From assembly GCA_947472885.1 (NCBI GenBank), contig CANJBX010000006.1:1510-65509 (forward strand): DNA of 64,000 bases. The letters are read 5' to 3'. Source of the DNA: Hyphomicrobiaceae bacterium. GTDB taxonomy: Bacteria > Pseudomonadota > Alphaproteobacteria > Rhizobiales > Xanthobacteraceae. This document shows positions 1 through 64,000 of this stretch, one piece after another (position 1 is the stretch's first letter; every line of letters starts with the position of its first letter). The notes beneath the pieces are model-generated. The model had not been told where the DNA came from. It searched no databases and saw nothing but the letters and a program-made list of their open reading frames with translations. A program made the translations under genes and the position numbers.

Positions 1-1
1 C

Positions 2-964
2 GCGGCGTGTCCGCCGTATCACCTTGCCATCGTCATCGGCGGCACCTCCGCCGAACTCACCATGAAGACCGTGAAGCTCGCCTCGACCAAATATCTCGAC
101 GCGCTGCCAACGACGGGCGGCGAGGACGGCCACGCGTTCCGCGATCTTGAGATGGAGCAGGAAATTCTGAAGATGACGCAGTCGCTCGGCGTCGGCGCGC
201 AGTTCGGCGGCAAGTATTTCTGCCACGACGTGCGCGTGGTGCGGCTGCCGCGTCATGGCGCGTCGCTGCCGATTGGGCTTGGCGTGTCGTGTTCGGCTGA
301 CCGTCAGGCGATGGGCAAGATCACGAAGGACGGCGTGTTCCTCGAAGAGCTTGAACACAACCCGGCGCAGTACCTGCCGGAAGTCGCGACCGACAAGCTC
401 GGCGGCGCGGTGGTCGAGATCGACCTCAACAAGCCGATGCAAGAGATATTGGCCCAGCTCACGAAGCATCCGATCAGGACGCGGCTTTCGCTCACCGGCA
501 CCATGATCGTGGCGCGCGACGCGGCGCATGCCAAACTGCGTGGTCGGCTAGAGGCCGGGCAGGGCTTGCCCGACTACTTCAAGAACTACCCGGTGTATTA
601 TGCCGGCCCTGCCAAGACACCAGATGGCTATGCTTCCGGTGCTTTCGGCCCCACGACGGCTGGCCGGATGGACAGTTTCGTCGCCGATTTCCAGGCCGCC
701 GGCGGTTCCATGGTGATGGTGGCGAAGGGCAACCGCGCGCCGGCCGTGCGCGAGGCGTGCAAGAAATACGGCGGTTTTTATCTGGGTTCGATCGGCGGCG
801 TTGCCGCAAACCTCGCTGAACACTGCATCAAGAAGGTCGAAGTAGTTGAATATGCAGAGCTTGGCATGGAAGCGATCTGGAAGATCGAGGTCGAGAATTT
901 CCCCGCGTTCATCGTTGTTGACGACAAGGGTAATGACTTTTTCAAGGAACTGAATTTGGGTTGA
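2..964 (+). CDS. fumA: Class I (Fe-S dependent) fumarate hydratase, C-terminal part; 5' end lies outside the window
   Basis: The frame of ORF 62..964 stays open back to nt 2 (..[26 protein letters not shown]..). The sequence is FumA/FumB-like throughout ([25 protein letters not shown]). Confidence 0.85.
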
Positions 965-990
965 ACGCGATCTCGCGCGTCATATACGTT

Positions 991-1080
991 CGTCATGGCC
1001 GGGCTTGTCCCGGCCATCTCGTTTAGGTGAGCAGGGGTGCCCGTCTTGTCGGGATCGCGGGGACAAGCCCGGCGATGACG
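991..1080. repeat. ~90-bp palindromic intergenic element (family A). 28-nt terminal inverted repeats CGTCATGGCCGGGCTTGTCCCGGCCATC / GATCGCGGGGACAAGCCCGGCGATGACG flank a ~34-nt core.
   Basis: Read directly. A second copy lies in the opposite orientation at 14453..14541 with a similar core. The element produces spurious 'AGLVPAI / GTSPAMT' ORFs on both strands. Confidence 0.8.
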
Positions 1081-1100
1081 AGGAGAGAGCTTGAGGAATC

Positions 1101-1961
1101 ATGGCCGAAATCATCGATATCCATACCCATGTGATTTCGTCCGACACCGTGCGGTATCCGCTGGCGCCGCTCGGCGGAAAGCAATCCGACTGGTCGCGCA
1201 CGCGACCGACCAGTGCGCAAGCGCTGATTGCCGCCATGGATGAAGCCGGCGTCGCGAAGTCCGCCGTGGTCCATGCCTCGACGGCCTACGGCTTCGACAA
1301 TTCCTATCTTGCCGACTCCGTGAAAGCGCACCCCGGCCGTTTCACCGGCGTGTTCTCTCTCGACATGCTGGCTGACGATGCTTGCGAGAAATTCGAGTGC
1401 TGGACGCGCGCGGGGCTGACCGGCATGCGCCTGTTTACCACCGGCAGCACGAGTCCGGGGCAGGCGGGGTGGCTGGCTGATCCGAAGACGTTTCCCGTGT
1501 GGGAACGTGCAGAGGCGGCAACGCTTCCGGTTTGCCTGCAAATGCGTCCCGAAGGCGTTCCCGATTTGCTGACGCTGCTGTCGCGCTTCCGCCGCGTTCC
1601 GATCATCCTCGATCACCTTGCGCGTGTGACGCTTTCGGACGGGCCACCCTACAAGGCCGCGCAGTGGCTTTTCGATCTCGCCCGCTATCCCAATGTTTTT
1701 CTCAAACTGACCAGCCGCACGATTGAAGAAGCGAATGCTGGCGCGTCCACGCCGCAGGCGTTTTTTCCGCGGCTGGTAAAAGCGTTCGGCGCGGACCGCA
1801 TTGCATGGGGCTCGAATTTTCCGGCGCACGAAGGACCATTGTCGCATCTGCTCGCCGAGGCGCGGGAAGGTTTGGGATGTCTGAGCGATTCCGATCGCGA
1901 CGCCATATTCGGCGGAACCGCGCTTCGGCTGTATCCCGTTTTGGCGCGCAAGGCCGGATAA
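1101..1961 (+). CDS. Amidohydrolase-2 family metal-dependent hydrolase/decarboxylase (TIM barrel)
   Basis: N-terminal IDIHTHV (HxH metal motif) and family-like sequence. GGAG-type RBS (gaggagag) upstream. Confidence 0.75.
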   Translation: MAEIIDIHTHVISSDTVRYPLAPLGGKQSDWSRTRPTSAQALIAAMDEAGVAKSAVVHASTAYGFDNSYLADSVKAHPGRFTGVFSLDMLADDACEKFECWTRAGLTGMRLFTTGSTSPGQAGWLADPKTFPVWERAEAATLPVCLQMRPEGVPDLLTLLSRFRRVPIILDHLARVTLSDGPPYKAAQWLFDLARYPNVFLKLTSRTIEEANAGASTPQAFFPRLVKAFGADRIAWGSNFPAHEGPLSHLLAEAREGLGCLSDSDRDAIFGGTALRLYPVLARKAG

Positions 1962-1966
1962 CCGCA

Positions 1967-2860
1967 ATGTCCGGGCAATCGAGGCTGAAACTGAAAACCG
2001 CGCTCGGTTCAAGCGCCTGGCGTGCTGGCTTGATGGAGGCGCAGCCGGACGCCAAATTTGAACTGGCGTTTGTGGACGTTGAGCCGATCCATCGCGCCTT
2101 CGCTCCGATGGCGCGGGAACAGAAATTCGACGTCAGCGAAATGGCCATCGTTACGGCCTTGCAGGCGCTCGCTTATGGCAAGCCGCTGCTGCTGTTGCCG
2201 GCCGTGATCGCCGCACGGTTTCAGCAGCGTTGCATCATCACGCGGAAATCGACGCCGTTGCGGCCGGAGGAACTCACCGGAAAGCGCATCGGTGTGCGCG
2301 CCTATACGCAAACCACCGGCATGTGGATTCGCGGCATCCTTCAGAACGATTACGGCGTACGCACGGAGAGCGTGCATTGGATGACCCAGGAGGGCGCGCA
2401 TCTGGCCGAATACAATGACCCCGAATGGGTCGAGCGCGTGCCGCCTGATCGCAGTCTGCCGGACATGCTGCGCCGCGGAGAGATCGATGCCGCCATTCTC
2501 GGCAATGACTTGCCCGACGATCCTGATTTTGTCGCGGTGATCCCCGATCCGGACGCGGCGGCGCGCGCTTGGTATGCAAAACACGCTGTGATCCCGATCA
2601 ATCACATGCTGATGGTGCGCCGGGACATTGCAGTTGCCAACAAGGTTGCGATCCGTGAACTGTGGCAGGCGGTTCGCCGCGCCAGGCCTGCGGTCGCGAA
2701 CGGTCCCGGCATGACGCCGGTCGGCATCAAAGCCAATCGCCACGCGCTGGAAACGGTGCTTCTCTATTGCGAGCAGCAAAAGCTGCTGCCACGGCCGATG
2801 CGCGTCGATGATCTTTTTGCCGAGACTATCGACGTGCTTGGCGAAACGCTGGAAGACTGA
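1967..2860 (+). CDS. Periplasmic-binding-fold protein, 4,5-dihydroxyphthalate decarboxylase (PhtD)/NMT1-like
   Basis: ATG at 1967 lies 6 nt after the amidohydrolase stop. The upstream part of ORF 1805.. overlaps the previous gene and looks non-coding. The family assignment is by remembered resemblance only. Confidence 0.55.
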   Translation: MSGQSRLKLKTALGSSAWRAGLMEAQPDAKFELAFVDVEPIHRAFAPMAREQKFDVSEMAIVTALQALAYGKPLLLLPAVIAARFQQRCIITRKSTPLRPEELTGKRIGVRAYTQTTGMWIRGILQNDYGVRTESVHWMTQEGAHLAEYNDPEWVERVPPDRSLPDMLRRGEIDAAILGNDLPDDPDFVAVIPDPDAAARAWYAKHAVIPINHMLMVRRDIAVANKVAIRELWQAVRRARPAVANGPGMTPVGIKANRHALETVLLYCEQQKLLPRPMRVDDLFAETIDVLGETLED

Positions 2861-2868
2861 CAGCAAGG

Positions 2869-3894
2869 ATGCAGGCGATGAGTCTTACGATGCACGCGAC
2901 CGATGCACCTTCCCGCAAGTGCGTCACTAAACGCGCGCTCGCGCTTGCCGCAGCTCTTTTTGTGTCCGGTGCGGCTGTGCCGCTTGCCGCCGCAGAGACT
3001 TATCCCGTTCGCCCGGTGCGCATCATTGTGCCCTACGGCCCTGGCGGCATCGCTGATGTGGTGTTGCGTCTGGTTGCGCAAAAACTATCGGAGAAGCTTG
3101 GCCAGCAGTTCGTCATTGAAAACCGTCCCGGTGCCGGAGGGGTCGTCGGAATTCAGGCAGTCGTGACATCGGCCCCGGATGGATACACGCTGGCGATGAT
3201 CGGGGGAGGGCTTACGTCCGCGAAGTCGCTTTTCAAAACGCTGCCCTATGATCTCGAGAAGGACCTCGCCCCGATTTCCTCGACCGCATATTACAGTCTG
3301 GTCGTCGCGGCCAAGCAGGGGTCTCCATACAAGACGGTTGGCGACGTGGTCGCCGCCGCCAAGGCAGCCCCCGGCAAACTCAATTTCGGAACCATCAGCC
3401 CCGGCAGCACGCAGCACCTTTCCGCCGAGCTATTCAAATCCATGGCCGGCATTACCGTTACGATGATCCCCTACAAGACCACGCCGGAACTCGTGACGGC
3501 GGTGATCCGCGGCGATATCGATGTCGCGTTCGAATATCAGGCCGGACTCGAAGGAGTGCTCAGCGACCGGCAGGCCATCGCCATTGCAACCACCGGCCGG
3601 GATCGTGCATCGGCGCTTCCCGATGTCCCGACTGTCGCGGAGGGCGGGCTTGCCGGATACGACGTTACAAGCTGGAACGGCCTTGCCGCGCCTGCGCGGA
3701 CGCCTTCGGAAATCCTGACGTTGCTCAATCAGAACATCAATGAAGCGCTGAGCGATCCAGCTATCAAGGCCGCCAGTGCCAAATTTGGTCTGGAGGCGCG
3801 CGGCAATACGCGCGAGGAGATGCGCGTGCGCGTCAGGGACGATGTCGCGAAATGGGCGAAAGTGATCTCGGAGGCCGGGATCGAGCGGAAATAA
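2869..3894 (+). CDS. Bug/TctC family tripartite tricarboxylate transporter substrate-binding protein
   Basis: Signal peptide, then ..AAETYPVRPVRIIVPYGPGGIADV.. typical of the Bug family. The ATG at 2878 has better SD spacing (aagga-N8) and may be the true start. Confidence 0.85.
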   Translation: MQAMSLTMHATDAPSRKCVTKRALALAAALFVSGAAVPLAAAETYPVRPVRIIVPYGPGGIADVVLRLVAQKLSEKLGQQFVIENRPGAGGVVGIQAVVTSAPDGYTLAMIGGGLTSAKSLFKTLPYDLEKDLAPISSTAYYSLVVAAKQGSPYKTVGDVVAAAKAAPGKLNFGTISPGSTQHLSAELFKSMAGITVTMIPYKTTPELVTAVIRGDIDVAFEYQAGLEGVLSDRQAIAIATTGRDRASALPDVPTVAEGGLAGYDVTSWNGLAAPARTPSEILTLLNQNINEALSDPAIKAASAKFGLEARGNTREEMRVRVRDDVAKWAKVISEAGIERK

Positions 3895-3934
3895 TATCGA
3901 ACCGCTCGATGCGTTGAGGGCGGGAGTGGATGGC

Positions 3935-4876
3935 CTACGCCGCCTTCTGCTTGTCCGCGCGATAGTAGTAGTTGGCGTGCTTGCCGAACGCGATGCGGCG
4001 CACGGCGCGGCGCACGAACTCGCTCCTGCGCAGCGGTTCGACGACCGCCATCACGCAGCGCAGTCCCGTCCATTTGATCGTGTCGAGCGCAGGGTTTGCG
4101 CCCGGTGCGCGCTGCGGCAGGCCCATTTTCCGCATCATCGAGTTGACGACGGTGATGTCGTTACGGCGGCGCACGTCGCGGCTTTTCCAGGTGATGGAGA
4201 GCGAAATCGAATAGCTGTCCGAGGTTTGCACATAATGCGGCCACTGGTACGGCACGAAGATGCCGTCGCCGGGCTGCAGCGTGTAATGGACCGCCTTGGC
4301 ATCGTACTGCGGCTGGTAGGGCATGTTGCGATGCTTCACGACGACGTCTTCCAGAACATCATCGGATGCAATCGAGCCGTCGCGATTGTCGTAAACATGG
4401 AAGAATTTTTCGCCGTGGACCTGTACGAAGATGTTTTCGTCGCTGTCGGCGTGAAACGGCGTCGTCGATTTCGGCGACGACACGAAGATGAAGCCCTGGA
4501 TATCGCGGAAATCGGCTTCCTCGATGCTCTTGCAACCGCGCGATTGCGCGAGCGTCAGCAGCACTTCTTCGATGATGGCGCGGTAGGCGGGGTCGGTCTC
4601 GACGCGCTTGAGTACCATCCATGCGCCCGACGTATCGATGCGGCGCACGATTTCCTCGGGCGGCAGATCGACCATCGGTGTGGAATTCGGGTCCTGGCTG
4701 ATGGCGGCCTTGCCGGAGTTGAACTCGATACGGTCGCGCGGCAGCGAGCGCAGCAATTCGATGATACGCGGCAGCGTGAACAGCGGATTTCCCGCATAAG
4801 CGTGGCGGATCGCGAACGTGTTGTGCGGGAACTGGGTGGTTAGCGCACCGGAATTGATGGCTTCGATGACGTTCAT
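3935..4876 (-). CDS. Cupin-like (JmjC / Asp-Asn hydroxylase-like) domain protein
   Basis: TPFHADSDENIFVQVHGEKFFHVY (HxD...H facial-triad-like) and ..GDGIFVPYQWPHYV... The start ATG overlaps the upstream gene's stop (ATGA at 4873-4876). Confidence 0.7.
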   Translation of the reverse strand: MNVIEAINSGALTTQFPHNTFAIRHAYAGNPLFTLPRIIELLRSLPRDRIEFNSGKAAISQDPNSTPMVDLPPEEIVRRIDTSGAWMVLKRVETDPAYRAIIEEVLLTLAQSRGCKSIEEADFRDIQGFIFVSSPKSTTPFHADSDENIFVQVHGEKFFHVYDNRDGSIASDDVLEDVVVKHRNMPYQPQYDAKAVHYTLQPGDGIFVPYQWPHYVQTSDSYSISLSITWKSRDVRRRNDITVVNSMMRKMGLPQRAPGANPALDTIKWTGLRCVMAVVEPLRRSEFVRRAVRRIAFGKHANYYYRADKQKAA

Positions 4877-6075
4877 CGCAGTTTCTCCCGAAGGGCGTGG
4901 AGGCGGTCTTGCAGCAGGTGGAAATAGCGGCGGGCGTCGCGGCGCGTGCGCTCGCGGGCGTTGATGAGGAACTGGATCGTGCCGATCAGCGGATCGTTGG
5001 CGCGCAGCGGGATCAGTGCACTGGCAATTGCCATGCGCCCGCGCCAGATCTTGTCGATCATCGGATGATAGGCGTTGGCGGTGGAGTCGATGCTGGTAAT
5101 CGAAGCGTCGGCGCAGAGGTGGCGTGTCAGGTCGAGCGTGAGCTGCACGCCGGGCGAACTCTTCGCGAGTTCCTCGTCGTAGGCGATCTTGAAGAAATAC
5201 GCGCGTTCGCCATGGCGCAGCACGATGCCGGCGGCGACCGGCTTATCGCCGGCGGTCAGCGTGACGACTTCGCACAGGCCATCGGTGGCAAGGGCGGCAG
5301 TCGCCGCGCGCATGAAAGCCACGTCACCATCGTCGGCGGCAAGCGCCGTTCCGCGCGCACCCTTCCAGCCGGAGGATTCCAGCGCGAGGAAATTATTGAG
5401 CGCGGCCGAGACGTCGGCGGGCGAGGTAACAACGGTGAATTTAACTTCGCCGCCGTCTTCGAGGCGGTTGCGCTGGCGGCGCAGCTCTTTGAGTTTTTTG
5501 GCGCCGAGCGCATCGTGAAGCATGGCGTCGGGCTCAACCGTAGCGTCGAGTATGGCGCGGTCACGCACGCGCAACACGCGCGGTGTGACGCCGCGAGCGG
5601 CAAGGACACCATGTAACGCCTGTGCGGCTGCGCCATCCGGCGCATAGTCGATATGGAGGAGTGCGCGCGCACCTTCAGCGCGAGCGGCCTCGATCAGGCC
5701 GGCGGCGGCCTCTGCCGCGCGCGAGGCATCGAGCAGCGGCGTGGTGAGACGGGTGTAAGGCTGCCAGGCAACGAGGAACGGCAGCGGAATGCCGAGCGCC
5801 TGCCAGCCGGATACCACGGGCATCAGGCCGATCAGCCGCGTGCGGTCATAAGGATCCCAGACGAGCAGGGCCTTGGCGCCGGCGGCTTCGCGTTAATGCT
5901 GCGAGGCGGCGCGTGCCCACGACGGATGATAAAATGCGTTGGGTTCGGCGGCGCGCGAAAACAGATCGCGCCATGCAGCGACCGGCACGTCGGCAATGTC
6001 AACGAAGCTGCGCGACGGCATGCGTGCGGCAGTCGTCTGCGCGGCGCCAAGCCTTGCGGTGAAAGTGTCGGTCAT
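4873..6075 (-). pseudogene. CelD/BioF2-like GNAT acetyltransferase interrupted by one in-frame TAA (codon 61, nt 5893-5895)
   Basis: ORFs 5893..6075 and 4873..5823 are in the same frame. My translation across the gap reads ..HPSWARAASQH*REAAGAKALLVWDPYDRTRLIGLMPVVSG.. with no other stop. Confidence 0.75.
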
Positions 6076-6329
6076 TCCGTCACGCCTGTCCCTGCGCGCC
6101 CGGGTTCCCCGGTGTCGCGTTGTCCGGCGTGAAAACTAGCGAATGAGGCCGTTAAAACCGTAAATCCGGCGAAGTTTGAGCCGTGGATTTGACTGGATCG
6201 GTCAACGAATGGTTACGGGGATAGGCGGGATTTTATAGGTCGGCCATTTGTATCAGATTTCCTCGCGCTCTCGGCTATTTTTGGGGCCGCATCGAAGGAC
6301 GAGGCGGCCCGGAAACACACGCGAAGGGC

Positions 6330-7406
6330 CTATTTCGGCCTCGGCTCCTTCAGGTTCTCACCCGCCGCAACGAGGTTGCCCGACAGCTTCGCCCGCACCG
6401 CCTCGACCAGCGTGCGCGCGGCGTTGCGCACTTCGTCCTGTATCGCCTTGTCGTCTTCGAAGTCGGGATGGTTGGTCGCGTAGGGCTTCCAGTAGCCGAT
6501 GTAGCGATCAAGCTCGGCGCTTGCGCCGGCCGGCAGCAAATGCATCGAGGTCAACCAGTCGTGCAGTGCACGCCGCACATTCCCGACGCCCTCGGTATCA
6601 CCATGCACGATGAGCGAGAACACACGGCCTTCAAGATGGCGGGGATAATCCCAGCCGGCCATTTCGATTTCCTTGGCTTCCTGCGCACGCTTGCCATGGG
6701 TCGTTGTCGGATCGGGATTGCCGCCGTCGGCGCAGACAAGGCGGTCCATCATCAGCTTGAGCGGCGAGGAAGCCTGATACCAGTTCACCGGCGTCACGAT
6801 CATCACGCCATGCGCGGCAACCCACATCGGATAGATGTCATTCATCCAGTCCTGCGTCTGGCCAAGCGAATGGTTCGGATAGCACGAGCAGGGCCAATGG
6901 CAGAGCGCCGCCGCCGTCGAGTAACAGGCTTTGCAGGGATGAATGTTGCGGCCGTATTCCGAGGCGAGGCGGCTCATATCCAGCACTTCGATATCTGCAT
7001 CGCCTTCTGCCGCGATGATCTCGTGGGCGATCTCGACCATGCGAAACGATTTCGACATCTCGCCCGGACAGGTATGTTCCGAGCGCGACGAGGCGTTGAT
7101 CAGCAGATAGCGCGGACGTGTCTTTTCATCATGGCGTTGCTGCGCGGCCTTGATCGTATCGCTTGCTGCGATCCAATCGATGGAAAGGTCGTAGTCGGGA
7201 TCGGCGAAGTCCGGCCCGGCCTTGCGCGTGAACGGGCTTTTGCGGGAATTCCTGTAGGCGTCCCACGCAACGTCCGCGATTTTCTCCAGTTCGACAGTCA
7301 GGCTGTTGAACGCCGGATCGTGAAACTGCTCAAGGTAGCGTTTGCGAAACTCGCCTTCTTCCAGCCGCGGGCTGGGCATGCCCTTGCGGGGCGTAAGGTC
7401 GGCCAT
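6330..7406 (-). CDS. Flavodoxin-fold NAD(P)H-dependent FMN reductase-like protein with a compact Cys cluster (iron-sulfur flavoprotein-like)
   Basis: ..YLLINASSRSEHTCPGEMSKS.. and ..HPCKACYSTAAALCHWPCSCYP... A ~100-aa N-terminal extension precedes the flavodoxin-like core. Confidence 0.65.
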   Translation of the reverse strand: MADLTPRKGMPSPRLEEGEFRKRYLEQFHDPAFNSLTVELEKIADVAWDAYRNSRKSPFTRKAGPDFADPDYDLSIDWIAASDTIKAAQQRHDEKTRPRYLLINASSRSEHTCPGEMSKSFRMVEIAHEIIAAEGDADIEVLDMSRLASEYGRNIHPCKACYSTAAALCHWPCSCYPNHSLGQTQDWMNDIYPMWVAAHGVMIVTPVNWYQASSPLKLMMDRLVCADGGNPDPTTTHGKRAQEAKEIEMAGWDYPRHLEGRVFSLIVHGDTEGVGNVRRALHDWLTSMHLLPAGASAELDRYIGYWKPYATNHPDFEDDKAIQDEVRNAARTLVEAVRAKLSGNLVAAGENLKEPRPK

Positions 7407-7508
7407 CGTTGCTCCAGATCTGCTGCGCGGGCGCGCAGGGGACAGGAGCTAACGGCTGACGGTAGCTTTCGTTCATTTGCAAAAACGTGAAAGCGAAGTT
7501 CTCCGGGA

Positions 7509-8675
7509 CTATTTCCAGAGCTGTTTGGTCGCGATATCGGCCCCCTGTCGCATCGCCTTGAACTTTTCCCAGACAACGGTGGGATGAACCTCGGTCTTGT
7601 AGAGCGCCTGCGAAGAAAATCCGCAGTCGCCGCCCGCCATCACATTCTCGCGGCCGACCAGCTTGGCGAAACGCACGATGCGCTCGGCGATCAGTTCGGG
7701 ATGTTCGACGATATTGCTGGCGTGTGTAACGACGCCGGGGCACAGCACCTTGCCGGCAGGCACCTTCACCCTCTCGAACAGGTGATACTCGTGTTCGTGG
7801 CGCGGGTTGGCCGCCTCGAAGCTGTACGAACCGGCATTGATCTTCAGCATGTAGTCGATGATGTCGGCCAGTGCGGCCTCGTAAAGGCGCGGGCCTTCGT
7901 TGATGCCGTAGCAGGTATGGAAGCGGATTTTCTCCGGCGGAATGCCTTTGATCGCCGCATTGATCGCCTCGACGTAGATATTTGCGCGGCGTTTTTTCTG
8001 TGCATCGTCGAGACCCTTCTCGAAGAAGATGTCGGGCAGAAACGGGTCGTCGATTTGCACCAGAATGCCGGCATCCGTGATTGCCTTGTATTCCTTGCCC
8101 ATCTCGGCGGCGAGGGCGTGGAAGAATTCCTCGTAGGATTTGTAATATTCGTTGGTGCCGACGCCGGAAGGCGCCGTCGCTGGCAAGAACACGTGATCGT
8201 CGGAGACGCCTGCGGCTTTTGCAGCAGCCTTCACGTTCTCGATATCGCGCTTCACAAACTTCTCGCCACGGTATTTCACCGGCCCGACGCAGACGACAGG
8301 CGCGATCTTGACCAGCGCGCCGCCCAGCATCGCCGACTTGAAATATTCCTCGTAGTATTCCGGGAAGGCTTCGACTTCCATCTGGAACAGGGCGCGCTTC
8401 TGGTCCGGGCGTGACTCGAAGCCTTCAAGCCGCTCCTGGATGTAGGTGAAGAATCCGGGCTTGGAGAATTCGCCGTCGGTCACGATGTCGATGCCGCATT
8501 CGGCCTGTTTCTTCACCGAGTCTTTCACGGCAGTTGCCAGCGTTTTTTCCAGCGCGGCTTCGTCGTAGGGTTTGCCGTTGTATTTCGCCTTCATCAGATC
8601 GAGGAGATCGTGCGGGCGCGGCATGCTGCCGATATGCGTGGTCTGGATGCGGTCCTTGTTCTGCTGCGTACTCAT
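7509..8675 (-). CDS. Cobalamin-independent methionine synthase (MetE C-terminal domain)-like protein
   Basis: ..IQTTHIGSMPRP..GIDIVTDGEFSKPGF..HTCYG.. typical of the MetE-like 'methionine synthase II' family. Confidence 0.8.
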   Translation of the reverse strand: MSTQQNKDRIQTTHIGSMPRPHDLLDLMKAKYNGKPYDEAALEKTLATAVKDSVKKQAECGIDIVTDGEFSKPGFFTYIQERLEGFESRPDQKRALFQMEVEAFPEYYEEYFKSAMLGGALVKIAPVVCVGPVKYRGEKFVKRDIENVKAAAKAAGVSDDHVFLPATAPSGVGTNEYYKSYEEFFHALAAEMGKEYKAITDAGILVQIDDPFLPDIFFEKGLDDAQKKRRANIYVEAINAAIKGIPPEKIRFHTCYGINEGPRLYEAALADIIDYMLKINAGSYSFEAANPRHEHEYHLFERVKVPAGKVLCPGVVTHASNIVEHPELIAERIVRFAKLVGRENVMAGGDCGFSSQALYKTEVHPTVVWEKFKAMRQGADIATKQLWK

Positions 8676-8762
8676 CGTGCGTCCTCCCCGTAGTTTTCAG
8701 GATTATGGCGCGCGGCTGGTTTTTTGTGCCGCGCGTTTTCGCAGAGAACCTATGCCCGGATA

Positions 8763-9839
8763 CTAGGCCGCCACCGCGCGCTTTTCACTTTGCGCGAAAT
8801 TCGGATTCACTTCCGCCATGAAGCGCGCCATCTCGTCCTTGACCTGCTGGTGGGGCTTGAGGCCGACGTTGAAGTAAAGGATCACCTCGTCGAATCCAGC
8901 GGCCTCAACCTTCTTGAGAATTTCCGTCACACGCGCGGTATTGCCGATTAGCACGGCGTTCTCCGAGAGGTCTTCGGCCTTGATCTTGTGCAGGCGCTGC
9001 ACGATCTCGATGAAATAGCGGTAGCTTGGCGGCGCGGTGGCCGGATCGCCGGGGAAGCTGTCGATCACGCATTCCTTGTAATAGCGTATCTGCCGCGCCC
9101 GCGCGGCGGCTTCCTGCTCAGGCGTATCGGCGAAGTGGGTGAAGTAGCTGCACATCAGACGGCCAGGCTGGGTGCCGTATTTGGCGCAGGTCTCGTGATA
9201 GAGATCCGCGACCTGCTTCAGTCCGCCGAAGCTCATGGCGGCGGCAAACGGCGCGACAATCAGGCCGCAGCCGAGGCGCGCGGCAAGTTCAATCGAGGCC
9301 TTCGAGAACGACGCAACATAGGCCGGCAGCGGGCGCTGCACGGGGCGCGGCGTGGTGAGAATGTTGTCGAACTTGTAGTGCTTGCCGTGGTGCGAGATCG
9401 GCGCGTCGGCGCTCCACAATTTGCGGACGATCTCCATGCCTTCTTCGAAAATGCTCTGGTTGTCGTCGAAATTCACCTGGAACGGATTGTATTCGCGGCG
9501 GTCGTAGCCGCGCCCGGCGGCGAAATCGACGCGGCCGTTGGAAATCATGTCAAGCGAAGCCCATTGTTCGGCGACGCGCACCGGATGGTGCAGCGGCAGC
9601 ACGGTGACGGCGGGCGCCAGGCGGATATGCTTCGTCTTCGCCGCGATATAGGCGAGCAGCTGGTCGGGGCAGGAGAGGACGCCGAGGTCGCCGAAGTGAT
9701 GCTCGCCCAGCCAGGCGGAGTGCATGCCGATCTCGTCGGCATAGATCGCTTCCGCCGCGATGTCGGCGACGTACTGGTTCGCGGTGCGGGCATTGTTGGC
9801 GTAGTGGTTATCACTCAGGGTGAAATAGCCGAACTTCAT
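8763..9839 (-). CDS. LLM-class (luciferase-like) flavin-dependent oxidoreductase
   Basis: MKFGYFTLSDNHY...SAWLGEHHFG.. The ATG at 9839 is preceded by a GGGAGA RBS. The longer ORF to 9920 runs into the operator region. Confidence 0.85.
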   Translation of the reverse strand: MKFGYFTLSDNHYANNARTANQYVADIAAEAIYADEIGMHSAWLGEHHFGDLGVLSCPDQLLAYIAAKTKHIRLAPAVTVLPLHHPVRVAEQWASLDMISNGRVDFAAGRGYDRREYNPFQVNFDDNQSIFEEGMEIVRKLWSADAPISHHGKHYKFDNILTTPRPVQRPLPAYVASFSKASIELAARLGCGLIVAPFAAAMSFGGLKQVADLYHETCAKYGTQPGRLMCSYFTHFADTPEQEAAARARQIRYYKECVIDSFPGDPATAPPSYRYFIEIVQRLHKIKAEDLSENAVLIGNTARVTEILKKVEAAGFDEVILYFNVGLKPHQQVKDEMARFMAEVNPNFAQSEKRAVAA

Positions 9840-9886
9840 GGCGTGTCTCCCGTTGGCGGTCTTTTTCAATGCGTTGGGAGAAATAT

Positions 9887-9904
9887 TAGTTGCACATGCA
9901 ACTA
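9887..9904. promoter_or_regulatory. Perfect 8-N2-8 palindrome TAGTTGCAcaTGCAACTA; candidate MarR operator in the divergent promoter region
   Basis: Read directly. It lies between the LLM gene start (9839) and the marR-like start (9936). Confidence 0.6.
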
Positions 9905-9935
9905 TTGTAAATCCCCGCATAACACCCTAGAAAAT

Positions 9936-10436
9936 ATGGACAAACAGGTATCAGGCCCCGCGAGCGATGGCGTCGTGAGCAAAGAAAACCAGCTCGATCT
10001 ATCCGGTTATTTTCCTTACCTGATCAACCGTGTCGGCGCGGTGTTCGTCGCCAATTTCACCCGCGATGCGCTCGATGCGGAAGATCTCACCATTGTCACG
10101 TGGCGCGTGCTGGCGGCGCTGTCGAACAACGGCGGCCAGCGCCAGACGGATCTCGCAGCGATGACCAGCATCGAGGTGTCGACCTTGTCGCGCATCGTCG
10201 CGCGGCTTCTCAAGCGCGGCCTCATCACGCGCGAGCGGTCGGTGAGCGATAACCGCGAGGTCGCGGTGGCGCTCAGCGCGCAGGGCCGCACGCTGGTACG
10301 GCGGCTGATCCCGATTGCGCGGGAGCATGAGCGAAAGGCTGTTGCGAAGCTCCCCGCGCGCGATCTCGAAGCCGCGCGGCGTACCTTGCGCGCGATGTAC
10401 GACAATCTGGCCGACGATCCGGCGGATGCGGATTGA
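9936..10436 (+). CDS. MarR family transcriptional regulator
   Basis: ..LTIVTWRVLAALSNNGGQRQTDLAAMTSIEVSTLSRIVARLLKRGLITRERSVSDNREVAVALSAQG.. (winged HTH). The remainder of ORF 8988..10436 is an antisense shadow of the LLM gene. Confidence 0.85.
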   Translation: MDKQVSGPASDGVVSKENQLDLSGYFPYLINRVGAVFVANFTRDALDAEDLTIVTWRVLAALSNNGGQRQTDLAAMTSIEVSTLSRIVARLLKRGLITRERSVSDNREVAVALSAQGRTLVRRLIPIAREHERKAVAKLPARDLEAARRTLRAMYDNLADDPADAD

Positions 10437-10529
10437 GGCTTGCCCCCGCGCGTATCTCGTCTGCGCAGCCTGCGCTTGCGCCGCGGTTCCGGGTCGCTAT
10501 CGTGCTTGCAATCATTGAAGGGTGAAACG

Positions 10530-11423
10530 ATGACGCCGACTGCTGCCCGCGCGCAAGGTCCGATTGTCTGGGGCGACATGGACCAGCAGACACTGGACGA
10601 CGCCTACGACCAGGCCAAATGGGCGAGCAATCAGGAGATCGTCACCGGCCGCCGCGGCCCGGCCAGCGTCGAGGCGCTGAAATATATCGCGCCGCCGGAA
10701 CGTCATGCCTATGGTCCGACCGAAATCGAGAAGCTCGATATCTACAGGTGCAAGGTGCCGAACGCGCCGGTCGCGATCTTCGTGCACGGCGGCGCGTGGC
10801 GGCGCGGCAAGGCGTCGGACTTCGCCTATCAGGCGGAAATGTTCGTGCGCGCGGGCGCGCATCATGTGGTGCTGGATTTCGCCAGCGTCGATGACATGAA
10901 GGGCGATCTGCTGGCGATGGCCGAGCAGGTGCGCCGTGCGGTCGCGTGGGTGTGGAAGAACGCCGCGAGCTTCGGCGGCGACCCATCCCGCATCTATCTT
11001 ACCGGGCACTCCTCCGGCGCGCATCTTGGCGGCTGCGCGGTCATGGCAGATCTGACGCGCCATGGCGTGCCGCAGGACATGTTGAAGGGCGCGCTCTTGT
11101 GCAGCGGCATCTACGAGCTTGCGCCGGTGCGGCGCTCCAAGCGTTCGGAATATGTGACGTTCACCGACGAAATCGAAAACGAACTCTCGGCCATGCGCCA
11201 CATCGGCCGGCTGGCGTGTCCGCTGGTGCTGGCCGTCGGCACCAACGAGTCGCCCGAGTTCATCCGCCAGTCGCACGACTTCGCAGCCGCGGTCAGCACC
11301 GCCGGCAAGCAGGCCGGGCTGATTGTCGCGAAGAACTACAATCACTTCGAGATCGGCGAGACGCTTGCGAATCCCTGCGGCGTGCTGGGCCGCGCGGCGC
11401 TGAAGATGATGGGGCTGGCGTAA
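10530..11423 (+). CDS. Alpha/beta hydrolase (esterase / arylformamidase-like)
   Basis: HGGAWRRG oxyanion motif and GHSSGAH nucleophile elbow. The ATG at 10530 follows gaagggtga. Confidence 0.8.
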   Translation: MTPTAARAQGPIVWGDMDQQTLDDAYDQAKWASNQEIVTGRRGPASVEALKYIAPPERHAYGPTEIEKLDIYRCKVPNAPVAIFVHGGAWRRGKASDFAYQAEMFVRAGAHHVVLDFASVDDMKGDLLAMAEQVRRAVAWVWKNAASFGGDPSRIYLTGHSSGAHLGGCAVMADLTRHGVPQDMLKGALLCSGIYELAPVRRSKRSEYVTFTDEIENELSAMRHIGRLACPLVLAVGTNESPEFIRQSHDFAAAVSTAGKQAGLIVAKNYNHFEIGETLANPCGVLGRAALKMMGLA

Positions 11424-11461
11424 TACGCCCGCGGCCGCACTTCAGGGCTCACGCACCGCGA

Positions 11462-11638
11462 TCACATCGGGATCGCGGTGCGCTTCACTTCGTGCGTGCA
11501 CGTCGGGCATTCGTAGAACACGTCTTCGAATCCGGGCGCATAGGCGAGCGGCACGGACAGCACCGCAGCCATCTCTGTCTTGCAATCCGGGCAATGCGGG
11601 ACTTCAGGCTTGTCGTCTCTCGGTTTCGCAAAAGGCAT
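11462..11638 (-). CDS. 58-aa zinc-ribbon-like small protein (CPDC...CPTC); below the ORF-track length cutoff
   Basis: My translation: MPFAKPRDDKPEVPHCPDCKTEMAAVLSVPLAYAPGFEDVFYECPTCTHEVKRTAIPM*. GGAAGGA RBS 7 nt upstream of the ATG. Confidence 0.55.
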   Translation of the reverse strand: MPFAKPRDDKPEVPHCPDCKTEMAAVLSVPLAYAPGFEDVFYECPTCTHEVKRTAIPM

Positions 11639-12076
11639 AATAAAATCCTTCCGCCCGCGCCCGGTTCCTGGGTGCGAACGCGAACCGGCCCTAAAAAGGG
11701 CCTGGCATGTCAGTGTTGCGGGATCCGGCTGCCTTGACGTGGCGGCTCGGTCTATGGCGCGAAACCCTGGTCGGAGCGACGGTATGGCGTCGTTGCCAAG
11801 CCTCGCCGTGTCATGCGCCCGGTATCACGTGAATTATATGCGTCATAGGTTATTTAAATTGTAAATTACAACCTGAAAGACGCTTTTTCGGCATAAATCC
11901 ACAGTTCCCAACTTTCGGGTGGGAAGTTTGCCCATCCAGTGGGCACATTTCCAAAATTACCTGATGGGGGCGTTACTTAACCGCGCGATGGAATAGGATT
12001 GGAAGGCTGTCGCGCGCCCGGCGGCAGCTTGCGGGGTGATTATTTAGGCAGTTGGGCGGCCGGAAAAACATGTCGC

Positions 12077-12238
12077 ATGGCGGATAGTCTCATCAAACTG
12101 GTGGCGGCGGTTGCCGCCATCATGGCGATTTCAGTGCTGGTCTATACGTGTTCGCCCTATGCGCCGCTTGAGAAGGCACCGCCGCCGCTGGAGGCGATCC
12201 AGGGCAGCGGCGGCACGCCGCCGCCGGTTTCAAACTAG
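12077..12238 (+). CDS. Possible 53-aa single-pass membrane protein
   Basis: MADSLIKLVAAVAAIMAISVLVYTCSPY.. followed by a Pro-rich tail. Support is only the ORF and its hydrophobic helix. Confidence 0.3.
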   Translation: MADSLIKLVAAVAAIMAISVLVYTCSPYAPLEKAPPPLEAIQGSGGTPPPVSN

Positions 12239-12337
12239 GCCGGCACGCCGCGCCATTTTTGCCTGCCAGGCTTACTGTGGCGGCCCGGCAGACAGGGCCT
12301 CCCACGTTGTCTAGAAGACCGTGGGGGCTTTCAGTAA

Positions 12338-12556
12338 ATGCCGGATCAGCTTGATCGTTCAGACGTTGACGCCGTGGTGGCCGGAGTCCGTGCCGAGCTT
12401 CGCACGCAGCAGAACATCGTCTCGGGTCTGCCGTCGCCGCGCGCGCGTGACGCGATGCTGACGTTTCTCTCGCACGGACTGCGCCAGCTCCGCTGGCTGG
12501 AGCAGCAGCGCAAGCTCATTCTCATCGGACGATTCGCCAGCGGTAAGCCGGAATAG
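12338..12556 (+). CDS. Hypothetical 72-aa protein
   Basis: ORF followed 10 nt later by a strong hairpin terminator. No family recognised. Confidence 0.4.
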   Translation: MPDQLDRSDVDAVVAGVRAELRTQQNIVSGLPSPRARDAMLTFLSHGLRQLRWLEQQRKLILIGRFASGKPE

Positions 12557-12566
12557 TCAGGCAATG

Positions 12567-12597
12567 AAAGAGGCCGCCAATTGAGGCGGCCTCGTTT
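12567..12597. terminator. Rho-independent, apparently bidirectional terminator (GAGGCCGCC-aattga-GGCGGCCTC flanked by A and T runs)
   Basis: Read directly. It lies between the convergent ORFs 12338..12556(+) and 12618..12938(-). Confidence 0.75.
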
Positions 12598-12617
12598 AGT
12601 TCACGTTGTTTGATAGG

Positions 12618-12938
12618 CTAAAGGGGCTTTCGAACTCTATTCTTCCCGCCTGCTTTTTCCCATGCGTGGAAACGGTGGGTGGCTGCTCCGTAGCTGATAT
12701 CGAGCGCCTCTTTGACTGCGTAACGTGTGCGTCCCGCATCGAACATGCGGTAGGCAACCTCGATGCCGCGAGGCGTCAGGTTTACGCCGGTTTTATTGAA
12801 GGGGCTCTTCGGGTCAAGGTCGTCGGCTTCGACGTTGCCGTCTGGGCGTAACAGAGTTTCGATGCGGTCGAGGTTAGCCCGTGCTTCCTGAAGCAACGCA
12901 AGAATGGCCTCGCCGGTCGGATCTGCGGTAGTCAGCAT
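12618..12938 (-). CDS. Hypothetical 106-aa protein with a C-terminal HTH-like segment
   Basis: ..[44 protein letters not shown].. resembles a resolvase/Hin-type HTH. Dyad-rich AT-rich promoter region upstream. Confidence 0.5.
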
Positions 12939-13082
12939 TTTTTGCTCCTGTGTAGGTTACGAGTGTCGTGTAGCTATAGTAACTTACATAGTCAATACTA
13001 TATCATGTAAAAGGGATCACCTTCGTTCTCAAAAAAGGGGGACAACCCTAGATAAAAGGGGCCAGCACCCAACCAAGAAAAA

Positions 13083-13115
13083 GAACATATTGCGAACATG
13101 GAACATATCGTGTAC
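13083..13115 (+). promoter_or_regulatory. Two adjacent alpha-proteobacterial SOS (LexA) boxes: GAAC-N7-GAAC (13083-13097) and GAAC-N7-GTAC (13101-13115)
   Basis: Read directly, ~90-120 nt upstream of recA. This is the complement of the GTTC-N7-GTTC direct-repeat LexA site described for Rhizobium, Rhodobacter and Caulobacter. Confidence 0.75.
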
Positions 13116-13203
13116 ATTCATTTCTCAATCATCGGGGACTGGGGCGTGGGGACCACGTTGTCGGCTTCCGAATCCCGGACATCCAGGTCATAAGGAGAGA
13201 GAA

Positions 13204-14280
13204 ATGGCCTCAGCAGCCCTGAAAATCGTCGAAAGCCAGTCCATGGACAAGTCGAAAGCCCTTGATGCGGCGCTCTCCCAGATCGAGAGGGCCTTCGGCA
13301 AGGGCTCGATCATGAAACTGGGCAAGAACGACAAGTCGATGGATATCGACACCGTTTCGACGGGCTCGCTCGGCCTCGATATCGCGCTCGGCGTCGGCGG
13401 GTTGCCGCGCGGCCGCGTGGTCGAAATCTACGGGCCAGAGTCCTCCGGCAAGACCACGCTGGCGCTCCACACCATTGCGGAGGCCCAGAAGAAGGGCGGC
13501 ATCTGCGCCTTTATCGATGCCGAACACGCGCTCGATCCGATCTATGCCCGCAAGCTCGGCGTCAATGTCGATGAACTGCTGATTTCCCAGCCCGACCATG
13601 GCGAACAGGCGCTCGAAATCGCCGACACGCTGGTGCGCTCCGGCGCCGTTGACATCCTGGTGGTCGATTCGGTTGCGGCCCTCGTGCCGCGCGCCGAACT
13701 CGAAGGCGAAATGGGCGACGCGCTGCCGGGTCTGCAGGCCCGTCTGATGTCGCAGGCGCTGCGCAAGCTCACCGCCTCGATCAACAAGTCCAATACGATG
13801 GTGATCTTCATCAACCAGATCCGCATGAAGATCGGTGTGATGTACGGTTCGCCGGAAACCACGACGGGCGGCAATGCGCTGAAGTTCTACGCCTCGGTGC
13901 GCCTCGATATCCGCCGCATCGGCGCGATCAAGGACCGCGACGAAGTTGTCGGCAACCAGACCCGCGTCAAGGTCGTCAAGAACAAGCTGGCGCCGCCGTT
14001 CAAGCAGGTCGAGTTCGACATCATGTACGGCGAGGGCGTCTCCAAGATGGGCGAACTGGTCGATCTCGGCGTCAAGGCCGGCGTGGTCGAGAAGTCCGGC
14101 TCATGGTTCTCCTACGATAGCCAGCGCATCGGGCAGGGCCGCGAGAACGCCAAGACCTTCCTCAAGGCCAATCCCGATATGGCCAGCAAGATCGAGGCAA
14201 CCATCCGCGCCAACTCCGGCGTCATTGCCGAGAAGATTCTCGCCGCCGAGAAGGAAGAAGGCGACGACGACGAGGAATAA
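13204..14280 (+). CDS. recA: Recombinase RecA
   Basis: [40 protein letters not shown].., Walker [13 protein letters not shown] aaggagagag upstream of the ATG at 13204. Confidence 0.97.
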
Positions 14281-14394
14281 TCGCCGGGCTTCCGAAGGAA
14301 GCGGAGGCCGCGCGTCACATCCTATTCTCGTGTCCCGGACGAGCGCCGCATCGCGGCGCGAAGATCCGGGACCCAGAGCCACACGGCCGGAATG

Positions 14395-14429
14395 AAAAAA
14401 CGCAGCCGAAGGGCTGCGTTTTGTTTTTG
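14395..14429 (+). terminator. recA Rho-independent terminator (ACGCAGCC-gaag-GGCTGCGT + TTTGTTTTT)
   Basis: Read directly. Confidence 0.8.
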
Positions 14430-14452
14430 TGGCTTGTGTCGAACTCTCTCCA

Positions 14453-14541
14453 CGTCATCGCCGGGCTTGTCCCGGCGATCCCGATAAGGTGGGCACCGTG
14501 CGTTCCTAAGCGGGATGGCCGGAACAAGTCCGGCCATGACG
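14453..14541. repeat. Family A ~90-bp palindromic element, second copy (inverted relative to 991..1080)
   Basis: CGTCATCGCCGGGCTTGTCCCGGCGATC ... GATGGCCGGAACAAGTCCGGCCATGACG. Its core aligns with the reverse complement of the core of copy 1. Confidence 0.8.
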
Positions 14542-14550
14542 AAACTGGCT

Positions 14551-15474
14551 TTACAATTTCGCCTTGGCAATCCGCGCCCGCGCCTCATTGATGACGTCCG
14601 GCACGGCGGCGTCGTTGCCCGGCGCCATGATATGGACGCCGGCGACGCCCGGAATGGTCGCCAGTTCCTCGATGAATTCGACGCAGATCTTGCGGCCCTC
14701 AGTGGCAGGGTCCGCCGCCTTTTCCATCCGCTCGACCATGCTGTCGGGAATGATGGTGCCGAACAGGTTGGTGCGCATCCAGTTGGCGGACTTCGCCGAG
14801 CGGAGCGGATTGACGCCGATCAGCATCTGCAGGCCCGGCAGCACACCGGCTTCGGTCAGCCGCACGAGATAGCGGCGCACCACGCCGGCATCCATGCAGA
14901 ACTGGGTCTGCGCGAAGGTCGCTCCTGCCTCGACCTTGCCCTTGAGGCCGGTCGGCTGCCAGTCCGGCTTGGGGTCGATCGGCGCGTCCGCAGCGCCGAT
15001 GAAGAACGGCATGGGTCCAAGCACCTTGGTGCCGGTCGGCAATTCGCCTTCGCCGATCTTTTTGGCCGTCATCGAGAGCTGCATGGAATCGAGATCGAAC
15101 ACCGCGGTGGCCTCGGGCTGGTCGCCCGCGGTGGGCTTGTCGCCGGTGAGGATCAGGAGGTTGCGGATGCCGAGTGCGGCAGCGCCCATCAGGTCGCTCT
15201 GCAGGCCGATGCGGTTGCGGTCGCGGCACACCAGCTGGAGGATCGGCTCGATGCCGGCCTGCTGCATCAGGGATGCTGCGGCGACCGCGCCCATGTGGGC
15301 GCGCGCGCCCGCGCCGTCGGTGACGTTGACGGCATCCGCGATGCCTTTCAGCGGCAGCGCCTTTTTCATCAGGTCGGCCGGGTCGCAGGAGATCGGCGGT
15401 ACCACCTCGGCGGTGAGGACGAAACGCCCGGATTTCAGGCGCTGCGCGAGGTTCGATACGGAAGTTGCGCTCAT
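14551..15474 (-). CDS. Methylenetetrahydrofolate reductase family protein
   Basis: ..FVLTAEVVPP..AVNVTDGAGARAHM..QLVCRDRNRIGLQSDL..LILTGD.. typical of the MTHFR fold. Confidence 0.8.
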   Translation of the reverse strand: MSATSVSNLAQRLKSGRFVLTAEVVPPISCDPADLMKKALPLKGIADAVNVTDGAGARAHMGAVAAASLMQQAGIEPILQLVCRDRNRIGLQSDLMGAAALGIRNLLILTGDKPTAGDQPEATAVFDLDSMQLSMTAKKIGEGELPTGTKVLGPMPFFIGAADAPIDPKPDWQPTGLKGKVEAGATFAQTQFCMDAGVVRRYLVRLTEAGVLPGLQMLIGVNPLRSAKSANWMRTNLFGTIIPDSMVERMEKAADPATEGRKICVEFIEELATIPGVAGVHIMAPGNDAAVPDVINEARARIAKAKL

Positions 15475-15758
15475 GTCGGTTTTCTTGTTCTGCCGTGATG
15501 GGGAGAAGGGCGGTAATAGCGGCTATGCCAGCGGTCCGGCGATTATAGCCGAGGCATCGGGGCGGCGTAACCCGTGGGCCGGTTATGGCGGCCTTTCTGG
15601 ACAGCCTCTGGACACGCCGCTAGAAGCATAGTCCGGCCCTCGAAAGGGGCCGGAATCCCCCGAAATATCTTGGGCGCCAACGCTTCGGCGCCCATATTGT
15701 TCGGGTCACAGGGTCACGTCAGTTAAGGGCGCGCGCGGGCAAGCCCCAGGGTTGGAAC

Positions 15759-18425
<2,667 letters not shown>

Positions 18426-18492
18426 TAATCGGCGCTGACCTCTCGATCTTCGTGCGCCGTTTCCGCCGCGTGCGGAACGTAAAGGATGTTCG

Positions 18493-20160
18493 ATGGCGCA
18501 CAGCACGCCGCTGATTTCCACGATCACCATTGGTTTGGTGCTGGCATTCGCGTTTGGCACGCTGGCGCAACGTCTGCGCGTTTCTCCCCTGGTTGGCTAT
18601 CTCATCGCGGGTGTTGCGATGGGGCCGTTTACGCCGGGCTACGTTGCGGACCAGAACCTCGCCCATGAACTCGCCGAGATCGGCATCATTCTGCTGATGT
18701 TCGGTGTCGGCCTGCATTTCTCGCTGAAGGATTTGCTCTCGGTTCGTGCCATCGCGATTCCCGGCGCGGTCGTGCAGATTGTCGCCGCGACATTGCTTGG
18801 CATGGGGCTCGCGAAAATTCTTGGCTGGCCGTTCGGCGGCGGTCTCGTTTTCGGTCTGGCGCTATCGGTCGCGTCCACCGTCGTGCTGCTGCGCGCCCTG
18901 CAGGAGCGACGGCTGGTAGAGACGGAACGTGGCCGCATCGCCGTCGGCTGGCTGATCGTCGAGGACATCGCCATGGTCCTCACGCTGGTGCTGCTGCCGC
19001 CGCTGGCGGGCATCCTCAAAGGCGATGCGTCGTCGGCCGGCTTGATGTCGATTGCGTGGCCCCTGTTCATCACGCTTGCGAAGGTCGGCGGCTTTGTGTT
19101 CTTCATGCTGGTGATCGGACGCCGCGTTATCCCGGCGATCCTGCATTACATCGCGCATACCGGCTCGCGCGAATTGTTCCGTCTGGCCGTGCTGGCGATT
19201 TCGCTCGGCGTCGCGTTTGGCGCCGCGATCCTGTTCGATGTGTCGTTCGCGCTGGGTGCGTTCTTCGCCGGCATGATTCTCAGCGAATCCGAACTCAGCC
19301 ACCGCGCCGCGCAGGAAACGCTGCCGTTGCGCGATGCCTTTGCCGTGCTGTTCTTCGTGTCGGTCGGCATGCTGGTCAATCCGATGATCGTATTCCGCGA
19401 TCCACTGGCGCTGTTCGCGACCGTGTTCATCATCGTCGTCGGAAAGTCGCTGGCGGCGTTCGCCATCGTGCGGGTGTCCGGCCATCCGCAATCGACCGCG
19501 CTGACGATCTCGGCGAGTCTTGCGCAGATCGGCGAATTCTCCTTCATCCTCGTCAGCCTCGGTGTGAGCCTCGCGCTGCTGCCGGAGCGTGGCCGCGACC
19601 TCGTGCTGGCCGGCGCGATTATCTCGATCCTGCTCAACCCGGTCTGTTTCTACATGCTCGACCGATGGGTCACGTCGCCCGATGCCAAACAGCCGGATGC
19701 TGCACCCGTGCCGTCACGCGAACCGCTGCCGGTGAGCGCGTTGACCGATCACGTCGTGCTGGTCGGCCATGGCCGTGTCGGCCGCGTCGTCGTCAAGGCG
19801 CTGCGCGAATCCGGCACGCCGTTTCTGGTGATCGAGGATAATCCTGGCGCAGTCGAGCAATTGCGCAAGGACGGCATCGCCGTGATTACCGGCAATGCCG
19901 CCGCGCCCGACATGCTGGAGGCCGCGAACCTTGTGGCGGCGCGTGCGCTGCTGATTGCCATTCCCAATGGCTTTGAAGGCGGGCAGATTGTCGCCAAGGC
20001 GCGCGCAATCAACAAGGCCATGCCGATCATTGCGCGGGCGCACTCTGACGAGGAAATCGTGCACCTCAACCTTTACGGCGCGAGTTTCGTCATCATGGGT
20101 GAGAATGAAATCGCCAACGCGATGATCGGTCAGGTGCTCACGCCGGCGGTCCCGAACTGA
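18493..20160 (+). CDS. CPA2 family cation:proton antiporter with a C-terminal TrkA-N (RCK) domain (YbaL/KefB-like)
   Basis: About 12 hydrophobic segments, then ..HVVLVGHGRVGRVV.. Rossmann motif. Confidence 0.85.
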   Translation: MAHSTPLISTITIGLVLAFAFGTLAQRLRVSPLVGYLIAGVAMGPFTPGYVADQNLAHELAEIGIILLMFGVGLHFSLKDLLSVRAIAIPGAVVQIVAATLLGMGLAKILGWPFGGGLVFGLALSVASTVVLLRALQERRLVETERGRIAVGWLIVEDIAMVLTLVLLPPLAGILKGDASSAGLMSIAWPLFITLAKVGGFVFFMLVIGRRVIPAILHYIAHTGSRELFRLAVLAISLGVAFGAAILFDVSFALGAFFAGMILSESELSHRAAQETLPLRDAFAVLFFVSVGMLVNPMIVFRDPLALFATVFIIVVGKSLAAFAIVRVSGHPQSTALTISASLAQIGEFSFILVSLGVSLALLPERGRDLVLAGAIISILLNPVCFYMLDRWVTSPDAKQPDAAPVPSREPLPVSALTDHVVLVGHGRVGRVVVKALRESGTPFLVIEDNPGAVEQLRKDGIAVITGNAAAPDMLEAANLVAARALLIAIPNGFEGGQIVAKARAINKAMPIIARAHSDEEIVHLNLYGASFVIMGENEIANAMIGQVLTPAVPN

Positions 20161-20436
20161 CGCTTATTGGTGAGCAATGATGACGCCAATATTTTCTCCA
20201 GGCATTGAACTCAACACAGCACTCACTTCAAACTGCGGCTTTTTGCATCGTGCGCCGCACGTTTTCGCTTCTAAGGCGCATCGTGCCGGTATGCGACTCC
20301 GGCAAAGTCGCAAAAGTGTTGCTGCGCGAACACGCTTCAGCACCAACGCACTGCCGCCGCTACCCATTACCGCCGGTCAACAATACTGACGTTATAGGAT
20401 TCAAGGGTCGAAACGAATCGCTCGGGGGAGCGGGGA

Positions 20437-21393
20437 ATGTTCGTACCAGCAGCAGCGGCCGTTGCGGCCGCACTCTCTTTTGTTGTGCCGGCAAGCCTTT
20501 CGCCGGCGCCGGTCGCGAACGATAGCGAGGCGTGCCTCGTGGAGCATGGCCCGGATGCCGCCGCCGCTTGCGAGCGGGTGTTGCGTTCAGGGCGTGTACG
20601 GCTTCGGGAACTCGCAGACACTTACATCAATCGTGGACAGGCAAGCTACGTGAAGCGCGACTACGACCGCGCGATCGTCAACTTCGACCAGGCGATCCGG
20701 CTGGATCCCGGCGCGGCGCTCGCCTACGGTAACCGCGCTAACTCTCTTGCCATGAAGAAGGATTATGCGCGCGCCGTTGCGGATTACACGCGTGCGCTCG
20801 CGCTCGATGACAAGTTTCCGTCGGCCTATACCGGCCGCGGCCTGATTTACGAAGAGCTTGGCGATCTTGCCAGCGCGCGCCGCGACTACCTCGCGGCGAT
20901 TGCCTCGCCGATCAATTATGCGGATGGCATGTGGGCGCAGCAGGTCGCGCGCGAACGTATCGCCACCTTCGATAGCAAGCTCGCGGCCACCGCAGATGCG
21001 ACGCACGGGTTGAAGTGGCGCACTGAATGGAAGCGCAAAAAAACGCGACCTGGCGGGCCGCGTTTTTTATTTCTCGTATCCTCAGAGCAACTCCCGCGCA
21101 AACTACGGGCAGCGATGACGTGTGCTTACGCCATCGCCTTCTTGAGGTTTTCGTCGATCTTGTCGAGGAAGCCGGTGGTCGAGAGCCATCTCTGGTCGGG
21201 GCCGACGAGGAGGGCGAGGTCCTTGGTCATGCCGCCGCTCTCGACCGTCTCGATGCAGACTTTCTCGAGCGTGGCCGAGAATTTGGCGAGGTCGGCGTTG
21301 TCGTCGAGCTTGGCGCGGTGTGCGAGGCCGCGGGTCCAGGCGAAGATCGAGGCCATCGAGTTGGTCGAAGTCTGTTCGCCCTTCTCATGCTGA
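20437..21393 (+). CDS. TPR-repeat protein with a signal peptide. The 3' end is doubtful because the ORF has no stop before the terminator and runs antisense into icd.
   Basis: Repeated TPR units (..[58 protein letters not shown]..). RBS gggggagcgggga upstream. Confidence 0.6.
21037..21068. terminator. Bidirectional Rho-independent terminator (AAAAAAACGCGACC-tggcg-GGCCGCGTTTTTT, one mismatch)
   Basis: Read directly, ~60 nt downstream of the icd stop. Confidence 0.7.
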
Positions 21394-22337
21394 CGGTAAT
21401 GGCGGGTGACGGTGCCATGAGCGGCTTCCGATTCAACAACCTTGCCGTCGGGCGTGGTGAGAACCGAGGTCATCAGGCCAAGCGAGCCGTAGCCCTGTGC
21501 CACGGTATCGGACTGTACATCGCCGTCGTAGTTCTTACAGGCCCAGACGTAGCCGCCCGACCACTTGAGTGCCGACGCAACCATGTCGTCGATTAAGCGA
21601 TGTTCGTAGGTGATTTTTTTCTCGGCGAACCTGTCCTTGAACTCGGCGTCGAATATCTGCTGGAAGATATCCATGAAGCGGCCGTCGTACTGCTTCACGA
21701 TGGTGTTCTTCGTGGAGAGGTACAGCGGATAGCCGCGGTTGAGCGCGTAGTTCATCGAGGCGCGCGCGAAGTCCGTGATCGACTCATCGAGGTTGTACAT
21801 CGCCATGGCGACGCCGGCGCCGGGGAACTTGAACACTTCGCGTTCGATCTTCTGGCCGTCTTCGCCGGTGAAGGTCAGTGTCAGCGTGCCCTTGCCGGGC
21901 ACCTTGAAGTCGGTGGCGCGATACTGGTCGCCGTAGGCGTGGCGGCCGATGATGATCGGCTTGGTCCAGCCCGGTACGAGCTTGGGCACGTTCCTGCAGA
22001 TGATCGGTTCGCGGAAGATGGTGCCGCCGAGGATGTTGCGGATGGTGCCGTTCGGCGATTTCCACATTTCCTTGAGGCCGAATTCTTTTACGCGGCCGTC
22101 GTCCGGGGTGATCGTCGCGCACTTCACGGCGACGCCCACTTCGCGGGTCTTGTTGGCGGCGTCGATGGTGATCTGGTCGTTGGTCTCGTCGCGCTTCTGG
22201 ACGCTGAGGTCGTAATAGAGGAGATCGATATCGAGGTAGGGATGGATCAGCTTGTCCTTGATGAGCTGCCAGATGATGCGGGTCATTTCATCGCCGTCCA
22301 TTTCGACGACGGGATTCTTCACCTTGATCTTCGCCAT
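21126..22337 (-). CDS. icd: NADP-dependent isocitrate dehydrogenase, homodimeric eukaryote-like type (~404 aa)
   Basis: [23 protein letters not shown].. and the rest of the sequence are characteristic of this type. Confidence 0.95.
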
Positions 22338-22635
22338 GAAGGCACCTTTCGCGAACAAGTAGGGAAGGGCTGGGAATAGCGGAAGATTGACGTGAGACAG
22401 TTAAAAAAACGCCGTTCCCGCAGGACTTTGTGGCTCTATAACACTGAATGCTGCACTGCGAAAGACGCGGCGGCTGAGCTTGCTGAGTTGCGCCGATTCC
22501 GCTCATGCGCACGGATGCGGGCGTGATTTTCCTCCCTCAATTGGAAATTGGCCGCAATCGCGTTAGATTCAGGACGTCTTGCGCCGGTTGCCGTCCTCTC
22601 TGCGGAGCAACTGCACGGCGCCAGGAGGAGTTTAC

Positions 22636-23124
22636 ATGATCACCGTCCTGCTCAATCGCCGCAACTTCCTCGCTGCGAACGGCTCCGTTCTGGCAACCGG
22701 CGTTTCCTCGCTCCTGTTGCCCGCCCGCGCGCAAGGCGTCGCACCGACCGCGTCGATGTCGGGCGGATCCAACAACTACCAAAAGGGCGCGCCGATCGTT
22801 GATCGGATCGGCAAGGGTGGCTTCTGGATGACGGGCACCGTCCGCCGCGCAGGCGACGGCGCTCCGATGGCCGGGCAGCGCATCCAGATTTGGGCGCACA
22901 CGACCGAAGGGCGGGAGGAAGACCAGCGTAGTCATGGCGCCACGCTCACCGACAAGAACGGCGTGTTCCGTCTGGAGATGCCGCAGATTGTTCCTATCTT
23001 TGGCCAACCGCATGGTCACCTCGCCTATGACAGCGGTGAATTCAAAACCGTCTTTCTGCGTCCCGTGATGCGGAGCGCAAAAGATACCAGCCTTGAGGCG
23101 CACTTCGTCCTTCAGCCCGCCTGA
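22636..23124 (+). CDS. Tat-signal exported protein with an intradiol-dioxygenase-like beta-sandwich motif
   Basis: MITVLLNRRNFLAANG.. (twin-arginine). ..GFWMTGTVRRAGDGAPMAGQRIQIWAHT... AGGAGG RBS 7 nt upstream of the ATG at 22636. Confidence 0.6.
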   Translation: MITVLLNRRNFLAANGSVLATGVSSLLLPARAQGVAPTASMSGGSNNYQKGAPIVDRIGKGGFWMTGTVRRAGDGAPMAGQRIQIWAHTTEGREEDQRSHGATLTDKNGVFRLEMPQIVPIFGQPHGHLAYDSGEFKTVFLRPVMRSAKDTSLEAHFVLQPA

Positions 23125-23143
23125 CCTGGTTGGGAATGTGGGA

Positions 23144-23770
23144 ATGAGATTGGCCCGGAGAGTCCTGATCTGGGCCGTGCTTGCAGCCGCCATCGGTGTA
23201 CCGATTGCTTTTGCAATGACGAGCGATCAGCTCGCAGGGCGCGATCCGCTCTACATCCTGGCCGGATTCGCGGGGATCATCGCGCTGGGTCTCACGCTCG
23301 TTCAGCCTTTGCTGATTGCCGGATACTTACCGGGATTGTCGGCTTATCGCGGACGTCGTGCGCATCACTGGATCGGAGGCGCGCTGGTCGTGGCGGTGCT
23401 GGTCCACGTCGCGGGTCTTTGGATCACCAGTCCGCCGGACATGATTGACGCCCTTCTCTTCACATCGCCGACGCCATTCTCCCCCTTCGGTGTGATCGCC
23501 ATGTGGGCAATCTTCACCGTCGCGCTTTTGGCTGTAATCCGCCGGCGATTGGGACCGCGAACGTGGCGCATCGCTCATATGTCCCTCGCGGCGGTCATCG
23601 TCACAGGGAGCGTGGTCCATGGCATGCTGGTCGAGGGGACGATGGAGACGATGTCGAAGACGGCTCTTTGCACACTGGTCCTCGCGGCGGCCATCAAAGT
23701 CATGGCTGACCTATGGATGCGACAAAAGAAAACCCGCGCGATGAATTCATCATCGAGCGGGTCTTTTTAG
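23144..23770 (+). CDS. Ferric-reductase-like transmembrane-domain protein (MsrQ/YedZ-like, about 5-6 TM, conserved His)
   Basis: Hydrophobic segments with His in TM helices (..RRAHHWIGGALVVAVLVHV.., ..IAHMSLAAVIVTGSVVHG..). Starts about 20 nt after the previous gene. Confidence 0.55.
   Translation: MRLARRVLIWAVLAAAIGVPIAFAMTSDQLAGRDPLYILAGFAGIIALGLTLVQPLLIAGYLPGLSAYRGRRAHHWIGGALVVAVLVHVAGLWITSPPDMIDALLFTSPTPFSPFGVIAMWAIFTVALLAVIRRRLGPRTWRIAHMSLAAVIVTGSVVHGMLVEGTMETMSKTALCTLVLAAAIKVMADLWMRQKKTRAMNSSSSGSF
23726..23768. terminator. Long hairpin (ACCCGC..GATGAATTCATC..GCGGGT) with flanking A and T runs between convergent genes
   Basis: Read directly. It overlaps the last codons of 23144..23770 and lies just downstream of the 23782 stop on the minus strand. 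Confidence 0.6.
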
Positions 23771-23781
23771 TCGAACGCGTA

Positions 23782-26154
<2,373 letters not shown>

Positions 26155-26200
26155 CTATAGCATCCGCCGCTTGCCGGAGAAAGCCGCCTTGCACCGGGAT

Positions 26201-27040
26201 TTAGCCATTCCAGCGTGCCGTGACAGGTGTCTTGATCTCGGGCAGGCGGTCGTACTGGTGCAGGATCGCCGGAAGATGGCCGCTGAGCGTGCGGATCGCG
26301 CCGCCGGGTTCGGCCCGGTACGACGATGCCGGCTCGATCCCCATGGTCGCGACGTGGACGTTGTTTTCCACCAGCACGACAGGAATCGGCACCGCTGTGC
26401 CGGCCGGCAGATGCGCCATGCGGTTGTGGAACGCGGTGTCGGCGCCGATCTTGCGGCGGACCTTCAGGGGGACTGCGGCAAGCTCCGCCGCCATGCGGGT
26501 GAGGTAGCCCGTCATCGCCGCGCCGCCGCCGAGGACAACGCCGCAGCATGAGATGCGGGCGGGTGCAATTTTTGCGACTTCATCGGGTGAAAGAAACGAG
26601 CGCATATAGACCATGTTGGTCGGCTCGTTGCCGATGGTGCGGTTGTCGCCTTCCAGAAAGAAGTGGCAGGCATCGCTGGTGATGCCGGCGAACGGGTGGG
26701 CCTGAAACACCACGTCGCGCACGTCCGATACCAGCACGCGGTCATATTTGCCTGCTGCCTTGCGCAGGACATCGGCGAACAGTTCAAAGCGATACGCGTG
26801 GATCGGGCCGTGAAAACGCCGGATAAACCAGATGCGCCTGGGGATTGCGCCGTGCTGGCGCAGGTATCTGGCGAGCGCGAAATCACGCAGGCCGACCAGC
26901 ATCACGATGTCACCGCGATAGCCGGAGGCGCGCAGCGACTCGACGAAGGTGCGGACCTGATCGACGCGGAATCCGACGGCGGCGCCAAGCACCAGGCTGC
27001 GGGCGTCGGAGGGGGAAGGCGTGTCGGTCAAGTCAGGCAT
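26201..27040 (-). CDS. Hypothetical protein, 279 aa
   Basis: Long ORF with coding-like composition. ..YDRVLVSDVRDVVFQAHPF.. is faintly reminiscent of nucleotide-sugar transferase folds. No confident family. Confidence 0.5.
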   Translation of the reverse strand: MPDLTDTPSPSDARSLVLGAAVGFRVDQVRTFVESLRASGYRGDIVMLVGLRDFALARYLRQHGAIPRRIWFIRRFHGPIHAYRFELFADVLRKAAGKYDRVLVSDVRDVVFQAHPFAGITSDACHFFLEGDNRTIGNEPTNMVYMRSFLSPDEVAKIAPARISCCGVVLGGGAAMTGYLTRMAAELAAVPLKVRRKIGADTAFHNRMAHLPAGTAVPIPVVLVENNVHVATMGIEPASSYRAEPGGAIRTLSGHLPAILHQYDRLPEIKTPVTARWNG

Positions 27041-27292
27041 CCTCGTGGATCGCGCCGCCGAAAAGCCGCGGGAAGGACGAACCTATAGCGGGCCTGTCCC
27101 GTTCGACCAACGACGGATGCGAGGGAAAAACGTCCGGTTCAGCGCCGCCGCTGGTTGCGGCAAGCGGGGGCTTGAGGGGCCGGCTTGGCCGGCAGTCTGC
27201 CGTCTTATACAACCATAGGTATATATTTTTGGTCAGAGGTCACCTGAATTGCAGTCAATGCGGGCGATAGTGCCGGCTGGCTGAAAGCCTGA

Positions 27293-27326
27293 AAAAGCGC
27301 GGGGCCAAAGAGAACCTCGCGCTTTT
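27293..27326. terminator. Orphan hairpin terminator (AAAAGCGCGGGG-N10-CCTCGCGCTTTT) inside a 385-nt intergenic region
   Basis: Read directly. No annotated gene ends next to it. Confidence 0.5.
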
Positions 27327-27425
27327 GCCGCTGGCGTCGTATCGAGTGCCGCCACTGTCGGCGCGTCACGGGTTTGATCGTGACATCCATGCGGCCGGTG
27401 ATGTGTGTTTCAGTTGGAGTAAGCG

Positions 27426-28625
27426 ATGCCCGGCGCCGGGACCGACAAGACGAAGAACTGGATCGAGACGCCGGGGCCGGCGGTGGTGCTGGTGGAGCCG
27501 CAGTTGGGCGAGAACATCGGCGCGGCCGCACGCGCCATGGCGAACTTCGGGCTTTCGAGGCTTCGGTTGGTGACGCCGCGCGAAGGCTGGCCCAATCCGC
27601 GTGCCAAGGTGATGGCGGCGGGCGCCGACCGCGTCCTTGAGGGCGCGCAGCTGTTCTCTAGCCTTGCCGATGCGGTTGCCGACTGCACCTATGTGCTGGC
27701 GACGACAGCGCGCGCACACGATCAGGCCAAGCCGGTGATGTCGCCTGAGGCAGCGATCCATGAACTCGCCCCGCGCATCAGCGGTGGCGAGAAAACAGCC
27801 ATCGTATTCGGTCGCGAGCGCATTGGCCTGATGAACGACGAAGTCGCGATGGCTGACGGTATCGTGACCTTGCCGATCAATCCGGCGTTTGCCTCGCTCA
27901 ATCTGGCGCAGGCGGTAGCGGTGGTTTCCTACGAATGGCTGAAGGTGACGAGCGGTAACCTGTTGCCGCACACGACGCCGCACAAGTCGCCGAATGCGCC
28001 AAAGCAGCAGATGGCGGCGTTTCTCGCCAACCTCGAGCGTGAGCTGGATCGTGTGGAATTCTTCCGCCCGCCGGAAAAACGCGAGACGATGCTGGTCAAC
28101 CTGCGCAACATTTTCGCGCGCATGCAGGCGAGCCAGCAGGACATTCAAACGCTCTCCGGTGTTGTCATGGCGCTCTCCGACGGACGCAAGGGTCCGGCGC
28201 GTGGCGGCATCCTCGATGGCGACGAAGCAGAACGCCTGCGCAAGCTGGTCGCCGAACGTGGCCGCATCCACGTGTCGTCGGAGCGGGCGCCTGCGCGGGG
28301 CCTGGCGAAACTCCTGCGCCGCAATCCGACCGACGAGGAACGTATCCTGTGGGAGGCGCTGACGCGCCACCGCCGCTTCGCAGGGCTGGGCTTCAAGCGG
28401 CAGGTGCCGATTGGCCCGTTCGTCGCGGATCTCGTGTCGTTTCCGCTGCGCACGGTGATCGACATCGTACCGGCGACGGAGGAGGGCGAGGCGGCGGAAG
28501 CGCGCGTCGAGAAGCGCGCGTGGCTTGGCGCGCGCGATTACAAGATTCTCGAAGTTGCCGCGGCGGACATTTCACAGGATGTCGGCGCGGTACTGGAAAA
28601 GCTGGCCGACGCGGTGAAGCCGTAA
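27426..28625 (+). CDS. SpoU/TrmJ-type RNA 2'-O-methyltransferase fused to a C-terminal DUF559 (Vsr-like endonuclease fold) domain
   Basis: N-terminal ..VVLVEPQLGENIGAAARAMANFG..IVFGRERIGL..PINPAFASLNLAQAVAVVSYEW... C-terminal ..LLRRNPTDEERILWEALTRHRRFAGLGFKRQVPIGPFVADLVSF.. Confidence 0.8.
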   Translation: MPGAGTDKTKNWIETPGPAVVLVEPQLGENIGAAARAMANFGLSRLRLVTPREGWPNPRAKVMAAGADRVLEGAQLFSSLADAVADCTYVLATTARAHDQAKPVMSPEAAIHELAPRISGGEKTAIVFGRERIGLMNDEVAMADGIVTLPINPAFASLNLAQAVAVVSYEWLKVTSGNLLPHTTPHKSPNAPKQQMAAFLANLERELDRVEFFRPPEKRETMLVNLRNIFARMQASQQDIQTLSGVVMALSDGRKGPARGGILDGDEAERLRKLVAERGRIHVSSERAPARGLAKLLRRNPTDEERILWEALTRHRRFAGLGFKRQVPIGPFVADLVSFPLRTVIDIVPATEEGEAAEARVEKRAWLGARDYKILEVAAADISQDVGAVLEKLADAVKP

Positions 28626-28628
28626 CGC

Positions 28629-28952
28629 TTACTTCCCGGCCTTGATCTCGGCGACGGCCTGGCCGAGCAGCGTGTCCATCTCGGTGCGAATCTCGGAGTC
28701 GGAGATCGCCACGTTCTTGTCGGCGAAATCCTTGCTGACCTTGCGCAGCACGTCGGCGTCGCCCGGTTCGTCGAAATCGGCCACCACGACCGATTTGGCG
28801 TAGGCATCCGCGTCCGCGCCCGAAAGACCGAGCTTTCCGGCCGCCCAGTTGCCGAGCAGCTTGTTGCGGCGGGCTTCAGCCTTGAATTTGAGATCCGCGT
28901 CGTGGGCGAACTTCTTTTCGAAGCCTTCTTCGCGCTTGTCGAAGCTGCTCAT
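28629..28952 (-). CDS. DUF1476 protein, the alphaproteobacterial F1-ATPase inhibitor zeta-subunit family
   Basis: MSSFDKREEGFEKKFAHDADLKFKAEARRNKLLGNWAA.. closely resembles the Paracoccus zeta subunit N-terminus. Confidence 0.8.
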   Translation of the reverse strand: MSSFDKREEGFEKKFAHDADLKFKAEARRNKLLGNWAAGKLGLSGADADAYAKSVVVADFDEPGDADVLRKVSKDFADKNVAISDSEIRTEMDTLLGQAVAEIKAGK

Positions 28953-29279
28953 TCTGTCCCTCGTCTGAAAGTTTGTTTTGGCAATCGGATTTGTCGCCAA
29001 TTTTAGCGACAAAACAGCATGTTTCGGGCCTTGCATATAGGTGCTGGGAGGTCAAGGCAACACAGAGGATAGCGTAATATGGGCATTGCGATGATCGGTC
29101 GCGAGGGCTATGTCATGGGTACTCCGCGCGAGGTTTTTGCGTAAGGCGCGGAGGGGCAGGTTTCCCGTGTGCAGAGTGCTTGTTCAGTCGACTCTGACGC
29201 CGCCTGTTTCCGCCGCCGCGGACTTAAACTTGATGGAGCCACGGCACCAATGGATTTTCTCAAGCCACGGTATATCCCG

Positions 29280-30047
29280 ATGAGCCGCCGCCGCCGCATT
29301 TACGAAGGCAAGGCGAAGGTCCTCTATGAAGGACCGGAGCCGGGAACGTTGATCCAGCACTTCAAGGACGACGCCACCGCGTTCAATGCCAAGAAACACG
29401 AAGTGATCGAGGGCAAGGGTGTCCTCAACAACCGTATTTCCGAATACGTGTTTCAGCATCTCAACGACATCGGCGTGCCGACCCATTTCATCAAGCGTCT
29501 CAACATGCGCGAGCAGTTGATTCGCGAGGTCGAGATCATCCCGCTCGAGGTGGTGGTCCGTAACGTCGCGGCGGGTTCGCTGTCGACGCGCCTTGGCATC
29601 GAGGAAGGCACGCAACTGCCGCGCTCGATCATCGAATTCTATTACAAGAACGATGCGCTCAACGACCCGATGGTATCGGAAGAGCACATCACCGCCTTCG
29701 GCTGGGCCAACCCGCAGGAAATCGACGACGTGATGGCGCTTGCCATCCGCGTCAATGACTTCCTCTCGGGCCTGTTCCTCGGCGTCGGCATCCGTCTGGT
29801 CGATTTCAAGATGGAATGCGGGCGGCTGTGGGAAAACGAGATGCTGCGCATCGTCGTGGCCGACGAGATCTCGCCCGACTCCTGCCGGCTGTGGGATATC
29901 AAGTCGAACGAGAAGCTCGACAAGGACCGTTTCCGCCGCGACATGGGCGGTCTGGTCGAGGCCTATACCGAAGTGGCAAAGCGTCTTGGCATCATTGCCG
30001 AAGGCGAGCGTCCGCAGGGCACCGGGCCGATCCTCGTCAAGAGCTGA
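29280..30047 (+). CDS. purC: Phosphoribosylaminoimidazole-succinocarboxamide synthase
   Basis: [40 protein letters not shown].. Confidence 0.95.
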
Positions 30048-30161
30048 TGTCGTTGGACTGGTAATCGATTTTAACGCCGGCGCTTTTTGCGTCGGCGTTT
30101 TCGTATGTGCGGAATTTTGCGCTATAATAAGCGCAACCAGGCGGGCTAGGGAGCAGGAAAC

Positions 30162-30893
30162 ATGAGCGGCAAACACACCATCGGTCTCGTCGTGCCATTC
30201 GCCGAGGACAAGGTCCCGGACGAGGGGCTCAAGATGTATCCCGGCATCACGTTCGTGCCGCGCGGCACCGGCGTGCGCTCGCTGACGCCGGAAGGCTACG
30301 ACGCCGCCGTCGACAAGATCGTGCCCGCCGCCGAAGATCTCGCGCGCCAGGGCGTCGAAGCCGTCATGGTGATCGGCACGTCACTGACGTTCTATCGCGG
30401 CCCGGAATTCCACGACGAGTTGCTTGAGCGCGTGAAGAAGGCGACGGGCCTGCCATGCTCGACCATGAGCAAGGCGGTGGCGGACGGCCTCGATGCGGTC
30501 GGCGCGAAAAAGGTCGCGGTCTCGACCGCCTATTCCAAGGTCGTCAACGACAAGCTGACCGAATGGCTGAAGTGGCGCGGCTTCGAGGTGCAGGCGCTGG
30601 AGTCGTTCGGCATCACCGATTTCGGCGGTGGCGCGGTCGCCAAGAGCGAGGAAGAAATCATCGAACTCACGGCCAAGGCCTGTGCGGAATCGCCCAAGGC
30701 CGACGGTGTCCTGATCTCCTGTGGCGGCCTGCGGACGCTCAACTGCGCCGACCCCATCGAGAAGCGCGTCGGCCTGCCGGTCGTGACCTCGACCCAGTCG
30801 GCATTCTGGGCCGCCCTCGGGCTGGTCGGCGAATCGGGCCGAATTCCGGGCTATGGCCGCATGCTGGCGGAACAAAGCGCCCCAAAACCGTAA
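30162..30893 (+). CDS. Asp/Glu-racemase-superfamily protein, arylmalonate decarboxylase / maleate isomerase-like (single catalytic Cys)
   Basis: 243 aa. ..VMVIGTSLTF.. (no Cys at the first catalytic position) and ..VLISCGGLRT.. (Cys187). Confidence 0.7.
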   Translation: MSGKHTIGLVVPFAEDKVPDEGLKMYPGITFVPRGTGVRSLTPEGYDAAVDKIVPAAEDLARQGVEAVMVIGTSLTFYRGPEFHDELLERVKKATGLPCSTMSKAVADGLDAVGAKKVAVSTAYSKVVNDKLTEWLKWRGFEVQALESFGITDFGGGAVAKSEEEIIELTAKACAESPKADGVLISCGGLRTLNCADPIEKRVGLPVVTSTQSAFWAALGLVGESGRIPGYGRMLAEQSAPKP

Positions 30894-31021
30894 TTTTACG
30901 CTGTGAAACGTCAAAGAGAGGTTCGCCGGGCTTGACCCGGCAATCCATCTTTTTGAAAACAGGTTACCTCAGAGGGTAACTTCCCGGTGGCGACCTTGCC
31001 GGTGTGAATCGAAAGCCAGTC

Positions 31022-31264
31022 ATGAAAGCCCGTGTCACCGTTACGTTGAAGTCCGGCGTCCTCGATCCGCAGGGCAAGGCCATCGAAGGCGCGCTCAGGT
31101 CGCTCGGGATTTCCGGCGTCGCCAGCGTGCGGCAGGGCAAGGTGTTCGACATCGAGATCGACGGTGGCGACGCTGCCGCGGCCGAAGCCGCGCTCAAGGA
31201 TGCCGCCGACAAGCTCCTCGCCAACACCGTGATCGAGAATTACCGGGTCGAGGTCCTGCCGTGA
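31022..31264 (+). CDS. purS: Phosphoribosylformylglycinamidine synthase subunit PurS
   Basis: MKARVTVTLKSGVLDPQGKAIEGALRSLG.. Confidence 0.92.
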   Translation: MKARVTVTLKSGVLDPQGKAIEGALRSLGISGVASVRQGKVFDIEIDGGDAAAAEAALKDAADKLLANTVIENYRVEVLP

Positions 31265-31809
31265 CCCGCGCGCGCGCCGTATCCTTTGCGCTCGGCGCGC
31301 TGATGCTGGTGGTTGGTGTGCGTGCCGTTGCGTCTGCCGGGCTTCCGGAGGCGCGGGCAAAATTCACTGAAGTAAAGTGGCCCTTCCTTCTGGATCAGTG
31401 GGGCACCGGCCACGCTTATCGCTGTGCCGCCGATGCCTGTGGCGTCGAGGTCAATGTGTTCGTGCGCGCCAAGATCGGTTTCTGCAATTGCGCGACCGGC
31501 GTGTCCGACGACGCCGAACTTGATCGCGTCGGCGATGTCAGCCTCATCAGCGACAAATTTTCCGGCATCCGCGAAAGCGAGCCGGTGAAGGTCGGCTGGA
31601 TGAGCGGCCGCAGCCGCCTGTTCGATGTCGCGCCACCGTTCGCGCCGCCTCGCGCTGCGCTGGCCGTCGCCATCAATGACAAGTGCGACGTGATTGTCGC
31701 GACGGTGACGTCGGGCCGTGACGTCCCGCCGGAAGCGCGGCAAGCCGCGCTGGCGTTCCTCAACACCGATACCGTGCTGAACTGGGCGCGGCGCGAACTG
31801 GGGCTTTAG
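31261..31809 (+). CDS. Hypothetical exported or membrane-anchored Cys-containing protein, 182 aa
   Basis: The GTG start overlaps the purS stop (GTGA). N-terminal hydrophobic segment, 5 Cys. Confidence 0.6.
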   Translation: MTRARAVSFALGALMLVVGVRAVASAGLPEARAKFTEVKWPFLLDQWGTGHAYRCAADACGVEVNVFVRAKIGFCNCATGVSDDAELDRVGDVSLISDKFSGIRESEPVKVGWMSGRSRLFDVAPPFAPPRAALAVAINDKCDVIVATVTSGRDVPPEARQAALAFLNTDTVLNWARRELGL

Positions 31810-32457
31810 GTGCGTTTGTTTGCGAATATTGTCATTGCCGGTTTTGCGCTGATCGCCTCGCTGACCAGCGCAGTTGCGCAACAGGCGGTTCCGGAGCGCA
31901 AGCCGTGCGTCGTGATCCGCGTGCAGCCGGATGCTGTTCTGGAGCGATGCAACGACACCTTGCGTTCGCTCAGTATCGTCATGCGGGATATCCGCAGGCA
32001 GGGTTCGGTCGATTCCACCGGCCGGGTGAACTTCACATGCCCGGTCGAAGCCATGTGCGAAGGCGATCCGCTGATTTCGGCCTGGCTGGTCGATCCCCGG
32101 ACCTGGACCCGCAGCGCCCGCGACGAGGACGCAATCTTTGCGCTGGTGCAGACGCCGCCGGTGGTAACGGCGCGTCCGCGCACCGGCCCGGAGCAGCCGC
32201 GCCCGAATTCCACCTGCCCGATATTCGACGTGCAGGTTGCGGCCATCCCCGGCCGCGGGGTGTGCTACGAGTCGGGCGATCCGAAATCCAGCGGGCTTGT
32301 GATTGTGGCGGCGGACGCCGATATCGGTTTTTTGCTGTTTTTCCGGCATGGCAATATGAACTCGCAGGCGCTGCGCGAAAAGGTGTTGACGATGGTTCCG
32401 CACTTTCAAATCGACGTTGCGACCGGCGACGGCGAACTGTTTAGGTGGATGCGATGA
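31810..32457 (+). CDS. Hypothetical secreted Cys-rich protein, 215 aa
   Basis: The GTG start immediately follows the previous stop (TAGGTG). Sec-type signal ..[13 protein letters not shown].., 7 Cys. The 3' end overlaps the purQ start. Confidence 0.6.
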
Positions 32458-33155
32458 AATCAGCCGTTCTCGTTTTTCCGGGCATCAATCGCGAGCGCGA
32501 CATGGCGCGCGCGCTCAAGCTCATTTCCGGCCAAGAGCCGGCGATGGTCTGGCACGCCGACACCGCGTTGCCGGCGGGTACCGATCTCGTCGTCGTGCCG
32601 GGCGGATTTTCCTATGGCGATTACCTGCGCTGCGGCGCGATTGCCGGACGTGCGCCGATCATGGATGCGGTTCGGAAATTCGCCGCCGATGGCGGTCTCG
32701 TACTTGGTGTTTGCAACGGGTTCCAGATTCTCTGCGAGTCGGGCCTGCTGCCGGGTGTTCTCGTGCGCAACGCAGCGCTCAAATTCATCTGCCGCGATGT
32801 CTACCTGAAGGTGGAACATTCCAATTCGCCGTTCACGCGTGGCTACAACGCGGGACAGATTATCCGTGTGCCGGTTGCGCACGGCGAGGGCAACTACATC
32901 GCCGACGAAGAAACCATCCGCCGTCTCGAAGGCGAGGGGCGTGTGCTCTATCGCTACGCATCGCCCGAAGGCGTTGTCGATCCGAAATGGAATTTCAACG
33001 GCGCGACAAACGCGATCTGCGGCATCACCAACGACCGCGGCAACGTGTTTGGCATGATGCCGCACCCGGAAAATCACGTCGAAGCCATCATGGGCCGCAC
33101 CGATGGGCGCGGGCTGTTCTCCGGGCTGGTCGAACATCTCAAGCAGGCGGCGTGA
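32454..33155 (+). CDS. purQ: Phosphoribosylformylglycinamidine synthase subunit PurQ (glutaminase)
   Basis: [35 protein letters not shown]... An alternative ATG lies at 32445. Confidence 0.93.
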
Positions 33156-33430
33156 TGTCGGAAGCGCCGTTGCAACCAGCCATTCGGCCCGCTTCAACAT
33201 GGAAGCGGGTCCTTGCTTCGATCCTGGATTTTCTGACGGTGTTCTTCGGCGCTGGCTGGATCATCGGCAAGCTGTCGGGCGAGACCACGCCGGATGGTTT
33301 TGCGCTCTCAGGGGGCACCGCACTCGCGCTATTTGCACTGATCGTGGTGTATTTCTACGCCGGTCGCAAAAGGCTGGGCGGCACGATCTGGGACCGTATT
33401 TTCGGCATCGGGCGGCCACAACCGTACTGA
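33155..33430 (+). CDS. Small membrane protein, 91 aa (2 TM)
   Basis: The ATG overlaps the purQ stop (TGATG). ..WKRVLASILDFLTVFFGAGWIIGKL..ALALFALIVVYFYAGRK.. Confidence 0.55.
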   Translation: MSEAPLQPAIRPASTWKRVLASILDFLTVFFGAGWIIGKLSGETTPDGFALSGGTALALFALIVVYFYAGRKRLGGTIWDRIFGIGRPQPY

Positions 33431-33574
33431 AAATACCTTCAAATTGGGAACTTCGTCCCATTCGCCTTGCGAAGCACCAGCAAGCCTCTACATGCGTGAA
33501 ATAAAACGTGGATGGACGCCTCGCACGCGGCTATCCCGGATGAAATGCCTCCCGCACTCCTTTAGAAAAATCCT

Positions 33575-35794
33575 GTGAAACGCAACGAACCCGCCATTAC
33601 CCCCGAACTCGTCGCCCAGCATGGCCTCAAGCCGGACGAGTACGACCGCCTGCTCAAGCTGATCGGCCGCACGCCGACGTTCACCGAGCTCGGCATATTC
33701 TCGGCGATGTGGAACGAGCATTGCTCGTACAAGTCGTCGAAGGTCCACCTGCGCGGCCTGCCGACTTCGGCGCCGTGGGTGATTCAGGGGCCGGGCGAAA
33801 ACGCCGGCGTCATCGACATCGGCGACGGACTTGCCTGCGTGTTCAAGATGGAAAGCCACAACCATCCGTCGTTTATCGAGCCCTATCAGGGTGCGACGAC
33901 GGGCGTCGGCGGCATTCTGCGCGACGTCTTCACCATGGGCGCGCGGCCGATTGCCTGCCTCGATGCGCTGTCGTTCGGCGATCCCAAGCATCCAAAAACG
34001 CGCCATCTGGTTTCGGGCGTCGTTGCCGGTGTCGGCGGCTATGGCAATTCGTTCGGCGTGCCGACAGTCGGCGGCCAGATGCGGTTTCACTCGCGCTACG
34101 ACGGCAACAATCTCGTCAATGCGATGGCGGTTGGTCTTGCGGAAACCGACAAGATTTTCTACGCGGCGGCGTCCGGCGTCGATATGCCGATTGTCTACCT
34201 CGGCTCCAAGACCGGCCGCGACGGCATTCACGGTGCCAGCATGGCGTCGGCGGAATTCGACGAGGACTCGGAAGGCAAGCGCCCGACCGTGCAGGTCGGC
34301 GATCCGTTCTCGGAAAAGCTGCTGCTCGAAGCGTGTCTCGAAATCATGGCCAAGGATTGCGTGATCGCAATTCAGGATATGGGCGCGGCGGGGCTGACGT
34401 GTTCCGCAGTCGAGATGGGCGCGAAGGGCGACCTCGGCGTCGATCTCGATCTCGACAAGGTGCCGTGCCGCGAGACCGGCATGAGCGGCTACGAGATGAT
34501 GCTGTCGGAGAGCCAGGAGCGCATGCTCATGGTACTCAAGCCGGAAAAAGAAAAAGAAGCCGAGGCGATCTTCCGCAAGTGGGGCCTCGACTTCGCGGTG
34601 GTCGGCAAGACGACGCCGACCAAGCGGTTTGTCGTACGCCATGGCGGCGAGGTGATCGCCGATCTGCCGATCAAGGAACTCGGCGACGAAGCGCCGGTCT
34701 ACAAGCGCCCGTTCGTCGAAATGCCCAAGCGTCCGGTGATCGAGGCCGAAGACGTCAAGCCGCCGATGGCGAATGCCGACGCGCTGGAAAAACTGATTGC
34801 TACGCCGGACCTCTGCTCCAAGCGCTGGGTCTGGGAACAATACGATCACGTCATCTTGGGCAATACCGTGCAACGCCCCGGCGGCGATGCTGCGGTGGTG
34901 CGCGTGCTGGACGGGCCAAAGGCGCTGGCGCTGACCGCCGACGTGACGCCGCGTTATTGCGAAGCCAATCCGTTTGAAGGCGGCAAGCAGGCGGTGGCGG
35001 AAGCCTGGCGCAACATCACGGCGGTCGGCGGCACGCCGCTCGCGATCACCGACAATCTCAATTTCGGCAATCCCGAGAAGCCCGAGATCATGGGTCAGTT
35101 CGTCGGCTGCGTGCGCGGCATCGCAGCCGCCTGCACGGCGCTCGATTTCCCGGTCGTGTCCGGCAACGTCTCGCTCTACAACGAAACCAATGGTCGCGGC
35201 ATCCTGCCGACGCCGACCATCGGCGGCGTTGGCATACTGGCCGATTTCACCAAGTCCGCGACGCTCGCGTTCAAGGGCGCGGGGCAGGCGATCTTCCTGA
35301 TCGGCGAGACGGTCGGCTGGCTCGGCCAGTCGCTCTACCTGCGCGACATCTGCGGACAGGAAGAGGGCGCGCCGCCGCCGGTGGATCTGGTCGAAGAAAA
35401 GGAAAACGGCGACCTCGTCCGCGCCATGATCAAGGAAGGGCTGCTCACCGCCGTGCACGACGTATCCGATGGCGGCCTGCTGGTGGCGCTCGCGGAAATG
35501 GCGATGGCCGGCAATATCGGTGCGCGGATCGACCTCGCGCCGACCGACACGCCGGCACATGCCTACTGGTTCGGCGAGGATCAGGCGCGCTATGTGGTGA
35601 CGGCGAGTTCGGCCGACATCGAGAAGGTCGTTGCCCGCGCCAAGGCGGCGAGCATTCCGCTCAGCCCGCTCGGCGTTACCGGCGGCGATGCGCTGGCGCT
35701 TGCGGGCGAGCGTGCGGTGCCGGTTGCAAAGCTCAGCGAACGTCACGAAGGCTGGCTGCCGGGCTACATGGCCGGCAGCAGCGCGGCGGCATAG
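33575..35794 (+). CDS. purL: Phosphoribosylformylglycinamidine synthase subunit PurL
   Basis: 739 aa. ..[36 protein letters not shown]... GTG start as given in the ORF track. Confidence 0.96.
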
Positions 35795-35803
35795 GAGACG
35801 GGC

Positions 35804-36034
35804 ATGGCAATGGCGGCAGCCGACATCGAGCGCCTCATCAGGGCCGGTATCCCGGACGCGCAGGTCACGATCCGCGACCTCGCAGGCGATGGCGACCACT
35901 ATGCGGCTACGGTCATCGCGGAAAGTTTCCGTGGCAAATCGCGGGTGGCGCAGCACAAGGCGGTTTACGACGCCCTGCAAGGCGAAATGGGCGGTGCGCT
36001 GCACGCCCTGGCGCTCCAGACGGGTACGCCTTAA
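35804..36034 (+). CDS. BolA family protein
   Basis: ..DLAGDGDHYAATVIAESFRGKSRVAQHKAVYDAL.. Confidence 0.85.
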   Translation: MAMAAADIERLIRAGIPDAQVTIRDLAGDGDHYAATVIAESFRGKSRVAQHKAVYDALQGEMGGALHALALQTGTP

Positions 36035-36172
36035 TTCCCTGTTTATGGCTCGCGCAGATGTGCATCGCGGCGGGTTTCGCCCCCTTGGGGTCAGGCCATT
36101 CCTGCGCTACATATAGGGTAACGGGGCTGGCGTCTTGGACGGCCCACCGGGTTTAACGCAGGAACTGCATTC

Positions 36173-36511
36173 ATGAGCGTCAACCAGTTCATCGACAATG
36201 AAGTGAAGTCGAACGACGTCGTCCTTTTCATGAAGGGCACGCCGCAGTTTCCGCAGTGCGGGTTCTCCGGTCAGGTCGTGCAGATTCTCGACCACCTCGG
36301 CATTGCCTATAAGGGCCTCAACGTCCTGGAGTCCGACGAACTGCGTAACGGCATCAAAGCCTATTCGAACTGGCCGACCATTCCGCAGCTTTACGTCAAG
36401 GGCGAGTTCGTCGGCGGCTGCGACATCATCCGCGAGATGTTCCAGGCCAGCGAATTGCAGGACCTGCTCAAGGAAAAGGGCGTGCCCGTGCGCGCGGACG
36501 CCCCGGCGTAA
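36173..36511 (+). CDS. grxD: Monothiol glutaredoxin (Grx4/GrxD family)
   Basis: ..VVLFMKGTPQFPQCGFS.. (CGFS active site) ..WPTIPQLYVKGEFVGGCDI.. Confidence 0.95.
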   Translation: MSVNQFIDNEVKSNDVVLFMKGTPQFPQCGFSGQVVQILDHLGIAYKGLNVLESDELRNGIKAYSNWPTIPQLYVKGEFVGGCDIIREMFQASELQDLLKEKGVPVRADAPA

Positions 36512-36531
36512 TTTTCACGCGGTTTGAATCG

Positions 36532-36566
36532 AAACGCCCGCGGCGTCGCTGCGGGCGTTTTTATTT
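36532..36566 (+). terminator. grxD Rho-independent terminator (AACGCCCGC-N9-GCGGGCGTT + TTTATTT)
   Basis: Read directly. Confidence 0.8.
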
Positions 36567-36594
36567 GCGGATATTTTGCCGGCGCGCTGCCGCG

Positions 36595-36831
36595 CTATTT
36601 CGCGCGCTGCGCCACCACGTAAATCAGCAGTCCGACAATCGCGAGGCCGATCAGGCTTGGCGTCGGCACGCCCGCCGCGAGTTTCATCAGGTTGTCGATG
36701 ACTGACTGCACATAGCTGCCGGAATTTTGCCCGGCCAGCAGATAGAACAGGATGATGGCGAGCAGCGCCACGAACGCCAGTTCGACGAATGACCAGAGAT
36801 AGCGCCGGGCGGTCTCGAAGGAGGTGAGCAT
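36595..36831 (-). CDS. Small 2-TM membrane protein, 78 aa (paralogue of 36950..37183)
   Basis: Two hydrophobic helices. Alignable with the neighbouring 77-aa ORF (..EL..LL.G......N......G...LIGL/LIAL......QR..). Confidence 0.55.
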   Translation of the reverse strand: MLTSFETARRYLWSFVELAFVALLAIILFYLLAGQNSGSYVQSVIDNLMKLAAGVPTPSLIGLAIVGLLIYVVAQRAK

Positions 36832-36949
36832 CTGTCTGCCTTGTTACGGTCGCCACGTAAAAGCAACCAAGGAAGCGGGAACGCCAGCCATACAGGAAGA
36901 CCAGCGGTGGAGGCTGTAAGCCCCCACCGCCGGTAATCGTGAGAAGCAA

Positions 36950-37183
36950 TCAGCTCAAGCGGCGCTGCGAGAACACCCAGAGGATGACGCCGAGTGCGAT
37001 CAAGCCGGAAAGGCCGGCTTTGCCGAGCGAGTCGATGAAAGCGATGATGTTGGCGGTTGCGTTACCGAAGAACGGAATACTTCCGCCGTACAGCAGCCCG
37101 ACAACGATCGCGAGCGCGATCAGCATCAAGCCGAGTTCCGTCAAGGCCCCGACCCATCCCTTTACTGTTCCGATGAAGTCCAT
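36950..37183 (-). CDS. Small 2-TM membrane protein, 77 aa (paralogue of 36595..36831)
   Basis: Same architecture and length as its neighbour. RBS-like ggggagatg upstream. Confidence 0.55.
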   Translation of the reverse strand: MDFIGTVKGWVGALTELGLMLIALAIVVGLLYGGSIPFFGNATANIIAFIDSLGKAGLSGLIALGVILWVFSQRRLS

Positions 37184-37462
37184 ATGCGCATCTCCCCTTG
37201 TGTTGCGACTCTAACTGAACGCATTACTACGGTCACGATGGCACGGAAGTGATGGAATCACAAGGGCTTGGCAGAAAGCCTCGGTATAACCGCCTGTTTT
37301 TGCGGCGCACTGTCGATGCCAAACCTGCAGCTAAAGTGCTGCACAAATGTGCAAAAGCGCCCGTAGCCGGCAGGCCACGGACGCTTGAAATGTTGCAACG
37401 CAGAAAGATTTACAAACACCGCGCGGCCGGTCGGAAACCGGAACGCGCGGCGAAGTGATTCT

Positions 37463-38080
37463 CTACCGCGAGTAATATTCGACGACCAGATGGGGTTCCA
37501 TCTGCGCCGGGTAGGGCACGTCGGTCGGCGCGGGAATGCGCGTGAACTTCGCGGTATACTTGGAGTGATCGGCTTCGATGTAGTCCGGCACGTCGCGTTC
37601 GCCGAGACCGGCAGACTCGATTACCAGCGCCAGCTGCTTCGAGGCTTCCTTGACCTCGACGACATCGCCGACCTTGAGGCGCATGCTCGAGATGTTGGCG
37701 CGCTTGCCGTTCAGCTTGACGTGTCCGTGGTTGATGAACTGACGCGCGGCGAACATCGTCGGCACGAACTTGGCGCGATAGATGACGGCGTCGAGGCGGC
37801 GCTCGAGGAGGCCGACGAGATTCGCACCCGAGTCGCCCTTGAGGCGGATCGCCTCGAAGTAGATCGAGCGGAACTGACGTTCGGAAATGTTGGCGTAGTA
37901 GCCCTTGAGCAATTGCTTGGCGCGCAGCTGCACGCCGTAGTCGGAGAGCTTGCCCTTGCGGCGCTGGCCATGCTGGCCGGGGCCGTATTCACGCTTGTTG
38001 ACGGGGCTCTTGGGGCGGCCCCATACATTCTTGCCCATACGGCGATCAATTTTATATTTCGCCTGGTGGCGCTTGGTCAT
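37463..38080 (-). CDS. rpsD: 30S ribosomal protein S4
   Basis: [49 protein letters not shown].. Confidence 0.97.
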
Positions 38081-38113
38081 ATCGCGTCCTCATGTGACGT
38101 TGGCGTTCATGAT

Positions 38114-38163
38114 GAGCATGATCTGGTCCGAAAACCGGAAACCCACTTTTCGGGATCATGCTC
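38114..38163. repeat. 50-nt nested hairpin GAGCATGATC-tggt-CCGAAAA-N12-TTTTCGG-GATCATGCTC in the rpsD 5' region
   Basis: Read directly. It resembles a dispersed 'gatcatgctc / ccgaaaa' palindromic repeat that I recall from Bradyrhizobiaceae genomes. Only one copy is in this window. Confidence 0.5.
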
Positions 38164-38461
38164 GCTGAGGATCGCGCCCTCCTTTGCTCCGGCAGGACCG
38201 GAACCGACAGGTTCTCCCCCAAAAGCGCAGGGCGAAAACCACGGGTCGCGAAACACGTTGCGGGGGCAAGGCCCCCGCAAGTGGGCTGGTTGTAGGGGGA
38301 ACCGGCGGAAGTGTCAATTTTCGCGGGAAAGCCAGTGTTTTCAAGCTGGTATGGGTTCCAGAACATGGTCTTTCGGCACTGGGCGGCTTAGCCGCAGCCC
38401 GGAACCCTTGTCTGCCGGGCGCAGGGCACCTATTTTAACGTCATCAGACCGGGCCCCTCTG

Positions 38462-38477
38462 ACAGCCAATTGGCTGT
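38462..38477. promoter_or_regulatory. Perfect 16-bp palindrome ACAGCCAATTGGCTGT
   Basis: Read directly, ~33 nt upstream of ORF 38510 in the rpsD / TerC divergent intergenic region. Confidence 0.4.
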
Positions 38478-38509
38478 GATGTCGGACTGATCTCCGCGAG
38501 ATTGGCCCG

Positions 38510-38776
38510 ATGCTCCCGATCCCCACGCCAGAAGTGTTATCTATTCCACCCGTTTTGCCGGTGGTCAGCCTCGCGTTCATCTTCGCGGCGGGGCTCGTTG
38601 CGCTGTTTGCGTGGTGGGCCAAGCGTCCGCGCGCGGCGGGCGGCGTGACCCCGTGGGATGTCGCCGCCGCTCTGATGCTGGTTGGCTGCGCCGCCGCGAT
38701 CCTGGGCGAGATCGAGCATCTGATCGAATTCTTCCGGCCGCAAGAATCCAAAATCGAACCCAAACCAACAAGATGA
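38510..38776 (+). CDS. Hypothetical 2-TM small membrane protein, 88 aa
   Basis: Hydrophobic segments. Ends 10 nt before the TerC-family gene. Confidence 0.45.
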   Translation: MLPIPTPEVLSIPPVLPVVSLAFIFAAGLVALFAWWAKRPRAAGGVTPWDVAAALMLVGCAAAILGEIEHLIEFFRPQESKIEPKPTR

Positions 38777-38786
38777 AATCCCGCAC

Positions 38787-39425
38787 ATGAACGACATCAT
38801 CAACGAAATTCTCAAAGCATTGACGACGCCCGACGGGCTTGCGGCGCTGTTTCAGGTCATCATGATCGACCTCGTGCTGGCGGGCGACAACGCCATCGTC
38901 ATCGGACTTGCGGCTGCCAGCCTGCCGCCCCAGCAGCGTTCGCGCGCCATCCTCATCGGCATTATTGCCGCGACTGTGATGCGTATCGCGTTTGCGATCT
39001 TCACCATCGAACTTCTGGAAATTGCCGGCTTGATGCTGGCGGGTGGCGTGCTGTTGCTGTGGGTGTGCTGGAAGATGTGGCGCGAGTTGCGCAACCCTTC
39101 CCACTCCGCCGAAGGCGACATCGGCGCCGCTGCTGCGAAGGGCAAGACGTTGGCGCAGGCGGCGTGGCAGATTGTCGTTGCGGACATTTCGATGTCGCTC
39201 GACAACGTGCTGGCGGTCGCAGGTGCGGCGCGCGAACACCCGGCGGCGCTTATTTTCGGCCTTGGCCTTTCCATTGTGATGATGGGCGTCGCCGCGACCT
39301 TCATTGCGCGGCTGCTCGAACGCCATCGCTGGATCGCCTACGTCGGCCTCGTGATCATTCTCTATGTCGCCGGCGATATGGTCTATCGCGGCTTCGTCGA
39401 GGTGCGGCCGATTCTGAAAATCTAG
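38787..39425 (+). CDS. TerC/YjbE family integral membrane protein
   Basis: ..VIMIDLVLAGDNAIVIGLAA.. and ..ADISMSLDNVLAVAGAA.. (duplicated TerC motif). Confidence 0.88.
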   Translation: MNDIINEILKALTTPDGLAALFQVIMIDLVLAGDNAIVIGLAAASLPPQQRSRAILIGIIAATVMRIAFAIFTIELLEIAGLMLAGGVLLLWVCWKMWRELRNPSHSAEGDIGAAAAKGKTLAQAAWQIVVADISMSLDNVLAVAGAAREHPAALIFGLGLSIVMMGVAATFIARLLERHRWIAYVGLVIILYVAGDMVYRGFVEVRPILKI

Positions 39426-40198
39426 AAGCCGTATTCCGCCAGCGCCTTCGCCAATTGGGGCGAGGGCGTGCGCCCCGACGTGAACGTGATCGAGGCCGGC
39501 GGACCTTTCTGCAGCGAGGGCTTTCCGGTGAGATCGATCACGCGGCGCGCAATGGCGGGGGCGGGATCGATCCAGTCCACGGGCCATGGTGCGAGTTTTT
39601 TCAGCCGCTCGCCGAGCAGCGGATAATGCGTGCACGCCAGCGCCACGGTGTCGGTGCGGCGTGCGCCGTCGGTGATGAAACAGGGCGCGAGTTCAGCAGC
39701 GATGGCTTCATCGCTCGCCGGATTGCCGTTAAGCTCGGCTTCCGCGAACGCCGCCAGCCATGCCGAGCCGACCAGTTTTACGTCGCAGCCCTGCGCGAAT
39801 TCGCGGATCAGGCCCATCGTGTATTCGCGCGCGACGGTCGCTTCCGTACCGAGTACCGACACCATCTTGCTGTGCGATTGCGCACACGCCGGCTTGATCG
39901 CGGGCACGGTGCCGATGAACGGCACCTTGAACCGCGCGCGTAGTTGCGCCAGCGCGAGTGTCGATGCGGTGTTGCAGGCGATGACGGCAAGATCCAGCTT
40001 GTGGGTGCCGATGGCGTTGCCGACGATGCCGAGCACACGCTCGATCAGTTCATGCTCGGGAATGCGGCCGTAGGGAAACCGGGCGTCGTCGGCGAGATAG
40101 AAATATTGTGCGTCTGGCCGCGCCCTGACGATCTCGCGGAATACCGTCAGCCCGCCGAGCCCGGAATCGAACATCAGAATGCTTGGCGGAGAGGTCAT
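39422..40198 (-). CDS. murI: Glutamate racemase
   Basis: ..MFDSGLGGLTV..IACNTAS..LACTHYPLL... Confidence 0.93.
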   Translation of the reverse strand: MTSPPSILMFDSGLGGLTVFREIVRARPDAQYFYLADDARFPYGRIPEHELIERVLGIVGNAIGTHKLDLAVIACNTASTLALAQLRARFKVPFIGTVPAIKPACAQSHSKMVSVLGTEATVAREYTMGLIREFAQGCDVKLVGSAWLAAFAEAELNGNPASDEAIAAELAPCFITDGARRTDTVALACTHYPLLGERLKKLAPWPVDWIDPAPAIARRVIDLTGKPSLQKGPPASITFTSGRTPSPQLAKALAEYGF

Positions 40199-40327
40199 GG
40201 CAACCGGCGTGGCGATGGGTCTTATTTCAGGATGGCGAATCGCATAGTCCGCAGAGAGGTTAGCCCGTCAATACGGGCGCTGGCGCGGCTGACGTTTGCA
40301 AAAAACCGGCAATCGGGACAATCGGCA

Positions 40328-41095
40328 ATGGGCTCAATGCGGCTGACGGGTGGCATCTGCGTGCTGGCGCTGCTGGCGGTGACGCCGTGCGCCGCCGATC
40401 CCGCGCTCGCGGTGTCCGATGTGAACATGCGCCGTGGGCCTGGGCTCGATGCGCCGGTGATCCTGCTGATCCCCGGCGGCAGCAACGTCGAAGTGCTGGG
40501 CTGCGGCGCGGGCTGGTGCGAGGTCGTGTTCGGCGGACGCGCCGGTTTTGCCAATCAGCGGTTCTTCGATTTCGGCGGCGACCCGCCGCCACCGCCGCGG
40601 CGCATGGCCCCGCCGCCGCAGTCCTACCCGCCGCCTTATCCGCGTCCGCCTTATCCGCCGCCGGGTTACGGCCGGCCGCCCGGCTATGGGCCGCCGCCCG
40701 GCACCATCATCGAAGATGACGAGGCGCCGGTTTATCGCGGTCCGGGCTACTATCCGCCGCCGCCGTATGGGCCGTCGTATCGCCCCGGCTATGGCCCGCC
40801 GCCACCCTTTGAACGCGAATACGACGAAGCATTGCCGCCGCCAGGACTCGATCCGCGCGCCATGCCTCAGCGTCCGCCGCAAGCGCGCCCGCCTGCCAAT
40901 ACCCAGCAACGTCCGGCACCCGCGCAACAGCCCGCGCCACAACAACGTCAGGCTGTGCCGCCATCGCCGGCTCCATCGCCTCCTGCACAGCAGCAAGCTG
41001 CGCCGCCGGCGACTCCACCGGCACAACCACAATCAACTTCGCCTGCTGCTCCTGCGCCGGGACAGCAGCAGCCATCAACGCCACCGGCGCAGTAG
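40328..41095 (+). CDS. Secreted SH3b-domain protein with a long Pro/Gln-rich low-complexity tail
   Basis: Signal peptide MGSMRLTGGICVLALLAVTPCAA. ..VNMRRGPGLDAPVILLIPGGSNVEVLGCGAGWCEVVFGGRAGFA.. (SH3_3-like), then PPPPPRRMAPPPQSYPPPYPRPPYPPPGYG... Confidence 0.7.
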   Translation: MGSMRLTGGICVLALLAVTPCAADPALAVSDVNMRRGPGLDAPVILLIPGGSNVEVLGCGAGWCEVVFGGRAGFANQRFFDFGGDPPPPPRRMAPPPQSYPPPYPRPPYPPPGYGRPPGYGPPPGTIIEDDEAPVYRGPGYYPPPPYGPSYRPGYGPPPPFEREYDEALPPPGLDPRAMPQRPPQARPPANTQQRPAPAQQPAPQQRQAVPPSPAPSPPAQQQAAPPATPPAQPQSTSPAAPAPGQQQPSTPPAQ

Positions 41096-41100
41096 GGGCT

Positions 41101-41128
41101 GTCATTGCTTCGTCGCGCTCGCAATGAC
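41101..41128. repeat. Short palindromic hairpin GTCATTGC-N12-GCAATGAC between convergent genes
   Basis: Read directly. It may act as a terminator. The motif resembles a common Bradyrhizobiaceae REP-like unit. Confidence 0.5.
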
Positions 41129-41151
41129 AACTGCTGGCAAAGCGGCGTTGC

Positions 41152-41703
41152 CTAAACTACTTCCAGCGCGCGATGCGGCTCCGCCGGCATCTCGATACGG
41201 ATGGTGTCTCCCGCAAGCACATCGCCGCTGGCAATCGCGATGCTCATCACGCCGGTCTTGCGAATGAGATTGCCGTTGGCGTCGCGGCCCAGCACCGCGT
41301 GCATCAATCCCTTCTGGAGCTTGTCGATCTGCGAACACGGATTACGCAGGCCGGTGATTTCGACAATCGCGCTGCCGCCGATGTGCAATCGCGTGCCCGC
41401 AGGCAAAGCGAGCAGGCCAATGCCGCATGTGGTGATGTTCTCGCCAAGATCGCCGGGCGCAACCGTGAATCCTTCGGCCTTCAACTCCGCGAACAGTTCT
41501 TCGTGCATGAGATGCACCTGCCGCAGGTTCGGCGCGGTCGGATCGCGCGCCACGCGCGAACGATGTTTCACGGTGACGCCGGAATGCGCGTCGCCCTCGA
41601 CGCCGAGCCCGGCGACAATGCGGATGCTCATGCAGGGCGGCTTGGTGAAATGATGGTGTGCGGCGCGCGCGACGGCGACGACGGAGGCTTCGCTCTTATT
41701 CAA
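41152..41703 (-). CDS. MOSC domain-containing protein
   Basis: ..IRIVAGLGVEGDAHSG..PGDLGENITTCG..ITGLRNPCSQID... The TTG start overlaps the upstream stop (TTGA). Confidence 0.8.
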   Translation of the reverse strand: MNKSEASVVAVARAAHHHFTKPPCMSIRIVAGLGVEGDAHSGVTVKHRSRVARDPTAPNLRQVHLMHEELFAELKAEGFTVAPGDLGENITTCGIGLLALPAGTRLHIGGSAIVEITGLRNPCSQIDKLQKGLMHAVLGRDANGNLIRKTGVMSIAIASGDVLAGDTIRIEMPAEPHRALEVV

Positions 41704-42674
41704 CGCGAAGCCCCGATCGCGGCCAGGATCGCCGGCAATGCGCGTGCATCCGTCGTCATCTGGATATGGCCGAGGTCTGGAATTACGGTAACTGCAACAC
41801 CCGGTCTTGCCGACTGGATGGTCGGCGCAAATAGTCTTGCTTCGAACAGCTCGTCCTGCTCGCCGACCAGCACCGCGATGGGTGCTCGTGCCTTGCGAAG
41901 GTCTGCCACATAGTCTCGCGTGCCGAAGGCGCGCATCAGACCGAAGGAATATTCGCCTGTGAGGTCCGCCGGATTGCCGGGGGCAATGGCAAAGGCGAGG
42001 GCGGGCAGGTGATCGAATACATGAATGCCAAGCTGCTCAAGCGCCAATAGTGCAACGATGCGCGGCAGGTAAGGTCTGGCCCAGCCTTCGCCCATCTTCT
42101 TTGCGGTTGGCGCGCGCGGGCCCAGCATCGGGGAGATCAGGACAAGGTGAGCGAACGCCGCGCCAACAGGTGTAGCCGCAGCGTGCAGCGCAAAGCCGCC
42201 GCCCGATGAGAAGCCGAGGAGGATCAATCGAGCCTTGGGGTGGGCGCTGCGCACCATGGCGACGAAATCCGAGAGGTCGTCGTCGAGTTGGTGCGGGTTG
42301 CCAATATCGCCGCGTTTTCCGCTGTCGCCGTGGCCGCGAACATCTGGCGCATAGATCGTCAGATTGTTGCGCTGCAAGGATCTGGCGAGGGGATGCAGGC
42401 TGGCGCTGTTCGCCGACGAGACGTGAATCGCGATAACGACGGTGCCGTCGTTCATGGCCGCAGTGTTGCGGTAGGCGCGAAACGCCAGTCTTGTGCCGTC
42501 GCGGGCCTGGGTGTTTTCAACTGGCGGCAAGTCGCTGAAGTCGACGCTGCGGAACGGCGCGCTAATCGACTCGAGATAGGGCGGTGCGGCCGCGGTGCCG
42601 AACGCTATCGCCGCCGCCAGCGCCATGGCAACGAGCGCGGTGGTCGCAATCAATGCGATGAGCAGCTTCCGCAT
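41700..42674 (-). CDS. Alpha/beta hydrolase with a signal peptide or membrane anchor
   Basis: ..RGHGDSG.. and GFSSGGG nucleophile elbow. Confidence 0.8.
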   Translation of the reverse strand: MRKLLIALIATTALVAMALAAAIAFGTAAAPPYLESISAPFRSVDFSDLPPVENTQARDGTRLAFRAYRNTAAMNDGTVVIAIHVSSANSASLHPLARSLQRNNLTIYAPDVRGHGDSGKRGDIGNPHQLDDDLSDFVAMVRSAHPKARLILLGFSSGGGFALHAAATPVGAAFAHLVLISPMLGPRAPTAKKMGEGWARPYLPRIVALLALEQLGIHVFDHLPALAFAIAPGNPADLTGEYSFGLMRAFGTRDYVADLRKARAPIAVLVGEQDELFEARLFAPTIQSARPGVAVTVIPDLGHIQMTTDARALPAILAAIGASR

Positions 42675-42696
42675 TCAGGCCAGCCTTTGCGGATTG

Positions 42697-44004
42697 CTAA
42701 GGTGTTCCAAACACCCGCTTGAAAATCGTATCGACGTGCTTGAGGTGATAGTCGAGGTCGAAGCAGGCTTCGATTTCACCCGGCTTGAGCGCCTTGGATA
42801 CGTCCGGGTCTTTCTTCAGCAACGTGAGGAAATCGCCTTCGCCGCGCCATACCGGCATGGCGTTGCGCTGGACAAGCCGGTAGGCATCTTCGCGCGCGAC
42901 GCCGTGCTGGGTCAGCGCGATCAGCACGCGCTGCGAGTGAACCAGACCGCCGAGGCGGTCGAGGTTCTTCTGCATGTTCTCTGGATAGACCACGAGCTTG
43001 TCGATCACGCCGGCGAGGCGATTGAGTGCAAAGTCGAGCGTTACGGTGGCGTCAGGCCCGATCATGCGCTCAGCCGAAGAATGAGAAATATCGCGCTCAT
43101 GCCACAGCACGACATTTTCAAATGCCGGCATCGCAAAGGCGCGCACCATGCGGGCGAGGCCGGTGATGTTTTCCGTCAGCACCGGGTTGCGCTTGTGCGG
43201 CATCGCCGAGGAACCCTTCTGGCCTTCCGAGAAGAATTCCTCGGCTTCCAGAACTTCGGTGCGCTGCAGGTGGCGGATTTCGGTGGCGACGCGTTCCATC
43301 GACGAGGCAACGACCGCGAGCATGGAGAAATAAACCGCGTGGCGGTCGCGCGGGATCACCTGCGTCGAGACTGGCTCGACCGCAAGACCCATCGCCTTGG
43401 CGACATGCTCTTCGACGCGCGGATCGACCTGCGCGAAGGTGCCGACGGCGCCGGAGATGGCGCAGGTGGCGACTTCCTTGCGCGCCGCGACGAGGCGTTC
43501 GCGTCCGCGCGAGAATTCCGCATAGGCATAGGCGAGCTTGACGCCGAAGGTCGTCGGCTCGGCATGAATGCCGTGCGAGCGGCCGATGGTCGGCGTCATC
43601 TTGTGTTCGAGGGCGCGGCGCTTGAGCGCGGCGAGCACCTTGTCGACATCGGCGATCAGGATGTCGGCGGCGCGCACGAGCTGCACATTGAAGGTCGTGT
43701 CGAGAATGTCCGAAGAGGTCATGCCCTGGTGGACGAAACGCGCTTCCGGCCCGACGATTTCGGCAAGATGGGTGAGGAACGCGATGACGTCATGCTTGGT
43801 CTCGCGCTCGATCTCGTCGATGCGCTCGACGTTGAAAGTCGCGTCCTTGCCCTTGGCCCAGATCGTCCTGGCGGCTTCCTTCGGGATGGTGCCGAGTTCC
43901 GCCATGGCGTCGGCGGCATGGGCCTCGATCTCGAACCAGATCTTGAGGCGCGTCTGCGGCTCCCAGATCGCGGCCATTTCGGGGCGGGTATAGCGGGGGA
44001 TCAT
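42697..44004 (-). CDS. purB: Adenylosuccinate lyase
   Basis: MIPRYTRPEMAAIWEPQTRLKIWFEIEAHA..GSSAMPHKRNP.. Confidence 0.96.
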   Translation of the reverse strand: MIPRYTRPEMAAIWEPQTRLKIWFEIEAHAADAMAELGTIPKEAARTIWAKGKDATFNVERIDEIERETKHDVIAFLTHLAEIVGPEARFVHQGMTSSDILDTTFNVQLVRAADILIADVDKVLAALKRRALEHKMTPTIGRSHGIHAEPTTFGVKLAYAYAEFSRGRERLVAARKEVATCAISGAVGTFAQVDPRVEEHVAKAMGLAVEPVSTQVIPRDRHAVYFSMLAVVASSMERVATEIRHLQRTEVLEAEEFFSEGQKGSSAMPHKRNPVLTENITGLARMVRAFAMPAFENVVLWHERDISHSSAERMIGPDATVTLDFALNRLAGVIDKLVVYPENMQKNLDRLGGLVHSQRVLIALTQHGVAREDAYRLVQRNAMPVWRGEGDFLTLLKKDPDVSKALKPGEIEACFDLDYHLKHVDTIFKRVFGTP

Positions 44005-44116
44005 GAGGTTTCTCGCGTGGTTAGGCCGTCAGGTAACACGGCCTGCGCCGCAGGCAAACCCCGCGTTTGCCGCTATCGACAGGCGGCTGTCGTGTTCGCC
44101 TTGCGCCGCCGGTGCT

Positions 44117-45355
44117 TCAGGGCACAATCCCGAACCGCGTCCTGGCGGCGTTGAGTTCGACGCGCGCGAGCTGCAGGATCGGGTGGGTGCGGATCGCCGC
44201 GATGTTGCGGAAGATGCGCCCGATCGGCTGGCCGTGTTTCACCGAGGCCGACGTGCCCGCCGCCCTGAACACGATGTCGATGGCGTCCCACGCCATCTGG
44301 ATCGCATGCATCACGATCATCGACAGCCGCTGCTCGCGCTCGAGGTCGAACGGCTGACCGCCGGAAAACTCCTCGCGGCAATATTCCATGTATTCCTCGC
44401 CCTGGCGCAGCAGGGCGGCTTCCGCCGTCGAAACGAGCGACAGCGCGCGGCCATAATGGGCCTGGTATTCGGGGTCCTTGTCGCGCTCCATCTGCGGGCG
44501 TTGGGTCTGTTTCTTGGTGCGCAACACTTCCTCGAACAGATCGAGCGCGCCACGCGCCGCCCCGACCGCGACGGCGGTGCCCTCGGCGGCGAAGAAAGCG
44601 CCGATCCGGCCGTAATAGATTCCGTTGTCATGGATACGCGGGCCGGGAATGCTCACGGCGGTCACGAGGCCGACGCCTTTGGTCTTCGCCACGCGCCGCG
44701 ACGGCACGAACTGGTCCTTGGCAACGACGCTCTTCGACCCGGTGCCCTGCATCCCCATGACGTGCCAGTCGTCGAGGGTGGAATATTCGCCACGCTGGAA
44801 CATCACGAAAATCGAGCCGGTGACATGTCCGGCATCGTCGATAATACCTGCCTGCGTGATGAAATGCGTGGCGTGGTCGATGCCGGAGGCGGATACCCAG
44901 CTTCCGCTGACGCGGTAGCCGCCATCGACCGCAACCGCCGTGCCGGGCGGGTTGAATCCCGCAGGACACCGAAACTCGCCATCGGCGCCGTAGACGTCCT
45001 GCTGGCCTTCCTTGGAAAAGAATGCGGCGAGCAGGGGATGACCGGCGGTGAGCGCCAGCACCCAGCCGGTCTCCGAACAGCCGCGGCTCACTTCCATCAT
45101 CACCTTGTAGAACGTCACGGCGTCGAACTCGTAACCGCCGAACAGCCGCGGCTGCATGATGCGGTAAAAACCGGCCTTCACCAGCGCGTCGTTGACATCG
45201 TCCGGCACCTTGCCGCCGGCCTCGCATTCAGCCTGTTTGGCGCGCAGCAGCGGGCGCAGCGCGATGGCGCGCGCGATCATTTCCTGCGGCGTCAGGTCCG
45301 GCTCGGGCGGCGCGAGGTGGGGCGAGAGAGTTTTCAACGGCAACACAGGGGTCAT
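44117..45355 (-). CDS. Acyl-CoA-dehydrogenase-fold flavin-dependent monooxygenase (HpaH/C2/DszC-like)
   Basis: ..PDDVNDALVKAGFYRIMQPRLFGGYEFD..SGSWVSASGIDHATH..MGMQGTGSKSVV.. Confidence 0.75.
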   Translation of the reverse strand: MTPVLPLKTLSPHLAPPEPDLTPQEMIARAIALRPLLRAKQAECEAGGKVPDDVNDALVKAGFYRIMQPRLFGGYEFDAVTFYKVMMEVSRGCSETGWVLALTAGHPLLAAFFSKEGQQDVYGADGEFRCPAGFNPPGTAVAVDGGYRVSGSWVSASGIDHATHFITQAGIIDDAGHVTGSIFVMFQRGEYSTLDDWHVMGMQGTGSKSVVAKDQFVPSRRVAKTKGVGLVTAVSIPGPRIHDNGIYYGRIGAFFAAEGTAVAVGAARGALDLFEEVLRTKKQTQRPQMERDKDPEYQAHYGRALSLVSTAEAALLRQGEEYMEYCREEFSGGQPFDLEREQRLSMIVMHAIQMAWDAIDIVFRAAGTSASVKHGQPIGRIFRNIAAIRTHPILQLARVELNAARTRFGIVP

Positions 45356-45592
45356 GGGTGAAATCCCGGCTTCCCGCCTGTCTTACCGTGCAAGCTTGCT
45401 GCGCGGGTAAGCCGTTATCGCCGGTGTTCGCACGGTGGACAAGCATCCGGTTGCGCCGGGGCCGCGATGCCCGCGCGATGCCCGCGCTGCGCCCTGCACA
45501 AATCGCAGGACAGGCCGCGTTGCGGCCCGCTTCCCCAAGCCTGTCCATTCTGTATCATTGTCGCCAATAACGAATATCAATCGGAGGCAGCG

Positions 45593-46510
45593 ATGACCCG
45601 CGAAGTGACCATCGTCAGCGTGGCCGACGTGCCGCTGATCGAACAGTCGATTGGCCGCGAAGGGCAGATCCTGGCGAAAACCTTTCCGCTCTATACCGGC
45701 GTTCCCGGCGTCCGCATGGATTTCACCTGGCTCGTGCACGGCAAGGGCTACGGCACGCCACGCCACCGGCATACGTTCGACCAGTTCCGCATCACCTTCG
45801 AGGGCGTGCGCCAGTCCGACGATGGCGACATGGGGCCGGGCGAATGCGGTTATTTCCCGGAAGGCGTCGCCTATGGTCCGCAGCTTCAACCCGAACGGGA
45901 AGCCGGGCTTATCCTTCAGTTCGAAGGGCCGAGCGGCATTCCGTATCTGACCCATGAAGAACTCGACGCCGCGCGCCAGCGCCTGATCGCGGAAGGCGGC
46001 ACCTTCGCCAAGGGCGTCTACACCAGGATTTTCCCGGACGGCCGCAAGATCAACAAGGATTCCCACGCCGCGTGTTTTGAAGCCATCACCGGCAAGAAGA
46101 TGGAATTTCCGGAGGCGCGCTATGACCGGCCGGTCCTCATCAAGCCGCAGAAATTCCGCTGGATTGCCGACCGCAAGCTGGCGGGTGTCGAACACAAGCA
46201 CCTCGGCACATTCGGCGAGCGGCGTTCCGGGATGCGGCTGACGCGGCTTTCGTCCGGCACGAAAATTCCGGCGCATGTGCAGGAGGATGCCGAGATCCTT
46301 TATCTTACCGAAGGCGCGATCACGTACGGCGGCAAGACCTGGAAGGGCGGCAAGACCGAGAATGAAGGCACGTATCTCTATATTCCGCCGGGCGCGCATG
46401 TCGGCGAGATCGTGTCCGAAGCCGGGGCGGAGTTCTTCATCATCTCGCTGCCGATGATCGGCGAGATCGAAGCCGAGATCAAAGCCGGCCGCACCAGCCG
46501 GGCGGCCTGA
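45593..46510 (+). CDS. Bicupin protein
   Basis: The ATG at 45593 follows GGAGG. Two cupin-like modules (..GTPRHRHTFDQFRITFEG.., ..IPAHVQEDAEILYLTEGA..). Confidence 0.65.
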   Translation: MTREVTIVSVADVPLIEQSIGREGQILAKTFPLYTGVPGVRMDFTWLVHGKGYGTPRHRHTFDQFRITFEGVRQSDDGDMGPGECGYFPEGVAYGPQLQPEREAGLILQFEGPSGIPYLTHEELDAARQRLIAEGGTFAKGVYTRIFPDGRKINKDSHAACFEAITGKKMEFPEARYDRPVLIKPQKFRWIADRKLAGVEHKHLGTFGERRSGMRLTRLSSGTKIPAHVQEDAEILYLTEGAITYGGKTWKGGKTENEGTYLYIPPGAHVGEIVSEAGAEFFIISLPMIGEIEAEIKAGRTSRAA

Positions 46511-46566
46511 TCGTGCGCGACATTTCGCCGGAAGTTTTGGCCGCACATCTGTCGGCGTCACGGCTT

Positions 46567-46707
46567 GACCCTCCTCCTGCGAGCGATTGCGAGCGGCGGG
46601 GAGGGTCGCGAGCGAAGCGAGCGGGGTGGGGGGCCATTCTTAATTCATCTCGCACAAATTTCCCCCCACCCCCGACCCCTCCCCACCGCTTTGCGGGGGG
46701 AGGGGTG
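46567..46707. repeat. Composite of three consecutive G/C-tract hairpins: GACCCTCC..GGAGGGTC; GGGGTGGGGGG-N29-CCCCCCACCCC; CCCCTCCCC-N12-GGGGAGGGG
   Basis: Read directly. The last arm supplies the purine-rich stretch just before the GTG start of the next gene. Confidence 0.7.
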
Positions 46708-47688
46708 CGCACACAACTCTTGACGTCGCTTCTGGCATTTTTTGTTTGCGCACTCGCGCTGCTTACGAGCTTCACCTGCACCTTCGCGCAATCTTATCCG
46801 GCCAAGCCCATCACCATCGTCTGCGCGCAGCCGCCGGGCTCAGGCCCCGACACCATGACGCGGCTGTTCGCCGAGGTGATGGGGCGCAATCTCGGCCAGC
46901 GCATCCTCGTGGTGAACCAGCCCGGCGCGGCGGGAACACTTGCCGCATCGACCGTCGCGAAGGCTGCGCCCGATGGCTACACGCTGCTGCTGGTGCTGGG
47001 CGCGATGCACACGATTGTGCCCGCGATGCAGGAAATGCCATTCGACCCGGTCAAGGATTTCACCTTCATCTCGCTGATGTATGTTTCTTCCGGCGTGCTG
47101 CTGGTGCCGCCATCGAGCCCCGCGAAGAATTTTGCAGAATTTGTCACGCTCCTGAAGATCAAGGACAGCAACGCGAGCTACGGTTCGCCCGCGCTCGGCT
47201 CGCCGGGACATCTTCAAGGCGCATTGCTTTCCGAAAAGCTCGGCGTCAAGGCGAAGAACGTCTCCTATCGCGGCGGCACGCAGCTCTCGACCGATCTCAC
47301 CGGCGGATTGCTGGACTTCGCGTTTCTCTCCACGGTGCAGTCGCTGGCGCCGATCGCGCAGCATCAGGTGCGCGGCATCGCCGTCGGCACCAAAGCGCGC
47401 GTGAAGGCGCTGCCCGATCTGCCGACGCTGGCTGAGCTTGGCTATGGCGACGTGGCGGTCGACTCGTGGTTCGGCATTGGCGGGCCGAAAAACATGCCAG
47501 CGGACATTGTTGCCAAGCTCAATGCTGCGATGATCGAAGCCGCGAAAGACCCGCTGATTGTCGAGCGCGCCAAGGTCGATGCCGTCGAGTTGATCGCCGG
47601 TTCGCAGGCCGAGTTCGACAAGCTGCTGATGTACGACTACGAGCGGCTCGGCAAGGCTGTGAAGCGCGTCGGGATCAAGGCCGAGTAG
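46705..47688 (+). CDS. Bug/TctC family tripartite tricarboxylate transporter substrate-binding protein
   Basis: Signal peptide ..LLAFFVCALALLTSFTCTFAQ, then SYPAKPITIVCAQPPGSGPDT... The GTG at 46705 is the inferred start. The upstream part of ORF 46513.. is repeat-derived. Confidence 0.8.
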   Translation: MRTQLLTSLLAFFVCALALLTSFTCTFAQSYPAKPITIVCAQPPGSGPDTMTRLFAEVMGRNLGQRILVVNQPGAAGTLAASTVAKAAPDGYTLLLVLGAMHTIVPAMQEMPFDPVKDFTFISLMYVSSGVLLVPPSSPAKNFAEFVTLLKIKDSNASYGSPALGSPGHLQGALLSEKLGVKAKNVSYRGGTQLSTDLTGGLLDFAFLSTVQSLAPIAQHQVRGIAVGTKARVKALPDLPTLAELGYGDVAVDSWFGIGGPKNMPADIVAKLNAAMIEAAKDPLIVERAKVDAVELIAGSQAEFDKLLMYDYERLGKAVKRVGIKAE

Positions 47689-47848
47689 CGCTGTCTCTAC
47701 CCGGCCTTGAGGTTCGCTGACCGGGTGCCGCGCCTTCCTGTCAGGTGTTCAACGGCCACGATGACCTCATCACCACGAAACGGCCGCAACGCGTGCAAGG
47801 CGAAGTATGCACTGTGCGAGGTTGTCGAGGCGAAGTAGTGCAGCGAGT

Positions 47849-47938
47849 GTAGCCCGGATTGAGCGCAGCGAAATCCGGGGCGGCCGTGCAGATTTGATCG
47901 ACTGTTCCCGGGTTTCGCTGCGCTCAACCCGGGCTACG
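47849..47938. repeat. Family B palindromic element: GTAGCCCGGATTGAGCGCAGCGAAATCCGGGG - 26 nt - CCCGGGTTTCGCTGCGCTCAACCCGGGCTAC
   Basis: Read directly. Further copies at 49573..49661 and 50369..50399, plus a 13-nt fragment (AGCGAAATCCGGG) near 48737. Confidence 0.85.
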
Positions 47939-47947
47939 CCTGCTCAG

Positions 47948-48691
47948 CTACTTCAAGAGCGGTTCGATGCCGTTGGCTTTCCAGACCTGTTCAGAACCTG
48001 CGAGGAAACCCTGGAGCGTCTTTGCAGCATCCGGCTGTTCTGCAACCTTCGGAATACCCGTGGACCAGATTGTCCAGTTTTGGATTTCCGGGGGCAGTTG
48101 GCCAAGGATGGTGATGCCGTGTTCATGTATGAACTCGCTCATCTGCTGGAACCCCAGGTCCGCATCGCCCTTCACGAGAAAAGTGGCTACGCGTACTCCC
48201 GGCGGGTTCTGTTTCATCTTCGGCCTCACCTGATCGAGGATGCCCATTTCCCCAATCATTCGCTCGACATAAAGGCCGCTTGGCCCAGTCGAATACACAA
48301 TCGACTTCGCATCCAGAATGGCCTTCTTCATTTTCTCTGACGTGCTCACATCCGGTTTGGGCGCACCTTCCTTCACAGCAACAGCAACCCCCGTGCGGCC
48401 AAAATCCACGCGCGATCCAGCGACGACCGATTGAGCCGTCATGAACTTCGCAATGTCCGGGGCGGTGGTGATGACGAGGTCGAACTTTCCACCCTCAGGA
48501 ATCTGCTTCTGAATGATCGATGAGCTGGACCAGATGATATTCAGCTTGTGGCCGCTGCTTTTTTCAAATTGCGGTGCGAGTTCTGTAAGTGCCTCTTTGA
48601 CTGCTGTTGTCGAGAGCACTTTGATCTCTGCCGCCGAAGCGTTGATAGCCGCAGCGATACTGACAACAACCGAGAACAAGTATTTGCGCAT
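47948..48691 (-). CDS. Orphan periplasmic substrate-binding protein (ModA / family-1 SBP-like)
   Basis: Signal peptide MRKYLFSVVVSIAAAINASAAE, ..IKVLSTTAVKEALTELAPQFEKSSGHKLNIIWSSS... There is no adjacent permease or ATPase gene. Confidence 0.7.
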   Translation of the reverse strand: MRKYLFSVVVSIAAAINASAAEIKVLSTTAVKEALTELAPQFEKSSGHKLNIIWSSSSIIQKQIPEGGKFDLVITTAPDIAKFMTAQSVVAGSRVDFGRTGVAVAVKEGAPKPDVSTSEKMKKAILDAKSIVYSTGPSGLYVERMIGEMGILDQVRPKMKQNPPGVRVATFLVKGDADLGFQQMSEFIHEHGITILGQLPPEIQNWTIWSTGIPKVAEQPDAAKTLQGFLAGSEQVWKANGIEPLLK

Positions 48692-48758
48692 GGAGCCCCC
48701 AATATTCCGATAGCTGAAAGTTTTGCCGGATGCCTCAGCGAAATCCGGGCTAGGCTTG

Positions 48759-49082
48759 CTACGCCGCCGTGGCCTTCAGGGTCGGGATTTTCTTGATCTG
48801 TGATGCCAATGCGCGCTCGGCCTGCCATGTGTCGAAAGCACCCTGCATCCGCACCCAGACGCCTGCGCCATCGCCGAACAGCTTGCCGAGGCGCACGGCG
48901 ACGGAAGGCGATACCGGCTTCTTCTCTTCCAGAATGTCATAGAGGTGTTGCCGTGAAATGCCGAGCAGCGAAGCGATTTCAGTCTTGGTCTTGCCGGTCG
49001 CGGGGATCACGTCCTCGCGCGGCAGTTCGCCGGGGTGTGTCGAGCATCGTTTCGGATCGCGCTTCGCTGCATGTTCGGCCAT
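48759..49082 (-). CDS. higA: HigA-family (VapI) XRE-HTH antitoxin
   Basis: ..HPGELPREDVI..TKTEIASLLGISRQHLYDILEEKKPVSPSVAVRLGKLFGDGAGVWVRMQGAFDTW.. Confidence 0.85.
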   Translation of the reverse strand: MAEHAAKRDPKRCSTHPGELPREDVIPATGKTKTEIASLLGISRQHLYDILEEKKPVSPSVAVRLGKLFGDGAGVWVRMQGAFDTWQAERALASQIKKIPTLKATAA

Positions 49083-49085
49083 AGG

Positions 49086-49529
49086 TTATGGATATGCCTT
49101 GTTGAACAAGTATTCTAACTTACCGCTATATAAGCTCCAGCCTCTATCTTGGTCATTGTCCAAGAAAAATTTCGATTTCAAGCACGGCAAGTGATATTCT
49201 AGATCTGCAATGATTACATCTCGCCAGACCGGATCGTGGCCCACACCGGCGAGAATTTCATCGCAGCAATTCAACAATACTGCGACGAACCAACGATACT
49301 TGTCGCTTGCTATCAATTTCGTATCGTCTTCGGGTGTGGCGAGTTCGGGATGTTTGAATGCCAACAGTAGATATTCACGGTATAGATTTTTTGCGGTCGC
49401 TTCCCGCTGTGAGATGGTCGCTGATCGAATTTGAAGATAGGTGAAAAATACGGCCCCAATTGCTGTCATCGCGACTAATACTTGCGACAGGTTTCCCAAT
49501 TTGTCGGCGTTGTTCCAAACCCACGACAT
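49086..49529 (-). CDS. Hypothetical 147-aa protein with an N-terminal TM helix, in the toxin position upstream of higA (not RelE/HigB-like)
   Basis: Uninterrupted ORF in AT-richer DNA. Its stop lies 3 nt before the higA ATG. ..LSQVLVAMTAIGAVFFTYLQI.. The ATG at 49529 follows GGGGAAAC (an alternative GTG lies at 49532). Confidence 0.6.
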   Translation of the reverse strand: MSWVWNNADKLGNLSQVLVAMTAIGAVFFTYLQIRSATISQREATAKNLYREYLLLAFKHPELATPEDDTKLIASDKYRWFVAVLLNCCDEILAGVGHDPVWRDVIIADLEYHLPCLKSKFFLDNDQDRGWSLYSGKLEYLFNKAYP

Positions 49530-49572
49530 CACGTTTCCCCATTTGGCGCTGTCTCAAGGATCTTAAGTAAGC

Positions 49573-49661
49573 GTAGCCCGGATTGAGCGTAGCGAAATCC
49601 GGGACAACTCTGCTGATTTGATCGGCCTTTCCCGGATTGCACTTCACTCATCCGGGGCTGC
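49573..49661. repeat. Family B palindromic element, degenerate right arm
   Basis: GTAGCCCGGATTGAGCGTAGCGAAATCCGGG ... CCCGGATTGCACTTCACTCATCCGGGGCTGC. Confidence 0.75.
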
Positions 49662-49664
49662 GAT

Positions 49665-50012
49665 CTATTCCTCCAAAGACGCTTTGAGGGAAATCAGCGC
49701 CGCCTTTAAGGCCGGAAGATCGTCCTTGACCGCGCGCCAGATAATGGTGTCGTCAACGCGCTGGTATTCATGGCGCAACACATTGCCGATGCCGGCAATA
49801 TCTTTCCAGCGTACTTCCTTGTGCTGTGATTTCAATTCGCGGTCGAGATGGCGGCTGGCTTCTGAAATTACTTCGACGCCGCGCTCGATCGCGGAGCGCA
49901 GAAGCCACGATCTCTGGTAGTCGCGGTACGATTTCCCGGAAATCGCCTTTTCGATTCCACGGATACTTTCGAGCATGTCGTGGATGCGCAGCAATGGTGT
50001 GCGATCAGCCAT
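49665..50012 (-). CDS. hepT: HepT-like (DUF86, HEPN) toxin of a type VII TA pair
   Basis: ..WLLRSAIERGVEVISEASRHL..WKDIAGIGNVLRHEYQRVDDTIIW... The start overlaps the MNT stop (ATGA). Confidence 0.8.
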   Translation of the reverse strand: MADRTPLLRIHDMLESIRGIEKAISGKSYRDYQRSWLLRSAIERGVEVISEASRHLDRELKSQHKEVRWKDIAGIGNVLRHEYQRVDDTIIWRAVKDDLPALKAALISLKASLEE

Positions 50013-50308
50013 CAGAAAACCCGTATGGCTTCGCTCTCGATTTTCTCGCGGATAAGAGGGTGCAGGCCTTTGCGGGTGGTGATGTCAATTCCGACACCAA
50101 GGCCTTTTTTCAGCAGCCGCCTGGCTGCCACCAGGTCAAACGCGTTGAACTTGCTGCGTGGGCCATAATCAATAAACAAATCGAGATCGCTGTTGCTGCC
50201 GGCCTTGTTCCGTGCCGTAGAGCCAAACAGGTAAAGCGAAGTCGCGCCGAGCGCCTTGAGGGCGTCAGCGTAGGTACGCAGCTTTCTGACGGCTTCAGTC
50301 TTGTTCAT
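50012..50308 (-). CDS. mntA: MNT-type nucleotidyltransferase antitoxin
   Basis: ..LYLFGSTARNKAGSNSDLDLFID.. (GS-x-AR ... DxD motif). Confidence 0.85.
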   Translation of the reverse strand: MNKTEAVRKLRTYADALKALGATSLYLFGSTARNKAGSNSDLDLFIDYGPRSKFNAFDLVAARRLLKKGLGVGIDITTRKGLHPLIREKIESEAIRVF

Positions 50309-50368
50309 CGCCTGTATTCTACCAAAATTCCTTTGGGAGCGGTCAACAATCTATCGAAGCAAGTCTAT

Positions 50369-50399
50369 CCCGGATTTCGCGTTGCTCAATCCGGGTTAC
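50369..50399. repeat. Family B half-element (CCCGGATTTCGCGTTGCTCAATCCGGGTTAC)
   Basis: Read directly, between the rpe stop and the MNT gene. Confidence 0.7.
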
Positions 50400-50404
50400 G
50401 ATGA

Positions 50405-51091
50405 TTACGCCGCTTCGCCGCGCGCCATCATCCCGGCATTCCGGATCGCCGAAATATTCGCGCGATAGGCGTCCTGTGTGCCACCCTTGAACACGGCGGA
50501 GCCGGCCACCAGCACATTAGCGCCGGCGCGCACGACCTGCGCCGCGTTGTCCGGCGTGATGCCGCCATCGACTTCAATATCAATCGGCCGTCCGCCCGCC
50601 AGTGCGCGCACGCGCGAAATCTTGTCGACTGCGCTCGCGATAAATTTCTGTCCGCCGAAACCCGGATTGACCGACATGACAAGCACGAGATCGACGAGGC
50701 CGATGACGTTCTCGAGGGTCTCGACCGGCGTGCCGGGATTGAGCGTGACGCCGGCCTTCTTGCCGAGCGCGCGGATCGCCTGCAGCGAACGGTGCACATG
50801 CGGGCCGGACTCGACGTGCACGGTGATCTGGTCGCAGCCCGCCTTGGCGAAGGCTTCGAGATACGGATCGCACGGTGCGATCATCAGATGCGCGTCAAAA
50901 AACTTCTTGGTGTGCGGGCGCATCGCCTTGATGACATCCGGCCCGTAGGAAATGTTCGGGACAAAGTGGCCGTCCATGACATCGAGATGCATCCAGTCGG
51001 CGCCGGCCGCATCGACGGCGCGGATTTCCTCGCCCAGCCTGGCGAAGTCGGCGGCGAGGATGGACGGGGCGATGAGGAGGGGACGGGTCAT
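50405..51091 (-). CDS. rpe: Ribulose-phosphate 3-epimerase
   Basis: [45 protein letters not shown].. Confidence 0.95.
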
Positions 51092-51296
51092 GGTGCCTCT
51101 TGGATTCCTCTCTTGGATCGCTGTTCGGGTACCACGCGGGGCCGCGTGCGGCAACGCAGGCAAAAGACGTCCGGACAAGCCTTATTCCGCGCTAATCCGC
51201 CTTGCGCGGAGCAGGCATTTGCGGCGCAGCCCCTGACAAACGCCGGAATTGGTCAGTATATGACCTGTTCCGCGCATGTTTGGCGCCTGGAGAGTC

Positions 51297-52544
51297 ATGA
51301 TGGCACGGGTAGACGCGCTGGTTCTGGGCGCGGGAATTGTCGGAACTTCGGTGGCGCTGCACCTGGCCAAGCGCGGGCTTTCGGTCGCGCTGGTGGACCG
51401 TGCGCAGCCCGGCCATGGCACGTCCTACGGCAACGCCGGCATCATCGAAGGCAGTACGGTTTTTCCGCAATCATTCCCGGACCTTGCGCGTGTCGTGAAG
51501 GTCGCGTTCAAGCAGGCGCCGGAGGCGAATTATCATCTCTCGTTCCTGCCGCAGGTCGCGCCGTGGCTGCTGGCGTTCCGGAAATGGTCGACGCCGGAAA
51601 GACTTATCGAGACGGCGGCGGTCATGCGGCCGATGTTCGCCAAGGCGGTTTCGGAACATGAAGCCATCATGGCGGAATCCGGTTCGGCGAAATATCTGCG
51701 CAAGACCGGCTGGCTGAAACTTTATCGCGAGCAGCGCTCGTTTGAAAAAAACGAGCGCGAACGCGGACTTGCGACGAACTACGGTATTGCGCATCGCGAG
51801 CTGAGCGTCGCTGATACGCACGCGCTTGAGCCTTCGCTGTCGCCGTCCGCGTTTGTCCGGTCGGTATTCTGGCCGGATGTCGCCAGTATTTCCAATCCGC
51901 TGGCCGTTACGCTGGCTTACGCGCAGCGGTTTAGCGCGCTGGGCGGTGTTGTGCTGACCGGCGACGCCCGCAAGCTGCATCGCACGGACGGCCGATGGCG
52001 GATGGATACGGACGCCGGTCATGTCGATGCCACCCAGGTCGTGATCGCGCTCGGGCCGTGGTCCGACGATGTCCTGCCGCAGTTTGGACTGCGTTTTCCG
52101 TTCGGCCTCAAGCGCGGCTATCACTGGCATTTCGGCACCACCGGCAATGCGTCGCTGGCGCGGCCGGTACTCGATGCCGACCGCGGCTATGTCATTACGC
52201 CGATGGAACAAGGCATCCGGCTGACAACAGGTGCGGAATTTGCCGCGCGCGACGCAGCGCCAACGCCGGTGCAGTTCGGCCGCGTGCTGCCGTCCGCGCG
52301 CGAGCTGTTTCCGCTGGGCCAGCCTGTCGAGCCGCAGCCATGGCATGGCGCAAGGCCATGTTTTGCGGATTCGCGTCCCGTAATCGGCCCTGCGCCAGGA
52401 CAACAGAATATGTGGCTCGCGATTGGCCAGGGCCATTGGGGGCTGACGCTTGGCCCCGCGACGGGAAGGCTGCTGGCGGAAATGATGACGGAGGCGACGC
52501 CGTTCATGGATCCCGCGCCATTCCGCGCTGAAAGATTTTTCTAG
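51297..52544 (+). CDS. FAD-dependent oxidoreductase (DadA / glycine-oxidase-like)
   Basis: ..DALVLGAGIVGTSVALHLAKRGLSVALVD.. dinucleotide-binding motif. GGAGAG RBS before the ATG at 51297. Confidence 0.8.
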   Translation: MMARVDALVLGAGIVGTSVALHLAKRGLSVALVDRAQPGHGTSYGNAGIIEGSTVFPQSFPDLARVVKVAFKQAPEANYHLSFLPQVAPWLLAFRKWSTPERLIETAAVMRPMFAKAVSEHEAIMAESGSAKYLRKTGWLKLYREQRSFEKNERERGLATNYGIAHRELSVADTHALEPSLSPSAFVRSVFWPDVASISNPLAVTLAYAQRFSALGGVVLTGDARKLHRTDGRWRMDTDAGHVDATQVVIALGPWSDDVLPQFGLRFPFGLKRGYHWHFGTTGNASLARPVLDADRGYVITPMEQGIRLTTGAEFAARDAAPTPVQFGRVLPSARELFPLGQPVEPQPWHGARPCFADSRPVIGPAPGQQNMWLAIGQGHWGLTLGPATGRLLAEMMTEATPFMDPAPFRAERFF

Positions 52545-53527
52545 CGGAATTTATCCTTGTACGCTGGCTGTGTTCCGGCAAACGGCAATGCGCTTGCTTC
52601 GTACACGCCGCGCGCGACAGACCGGGCGACGACGTTGGCGGCAATAGCACCAAGCCGCATCAGATCGAACACCGGGTTTCCAAGCCGATGTACGCCGGTT
52701 GAAACCGTGAATACGCTATCGCCATCGAGCGGGGTATGGACCGGATAGATCGCCCGGGCGATGCCGTCTTGCGCCATCACGGCAAGAAATCTCGCCTGGG
52801 CTTTTGTCAGGATTGCATCGGTGGCGACAATCGAGAGCGTCGTATTCGTGGCTGACGATCCCCTGGTGCGCGGCACCAGCGCTTCGGCAGGAACGTGGTG
52901 TGGAAAACCGCGTCCGCCAAACTCGTTGTTCTGTTCAAAGGGCGCCGCCCAGAATTGCCCGCTGTCGCCAACCGTCACGCTGCCTGCGGGGTTCACTGCG
53001 GTAAGCGCTGCGATGGTGATATCGCCAAGTTTGTCGGAGGCCGAACCCATGCCGCCCTTGAGATTGAGCGTCAATGCGCCAAGGCCGGCGCCGACACTGC
53101 CCAGCGAAAATTCCGTATCCGCCGCGAAAGCCGCCGTGTAACCAAGTTCGCGATAGGGTGGATAGCGCCCCCATTTCTTGTCGCCGCCATTGAGAAGATC
53201 GAACAGGATCGCGCTCGGCACGATCGGTACCAACGCTTCGCGCATGGCAAAGCCGCGTCCCTGTTCGCGCAGCCACGCTTGCGTGCCTGAAGCTGCGTCG
53301 AGACCGAAGGCCGAGCCTCCGGCAAGCACGATGGCATCGATTTTCTCAACCGTCATGGCGGGATCGAGCAGATCGGTTTCGCGCGTGCCGGGACCGCCGC
53401 CGCGAATGTCGCCAGAGGCAATGACGGGACGGTCGAACACGACGGCTGTGACGCCAGATGCGAGTTTCACATCGTCGGCGTGGCCGACACGGATACCCGC
53501 GACATCGGTGATGAGGTTCTGCGGCAT
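52541..53527 (-). CDS. P1/S58 family peptidase (DmpA / L-aminopeptidase D-esterase-like)
   Basis: ..NLITDVAGIRVGHADD..AIVLAGGSAFGLDAA... The ORF track's start is a TTG at 53554. I prefer the ATG at 53527. Confidence 0.8.
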   Translation of the reverse strand: MPQNLITDVAGIRVGHADDVKLASGVTAVVFDRPVIASGDIRGGGPGTRETDLLDPAMTVEKIDAIVLAGGSAFGLDAASGTQAWLREQGRGFAMREALVPIVPSAILFDLLNGGDKKWGRYPPYRELGYTAAFAADTEFSLGSVGAGLGALTLNLKGGMGSASDKLGDITIAALTAVNPAGSVTVGDSGQFWAAPFEQNNEFGGRGFPHHVPAEALVPRTRGSSATNTTLSIVATDAILTKAQARFLAVMAQDGIARAIYPVHTPLDGDSVFTVSTGVHRLGNPVFDLMRLGAIAANVVARSVARGVYEASALPFAGTQPAYKDKFR

Positions 53528-53617
53528 GCTGGCCCGCGTTGTTGTGTCCGGCAAACTCTATCACGCCCGATCACGTCCCGGCGAGTACGCGGATTGCGGC
53601 TTGCGCACCGCGCCCTC

Positions 53618-54370
53618 ATGTCGCATCTAGTCGCCATGAACGCCGATGTCTCCATCGCCGCCGCGTTGTTTGCCGGTATCCTGAGCTTTCTGTCGCCCTG
53701 CGTGTTGCCGCTGGTGCCACCGTATCTCGTCTATCTGGCGGGTGCCTCGCTCGGCCGCCGCGCCGAGGGCGAAGAGGGCACGGGCGTGAAGCGCGATGCG
53801 GTGTTTGCCTCGCTTCTCTTTGTCGCGGGCTTTTCCACGGTTTTCATCGCGTTCGGCGCGAGCGCGAGCGCCATCGGCTCCCTCGTGCTGCGTTATTCGC
53901 CGCAGCTCGCCATCGTCGCCGGCATCGTCATCATCGTCATGGGCCTGCATTTCCTCGGCCTCACTCGGCTTTCGGTGTTGATGCGCGAGAAACGGCTGGC
54001 GATGGCAAAGCCGGTCGGTCTGTGGGGCGCATATGCGATGGGCCTGGCATTCGCGTTCGGATGGACGCCCTGCATCGGGCCGATCCTCGCGGCCATTCTC
54101 GCCGTCGCCGCGTCGCGCGACACGGTGGCGCAGGGGGCGGGGATGCTCGCGATCTATTCCGCGGGCCTCGGCATTCCGTTCGTGTTGGCGGCGCTTGCTG
54201 TCGAGCCGGCGATGGCGCTGATCGCGCGCTTCCGCCGTCACCTCGAAATCGTCGAGAAGGCCATGGGCGCGTTGCTGGTGCTGACCGGCATCGCGTTTCT
54301 CACCGGCTATGTGTCGGAAGCCGGGTTCTGGCTGCTGGAGATTTTCCCGGCGCTGGGGAAGAACGGATAA
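53618..54370 (+). CDS. ccdA: Cytochrome c biogenesis protein CcdA (DsbD-like thiol:disulfide transporter)
   Basis: ..LSFLSPCVLPLVPPYL..FAFGWTPCIGPIL... The start is uncertain (ATG at 53618 or 53636). Confidence 0.88.
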   Translation: MSHLVAMNADVSIAAALFAGILSFLSPCVLPLVPPYLVYLAGASLGRRAEGEEGTGVKRDAVFASLLFVAGFSTVFIAFGASASAIGSLVLRYSPQLAIVAGIVIIVMGLHFLGLTRLSVLMREKRLAMAKPVGLWGAYAMGLAFAFGWTPCIGPILAAILAVAASRDTVAQGAGMLAIYSAGLGIPFVLAALAVEPAMALIARFRRHLEIVEKAMGALLVLTGIAFLTGYVSEAGFWLLEIFPALGKNG

Positions 54371-54445
54371 AACCAATCTCAATTGCTACAGCAGCCACTC
54401 GTGGAAGTGCGTACGTCGCTTTATGCCTCCTTTAATCATCCACAT

Positions 54446-54778
54446 TCAAAAATAGTCAGCGTCGTCACCTATAAGAACATCGCGGATATTTTGGGGAACG
54501 GGGAAGCCGTATCCACGCCGGAAATTACTCCAAAATAATTGTCCCGATTTGTGCTCATCGCTTGCGTAGATTTCTGAGCCGACTGTTTGAAATGCATGAA
54601 TTAGAGCTTGAGCTCCGTCAAAGCCTAAGGCGTCGCCAGTTCTGAGGCGATCTGGCCAATGAATTTCCCAGTGGCAGGCCCAAGCGTCAATCTCTTGCGT
54701 AGGCGCAAAAATACGAATGGGTACTGATATGTCTTTCGACGCATTTCTCTTTTTCAAAACACGTTCGGCAATAATCAT
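54446..54778 (-). CDS. Hypothetical 110-aa protein in an AT-rich insert
   Basis: MIIAERVLKKRN..WACHWEIHWPDR..GFDGAQALIHAFQTVGSEIY... The longer ORF to 54859 would run through the upstream terminator hairpin. Confidence 0.5.
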   Translation of the reverse strand: MIIAERVLKKRNASKDISVPIRIFAPTQEIDAWACHWEIHWPDRLRTGDALGFDGAQALIHAFQTVGSEIYASDEHKSGQLFWSNFRRGYGFPVPQNIRDVLIGDDADYF

Positions 54779-54821
54779 TTTGTGATCTTTATAAGGACTG
54801 CTGGAATTGGCTAGCTGCCCA

Positions 54822-54858
54822 AACAAAAACCCCCGGAGTTTCCTCCGGGGGTTTTGCA
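54822..54858 (-). terminator. Rho-independent terminator of the liv operon (CTCCGGGGG-gaaa-CTCCGGGGG pairing on the minus strand, followed by TTTTTGTTT)
   Basis: Read directly: AAAACCCCCGGAG-tttc-CTCCGGGGGTTTT on the plus strand. Confidence 0.85.
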
Positions 54859-54877
54859 TTTCTGCGATTGAGAAGAA

Positions 54878-55996
54878 CTACTCAAGCTCTTCGTAGGTGA
54901 TCTTGCCCTGCGCGTTCTTCTTCCAGACGTACATCACGTAATCGAGGCGGGTGATGTCGCCCTTCTTGTCGTAGGTAATGTCACCGATCACGGTCGAGAA
55001 CTTCATGCCCGAGCGCATCATGTCCGCGACCTTCTTGGGATCGACCGACTTCGCGGCTTCCGCAGCCTGCTTGATGATCTGCACGGCGGCGTAGCTGTAG
55101 AGCGTGTAGGCCTGCGGTTCGAAGTTCTTGGCACGGAACTTCGCGACCACGTCCTTGGCTTGCGGGCGCTTGCGCGGGTCGGGGCCGTAGGTCATCAGCG
55201 TGCCTTCAGCGCCGGGACCGGCAATCGAGGCGAACTCGTCGTCGGTGATGCCGTCGCCGCCCATCAGCGGCGCCCTGACGCCCTGGTCGCGCATCTGCCG
55301 CACCAGCAAACCGCCGGTGTCATGCAGGCCGCCCCAGTAGATCAGGTCCGCGCCCGAGGCCTTCACCTTGGAGACGACCGCCGAGAAATCCTTGTCGTCC
55401 TTGTTGACGCCTTCGTAGAGAACTTCCTTCAGGCCGCCCTTGTTGATGGTGGCGCGCGCGACATCCGCAAGGCCCTGACCGTAAGTGGTCTTGTCGTGGA
55501 TGACGGCAATCTTCTTGCCGGCAAACTTCTTCAGGATGTATTCGCCAGCAACGGTGCCCTGCTGGTCGTCACGGCCGCAGGTGCGGAAGATGTTCCACAT
55601 GCCACGATCCGTGACCTTCGGATTGGTGGAGGCGGGCGTGATCTGGAGGATGCCGTTCTCCTGATAAACTTCCGACGCCGGCATGGAGACGCCGGAGTTG
55701 AAGTGACCGATGACGAATTTCACGCCATCGGCAGCGAACTTGTTGGCGACGGAGACGCCTTCCTTCGGATCGGCGCGATCGTCGCCCTGCGAGATGGTGA
55801 GTTTCTGGCCGAGGATGCCGCCGGCGGCGTTGATGTCGGCGATGGCCTGTTCGGCGCCGTTCTTGAGCTGTGCACCGAAGGCGGCGCTGCCGCCCGTGAT
55901 CGGTCCGCCGACACCGAACTTGATCTGTGCCGAGGCCGCGCCTGCAACCACCAGGCTGGTGGCGAGGGTAATGGCGAATGCAATGCGTTTGGTCAT
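54878..55996 (-). CDS. Branched-chain amino acid ABC transporter substrate-binding protein (LivJ/LivK-like)
   Basis: Signal peptide MTKRIAFAITLATSLVVAGAASAQ. ..IKFGVGGPITGGSAAFGAQ..VIGHFNSG... GGGAGA RBS. Confidence 0.9.
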   Translation of the reverse strand: MTKRIAFAITLATSLVVAGAASAQIKFGVGGPITGGSAAFGAQLKNGAEQAIADINAAGGILGQKLTISQGDDRADPKEGVSVANKFAADGVKFVIGHFNSGVSMPASEVYQENGILQITPASTNPKVTDRGMWNIFRTCGRDDQQGTVAGEYILKKFAGKKIAVIHDKTTYGQGLADVARATINKGGLKEVLYEGVNKDDKDFSAVVSKVKASGADLIYWGGLHDTGGLLVRQMRDQGVRAPLMGGDGITDDEFASIAGPGAEGTLMTYGPDPRKRPQAKDVVAKFRAKNFEPQAYTLYSYAAVQIIKQAAEAAKSVDPKKVADMMRSGMKFSTVIGDITYDKKGDITRLDYVMYVWKKNAQGKITYEELE

Positions 55997-56164
55997 GCCG
56001 TTCTCCCATGAAGTGGTCCGCAGCGTCATCGCAGGCAACCACAATCGGACCTGATTCAATCGTGGAATCGGGCAAATGTCACTTGGCTAATGGCTCAATT
56101 TTCGGGCTTTGGTTTATTGTCCTCGGCCCCGGACCTCGGCTGCGACGCCGTGCCGCGCCGGCTT

Positions 56165-56479
56165 TCAGGGGCGCAGAAAGCCGTATTGCCGCGCCATCTG
56201 GCGCTGACGGGTTAACCGATAGCCTGCGAGGGCCGCGGCGAGAATGAAAAGCGTATCCACTACGAAATACTGCGGCGAGACGAACGTCGCGCCGAACAGG
56301 GCGAAATGGATAAACCGGATACCGGCGCCGCAGCCGATGGCGGCCGGGATCAGCGTCCAGCGCGGCTGCCAGTTGATCGCGATGGCGCGGCCCGAGAGCC
56401 AGCCTGCCGCACCGCCCATGACGATGGTGACGAGCAGGAATGTTCCAAGGCTTGCTTCTTCGTAAAGGATGCCCTGCAT
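56165..56479 (-). CDS. Small integral membrane protein (3 TM) embedded in the liv operon
   Basis: 104 aa, hydrophobic. Located between livF and the binding-protein gene. Confidence 0.6.
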   Translation of the reverse strand: MQGILYEEASLGTFLLVTIVMGGAAGWLSGRAIAINWQPRWTLIPAAIGCGAGIRFIHFALFGATFVSPQYFVVDTLFILAAALAGYRLTRQRQMARQYGFLRP

Positions 56480-56493
56480 CTCAAGCCTTCCCT

Positions 56494-57222
56494 TTAAGCC
56501 TTCCTGCCGCCATCGAGATAGGCTGCGCGCACGTCCGCGCTGTCGAGCAATTCGCGGCCTGTGCCGGACAGGGTAATGAGGCCGTTGACCATCACATAGC
56601 CGCGATGCGCCAGCGAGAGCGCGTGATAGGCGTTCTGCTCGACCAGAAACACCGTGAGCTTTTCGCGCGTGTTGAGGTCGCGGATGAGATCGAAGACCTG
56701 CTGTGCGACCAGCGGCGCAAGGCCCAGCGAAGGCTCGTCCAGCAGCAGAAGCCGGGGACGGCCCATCAGCGCACGCGCGATGGCAAGCATCTGCTGTTCG
56801 CCGCCCGAGAGCGTGCCGCCGCGCTGGTGCAGGCGTTCCTTCAGCCGCGGCAGCAATGTGAAGATGCGCTCCAGGTCGTCTGCGGTTTGCGTGCCGTCGG
56901 TCATGCAGGTGCCGATCTGGAGATTTTCACGCACGGTCATGCGCGGAAAAATCCGCCGGCCTTCCGGCGACTGTGCGATGCGCAGGCGGGCGATTTCGTG
57001 GGTCGGCAGGTCGGTGATGTTGGTGCCGCCGAACGTGATGCTGCCTTCGCGCGCGCGCGGATTGCCGAAGATCGTCATCATCAGGGTGGACTTGCCGGCG
57101 CCGTTGGCGCCGATCAATGTGACGATCTCGCCGTCGTTGACGTCGAGATTGACGCCGCGCAAGGCAGGGATGTTGCCGTAATAGGTGTGAACGCCCTGAA
57201 TGCGAAGCAGCGGCTCGCTCAC
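56494..57222 (-). CDS. livF: Branched-chain amino acid ABC transporter ATP-binding protein LivF
   Basis: Walker A GANGAGKST, signature LSGGEQQML, Walker B LLLLDEPS. Confidence 0.92.
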   Translation of the reverse strand: MSEPLLRIQGVHTYYGNIPALRGVNLDVNDGEIVTLIGANGAGKSTLMMTIFGNPRAREGSITFGGTNITDLPTHEIARLRIAQSPEGRRIFPRMTVRENLQIGTCMTDGTQTADDLERIFTLLPRLKERLHQRGGTLSGGEQQMLAIARALMGRPRLLLLDEPSLGLAPLVAQQVFDLIRDLNTREKLTVFLVEQNAYHALSLAHRGYVMVNGLITLSGTGRELLDSADVRAAYLDGGRKA

Positions 57223-58151
57223 GGTGCGGCCTCCAAAGCAATCCGGGCTTCGACTTTGGCGACGTCCTTCTCGGCGACACCGAGATAGGCGGCGATCACT
57301 TTTGGATCGTTGCGCACGAAGGCTGCGGTGCCCTCCGAAATCTTCACGCCGTGATCCAGCACCACCAGATGATCGGAAATCTCCATCACCAGCGACATGT
57401 CGTGTTCGATCAGGAGGACGGCAGTGTTGTGGCCGTCGCGGATCGAACGGATGAGGTCGGCAAGGTCGGCCTTCTCGCGCGGATTAAGTCCGGCGGCAGG
57501 TTCGTCGAGGCAAAGTAAAACCGGATCGGTACACATGGCGCGTGCGATTTCGAGGCGGCGCTGGTCGCCATAAGGCAATTCGCCGGCGGGGTCGTCGGCG
57601 CGATCCGCAAGTCCAATGGTGGCGAGCCAGCGCTGGGCCTTCTCGATGGCGGCCTGTTCCGCCTTGCCGTAACTGGACAGGCCGAGAACGCCGAAGAATG
57701 TAAAGCCCGACGCTTTCATCAGCGGGTTGTGCTGCGCCACCAGCAGGTTTTCCAGAACCGTCATGCCGGCGAACAGGCGGATATTCTGGAACGTGCGCGC
57801 AACCCGCGCCTGCCGCGCGACGAGATATTCCGGCATGCGTTCGAGGAGATAGAGCGCGCGGTCCTTCCGGCGCAGGTGGCGCTCGCCACGCCGCGTCAGG
57901 AGATCGAGGTCGGCGGCGGAGACGTTCTCGCCGGTCATGCTTTCATGGCGCAGCGCCATGCGGCCTTCGGAGGGTTTGTAGAATCCGGTGATGCAGTTGA
58001 ATACGGTGGTCTTGCCGGCGCCGTTAGGGCCGATCAGCGCGGTGACGTGGCCGTAATGCGCGGTGAGCGATAGGTTGTTGACGGCGGTGAGGCCGCCAAA
58101 GCGCATGGTGAGGTGCTCGACTTCGAGCAAGGTAGCGGCGGACGGCGTCAT
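57219..58151 (-). CDS. livG: Branched-chain amino acid ABC transporter ATP-binding protein LivG
   Basis: GPNGAGKTT, ..LPYGDQRRLEIARA.., LLCLDEPAAG. 4-nt overlap with both neighbouring genes. Confidence 0.92.
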   Translation of the reverse strand: MTPSAATLLEVEHLTMRFGGLTAVNNLSLTAHYGHVTALIGPNGAGKTTVFNCITGFYKPSEGRMALRHESMTGENVSAADLDLLTRRGERHLRRKDRALYLLERMPEYLVARQARVARTFQNIRLFAGMTVLENLLVAQHNPLMKASGFTFFGVLGLSSYGKAEQAAIEKAQRWLATIGLADRADDPAGELPYGDQRRLEIARAMCTDPVLLCLDEPAAGLNPREKADLADLIRSIRDGHNTAVLLIEHDMSLVMEISDHLVVLDHGVKISEGTAAFVRNDPKVIAAYLGVAEKDVAKVEARIALEAAP

Positions 58152-59518
58152 CCGTGGCCTTCCTTGACGAGATCGCGCGAAATGACCTTGCGCTCTTTCA
58201 GGAATACGGAAGGCTCGCGCGTCGAGACGAGCCCGCGCGGCTTCCAGATCATGATGGCGACCATGGCAAAGCCGAACAGCAGCATGCGGTATTGCGCGGG
58301 GTCGAAGTCGCGGCCGAATACCTGCTTGAGGAAATCAAGGTCGCGCAGGATTTCCGTGCCGCCGACCATGACAACGGCGGCAATGGCGACGCCGATCTGG
58401 CTGCCCATGCCGCCAAGGACGACGATGGCGAGGATGGTGGCGGATTCAAAGAAGGTGAAGGACTCCGGCGAGATGAAGCCCTGACGCGCCGCGAAAAAAG
58501 AACCGGCGAAGCCCGCGAACATCGCGCCGATGGCGAAAGCGGTGAGCTTGGTCGAGGTCGTGTTGATGCCGAGCGAGCGGCAGGCGATCTCGTCTTCGCG
58601 GAGCGCCTCCCAGGCGCGGCCGATGGGGAGGCGGCGCAGCCGCAACGTCACGAAGGCCGTGAGCAGCGCAAGCGCGAGGATGAGATAGTAGAGAAAGATC
58701 GTCCGGTAGATCGGACTGAAGGGCAGGCCGAAGGTTGCCGCGAAGCCGTCGTCACTGGCATTGAACGGAATGCCGAAGAACGACGGCCGCGGCACACCGC
58801 TGATGCCGGCATAGCCATTCGTCACTGGAATCCAGTTGATCAGCACGAGGCGGATGATTTCGCCAAACGCCATGGTGACGATGGCAAGATAATCGCCGCG
58901 CAATCGCAATACGGGGAAGCCCAGCAGCACGCCCCAGAACGCGGCGAGGATGCCGGCGAGCGGCAGCAGCGCATAAAACGAAAGGCCGAAGGTCTTGGCG
59001 AGCAGCGCGTAGGAATATGCGCCGACGGCGTAGAAGGCGACGTAGCCAAGGTCGAGCAGTCCCGCGAGGCCGACGACGATGTTCAGCCCGAAGCCAAGCA
59101 TCACATAGATCAGGATCTGGATGCCGAAATTGTCGATCCACTTCAGCGAGCCGCCGGTGCCTGCGAGCAGCAGCGCGATGGCGGGATAGACGATGACAAA
59201 GCCGAGCGCGAAAGGTGCAAAGCGCCGTGACAGGAATTGCGAAATCTTGCCGGGCACGCGTGCCTTGGTCTGCCGCGCCCGCGCCTCGCGCCATGGCACC
59301 AGATAAAGCGAATTCAAAAAACCGCTCGCGGCGAAGATGGCGACAAAGGCGGCGAGCCAGCTAAAGCGCGTCTCGAGGACCAGCGCGTTGTGAATGTTCT
59401 GCACGGTCTTGAAGCCGACCATGGGCAGCAGGATGGCGAAAGCGATCAGGGCTGCGAAAGCGGCATCCTTCAACGCCTTGGCGTAGTCTGGCTGCAGTTG
59501 TTTCGCATCTTCCGCCAT
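58148..59518 (-). CDS. livM: Branched-chain amino acid ABC transporter permease LivM
   Basis: Multi-TM protein. ..LDLGYVAFYAVGAY... The ATG at 59518 lies just after the livH stop (the ORF track's start at 59548 overlaps livH). Confidence 0.9.
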   Translation of the reverse strand: MAEDAKQLQPDYAKALKDAAFAALIAFAILLPMVGFKTVQNIHNALVLETRFSWLAAFVAIFAASGFLNSLYLVPWREARARQTKARVPGKISQFLSRRFAPFALGFVIVYPAIALLLAGTGGSLKWIDNFGIQILIYVMLGFGLNIVVGLAGLLDLGYVAFYAVGAYSYALLAKTFGLSFYALLPLAGILAAFWGVLLGFPVLRLRGDYLAIVTMAFGEIIRLVLINWIPVTNGYAGISGVPRPSFFGIPFNASDDGFAATFGLPFSPIYRTIFLYYLILALALLTAFVTLRLRRLPIGRAWEALREDEIACRSLGINTTSTKLTAFAIGAMFAGFAGSFFAARQGFISPESFTFFESATILAIVVLGGMGSQIGVAIAAVVMVGGTEILRDLDFLKQVFGRDFDPAQYRMLLFGFAMVAIMIWKPRGLVSTREPSVFLKERKVISRDLVKEGHG

Positions 59519-59519
59519 A

Positions 59520-60434
59520 TCAGACCTTCTCGACGTCCGGGCGGCCAAGGATGCCCTGCGGCAGGAAGATCAGTGTGATGGCCAGAATGGAGAAGGCGGC
59601 GACATCCTTGTAGTCGGTGGTGAAATAGGCCGACCAGAAGGTTTCAATGAGCCCGATCAGCAGACCGCCGATCACCGCGCCAGGCAGCGAGCCGATGCCG
59701 CCAAGTACCGCGGCGGTGAATGCCTTGACGCCGGGCGTGAAGCCGTCCGCGAACGAGACGACGCCGTAATACATCAGGTAGAGCGTACCGGCGACGGCGG
59801 CCAGCGCCGCGCCCATGATGAAGGTGATGGCGATGGTGCGGTCGACGTCGATGCCGAGCAAGGCGGCCATCTTCTGGTCCTGCTCGCAGGCGCGTTGCGC
59901 ACGCCCGAGCGGCGTCTTGCTCACGATGTACCAGAATGCGGCGAGCAGGATCGCGGTTACGATCCAGATGATGAGCTGCTTATAAGAGAGCGTGACCTGA
60001 TAGGCCTCGCCGAACAGCACGAACTCGCCGGTGACGAGCGGCGGGATCGACTTGACGCGCGGCCCCTGCGTAACCTGCACGAAGTTCGACAGGAAGATCG
60101 ACATGCCGATGGCGGAGATCAACGGCGCAAGCCGAAACGATCCGCGTAGCGGCCGATAGGCGAAACGCTCGATGGCCCAGCTTGCGACCGAGGTCAGCAG
60201 CATGGCGACCACCAGCACAATCGCCAGCGCCAGCACCACGGAACTGACGCCGAGCCACGCCGTGACGATGAGGAATGCAATCAGCGCGATAAAGGCCGAC
60301 ACCATGAACACATCGCCATGGGCGAAGTTCACCATGCCGATGATGCCGAATACCATCGTGTAGCCGATGGCGATGAGACCGTAGATCGATCCAAGCGTAA
60401 TGCCGTTGATGAGCTGTTGGACGAAAACTTCCAT
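59520..60434 (-). CDS. livH: Branched-chain amino acid ABC transporter permease LivH
   Basis: MEVFVQQLINGITLGSIYGLIAIGYTMVFGIIGMVNFAHGD.. Confidence 0.93.
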   Translation of the reverse strand: MEVFVQQLINGITLGSIYGLIAIGYTMVFGIIGMVNFAHGDVFMVSAFIALIAFLIVTAWLGVSSVVLALAIVLVVAMLLTSVASWAIERFAYRPLRGSFRLAPLISAIGMSIFLSNFVQVTQGPRVKSIPPLVTGEFVLFGEAYQVTLSYKQLIIWIVTAILLAAFWYIVSKTPLGRAQRACEQDQKMAALLGIDVDRTIAITFIMGAALAAVAGTLYLMYYGVVSFADGFTPGVKAFTAAVLGGIGSLPGAVIGGLLIGLIETFWSAYFTTDYKDVAAFSILAITLIFLPQGILGRPDVEKV

Positions 60435-60501
60435 GCGTCAGCCCGCGCCCCCTCCGGCCTCGGTCAAATCACTGGATTCCTTCTACAGTGCCGTTTCGTG
60501 C

Positions 60502-60535
60502 CCGACAACGGCGGCTGATGCTTTGGCGTTGTCGG
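60502..60535. promoter_or_regulatory. 9-bp inverted repeat CCGACAACG-N16-CGTTGTCGG in the liv / hpaB divergent region
   Basis: Read directly, ~70-100 nt upstream of livH. Could be a leader hairpin or an operator. Function unknown. Confidence 0.3.
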
Positions 60536-60731
60536 AGTTAATGCTGGGGCTGCCTAATGTTGTGGCCGGTTCTGCTGCCCCGCATCGAACCTTGGCGCGG
60601 CCCGCCGTTTTATGCCAGCGATCCCCGGTTCCGTGTCTTCAGACCGGGCATGCAGCCAGCCATTTTTCACGCTACAAAGACTGCAAATCGCCCACGCCTT
60701 TTGACCAAGCGGCGAACTCCGGGAGGACCTC

Positions 60732-62297
60732 ATGACGATATCGAAGCCCGAAAACATCATTGCCGGCAAGAAACGGCCATTCACGGGCAAGGAATATCTC
60801 GAAAGCCTCCGTGACGAGCGGGAAGTCTATATTTACGGCGAGCGGGTCAAAGACGTGACCACCCATCCTGCATTCCGCAACGCAGCACGCACCATTGGCA
60901 AGCTCTATGACGCGCTGCACGACCCGGCGCAGCAGGCCGTGCTGACCTGCCCAACCGACACTGGTAACGGCGGTTTCACCCACAAATTCTTCCGCATCGC
61001 CCGTTCGCGTGAGGAACTGGTCGGCCAGCGCGACGCTATCGCCCATTGGGCGCGCATGTCCTACGGCTGGATGGGGCGCACGCCGGACTACAAGGCGTCG
61101 CTGATGAACACGCTGGGCGCGCATTCCGAGTTCTACGGCAAGTTCGCCGACAACGCGAAGCACTGGTACAAGCACGCGCAGGACCACGTCCTGTTCATGA
61201 ACCACGCCATCGTCAATCCGCCGGTCGACCGCGCCAAGGCGGCCGAGCAGGTCAAGGATGTGTTCATCACCATCCAGAAGGAAACCGACGCCGGCATGTA
61301 CGTGTCGGGTGCCAAGGTGGTCGCGACCTCATCGGCGCTGACGCACTACAACTTTCTCGGTCAAAACGCCGCCATGCCGATCAACGATTCCGATCTGGCG
61401 GTCATGTTTATCGCGCCGATGAACGCGCCGGGCGTCAAGCTGTTCTGCCGTACATCCTATGAGATGATGTCGAGCGTGATGGGCACGCCGTTCGATTACC
61501 CGCTGTCGTCACGTTTTGACGAGAATGACGCGATCTTCGTTTTCGATAATGTGCTGATCCCGTGGGAGAACGTGCTGGTTCACCGCGACATCGAGAAGAT
61601 CAAGACCTTCTATCCGCGCTCGGGCTTCGTGAACGGTTTTCAGTTCCAGGGCTGTACCCGCCTTGCCGTGAAGCTGGATTTCCTGGTCGGCGTCATTGCC
61701 AAGGCACTGAAGGCCGCCGGTACTGACGACTTCCGCGGCAATCAGGCCATGCTGGGTGAAGTCATCGCGTGGCGTAACCTGTTCTGGGCGATGACCGATG
61801 CGATGGCGCTCAATCCGGTGCCGTGGCATGGCGACGCGGTGCTGCCGAACGCGCAGTCAGGCGCCAGCTATCGGGTGTTCGCGGGCGATGCCTACGGCCG
61901 CGTCAAGGAAATCGTCGAGAAGATCATCGCGTCGTCGCTGATCTATCTGCCGTCGTCGGCCAAGGACTTTCACAACCCGGAGATCGACAAGTATCTCGCG
62001 CAATACGTGCGGGGTTCGAATGGCATCGGCCACCGCGAGCGCATCAAGATCATGAAGCTGCTGTGGGATGCCATCGGCACCGAGTTTGGCGGCCGCCATG
62101 AGCTTTATGAGATGAATTACGCTGGCAACCACGAGGACATCCGCATCCAGGCGCTGTTCAACGCCAAGGGTTCGGGGGCGATGGACCAGATGGTCGCCAT
62201 GGCCGACAAGTGCATGGCCGACTACGACGAAAACGGCTGGACGGACAAGACGTGGCTCAACCCGGACGATGTCGCCTATAAGTATGACAACAGCTAA
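60732..62297 (+). CDS. hpaB: 4-hydroxyphenylacetate 3-monooxygenase oxygenase component (HpaB family)
   Basis: 521 aa. ..FTGKEYLESLRDEREVYIYGERVKDVTTHPAFRN..WARMSYGWMGRTPDYKA.. Confidence 0.9.
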   Translation: MTISKPENIIAGKKRPFTGKEYLESLRDEREVYIYGERVKDVTTHPAFRNAARTIGKLYDALHDPAQQAVLTCPTDTGNGGFTHKFFRIARSREELVGQRDAIAHWARMSYGWMGRTPDYKASLMNTLGAHSEFYGKFADNAKHWYKHAQDHVLFMNHAIVNPPVDRAKAAEQVKDVFITIQKETDAGMYVSGAKVVATSSALTHYNFLGQNAAMPINDSDLAVMFIAPMNAPGVKLFCRTSYEMMSSVMGTPFDYPLSSRFDENDAIFVFDNVLIPWENVLVHRDIEKIKTFYPRSGFVNGFQFQGCTRLAVKLDFLVGVIAKALKAAGTDDFRGNQAMLGEVIAWRNLFWAMTDAMALNPVPWHGDAVLPNAQSGASYRVFAGDAYGRVKEIVEKIIASSLIYLPSSAKDFHNPEIDKYLAQYVRGSNGIGHRERIKIMKLLWDAIGTEFGGRHELYEMNYAGNHEDIRIQALFNAKGSGAMDQMVAMADKCMADYDENGWTDKTWLNPDDVAYKYDNS

Positions 62298-62365
62298 AAG
62301 CCGGAATAACGGCTATGCCCACTGGTTCTGCCCACCCGGCCCAAAAAGGGGTTACAGTGGGAATC

Positions 62366-62923
62366 ATGAACTGGCGAGATCAACGACCTGACGATGCCAT
62401 GGTGGGGGCCTTCGAGGCTTTCCCACCGGCCCCTGCGACCTTGGCGGTTGAGCAGCCCCTGTTCCGCGAGGCCATGAGCCGCTACGGCGCGGCGGTGCAC
62501 GTCATCACCACCGATGGCCCGGCAGGTAAGACCGGCTTCACCGCGACTGCGGTGTGTTCGGTCACGGACGATCCGCCGACGTTGCTGGTCTGTCTCAACC
62601 GCAAGAGCCAGGGCACGCCGGTACTTACCGCGAACGGCGTGTTCTGCGTGAATACGCTCGCCTACAACGACGAGGCGCTTTCCAACGTGTTCGCCGGACG
62701 CACCGGCGCAAAACTGGCGGAGCGCTTTAACGTCGGTGACTGGATGAAGCTCTCAACCGGCGCGCCGGCATTGGCGTCTGCGATTGTCGCGTGTGATTGC
62801 CGCGTGACCGAAATCAATTCGGTCGGAACGCACAACGTCATCTTCGGTGTGGTGCAGGCGGTGCGACTCGGCCCTGCCGATCCCGCGCTCGTCTATCATG
62901 GACGAATCTACAAGTCGGTGTGA
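62366..62923 (+). CDS. hpaC: Flavin reductase (HpaC-like)
   Basis: ..FREAMSRYGAAVHVITTDGPAGKTGFTATAVCSVTDDPPTLLVCLN.. Confidence 0.85.
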   Translation: MNWRDQRPDDAMVGAFEAFPPAPATLAVEQPLFREAMSRYGAAVHVITTDGPAGKTGFTATAVCSVTDDPPTLLVCLNRKSQGTPVLTANGVFCVNTLAYNDEALSNVFAGRTGAKLAERFNVGDWMKLSTGAPALASAIVACDCRVTEINSVGTHNVIFGVVQAVRLGPADPALVYHGRIYKSV

Positions 62924-63128
62924 GGCGCGATTTAATGTCGCGCTGCGATACGCGCGGCATCATGAAACCGCCGTCGCAAAATAGTTTCATCAAATCAATA
63001 CGGCGGCGGTAATGGATTCTTGCCGAGCAACAAAACGTGCGGCGTGAATGTCGCGATTGCGCCTCCCCGTGAACAAAATCGGGAGTTAGGATTTAGGTGT
63101 GATGGGGCAGGGCAATCGGAGAGAAACG

Positions 63129-63314
63129 ATGACTCAGCAGAACAACCAGAACAATCAAGACCAGCAGAACCAGCAGGGTGGCCAGCAGAAGCCCGGCCAA
63201 CAGCAGCAGCAGGGCGGGCAGAGCAAGCCTGGCCAGCAGCAGCAGGGCAACGACCAGAACAAGCAAGGCGGGCAGCAGGGTGCCCAGCGCGGCACCGGCG
63301 GCCAGAGCCGCTAA
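63129..63314 (+). CDS. 61-aa Gln/Asn/Gly-rich low-complexity protein
   Basis: MTQQNNQNNQDQQNQQGGQQKPGQQQQQGGQSKPGQQQQGNDQNKQGGQQGAQRGTGGQSR. GGAGAGA RBS 5 nt upstream and a strong terminator 22 nt downstream. Confidence 0.6.
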   Translation: MTQQNNQNNQDQQNQQGGQQKPGQQQQQGGQSKPGQQQQGNDQNKQGGQQGAQRGTGGQSR

Positions 63315-63335
63315 CTGCAGCCAAGCCTTTCGGTG

Positions 63336-63372
63336 AAAAAAGGGCCTCCGCTTCGGCGGGGGCTTCTTTTTT
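63336..63372 (+). terminator. Rho-independent terminator (GCCTCCGC-ttcg-GCGGGGGC + TTCTTTTTT)
   Basis: Read directly. Confidence 0.8.
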
Positions 63373-63455
63373 GCAGTGCAATTTGGCGGGTAAAAGTTTT
63401 CCGCGTGCGCAAGCTGCGCTTTTACTCTGCCTGCCGCGCGGCATAGACTTGGAAC

Positions 63456-64000
63456 ATGCCTGCCGTTTCAGCCGCAACCGCATTGCCGCTTTTCCATCTG
63501 TACGGCGATCCGCCGGACGATCAGGCATTTGACTTCATTCACATCGAAACGATCTCGTCGCGCTCGGCGCGTCACGACTGGACGATCCGTGCACACCGCC
63601 ACCGCAACCTGTTTCAGTTGGTGGTGATCGCCCAGGGCGGCGGCGAAATGAGTTTCGAGGCGGCGACGCTCGCGCTCGAAGCGCCATGCGCCATTCTGGT
63701 GCCGGCAACGGTCGCGCATGGCTATCGCTTTCGCCCCGATGTGACGGAAGGCTTTGTCCTTAGTTTCACCGAGGAAGAAGCGCGCGGACTTGGCACCCGC
63801 GCAGACAGCGCGCTGGACCGTTTGCGCGCGCTCGCCGTCGAACCCGTTGTCGAACTCGGCGCGCCTGAACTTGAACGTGTGCGGACACTGTGCGCGTCAT
63901 TGCAGGAAGAGAGTTTTCTCGCGCGTGACGGCTACAAGCTCGCCATGCGAGGCTATCTCGCGCTGGTCGCCATCGAGATTGCGCGGCTTGCCGCGAGCCG
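63456..64000 (+). CDS. AraC family transcriptional regulator (HpaA/PobR-like cupin N-terminus), 3' end outside the window
   Basis: My translation from the ATG at 63456: MPAVSAATALPLFHLYGDPPDDQAFDFIHIETISSRSARHDWTIRAHRHRNLFQLVVIAQGGGEM.. It stays open to the window end, so it is absent from the ORF track. Confidence 0.75.
   Translation, partial: MPAVSAATALPLFHLYGDPPDDQAFDFIHIETISSRSARHDWTIRAHRHRNLFQLVVIAQGGGEMSFEAATLALEAPCAILVPATVAHGYRFRPDVTEGFVLSFTEEEARGLGTRADSALDRLRALAVEPVVELGAPELERVRTLCASLQEESFLARDGYKLAMRGYLALVAIEIARLAAS

What the first reader, a model, noticed from the sequence alone, without database searches (positions are those of the whole stretch)
48759..49529. HigA-type antitoxin coupled to a 148-aa membrane-anchored protein in place of HigB
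ORF 48759..49082(-) is a clear HigA/VapI XRE-HTH antitoxin. In higBA modules the toxin gene sits immediately upstream of the antitoxin. Here that position (49086..49529, same strand, stop only 3 nt before the higA ATG and no separate strong SD, so probably translationally coupled) holds a different protein. It shows none of the RelE/HigB sequence features I recognise. It has an N-terminal hydrophobic helix (LSQVLVAMTAIGAVFFTYLQI) followed by a ~115-aa soluble part (..NLYREYLLLAFKHPELATPEDD..RWFVAVLLNCCDEILAGVGHDPVWRDVIIADLEYHLP..). The pair lies in AT-richer DNA between copies of a palindromic repeat, next to a HepT/MNT module. This is the context in which toxin or abortive-infection effectors swap partners. 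From memory, the architecture (TM anchor plus helical domain, ~150 aa) vaguely recalls DUF4760-type proteins, but I cannot verify that. It may be a new membrane-acting toxin or effector controlled by a HigA-like repressor.
Basis: partly seen in the sequence, partly recalled or inferred. Interest (0 to 1): 0.7.

Follow-up and report, generated by a model that had tools for sequence, protein, structure and literature searches.

The report
Orphan Drt1b-like membrane gene replacing HigB
In this bacterium the toxin gene of an ordinary higBA toxin-antitoxin pair has been replaced by a foreign gene for a small membrane-anchored protein related to the little-understood membrane partner of a reverse-transcriptase anti-phage system, but the pairing occurs only in this lineage, so it is probably a recent chimera and not a new conserved system.

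Summary
A 147-aa ORF (49086..49529, minus strand) ends 3 nt before a genuine HigA gene (48759..49082). The HigA gene has no Shine-Dalgarno site of its own and sits in the same frame. The upstream protein has one N-terminal transmembrane helix and an all-helical domain, and it is not HigB.

It is not an unknown family, though. It matches PADLOC's Drt1b|RTasTM model (E 1.2e-22), the small membrane protein found beside RT-nitrilase defence genes (DRT1/UG1, UG5-large). About 875 cluster representatives belong to this family. No RT-nitrilase is present in the 64-kb window.

The HigA link is not conserved. None of 27 loci carrying other family members (about 19 distinct contexts) holds a HigA-like gene. 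Close relatives are mostly solitary, low-GC genes in toxin-antitoxin or mobile islets. Another clade sits inside the complex I (nuo) operon between nuoF and nuoG. The four annotated HigA relatives examined, out of 71 plasmid matches (62-68% identity), each follow a RelE/ParE HigB with its own ribosome-binding site and a shared operator-like motif. All of that is missing here.

Best reading: a recent, lineage-specific replacement of higB by an orphan Drt1b-like cassette. Whether the result works as a toxin-antitoxin pair is open (about 30%). Interest is moderate.

The parts
49086..49529 (-). Gene for an orphan Drt1b/RTasTM-family protein of 147 aa (alternative GTG start at 49532). It has a short N-terminus predicted outside, a TM helix at residues ~14-32, and a ~110-aa all-helical domain predicted cytoplasmic.
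   Evidence: ORF and sequence. PADLOC PDLC03821 Drt1b|RTasTM, E 1.2e-22, 78.8 bits, residues 8-120. Profile search finds 875 cluster representatives at E<1e-3. AF2 model pLDDT 89.5, all helices. TM segment and K+R bias (0.9 before, 2.8 after, across 196 members). GC 45.3%.
49083..49085 (-). 3-nt spacer (CCT) between the TAA stop of the TM gene and the higA ATG. Both ORFs are in the same frame, and no Shine-Dalgarno site precedes higA.
   Evidence: Sequence. Junction compared with four canonical higBA loci.
48759..49082 (-). higA, encoding a HigA-family XRE helix-turn-helix antitoxin of 107 aa. It carries Pro instead of Leu in the HPGELL motif that the four compared relatives share.
   Evidence: TIGR02607 69.5 bits against a cut-off of 47.7. 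62-68% identity to plasmid HigAs that follow RelE/ParE HigB. L21P seen in the comparison. DNA homology to those loci starts about 7 nt before the ATG.
49570..49662 (.). REP-like double palindromic element between HepT and the TM gene. It leaves only about 40 nt before the TM start codon.
   Evidence: No sigma-70-like promoter found in 48500-50500.
48736..48763 (.). Partial REP-like element immediately after, and overlapping, the higA stop codon.
   Evidence: D3, I6-I8.
49665..50012 (-). HepT-like RNase toxin gene. It is a neighbouring type VII toxin-antitoxin module, not shown to be part of the pair.
   Evidence: PF01934, E 3.9e-23.
50012..50308 (-). MNT-type nucleotidyltransferase antitoxin gene, overlapping HepT by 1 nt.
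   Evidence: PF01909, E 7e-13. ORF coordinates.
50365..50402 (.). REP-like unit between rpe and MNT, marking the outer edge of the islet.
   Evidence: D2, I2, I4.

Best explanation
This is a recent, lineage-specific chimeric operon.

How it arose (inferred). The higB toxin gene of a canonical higBA module, together with its promoter/operator and the higA ribosome-binding site, was replaced by a horizontally acquired, low-GC, single-gene cassette. That cassette encodes an orphan member of the Drt1b/RTasTM family.

What the protein is. It is a single-pass membrane protein, predicted N-out/C-in. A roughly 110-aa helical domain of unknown fold class faces the cytoplasm.

How it most likely works (inferred). 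The membrane protein is the functional cargo and acts on its own, as its closest relatives do. It would serve as a membrane-anchored effector or adaptor, and it needs neither an RT-nitrilase nor HigA. HigA is a left-over antitoxin. Its translation now depends on termination and re-initiation at the end of the TM ORF. At most it acts as a DNA-binding regulator.

Shown: the gene identities, the junction, the composition contrast, the missing HigB, Shine-Dalgarno site and operator motif, and the lack of conservation of the pairing.

Inferred: the replacement scenario, the membrane topology, the autonomy of the TM protein, and the relic status of HigA.
For: 1. Family identity. The protein hits PADLOC Drt1b|RTasTM at E 1.2e-22, and all 72 relatives tested hit the same model. 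Bona fide Drt1b genes in this family sit 4 nt inside the end of Drt1a RT-nitrilase genes in Vibrio and Pseudoalteromonas plasmids.

2. No RT-nitrilase occurs in the 64-kb window or in the close-clade loci.

3. The four annotated HigA relatives I examined out of 71 plasmid matches (62-68% identity) each follow a ~92-aa RelE/ParE toxin. Each has its own Shine-Dalgarno site and a shared operator-like motif of the TTGACAtATGT type overlapping a -35-like hexamer. That this motif is the operator is my inference.

4. In the window there is no HigB remnant, no Shine-Dalgarno site before higA and no such motif anywhere. DNA homology to the higBA loci begins about 7 nt before the higA ATG.

5. The composition is split. 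The TM gene is 45% GC (GC3 51%) and higA is 62% (GC3 74%). Homologues of the TM gene are likewise low-GC relative to their own loci.

6. DNA homology to the loci of the 65% and 58% relatives is confined to the ORF.

7. The pairing is unique to this lineage. A tblastn search with HigA finds nothing at E<=0.1 in 27 loci (173 kb) carrying other family members. The close relatives are solitary or lie in toxin-antitoxin or mobile islets.

8. The family is under purifying selection: dN is 0.24-0.47 with dS saturated, giving a ratio of about 0.1.
Against: - The junction is strikingly clean. Both ORFs are complete, sit 3 nt apart and keep the toxin-first order. That arrangement is what selection for a coupled two-gene unit would produce, and it is less expected from a random insertion.
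- The locus is identical across many metagenomic contigs, so the arrangement is stable in the population.
- Membrane proteins beside defence genes are usually effectors. An effector sitting in a toxin slot next to an antitoxin is suggestive of a real pair.
- The context sample is small (about 19 distinct contexts out of 875 or more cluster representatives). A minority HigA-linked clade could have been missed.
- No experiment bears on toxicity or on binding.
Confidence: 0.5

Rival explanations
1. A working new type II toxin-antitoxin or abortive-infection pair created by toxin swapping. The Drt1b-like protein would be a membrane-acting toxin (depolarisation or pore formation). HigA would neutralise it by binding its cytoplasmic domain, or would keep it low by repressing the operon. 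Loss of the labile HigA, for instance during phage infection, would release the toxin.
For: - The order is toxin-first, with a 3-nt gap and no separate Shine-Dalgarno site, so HigA synthesis is tied to TM synthesis.
- The locus lies in a toxin-antitoxin islet next to MNT/HepT. Close relatives also sit in such islets, next to VapBC or ParE/RelB/MNT-HepT.
- Family members are required partners in some DRT1/UG5-large defence systems, and a membrane effector role has been proposed for them (PMC13275509; PMC9226505).
- Type II modules with membrane-depolarising transmembrane toxins are known: PanT and RmrT (PMC8832971 and PMC10440598).
- A nonsense allele (S119*) of the TM gene segregates in two metagenomes while HigA stays intact. 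This is as expected for a costly toxin.
Against: - The pairing is found in no other lineage.
- Close relatives persist as solitary genes with no candidate antitoxin.
- A sister clade is constitutively embedded in the nuo operon.
- The HigA is 62-68% identical to HigB-partnered HigAs and shows no evident adaptation to a new partner.
- The operator-like motif of the related higBA promoters is absent.
- The truncation at residue 119 leaves the core matched by the Drt1b model (residues 8-120), so it may not be a null allele.
Confidence: 0.3
2. A four-gene unit, MNT-HepT-TM-HigA, transcribed from the MNT promoter. The membrane protein would be an added effector or anchor for the nucleotidyltransferase module. 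This is loosely analogous to Hailong, where a nucleotidyltransferase controls a membrane channel.
For: - All four genes are on one strand, and no promoter-like site lies between HepT and the TM gene.
- Only about 40 nt separate the REP element from the TM start codon.
- A second close-clade locus (L036) also has an MNT plus HepT pair 1.4 kb upstream of its TM gene.
- The DRT1 paper itself draws the Hailong analogy for Drt1b.
Against: - MNT-HepT is a self-sufficient type VII module.
- A 93-nt double palindrome separates it from the TM gene.
- The two MNT/HepT pairs are only 23-32% identical, and in L036 they are separated from the TM gene by other genes.
- The remaining close-clade loci in which MNT and HepT were searched for have neither.
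- The composition of the modules differs.
Confidence: 0.08
3. A decaying remnant. Both genes would be drifting toward loss after the higBA module was disrupted, and neither would have a current function.
For: - A nonsense allele of the TM gene is found in two samples.
- HigA carries Pro in place of Leu in the HPGELL motif shared by the four compared relatives.
- HigA lacks a ribosome-binding site and the operator-like motif.
Against: - Both ORFs are intact, and the TM gene DNA is 100% identical on most of the metagenomic contigs compared.
- The TM family is under strong purifying selection.
- HigA still scores well above the family cut-off.
Confidence: 0.12

Closest known systems
Drt1b / 'RTasTM' (Mestre et al. 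cluster 85 and 1858): the small transmembrane protein encoded downstream of UG1 (DRT1) and UG5-large RT-nitrilase genes
   Same: The sequence family is the same (PADLOC PDLC03821, E 1.2e-22). So is the architecture: an N-terminal TM helix followed by a helical domain of about 110 aa, for a total of about 150 aa.
   Different: No RT-nitrilase partner is present. The score is far below that of genuine Drt1b (78.8 against 196.7 bits), and the protein falls in a separate clade. It is followed here by HigA. The function of Drt1b itself is unknown. It is present at only 18-19% of drt1 loci, and it is required in some systems but not in others (PMC13275509, PMC9226505, PMC13436386).
higBA type II toxin-antitoxin module (RelE/ParE-fold HigB followed by the HigA XRE-HTH antitoxin)
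   Same: The antitoxin is a true HigA (TIGR02607). The gene order is toxin-slot first with tight spacing. The setting is a toxin-antitoxin islet.
   Different: The toxin slot holds an all-helical membrane protein instead of a RelE-fold RNase. The higBA promoter/operator-like motif and the higA Shine-Dalgarno site seen in the four relatives compared are missing.
Type II modules with membrane-depolarising transmembrane toxins (PanT/PanA; RmrT/RmrA of RosmerTA)
   Same: These show that a proteinaceous antitoxin next to a toxin carrying a TM helix is a known concept, and that partner swapping among such modules is well documented.
   Different: The toxin and antitoxin families are different. In those systems the pairing is conserved and has been validated experimentally. 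Here it is a single lineage and untested.
Unassigned ORFs within alphaproteobacterial nuo/nqo (complex I) operons
   Same: A clade of the same family (about 30-35% identity to the window protein) sits between nuoF and nuoG, overlapping the nuoF stop codon.
   Different: Those genes are fixed in a housekeeping operon, whereas the window gene lies in a toxin-antitoxin islet. That alphaproteobacterial nqo/nuo clusters contain URFs of unknown function is my own recollection. I did not confirm it in the literature.

Membership tests
Drt1b/RTasTM protein family | Significant match to the family profile over most of the domain | tested here: met
   PDLC03821, E 1.2e-22, 78.8 bits, protein residues 8-120 against profile positions 14-128 of 151. 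All 72 relatives tested also match.
Drt1b/RTasTM protein family | Single N-terminal TM helix followed by a soluble helical domain, about 150 aa in total | tested here: met
   Hydrophobic segment at residues 14-32. 91% of 196 members have a segment above 1.6 on the Kyte-Doolittle scale. The AF2 model is all-helical.
DRT1 / UG5-large defence system | Adjacent RT-nitrilase gene (Drt1a, or UG5 RT fused to a C-N hydrolase) | tested here: not met
   tblastn with two Drt1a proteins finds no hit at E<=1 in the 64-kb window, and none in the close-clade loci.
higBA type II toxin-antitoxin module | HigA-family XRE-HTH antitoxin | tested here: met
   TIGR02607, 69.5 bits against a cut-off of 47.7.
higBA type II toxin-antitoxin module | RelE/ParE-fold HigB toxin immediately upstream | tested here: not met
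   No Pfam or NCBIfam hit. All-helical model. No Foldseek match. No HigB-like sequence anywhere in the window.
higBA type II toxin-antitoxin module | Autoregulated promoter/operator upstream of the toxin gene | tested here: not met
   The operator-like motif shared by four related higBA loci is absent from the whole window. No sigma-70-like site was found. A different, unrecognised operator cannot be excluded.
Type II toxin-antitoxin system (generic) | Conserved co-occurrence of the two genes across lineages | tested here: not met
   No HigA-like sequence in the 27 loci (about 19 distinct contexts) with other family members. The pair is seen only on near-identical contigs of a single population.
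Type II toxin-antitoxin system (generic) | Toxicity of the first gene and neutralisation by the second | not testable with these tools
   Needs expression and rescue assays.
   No hit at E<=1 for the protein. None at E<=0.01 among 72 relatives. Only weak DUF6082 hits, in 8 of 72.
MNT-HepT type VII toxin-antitoxin module (neighbour) | HepT-like RNase plus NTP_transf_2 antitoxin, with overlapping genes | tested here: met
   PF01934 at 3.9e-23 and PF01909 at 7e-13, with a 1-nt overlap. The NCBIfam equivalog scores are below cut-off.

The most novel reading that the evidence does not exclude
Drt1b-family proteins are autonomous membrane effectors. This locus would then be a natural experiment in which one of them has been captured as the toxin of a HigA-controlled two-gene toxin-antitoxin or abortive-infection module. 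If so, a simple two-gene system would reveal what the enigmatic Drt1b partner does in DRT1/UG5 reverse-transcriptase defence, and what its nuo-operon cousins do. A still bolder variant is that the membrane protein tethers or sequesters HigA at the membrane, making it a signal-released transcription factor.
Probability: 0.25. Interest if true: 0.7.

Novelty: new variant of a known kind. Interest (0 to 1): 0.5.

Why it matters
The role of Drt1b is an open question in reverse-transcriptase-based phage defence. It is required in some DRT1/UG5-large systems and dispensable in others, and no mechanism is known.

This work shows three things:
- The family is much larger than its RT-linked members.
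- It occurs mostly as orphan genes in toxin-antitoxin or mobile islets.
- One clade is hard-wired into the complex I operon.

A member sitting exactly in the toxin slot of a higBA module gives a compact, testable construct of two small genes. With it one can ask whether these proteins are membrane toxins or membrane adaptors.

If the pair turns out to be inert, the locus is still a clean, datable example of toxin displacement in a type II module.

Tried and rejected
- Divergent RelE/HigB fold: rejected. The AF2 model is all-helical, and Foldseek finds nothing in PDB or BFVD at E<0.5.
- Sequence search of the PDB with the family profile: only chance hits to forkhead domains at E>0.07.
- DUF4760: no HMM support and no useful literature.
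- A true DRT1 system: rejected, because no Drt1a is present.
- A HigB remnant or a trans-encoded HigB in the window: none found.
- The operator-like motif of the related higBA promoters: absent.
- The search for related loci with family alignments on genome contigs failed three times because no stretch was conserved enough.
- My degenerate DNA pattern found only 1 genome locus and 5 metagenome loci.
- IMG/VR gave no relatives, and GenBank phages gave none.
- Plasmids yielded only 4 records.
- Longer family members (200-289 aa) show no informative fused Pfam domain.
- I did not run AF2 on a TM-HigA fusion, because the tool reports no inter-domain error or contact data from which to judge an interface.
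- Literature on URFs in the nuo operon: nothing usable found.

Full report
**1. Observation**

On the minus strand, a 107-aa ORF (48759..49082) is preceded by a 147-aa ORF (49086..49529; a GTG one codon upstream would give 148 aa). The upstream ORF ends in TAA at 49088-49086. CCT follows, and then the ATG of the downstream ORF. The gap is therefore 3 nt, and the two ORFs share a reading frame.

The downstream protein is a genuine HigA. It scores 69.5 bits on NCBIfam TIGR02607 against a cut-off of 47.7, and it matches PHROG 1381, 'plasmid antitoxin with HTH'.

MNT (PF01909) and HepT (PF01934) genes lie directly upstream on the same strand.

The TM gene is 45.3% GC. HigA is 62% and the whole window 61.9%.

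REP-like palindromes flank the modules at 47846-47938, 48736-48763, 49570-49662 and 50365-50402.

Every descriptive element of the finding is confirmed.

**2. What the upstream protein is**

Pfam and NCBIfam give nothing significant. PADLOC's Drt1b|RTasTM model matches at E 1.2e-22 over residues 8-120.

An exhaustive profile search finds 875 cluster representatives at E<1e-3 and 287 at E<1e-10. All 72 that I tested hit the same PADLOC model.

The family includes bona fide Drt1b. On Vibrio tubiashii p251 and a Pseudoalteromonas plasmid, homologues overlap by 4 nt the end of 1288-aa and 1225-aa proteins that match Drt1a at E=0. These sit beside Qat and viperin defence genes.

Those true Drt1b proteins score 196.7 bits, whereas the window protein scores 78.8. 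A distance tree places the window protein in a different clade. It is therefore a Drt1b-like relative and not a Drt1b proper.

No RT-nitrilase exists in the 64-kb window or in any close-clade locus.

*Published background on Drt1b*
- About 18-19% of UG1/DRT1 loci carry this TM gene, as do about 10% of UG5-large loci.
- The gene is needed in some systems and dispensable in others.
- Its mechanism is unknown, and a Hailong-like membrane effector role has been suggested.
- Sources: PMC13275509; PMC9226505; PMC13436386.

**3. Structure and topology**

AF2, run with a 41-sequence alignment, gives a confident all-helical model (pLDDT 89.5, pTM 0.74). A long helix spans residues 8-59 and contains the TM segment. 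Further helices lie at 76-96, 100-112 and 136-145.

Foldseek finds no relative in the PDB or in BFVD (best E 0.56 and 0.9). A profile search of PDB sequences finds nothing either. The protein is therefore not a cryptic RelE/HigB.

There is one hydrophobic segment, at residues 14-32. Across 196 family members, K+R averages 0.9 in the 15 residues before the TM helix and 2.8 in the 15 after it. By the positive-inside rule this predicts N-out/C-in, with the helical domain in the cytoplasm. That topology is an inference.

Family-wide near-invariant residues include E43, A46, Y53, P61, Y78, W80, F81, L86, W102 and H113.

Among the close relatives dN is 0.24-0.47 while dS is saturated. The ratio is about 0.1 where it can be computed, which indicates purifying selection.

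**4. Is the HigA pairing conserved?**

It is not, in the sample I could obtain.

*Window lineage.* Identical or near-identical copies of the whole locus occur on many metagenomic contigs. All come from what looks like one population.

*Close clade.* All other family members lack HigA:

| Relative | Identity to the window protein | Context |
|---|---|---|
| L004 | 65% | Alone |
| L005 | 58% | Followed by a BrnA-like fragment and a 232-aa membrane protein |
| L035 | 58% | Solitary, near an IS110 element |
| L036 | 57% | In an islet with MNT-HepT, ParE/RelB and a DUF2321-like gene |
| L038-L044 | 45% | Solitary |
| L027 and L006 | not measured | Island beside an integrase; the L006 copy is frameshifted |
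| L028 | not measured | Beside a VapBC-like (PIN toxin) pair, judged from the ORF translations |
| L010 | 35% | Followed by a 111-aa protein of unknown family |

*Other settings*
- A Rhizobium phaseoli plasmid copy precedes an unknown gene and a metallophosphoesterase.
- A large clade lies between nuoF and nuoG.

A tblastn search with HigA against 27 such loci (173 kb, about 19 distinct contexts) gives no hit at E<=0.1.

**5. Where HigA comes from**

I examined four of the 71 plasmid matches to this HigA (62-68% identity; Rhizobium, Alloyangia, Martelella, Thioclava). Each follows a ~92-aa RelE/ParE toxin by 9-26 nt.

Each of the four has a Shine-Dalgarno site before higA. Each also has a shared TTGACAtATGT-type motif upstream of higB, overlapping a -35-like hexamer. 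That this motif is the operator is my inference.

In the window:
- No HigB-like sequence exists anywhere.
- DNA homology to those loci begins about 7 nt before the higA ATG.
- The Shine-Dalgarno site is gone.
- The operator-like motif is absent from all 64 kb.
- No sigma-70-like promoter lies between HepT and the TM gene.

Homology between the window's TM gene and its 65% and 58% relatives is confined to the ORF. Family genes are low-GC relative to their loci wherever I looked.

The simplest history is that a mobile, single-gene, low-GC cassette displaced higB and its control region. A complete higA was left, and its translation now depends on the upstream ORF.

**6. Mechanism**

I commit, at about 0.5, to the chimera reading. 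The Drt1b-like protein is the functional cargo. It acts autonomously as a membrane-anchored effector or adaptor, as its solitary relatives must. HigA is a relic or an incidental regulator.

The main rival, at about 0.3, is that the swap produced a working toxin-antitoxin or abortive-infection pair.
- In its favour are the clean 3-nt toxin-first junction, the toxin-antitoxin islet setting, precedents for transmembrane toxins in type II modules, and a segregating nonsense allele.
- That allele is S119* (C356A), found in two metagenomes with HigA intact.
- Against it are the non-conserved pairing, the solitary close relatives, the nuo-embedded clade, and a HigA that still looks like a HigB partner.

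Two minor rivals remain: a four-gene MNT-HepT-TM-HigA unit (0.08) and plain decay (0.12).

**7. Novelty and verdict**

The parts are known families, and toxin swapping is a known process. The combination of an orphan Drt1b-like protein in the HigB slot has not, to my knowledge, been described. I rate it a new variant of a known kind.

Interest is 0.5. The locus offers a small, tractable construct for asking what Drt1b-family proteins do. Current evidence, however, does not show that the pair is a system. The wider picture of the family (mostly orphan genes, plus a clade in the complex I operon) may be the more durable result.

Noticed in passing
L007 5001-5501; L008 1236-1736; L009 5001-5534; L012 290-787; L013 5001-6251: A large clade of the same Drt1b-like family (about 155-177 aa, 30-35% identical to the window protein) sits inside alphaproteobacterial nuo (complex I) operons between nuoF and nuoG. 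It overlaps the nuoF stop codon. This is a housekeeping context for a protein family named after a defence system.
   Followed up: partly
L021 501-944 and L022 510-953 (equivalent to window 49174, codon 119 of the TM gene): Two metagenomic variants of this exact locus, from different samples, carry a C-to-A nonsense mutation (S119*) in the TM gene while HigA is unchanged. The truncation removes the last 29 residues but keeps the core matched by the Drt1b model.
   Followed up: partly
window 49020-49022 (HigA residue 21): HigA reads HPGELPRE where all four compared relatives have HPGELLRE or HPGALLED. A proline sits in the conserved N-terminal motif. This may reflect relaxed constraint on an orphan antitoxin.
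   Followed up: no
window 49082-49088: The TM ORF and higA are in the same reading frame, separated only by TAA CCT. Read-through of a single stop codon would give a membrane-anchored HigA fusion.
   Followed up: no
L036 1958-4468: The 57%-identical relative lies in an islet with its own MNT plus HepT pair (23-32% identical to the window's; the HepT gene was not called), then ParE/RelB and a DUF2321-like gene. The type of neighbourhood is the same as in the window, but the content does not look shared by descent.
   Followed up: partly
L016 5770-8480 (Rhizobium phaseoli plasmid pRphaN261d, unannotated in PLSDB): A Drt1b-like gene is followed by a 251-aa protein of unknown family and a calcineurin-like metallophosphoesterase. 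A lysozyme/CHAP protein is encoded upstream on the opposite strand. This may be another uncharacterised multi-gene system built around the same membrane protein.
   Followed up: partly
L006 2125-2532 versus L027 10928-11335: The same island gene, next to an integrase, is intact (135 aa) in a metagenome contig. In the Hyphomicrobiaceae MAG it is split by a frameshift. This is either a pseudogene or an assembly error.
   Followed up: no
L019 1-127 and L023 1-32: Two contigs with identical HigA diverge from the window inside the TM gene, at contig ends. These are either assembly chimeras or strains in which the 5' part of the TM gene, along with MNT-HepT, has been replaced.
   Followed up: no
window 47846-47938, 48736-48763, 49570-49662, 50365-50402: REP-like palindromic units bracket each small module: the SBP gene, TM-HigA and MNT-HepT. 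They may be the recombination substrates that assemble this islet.
   Followed up: partly
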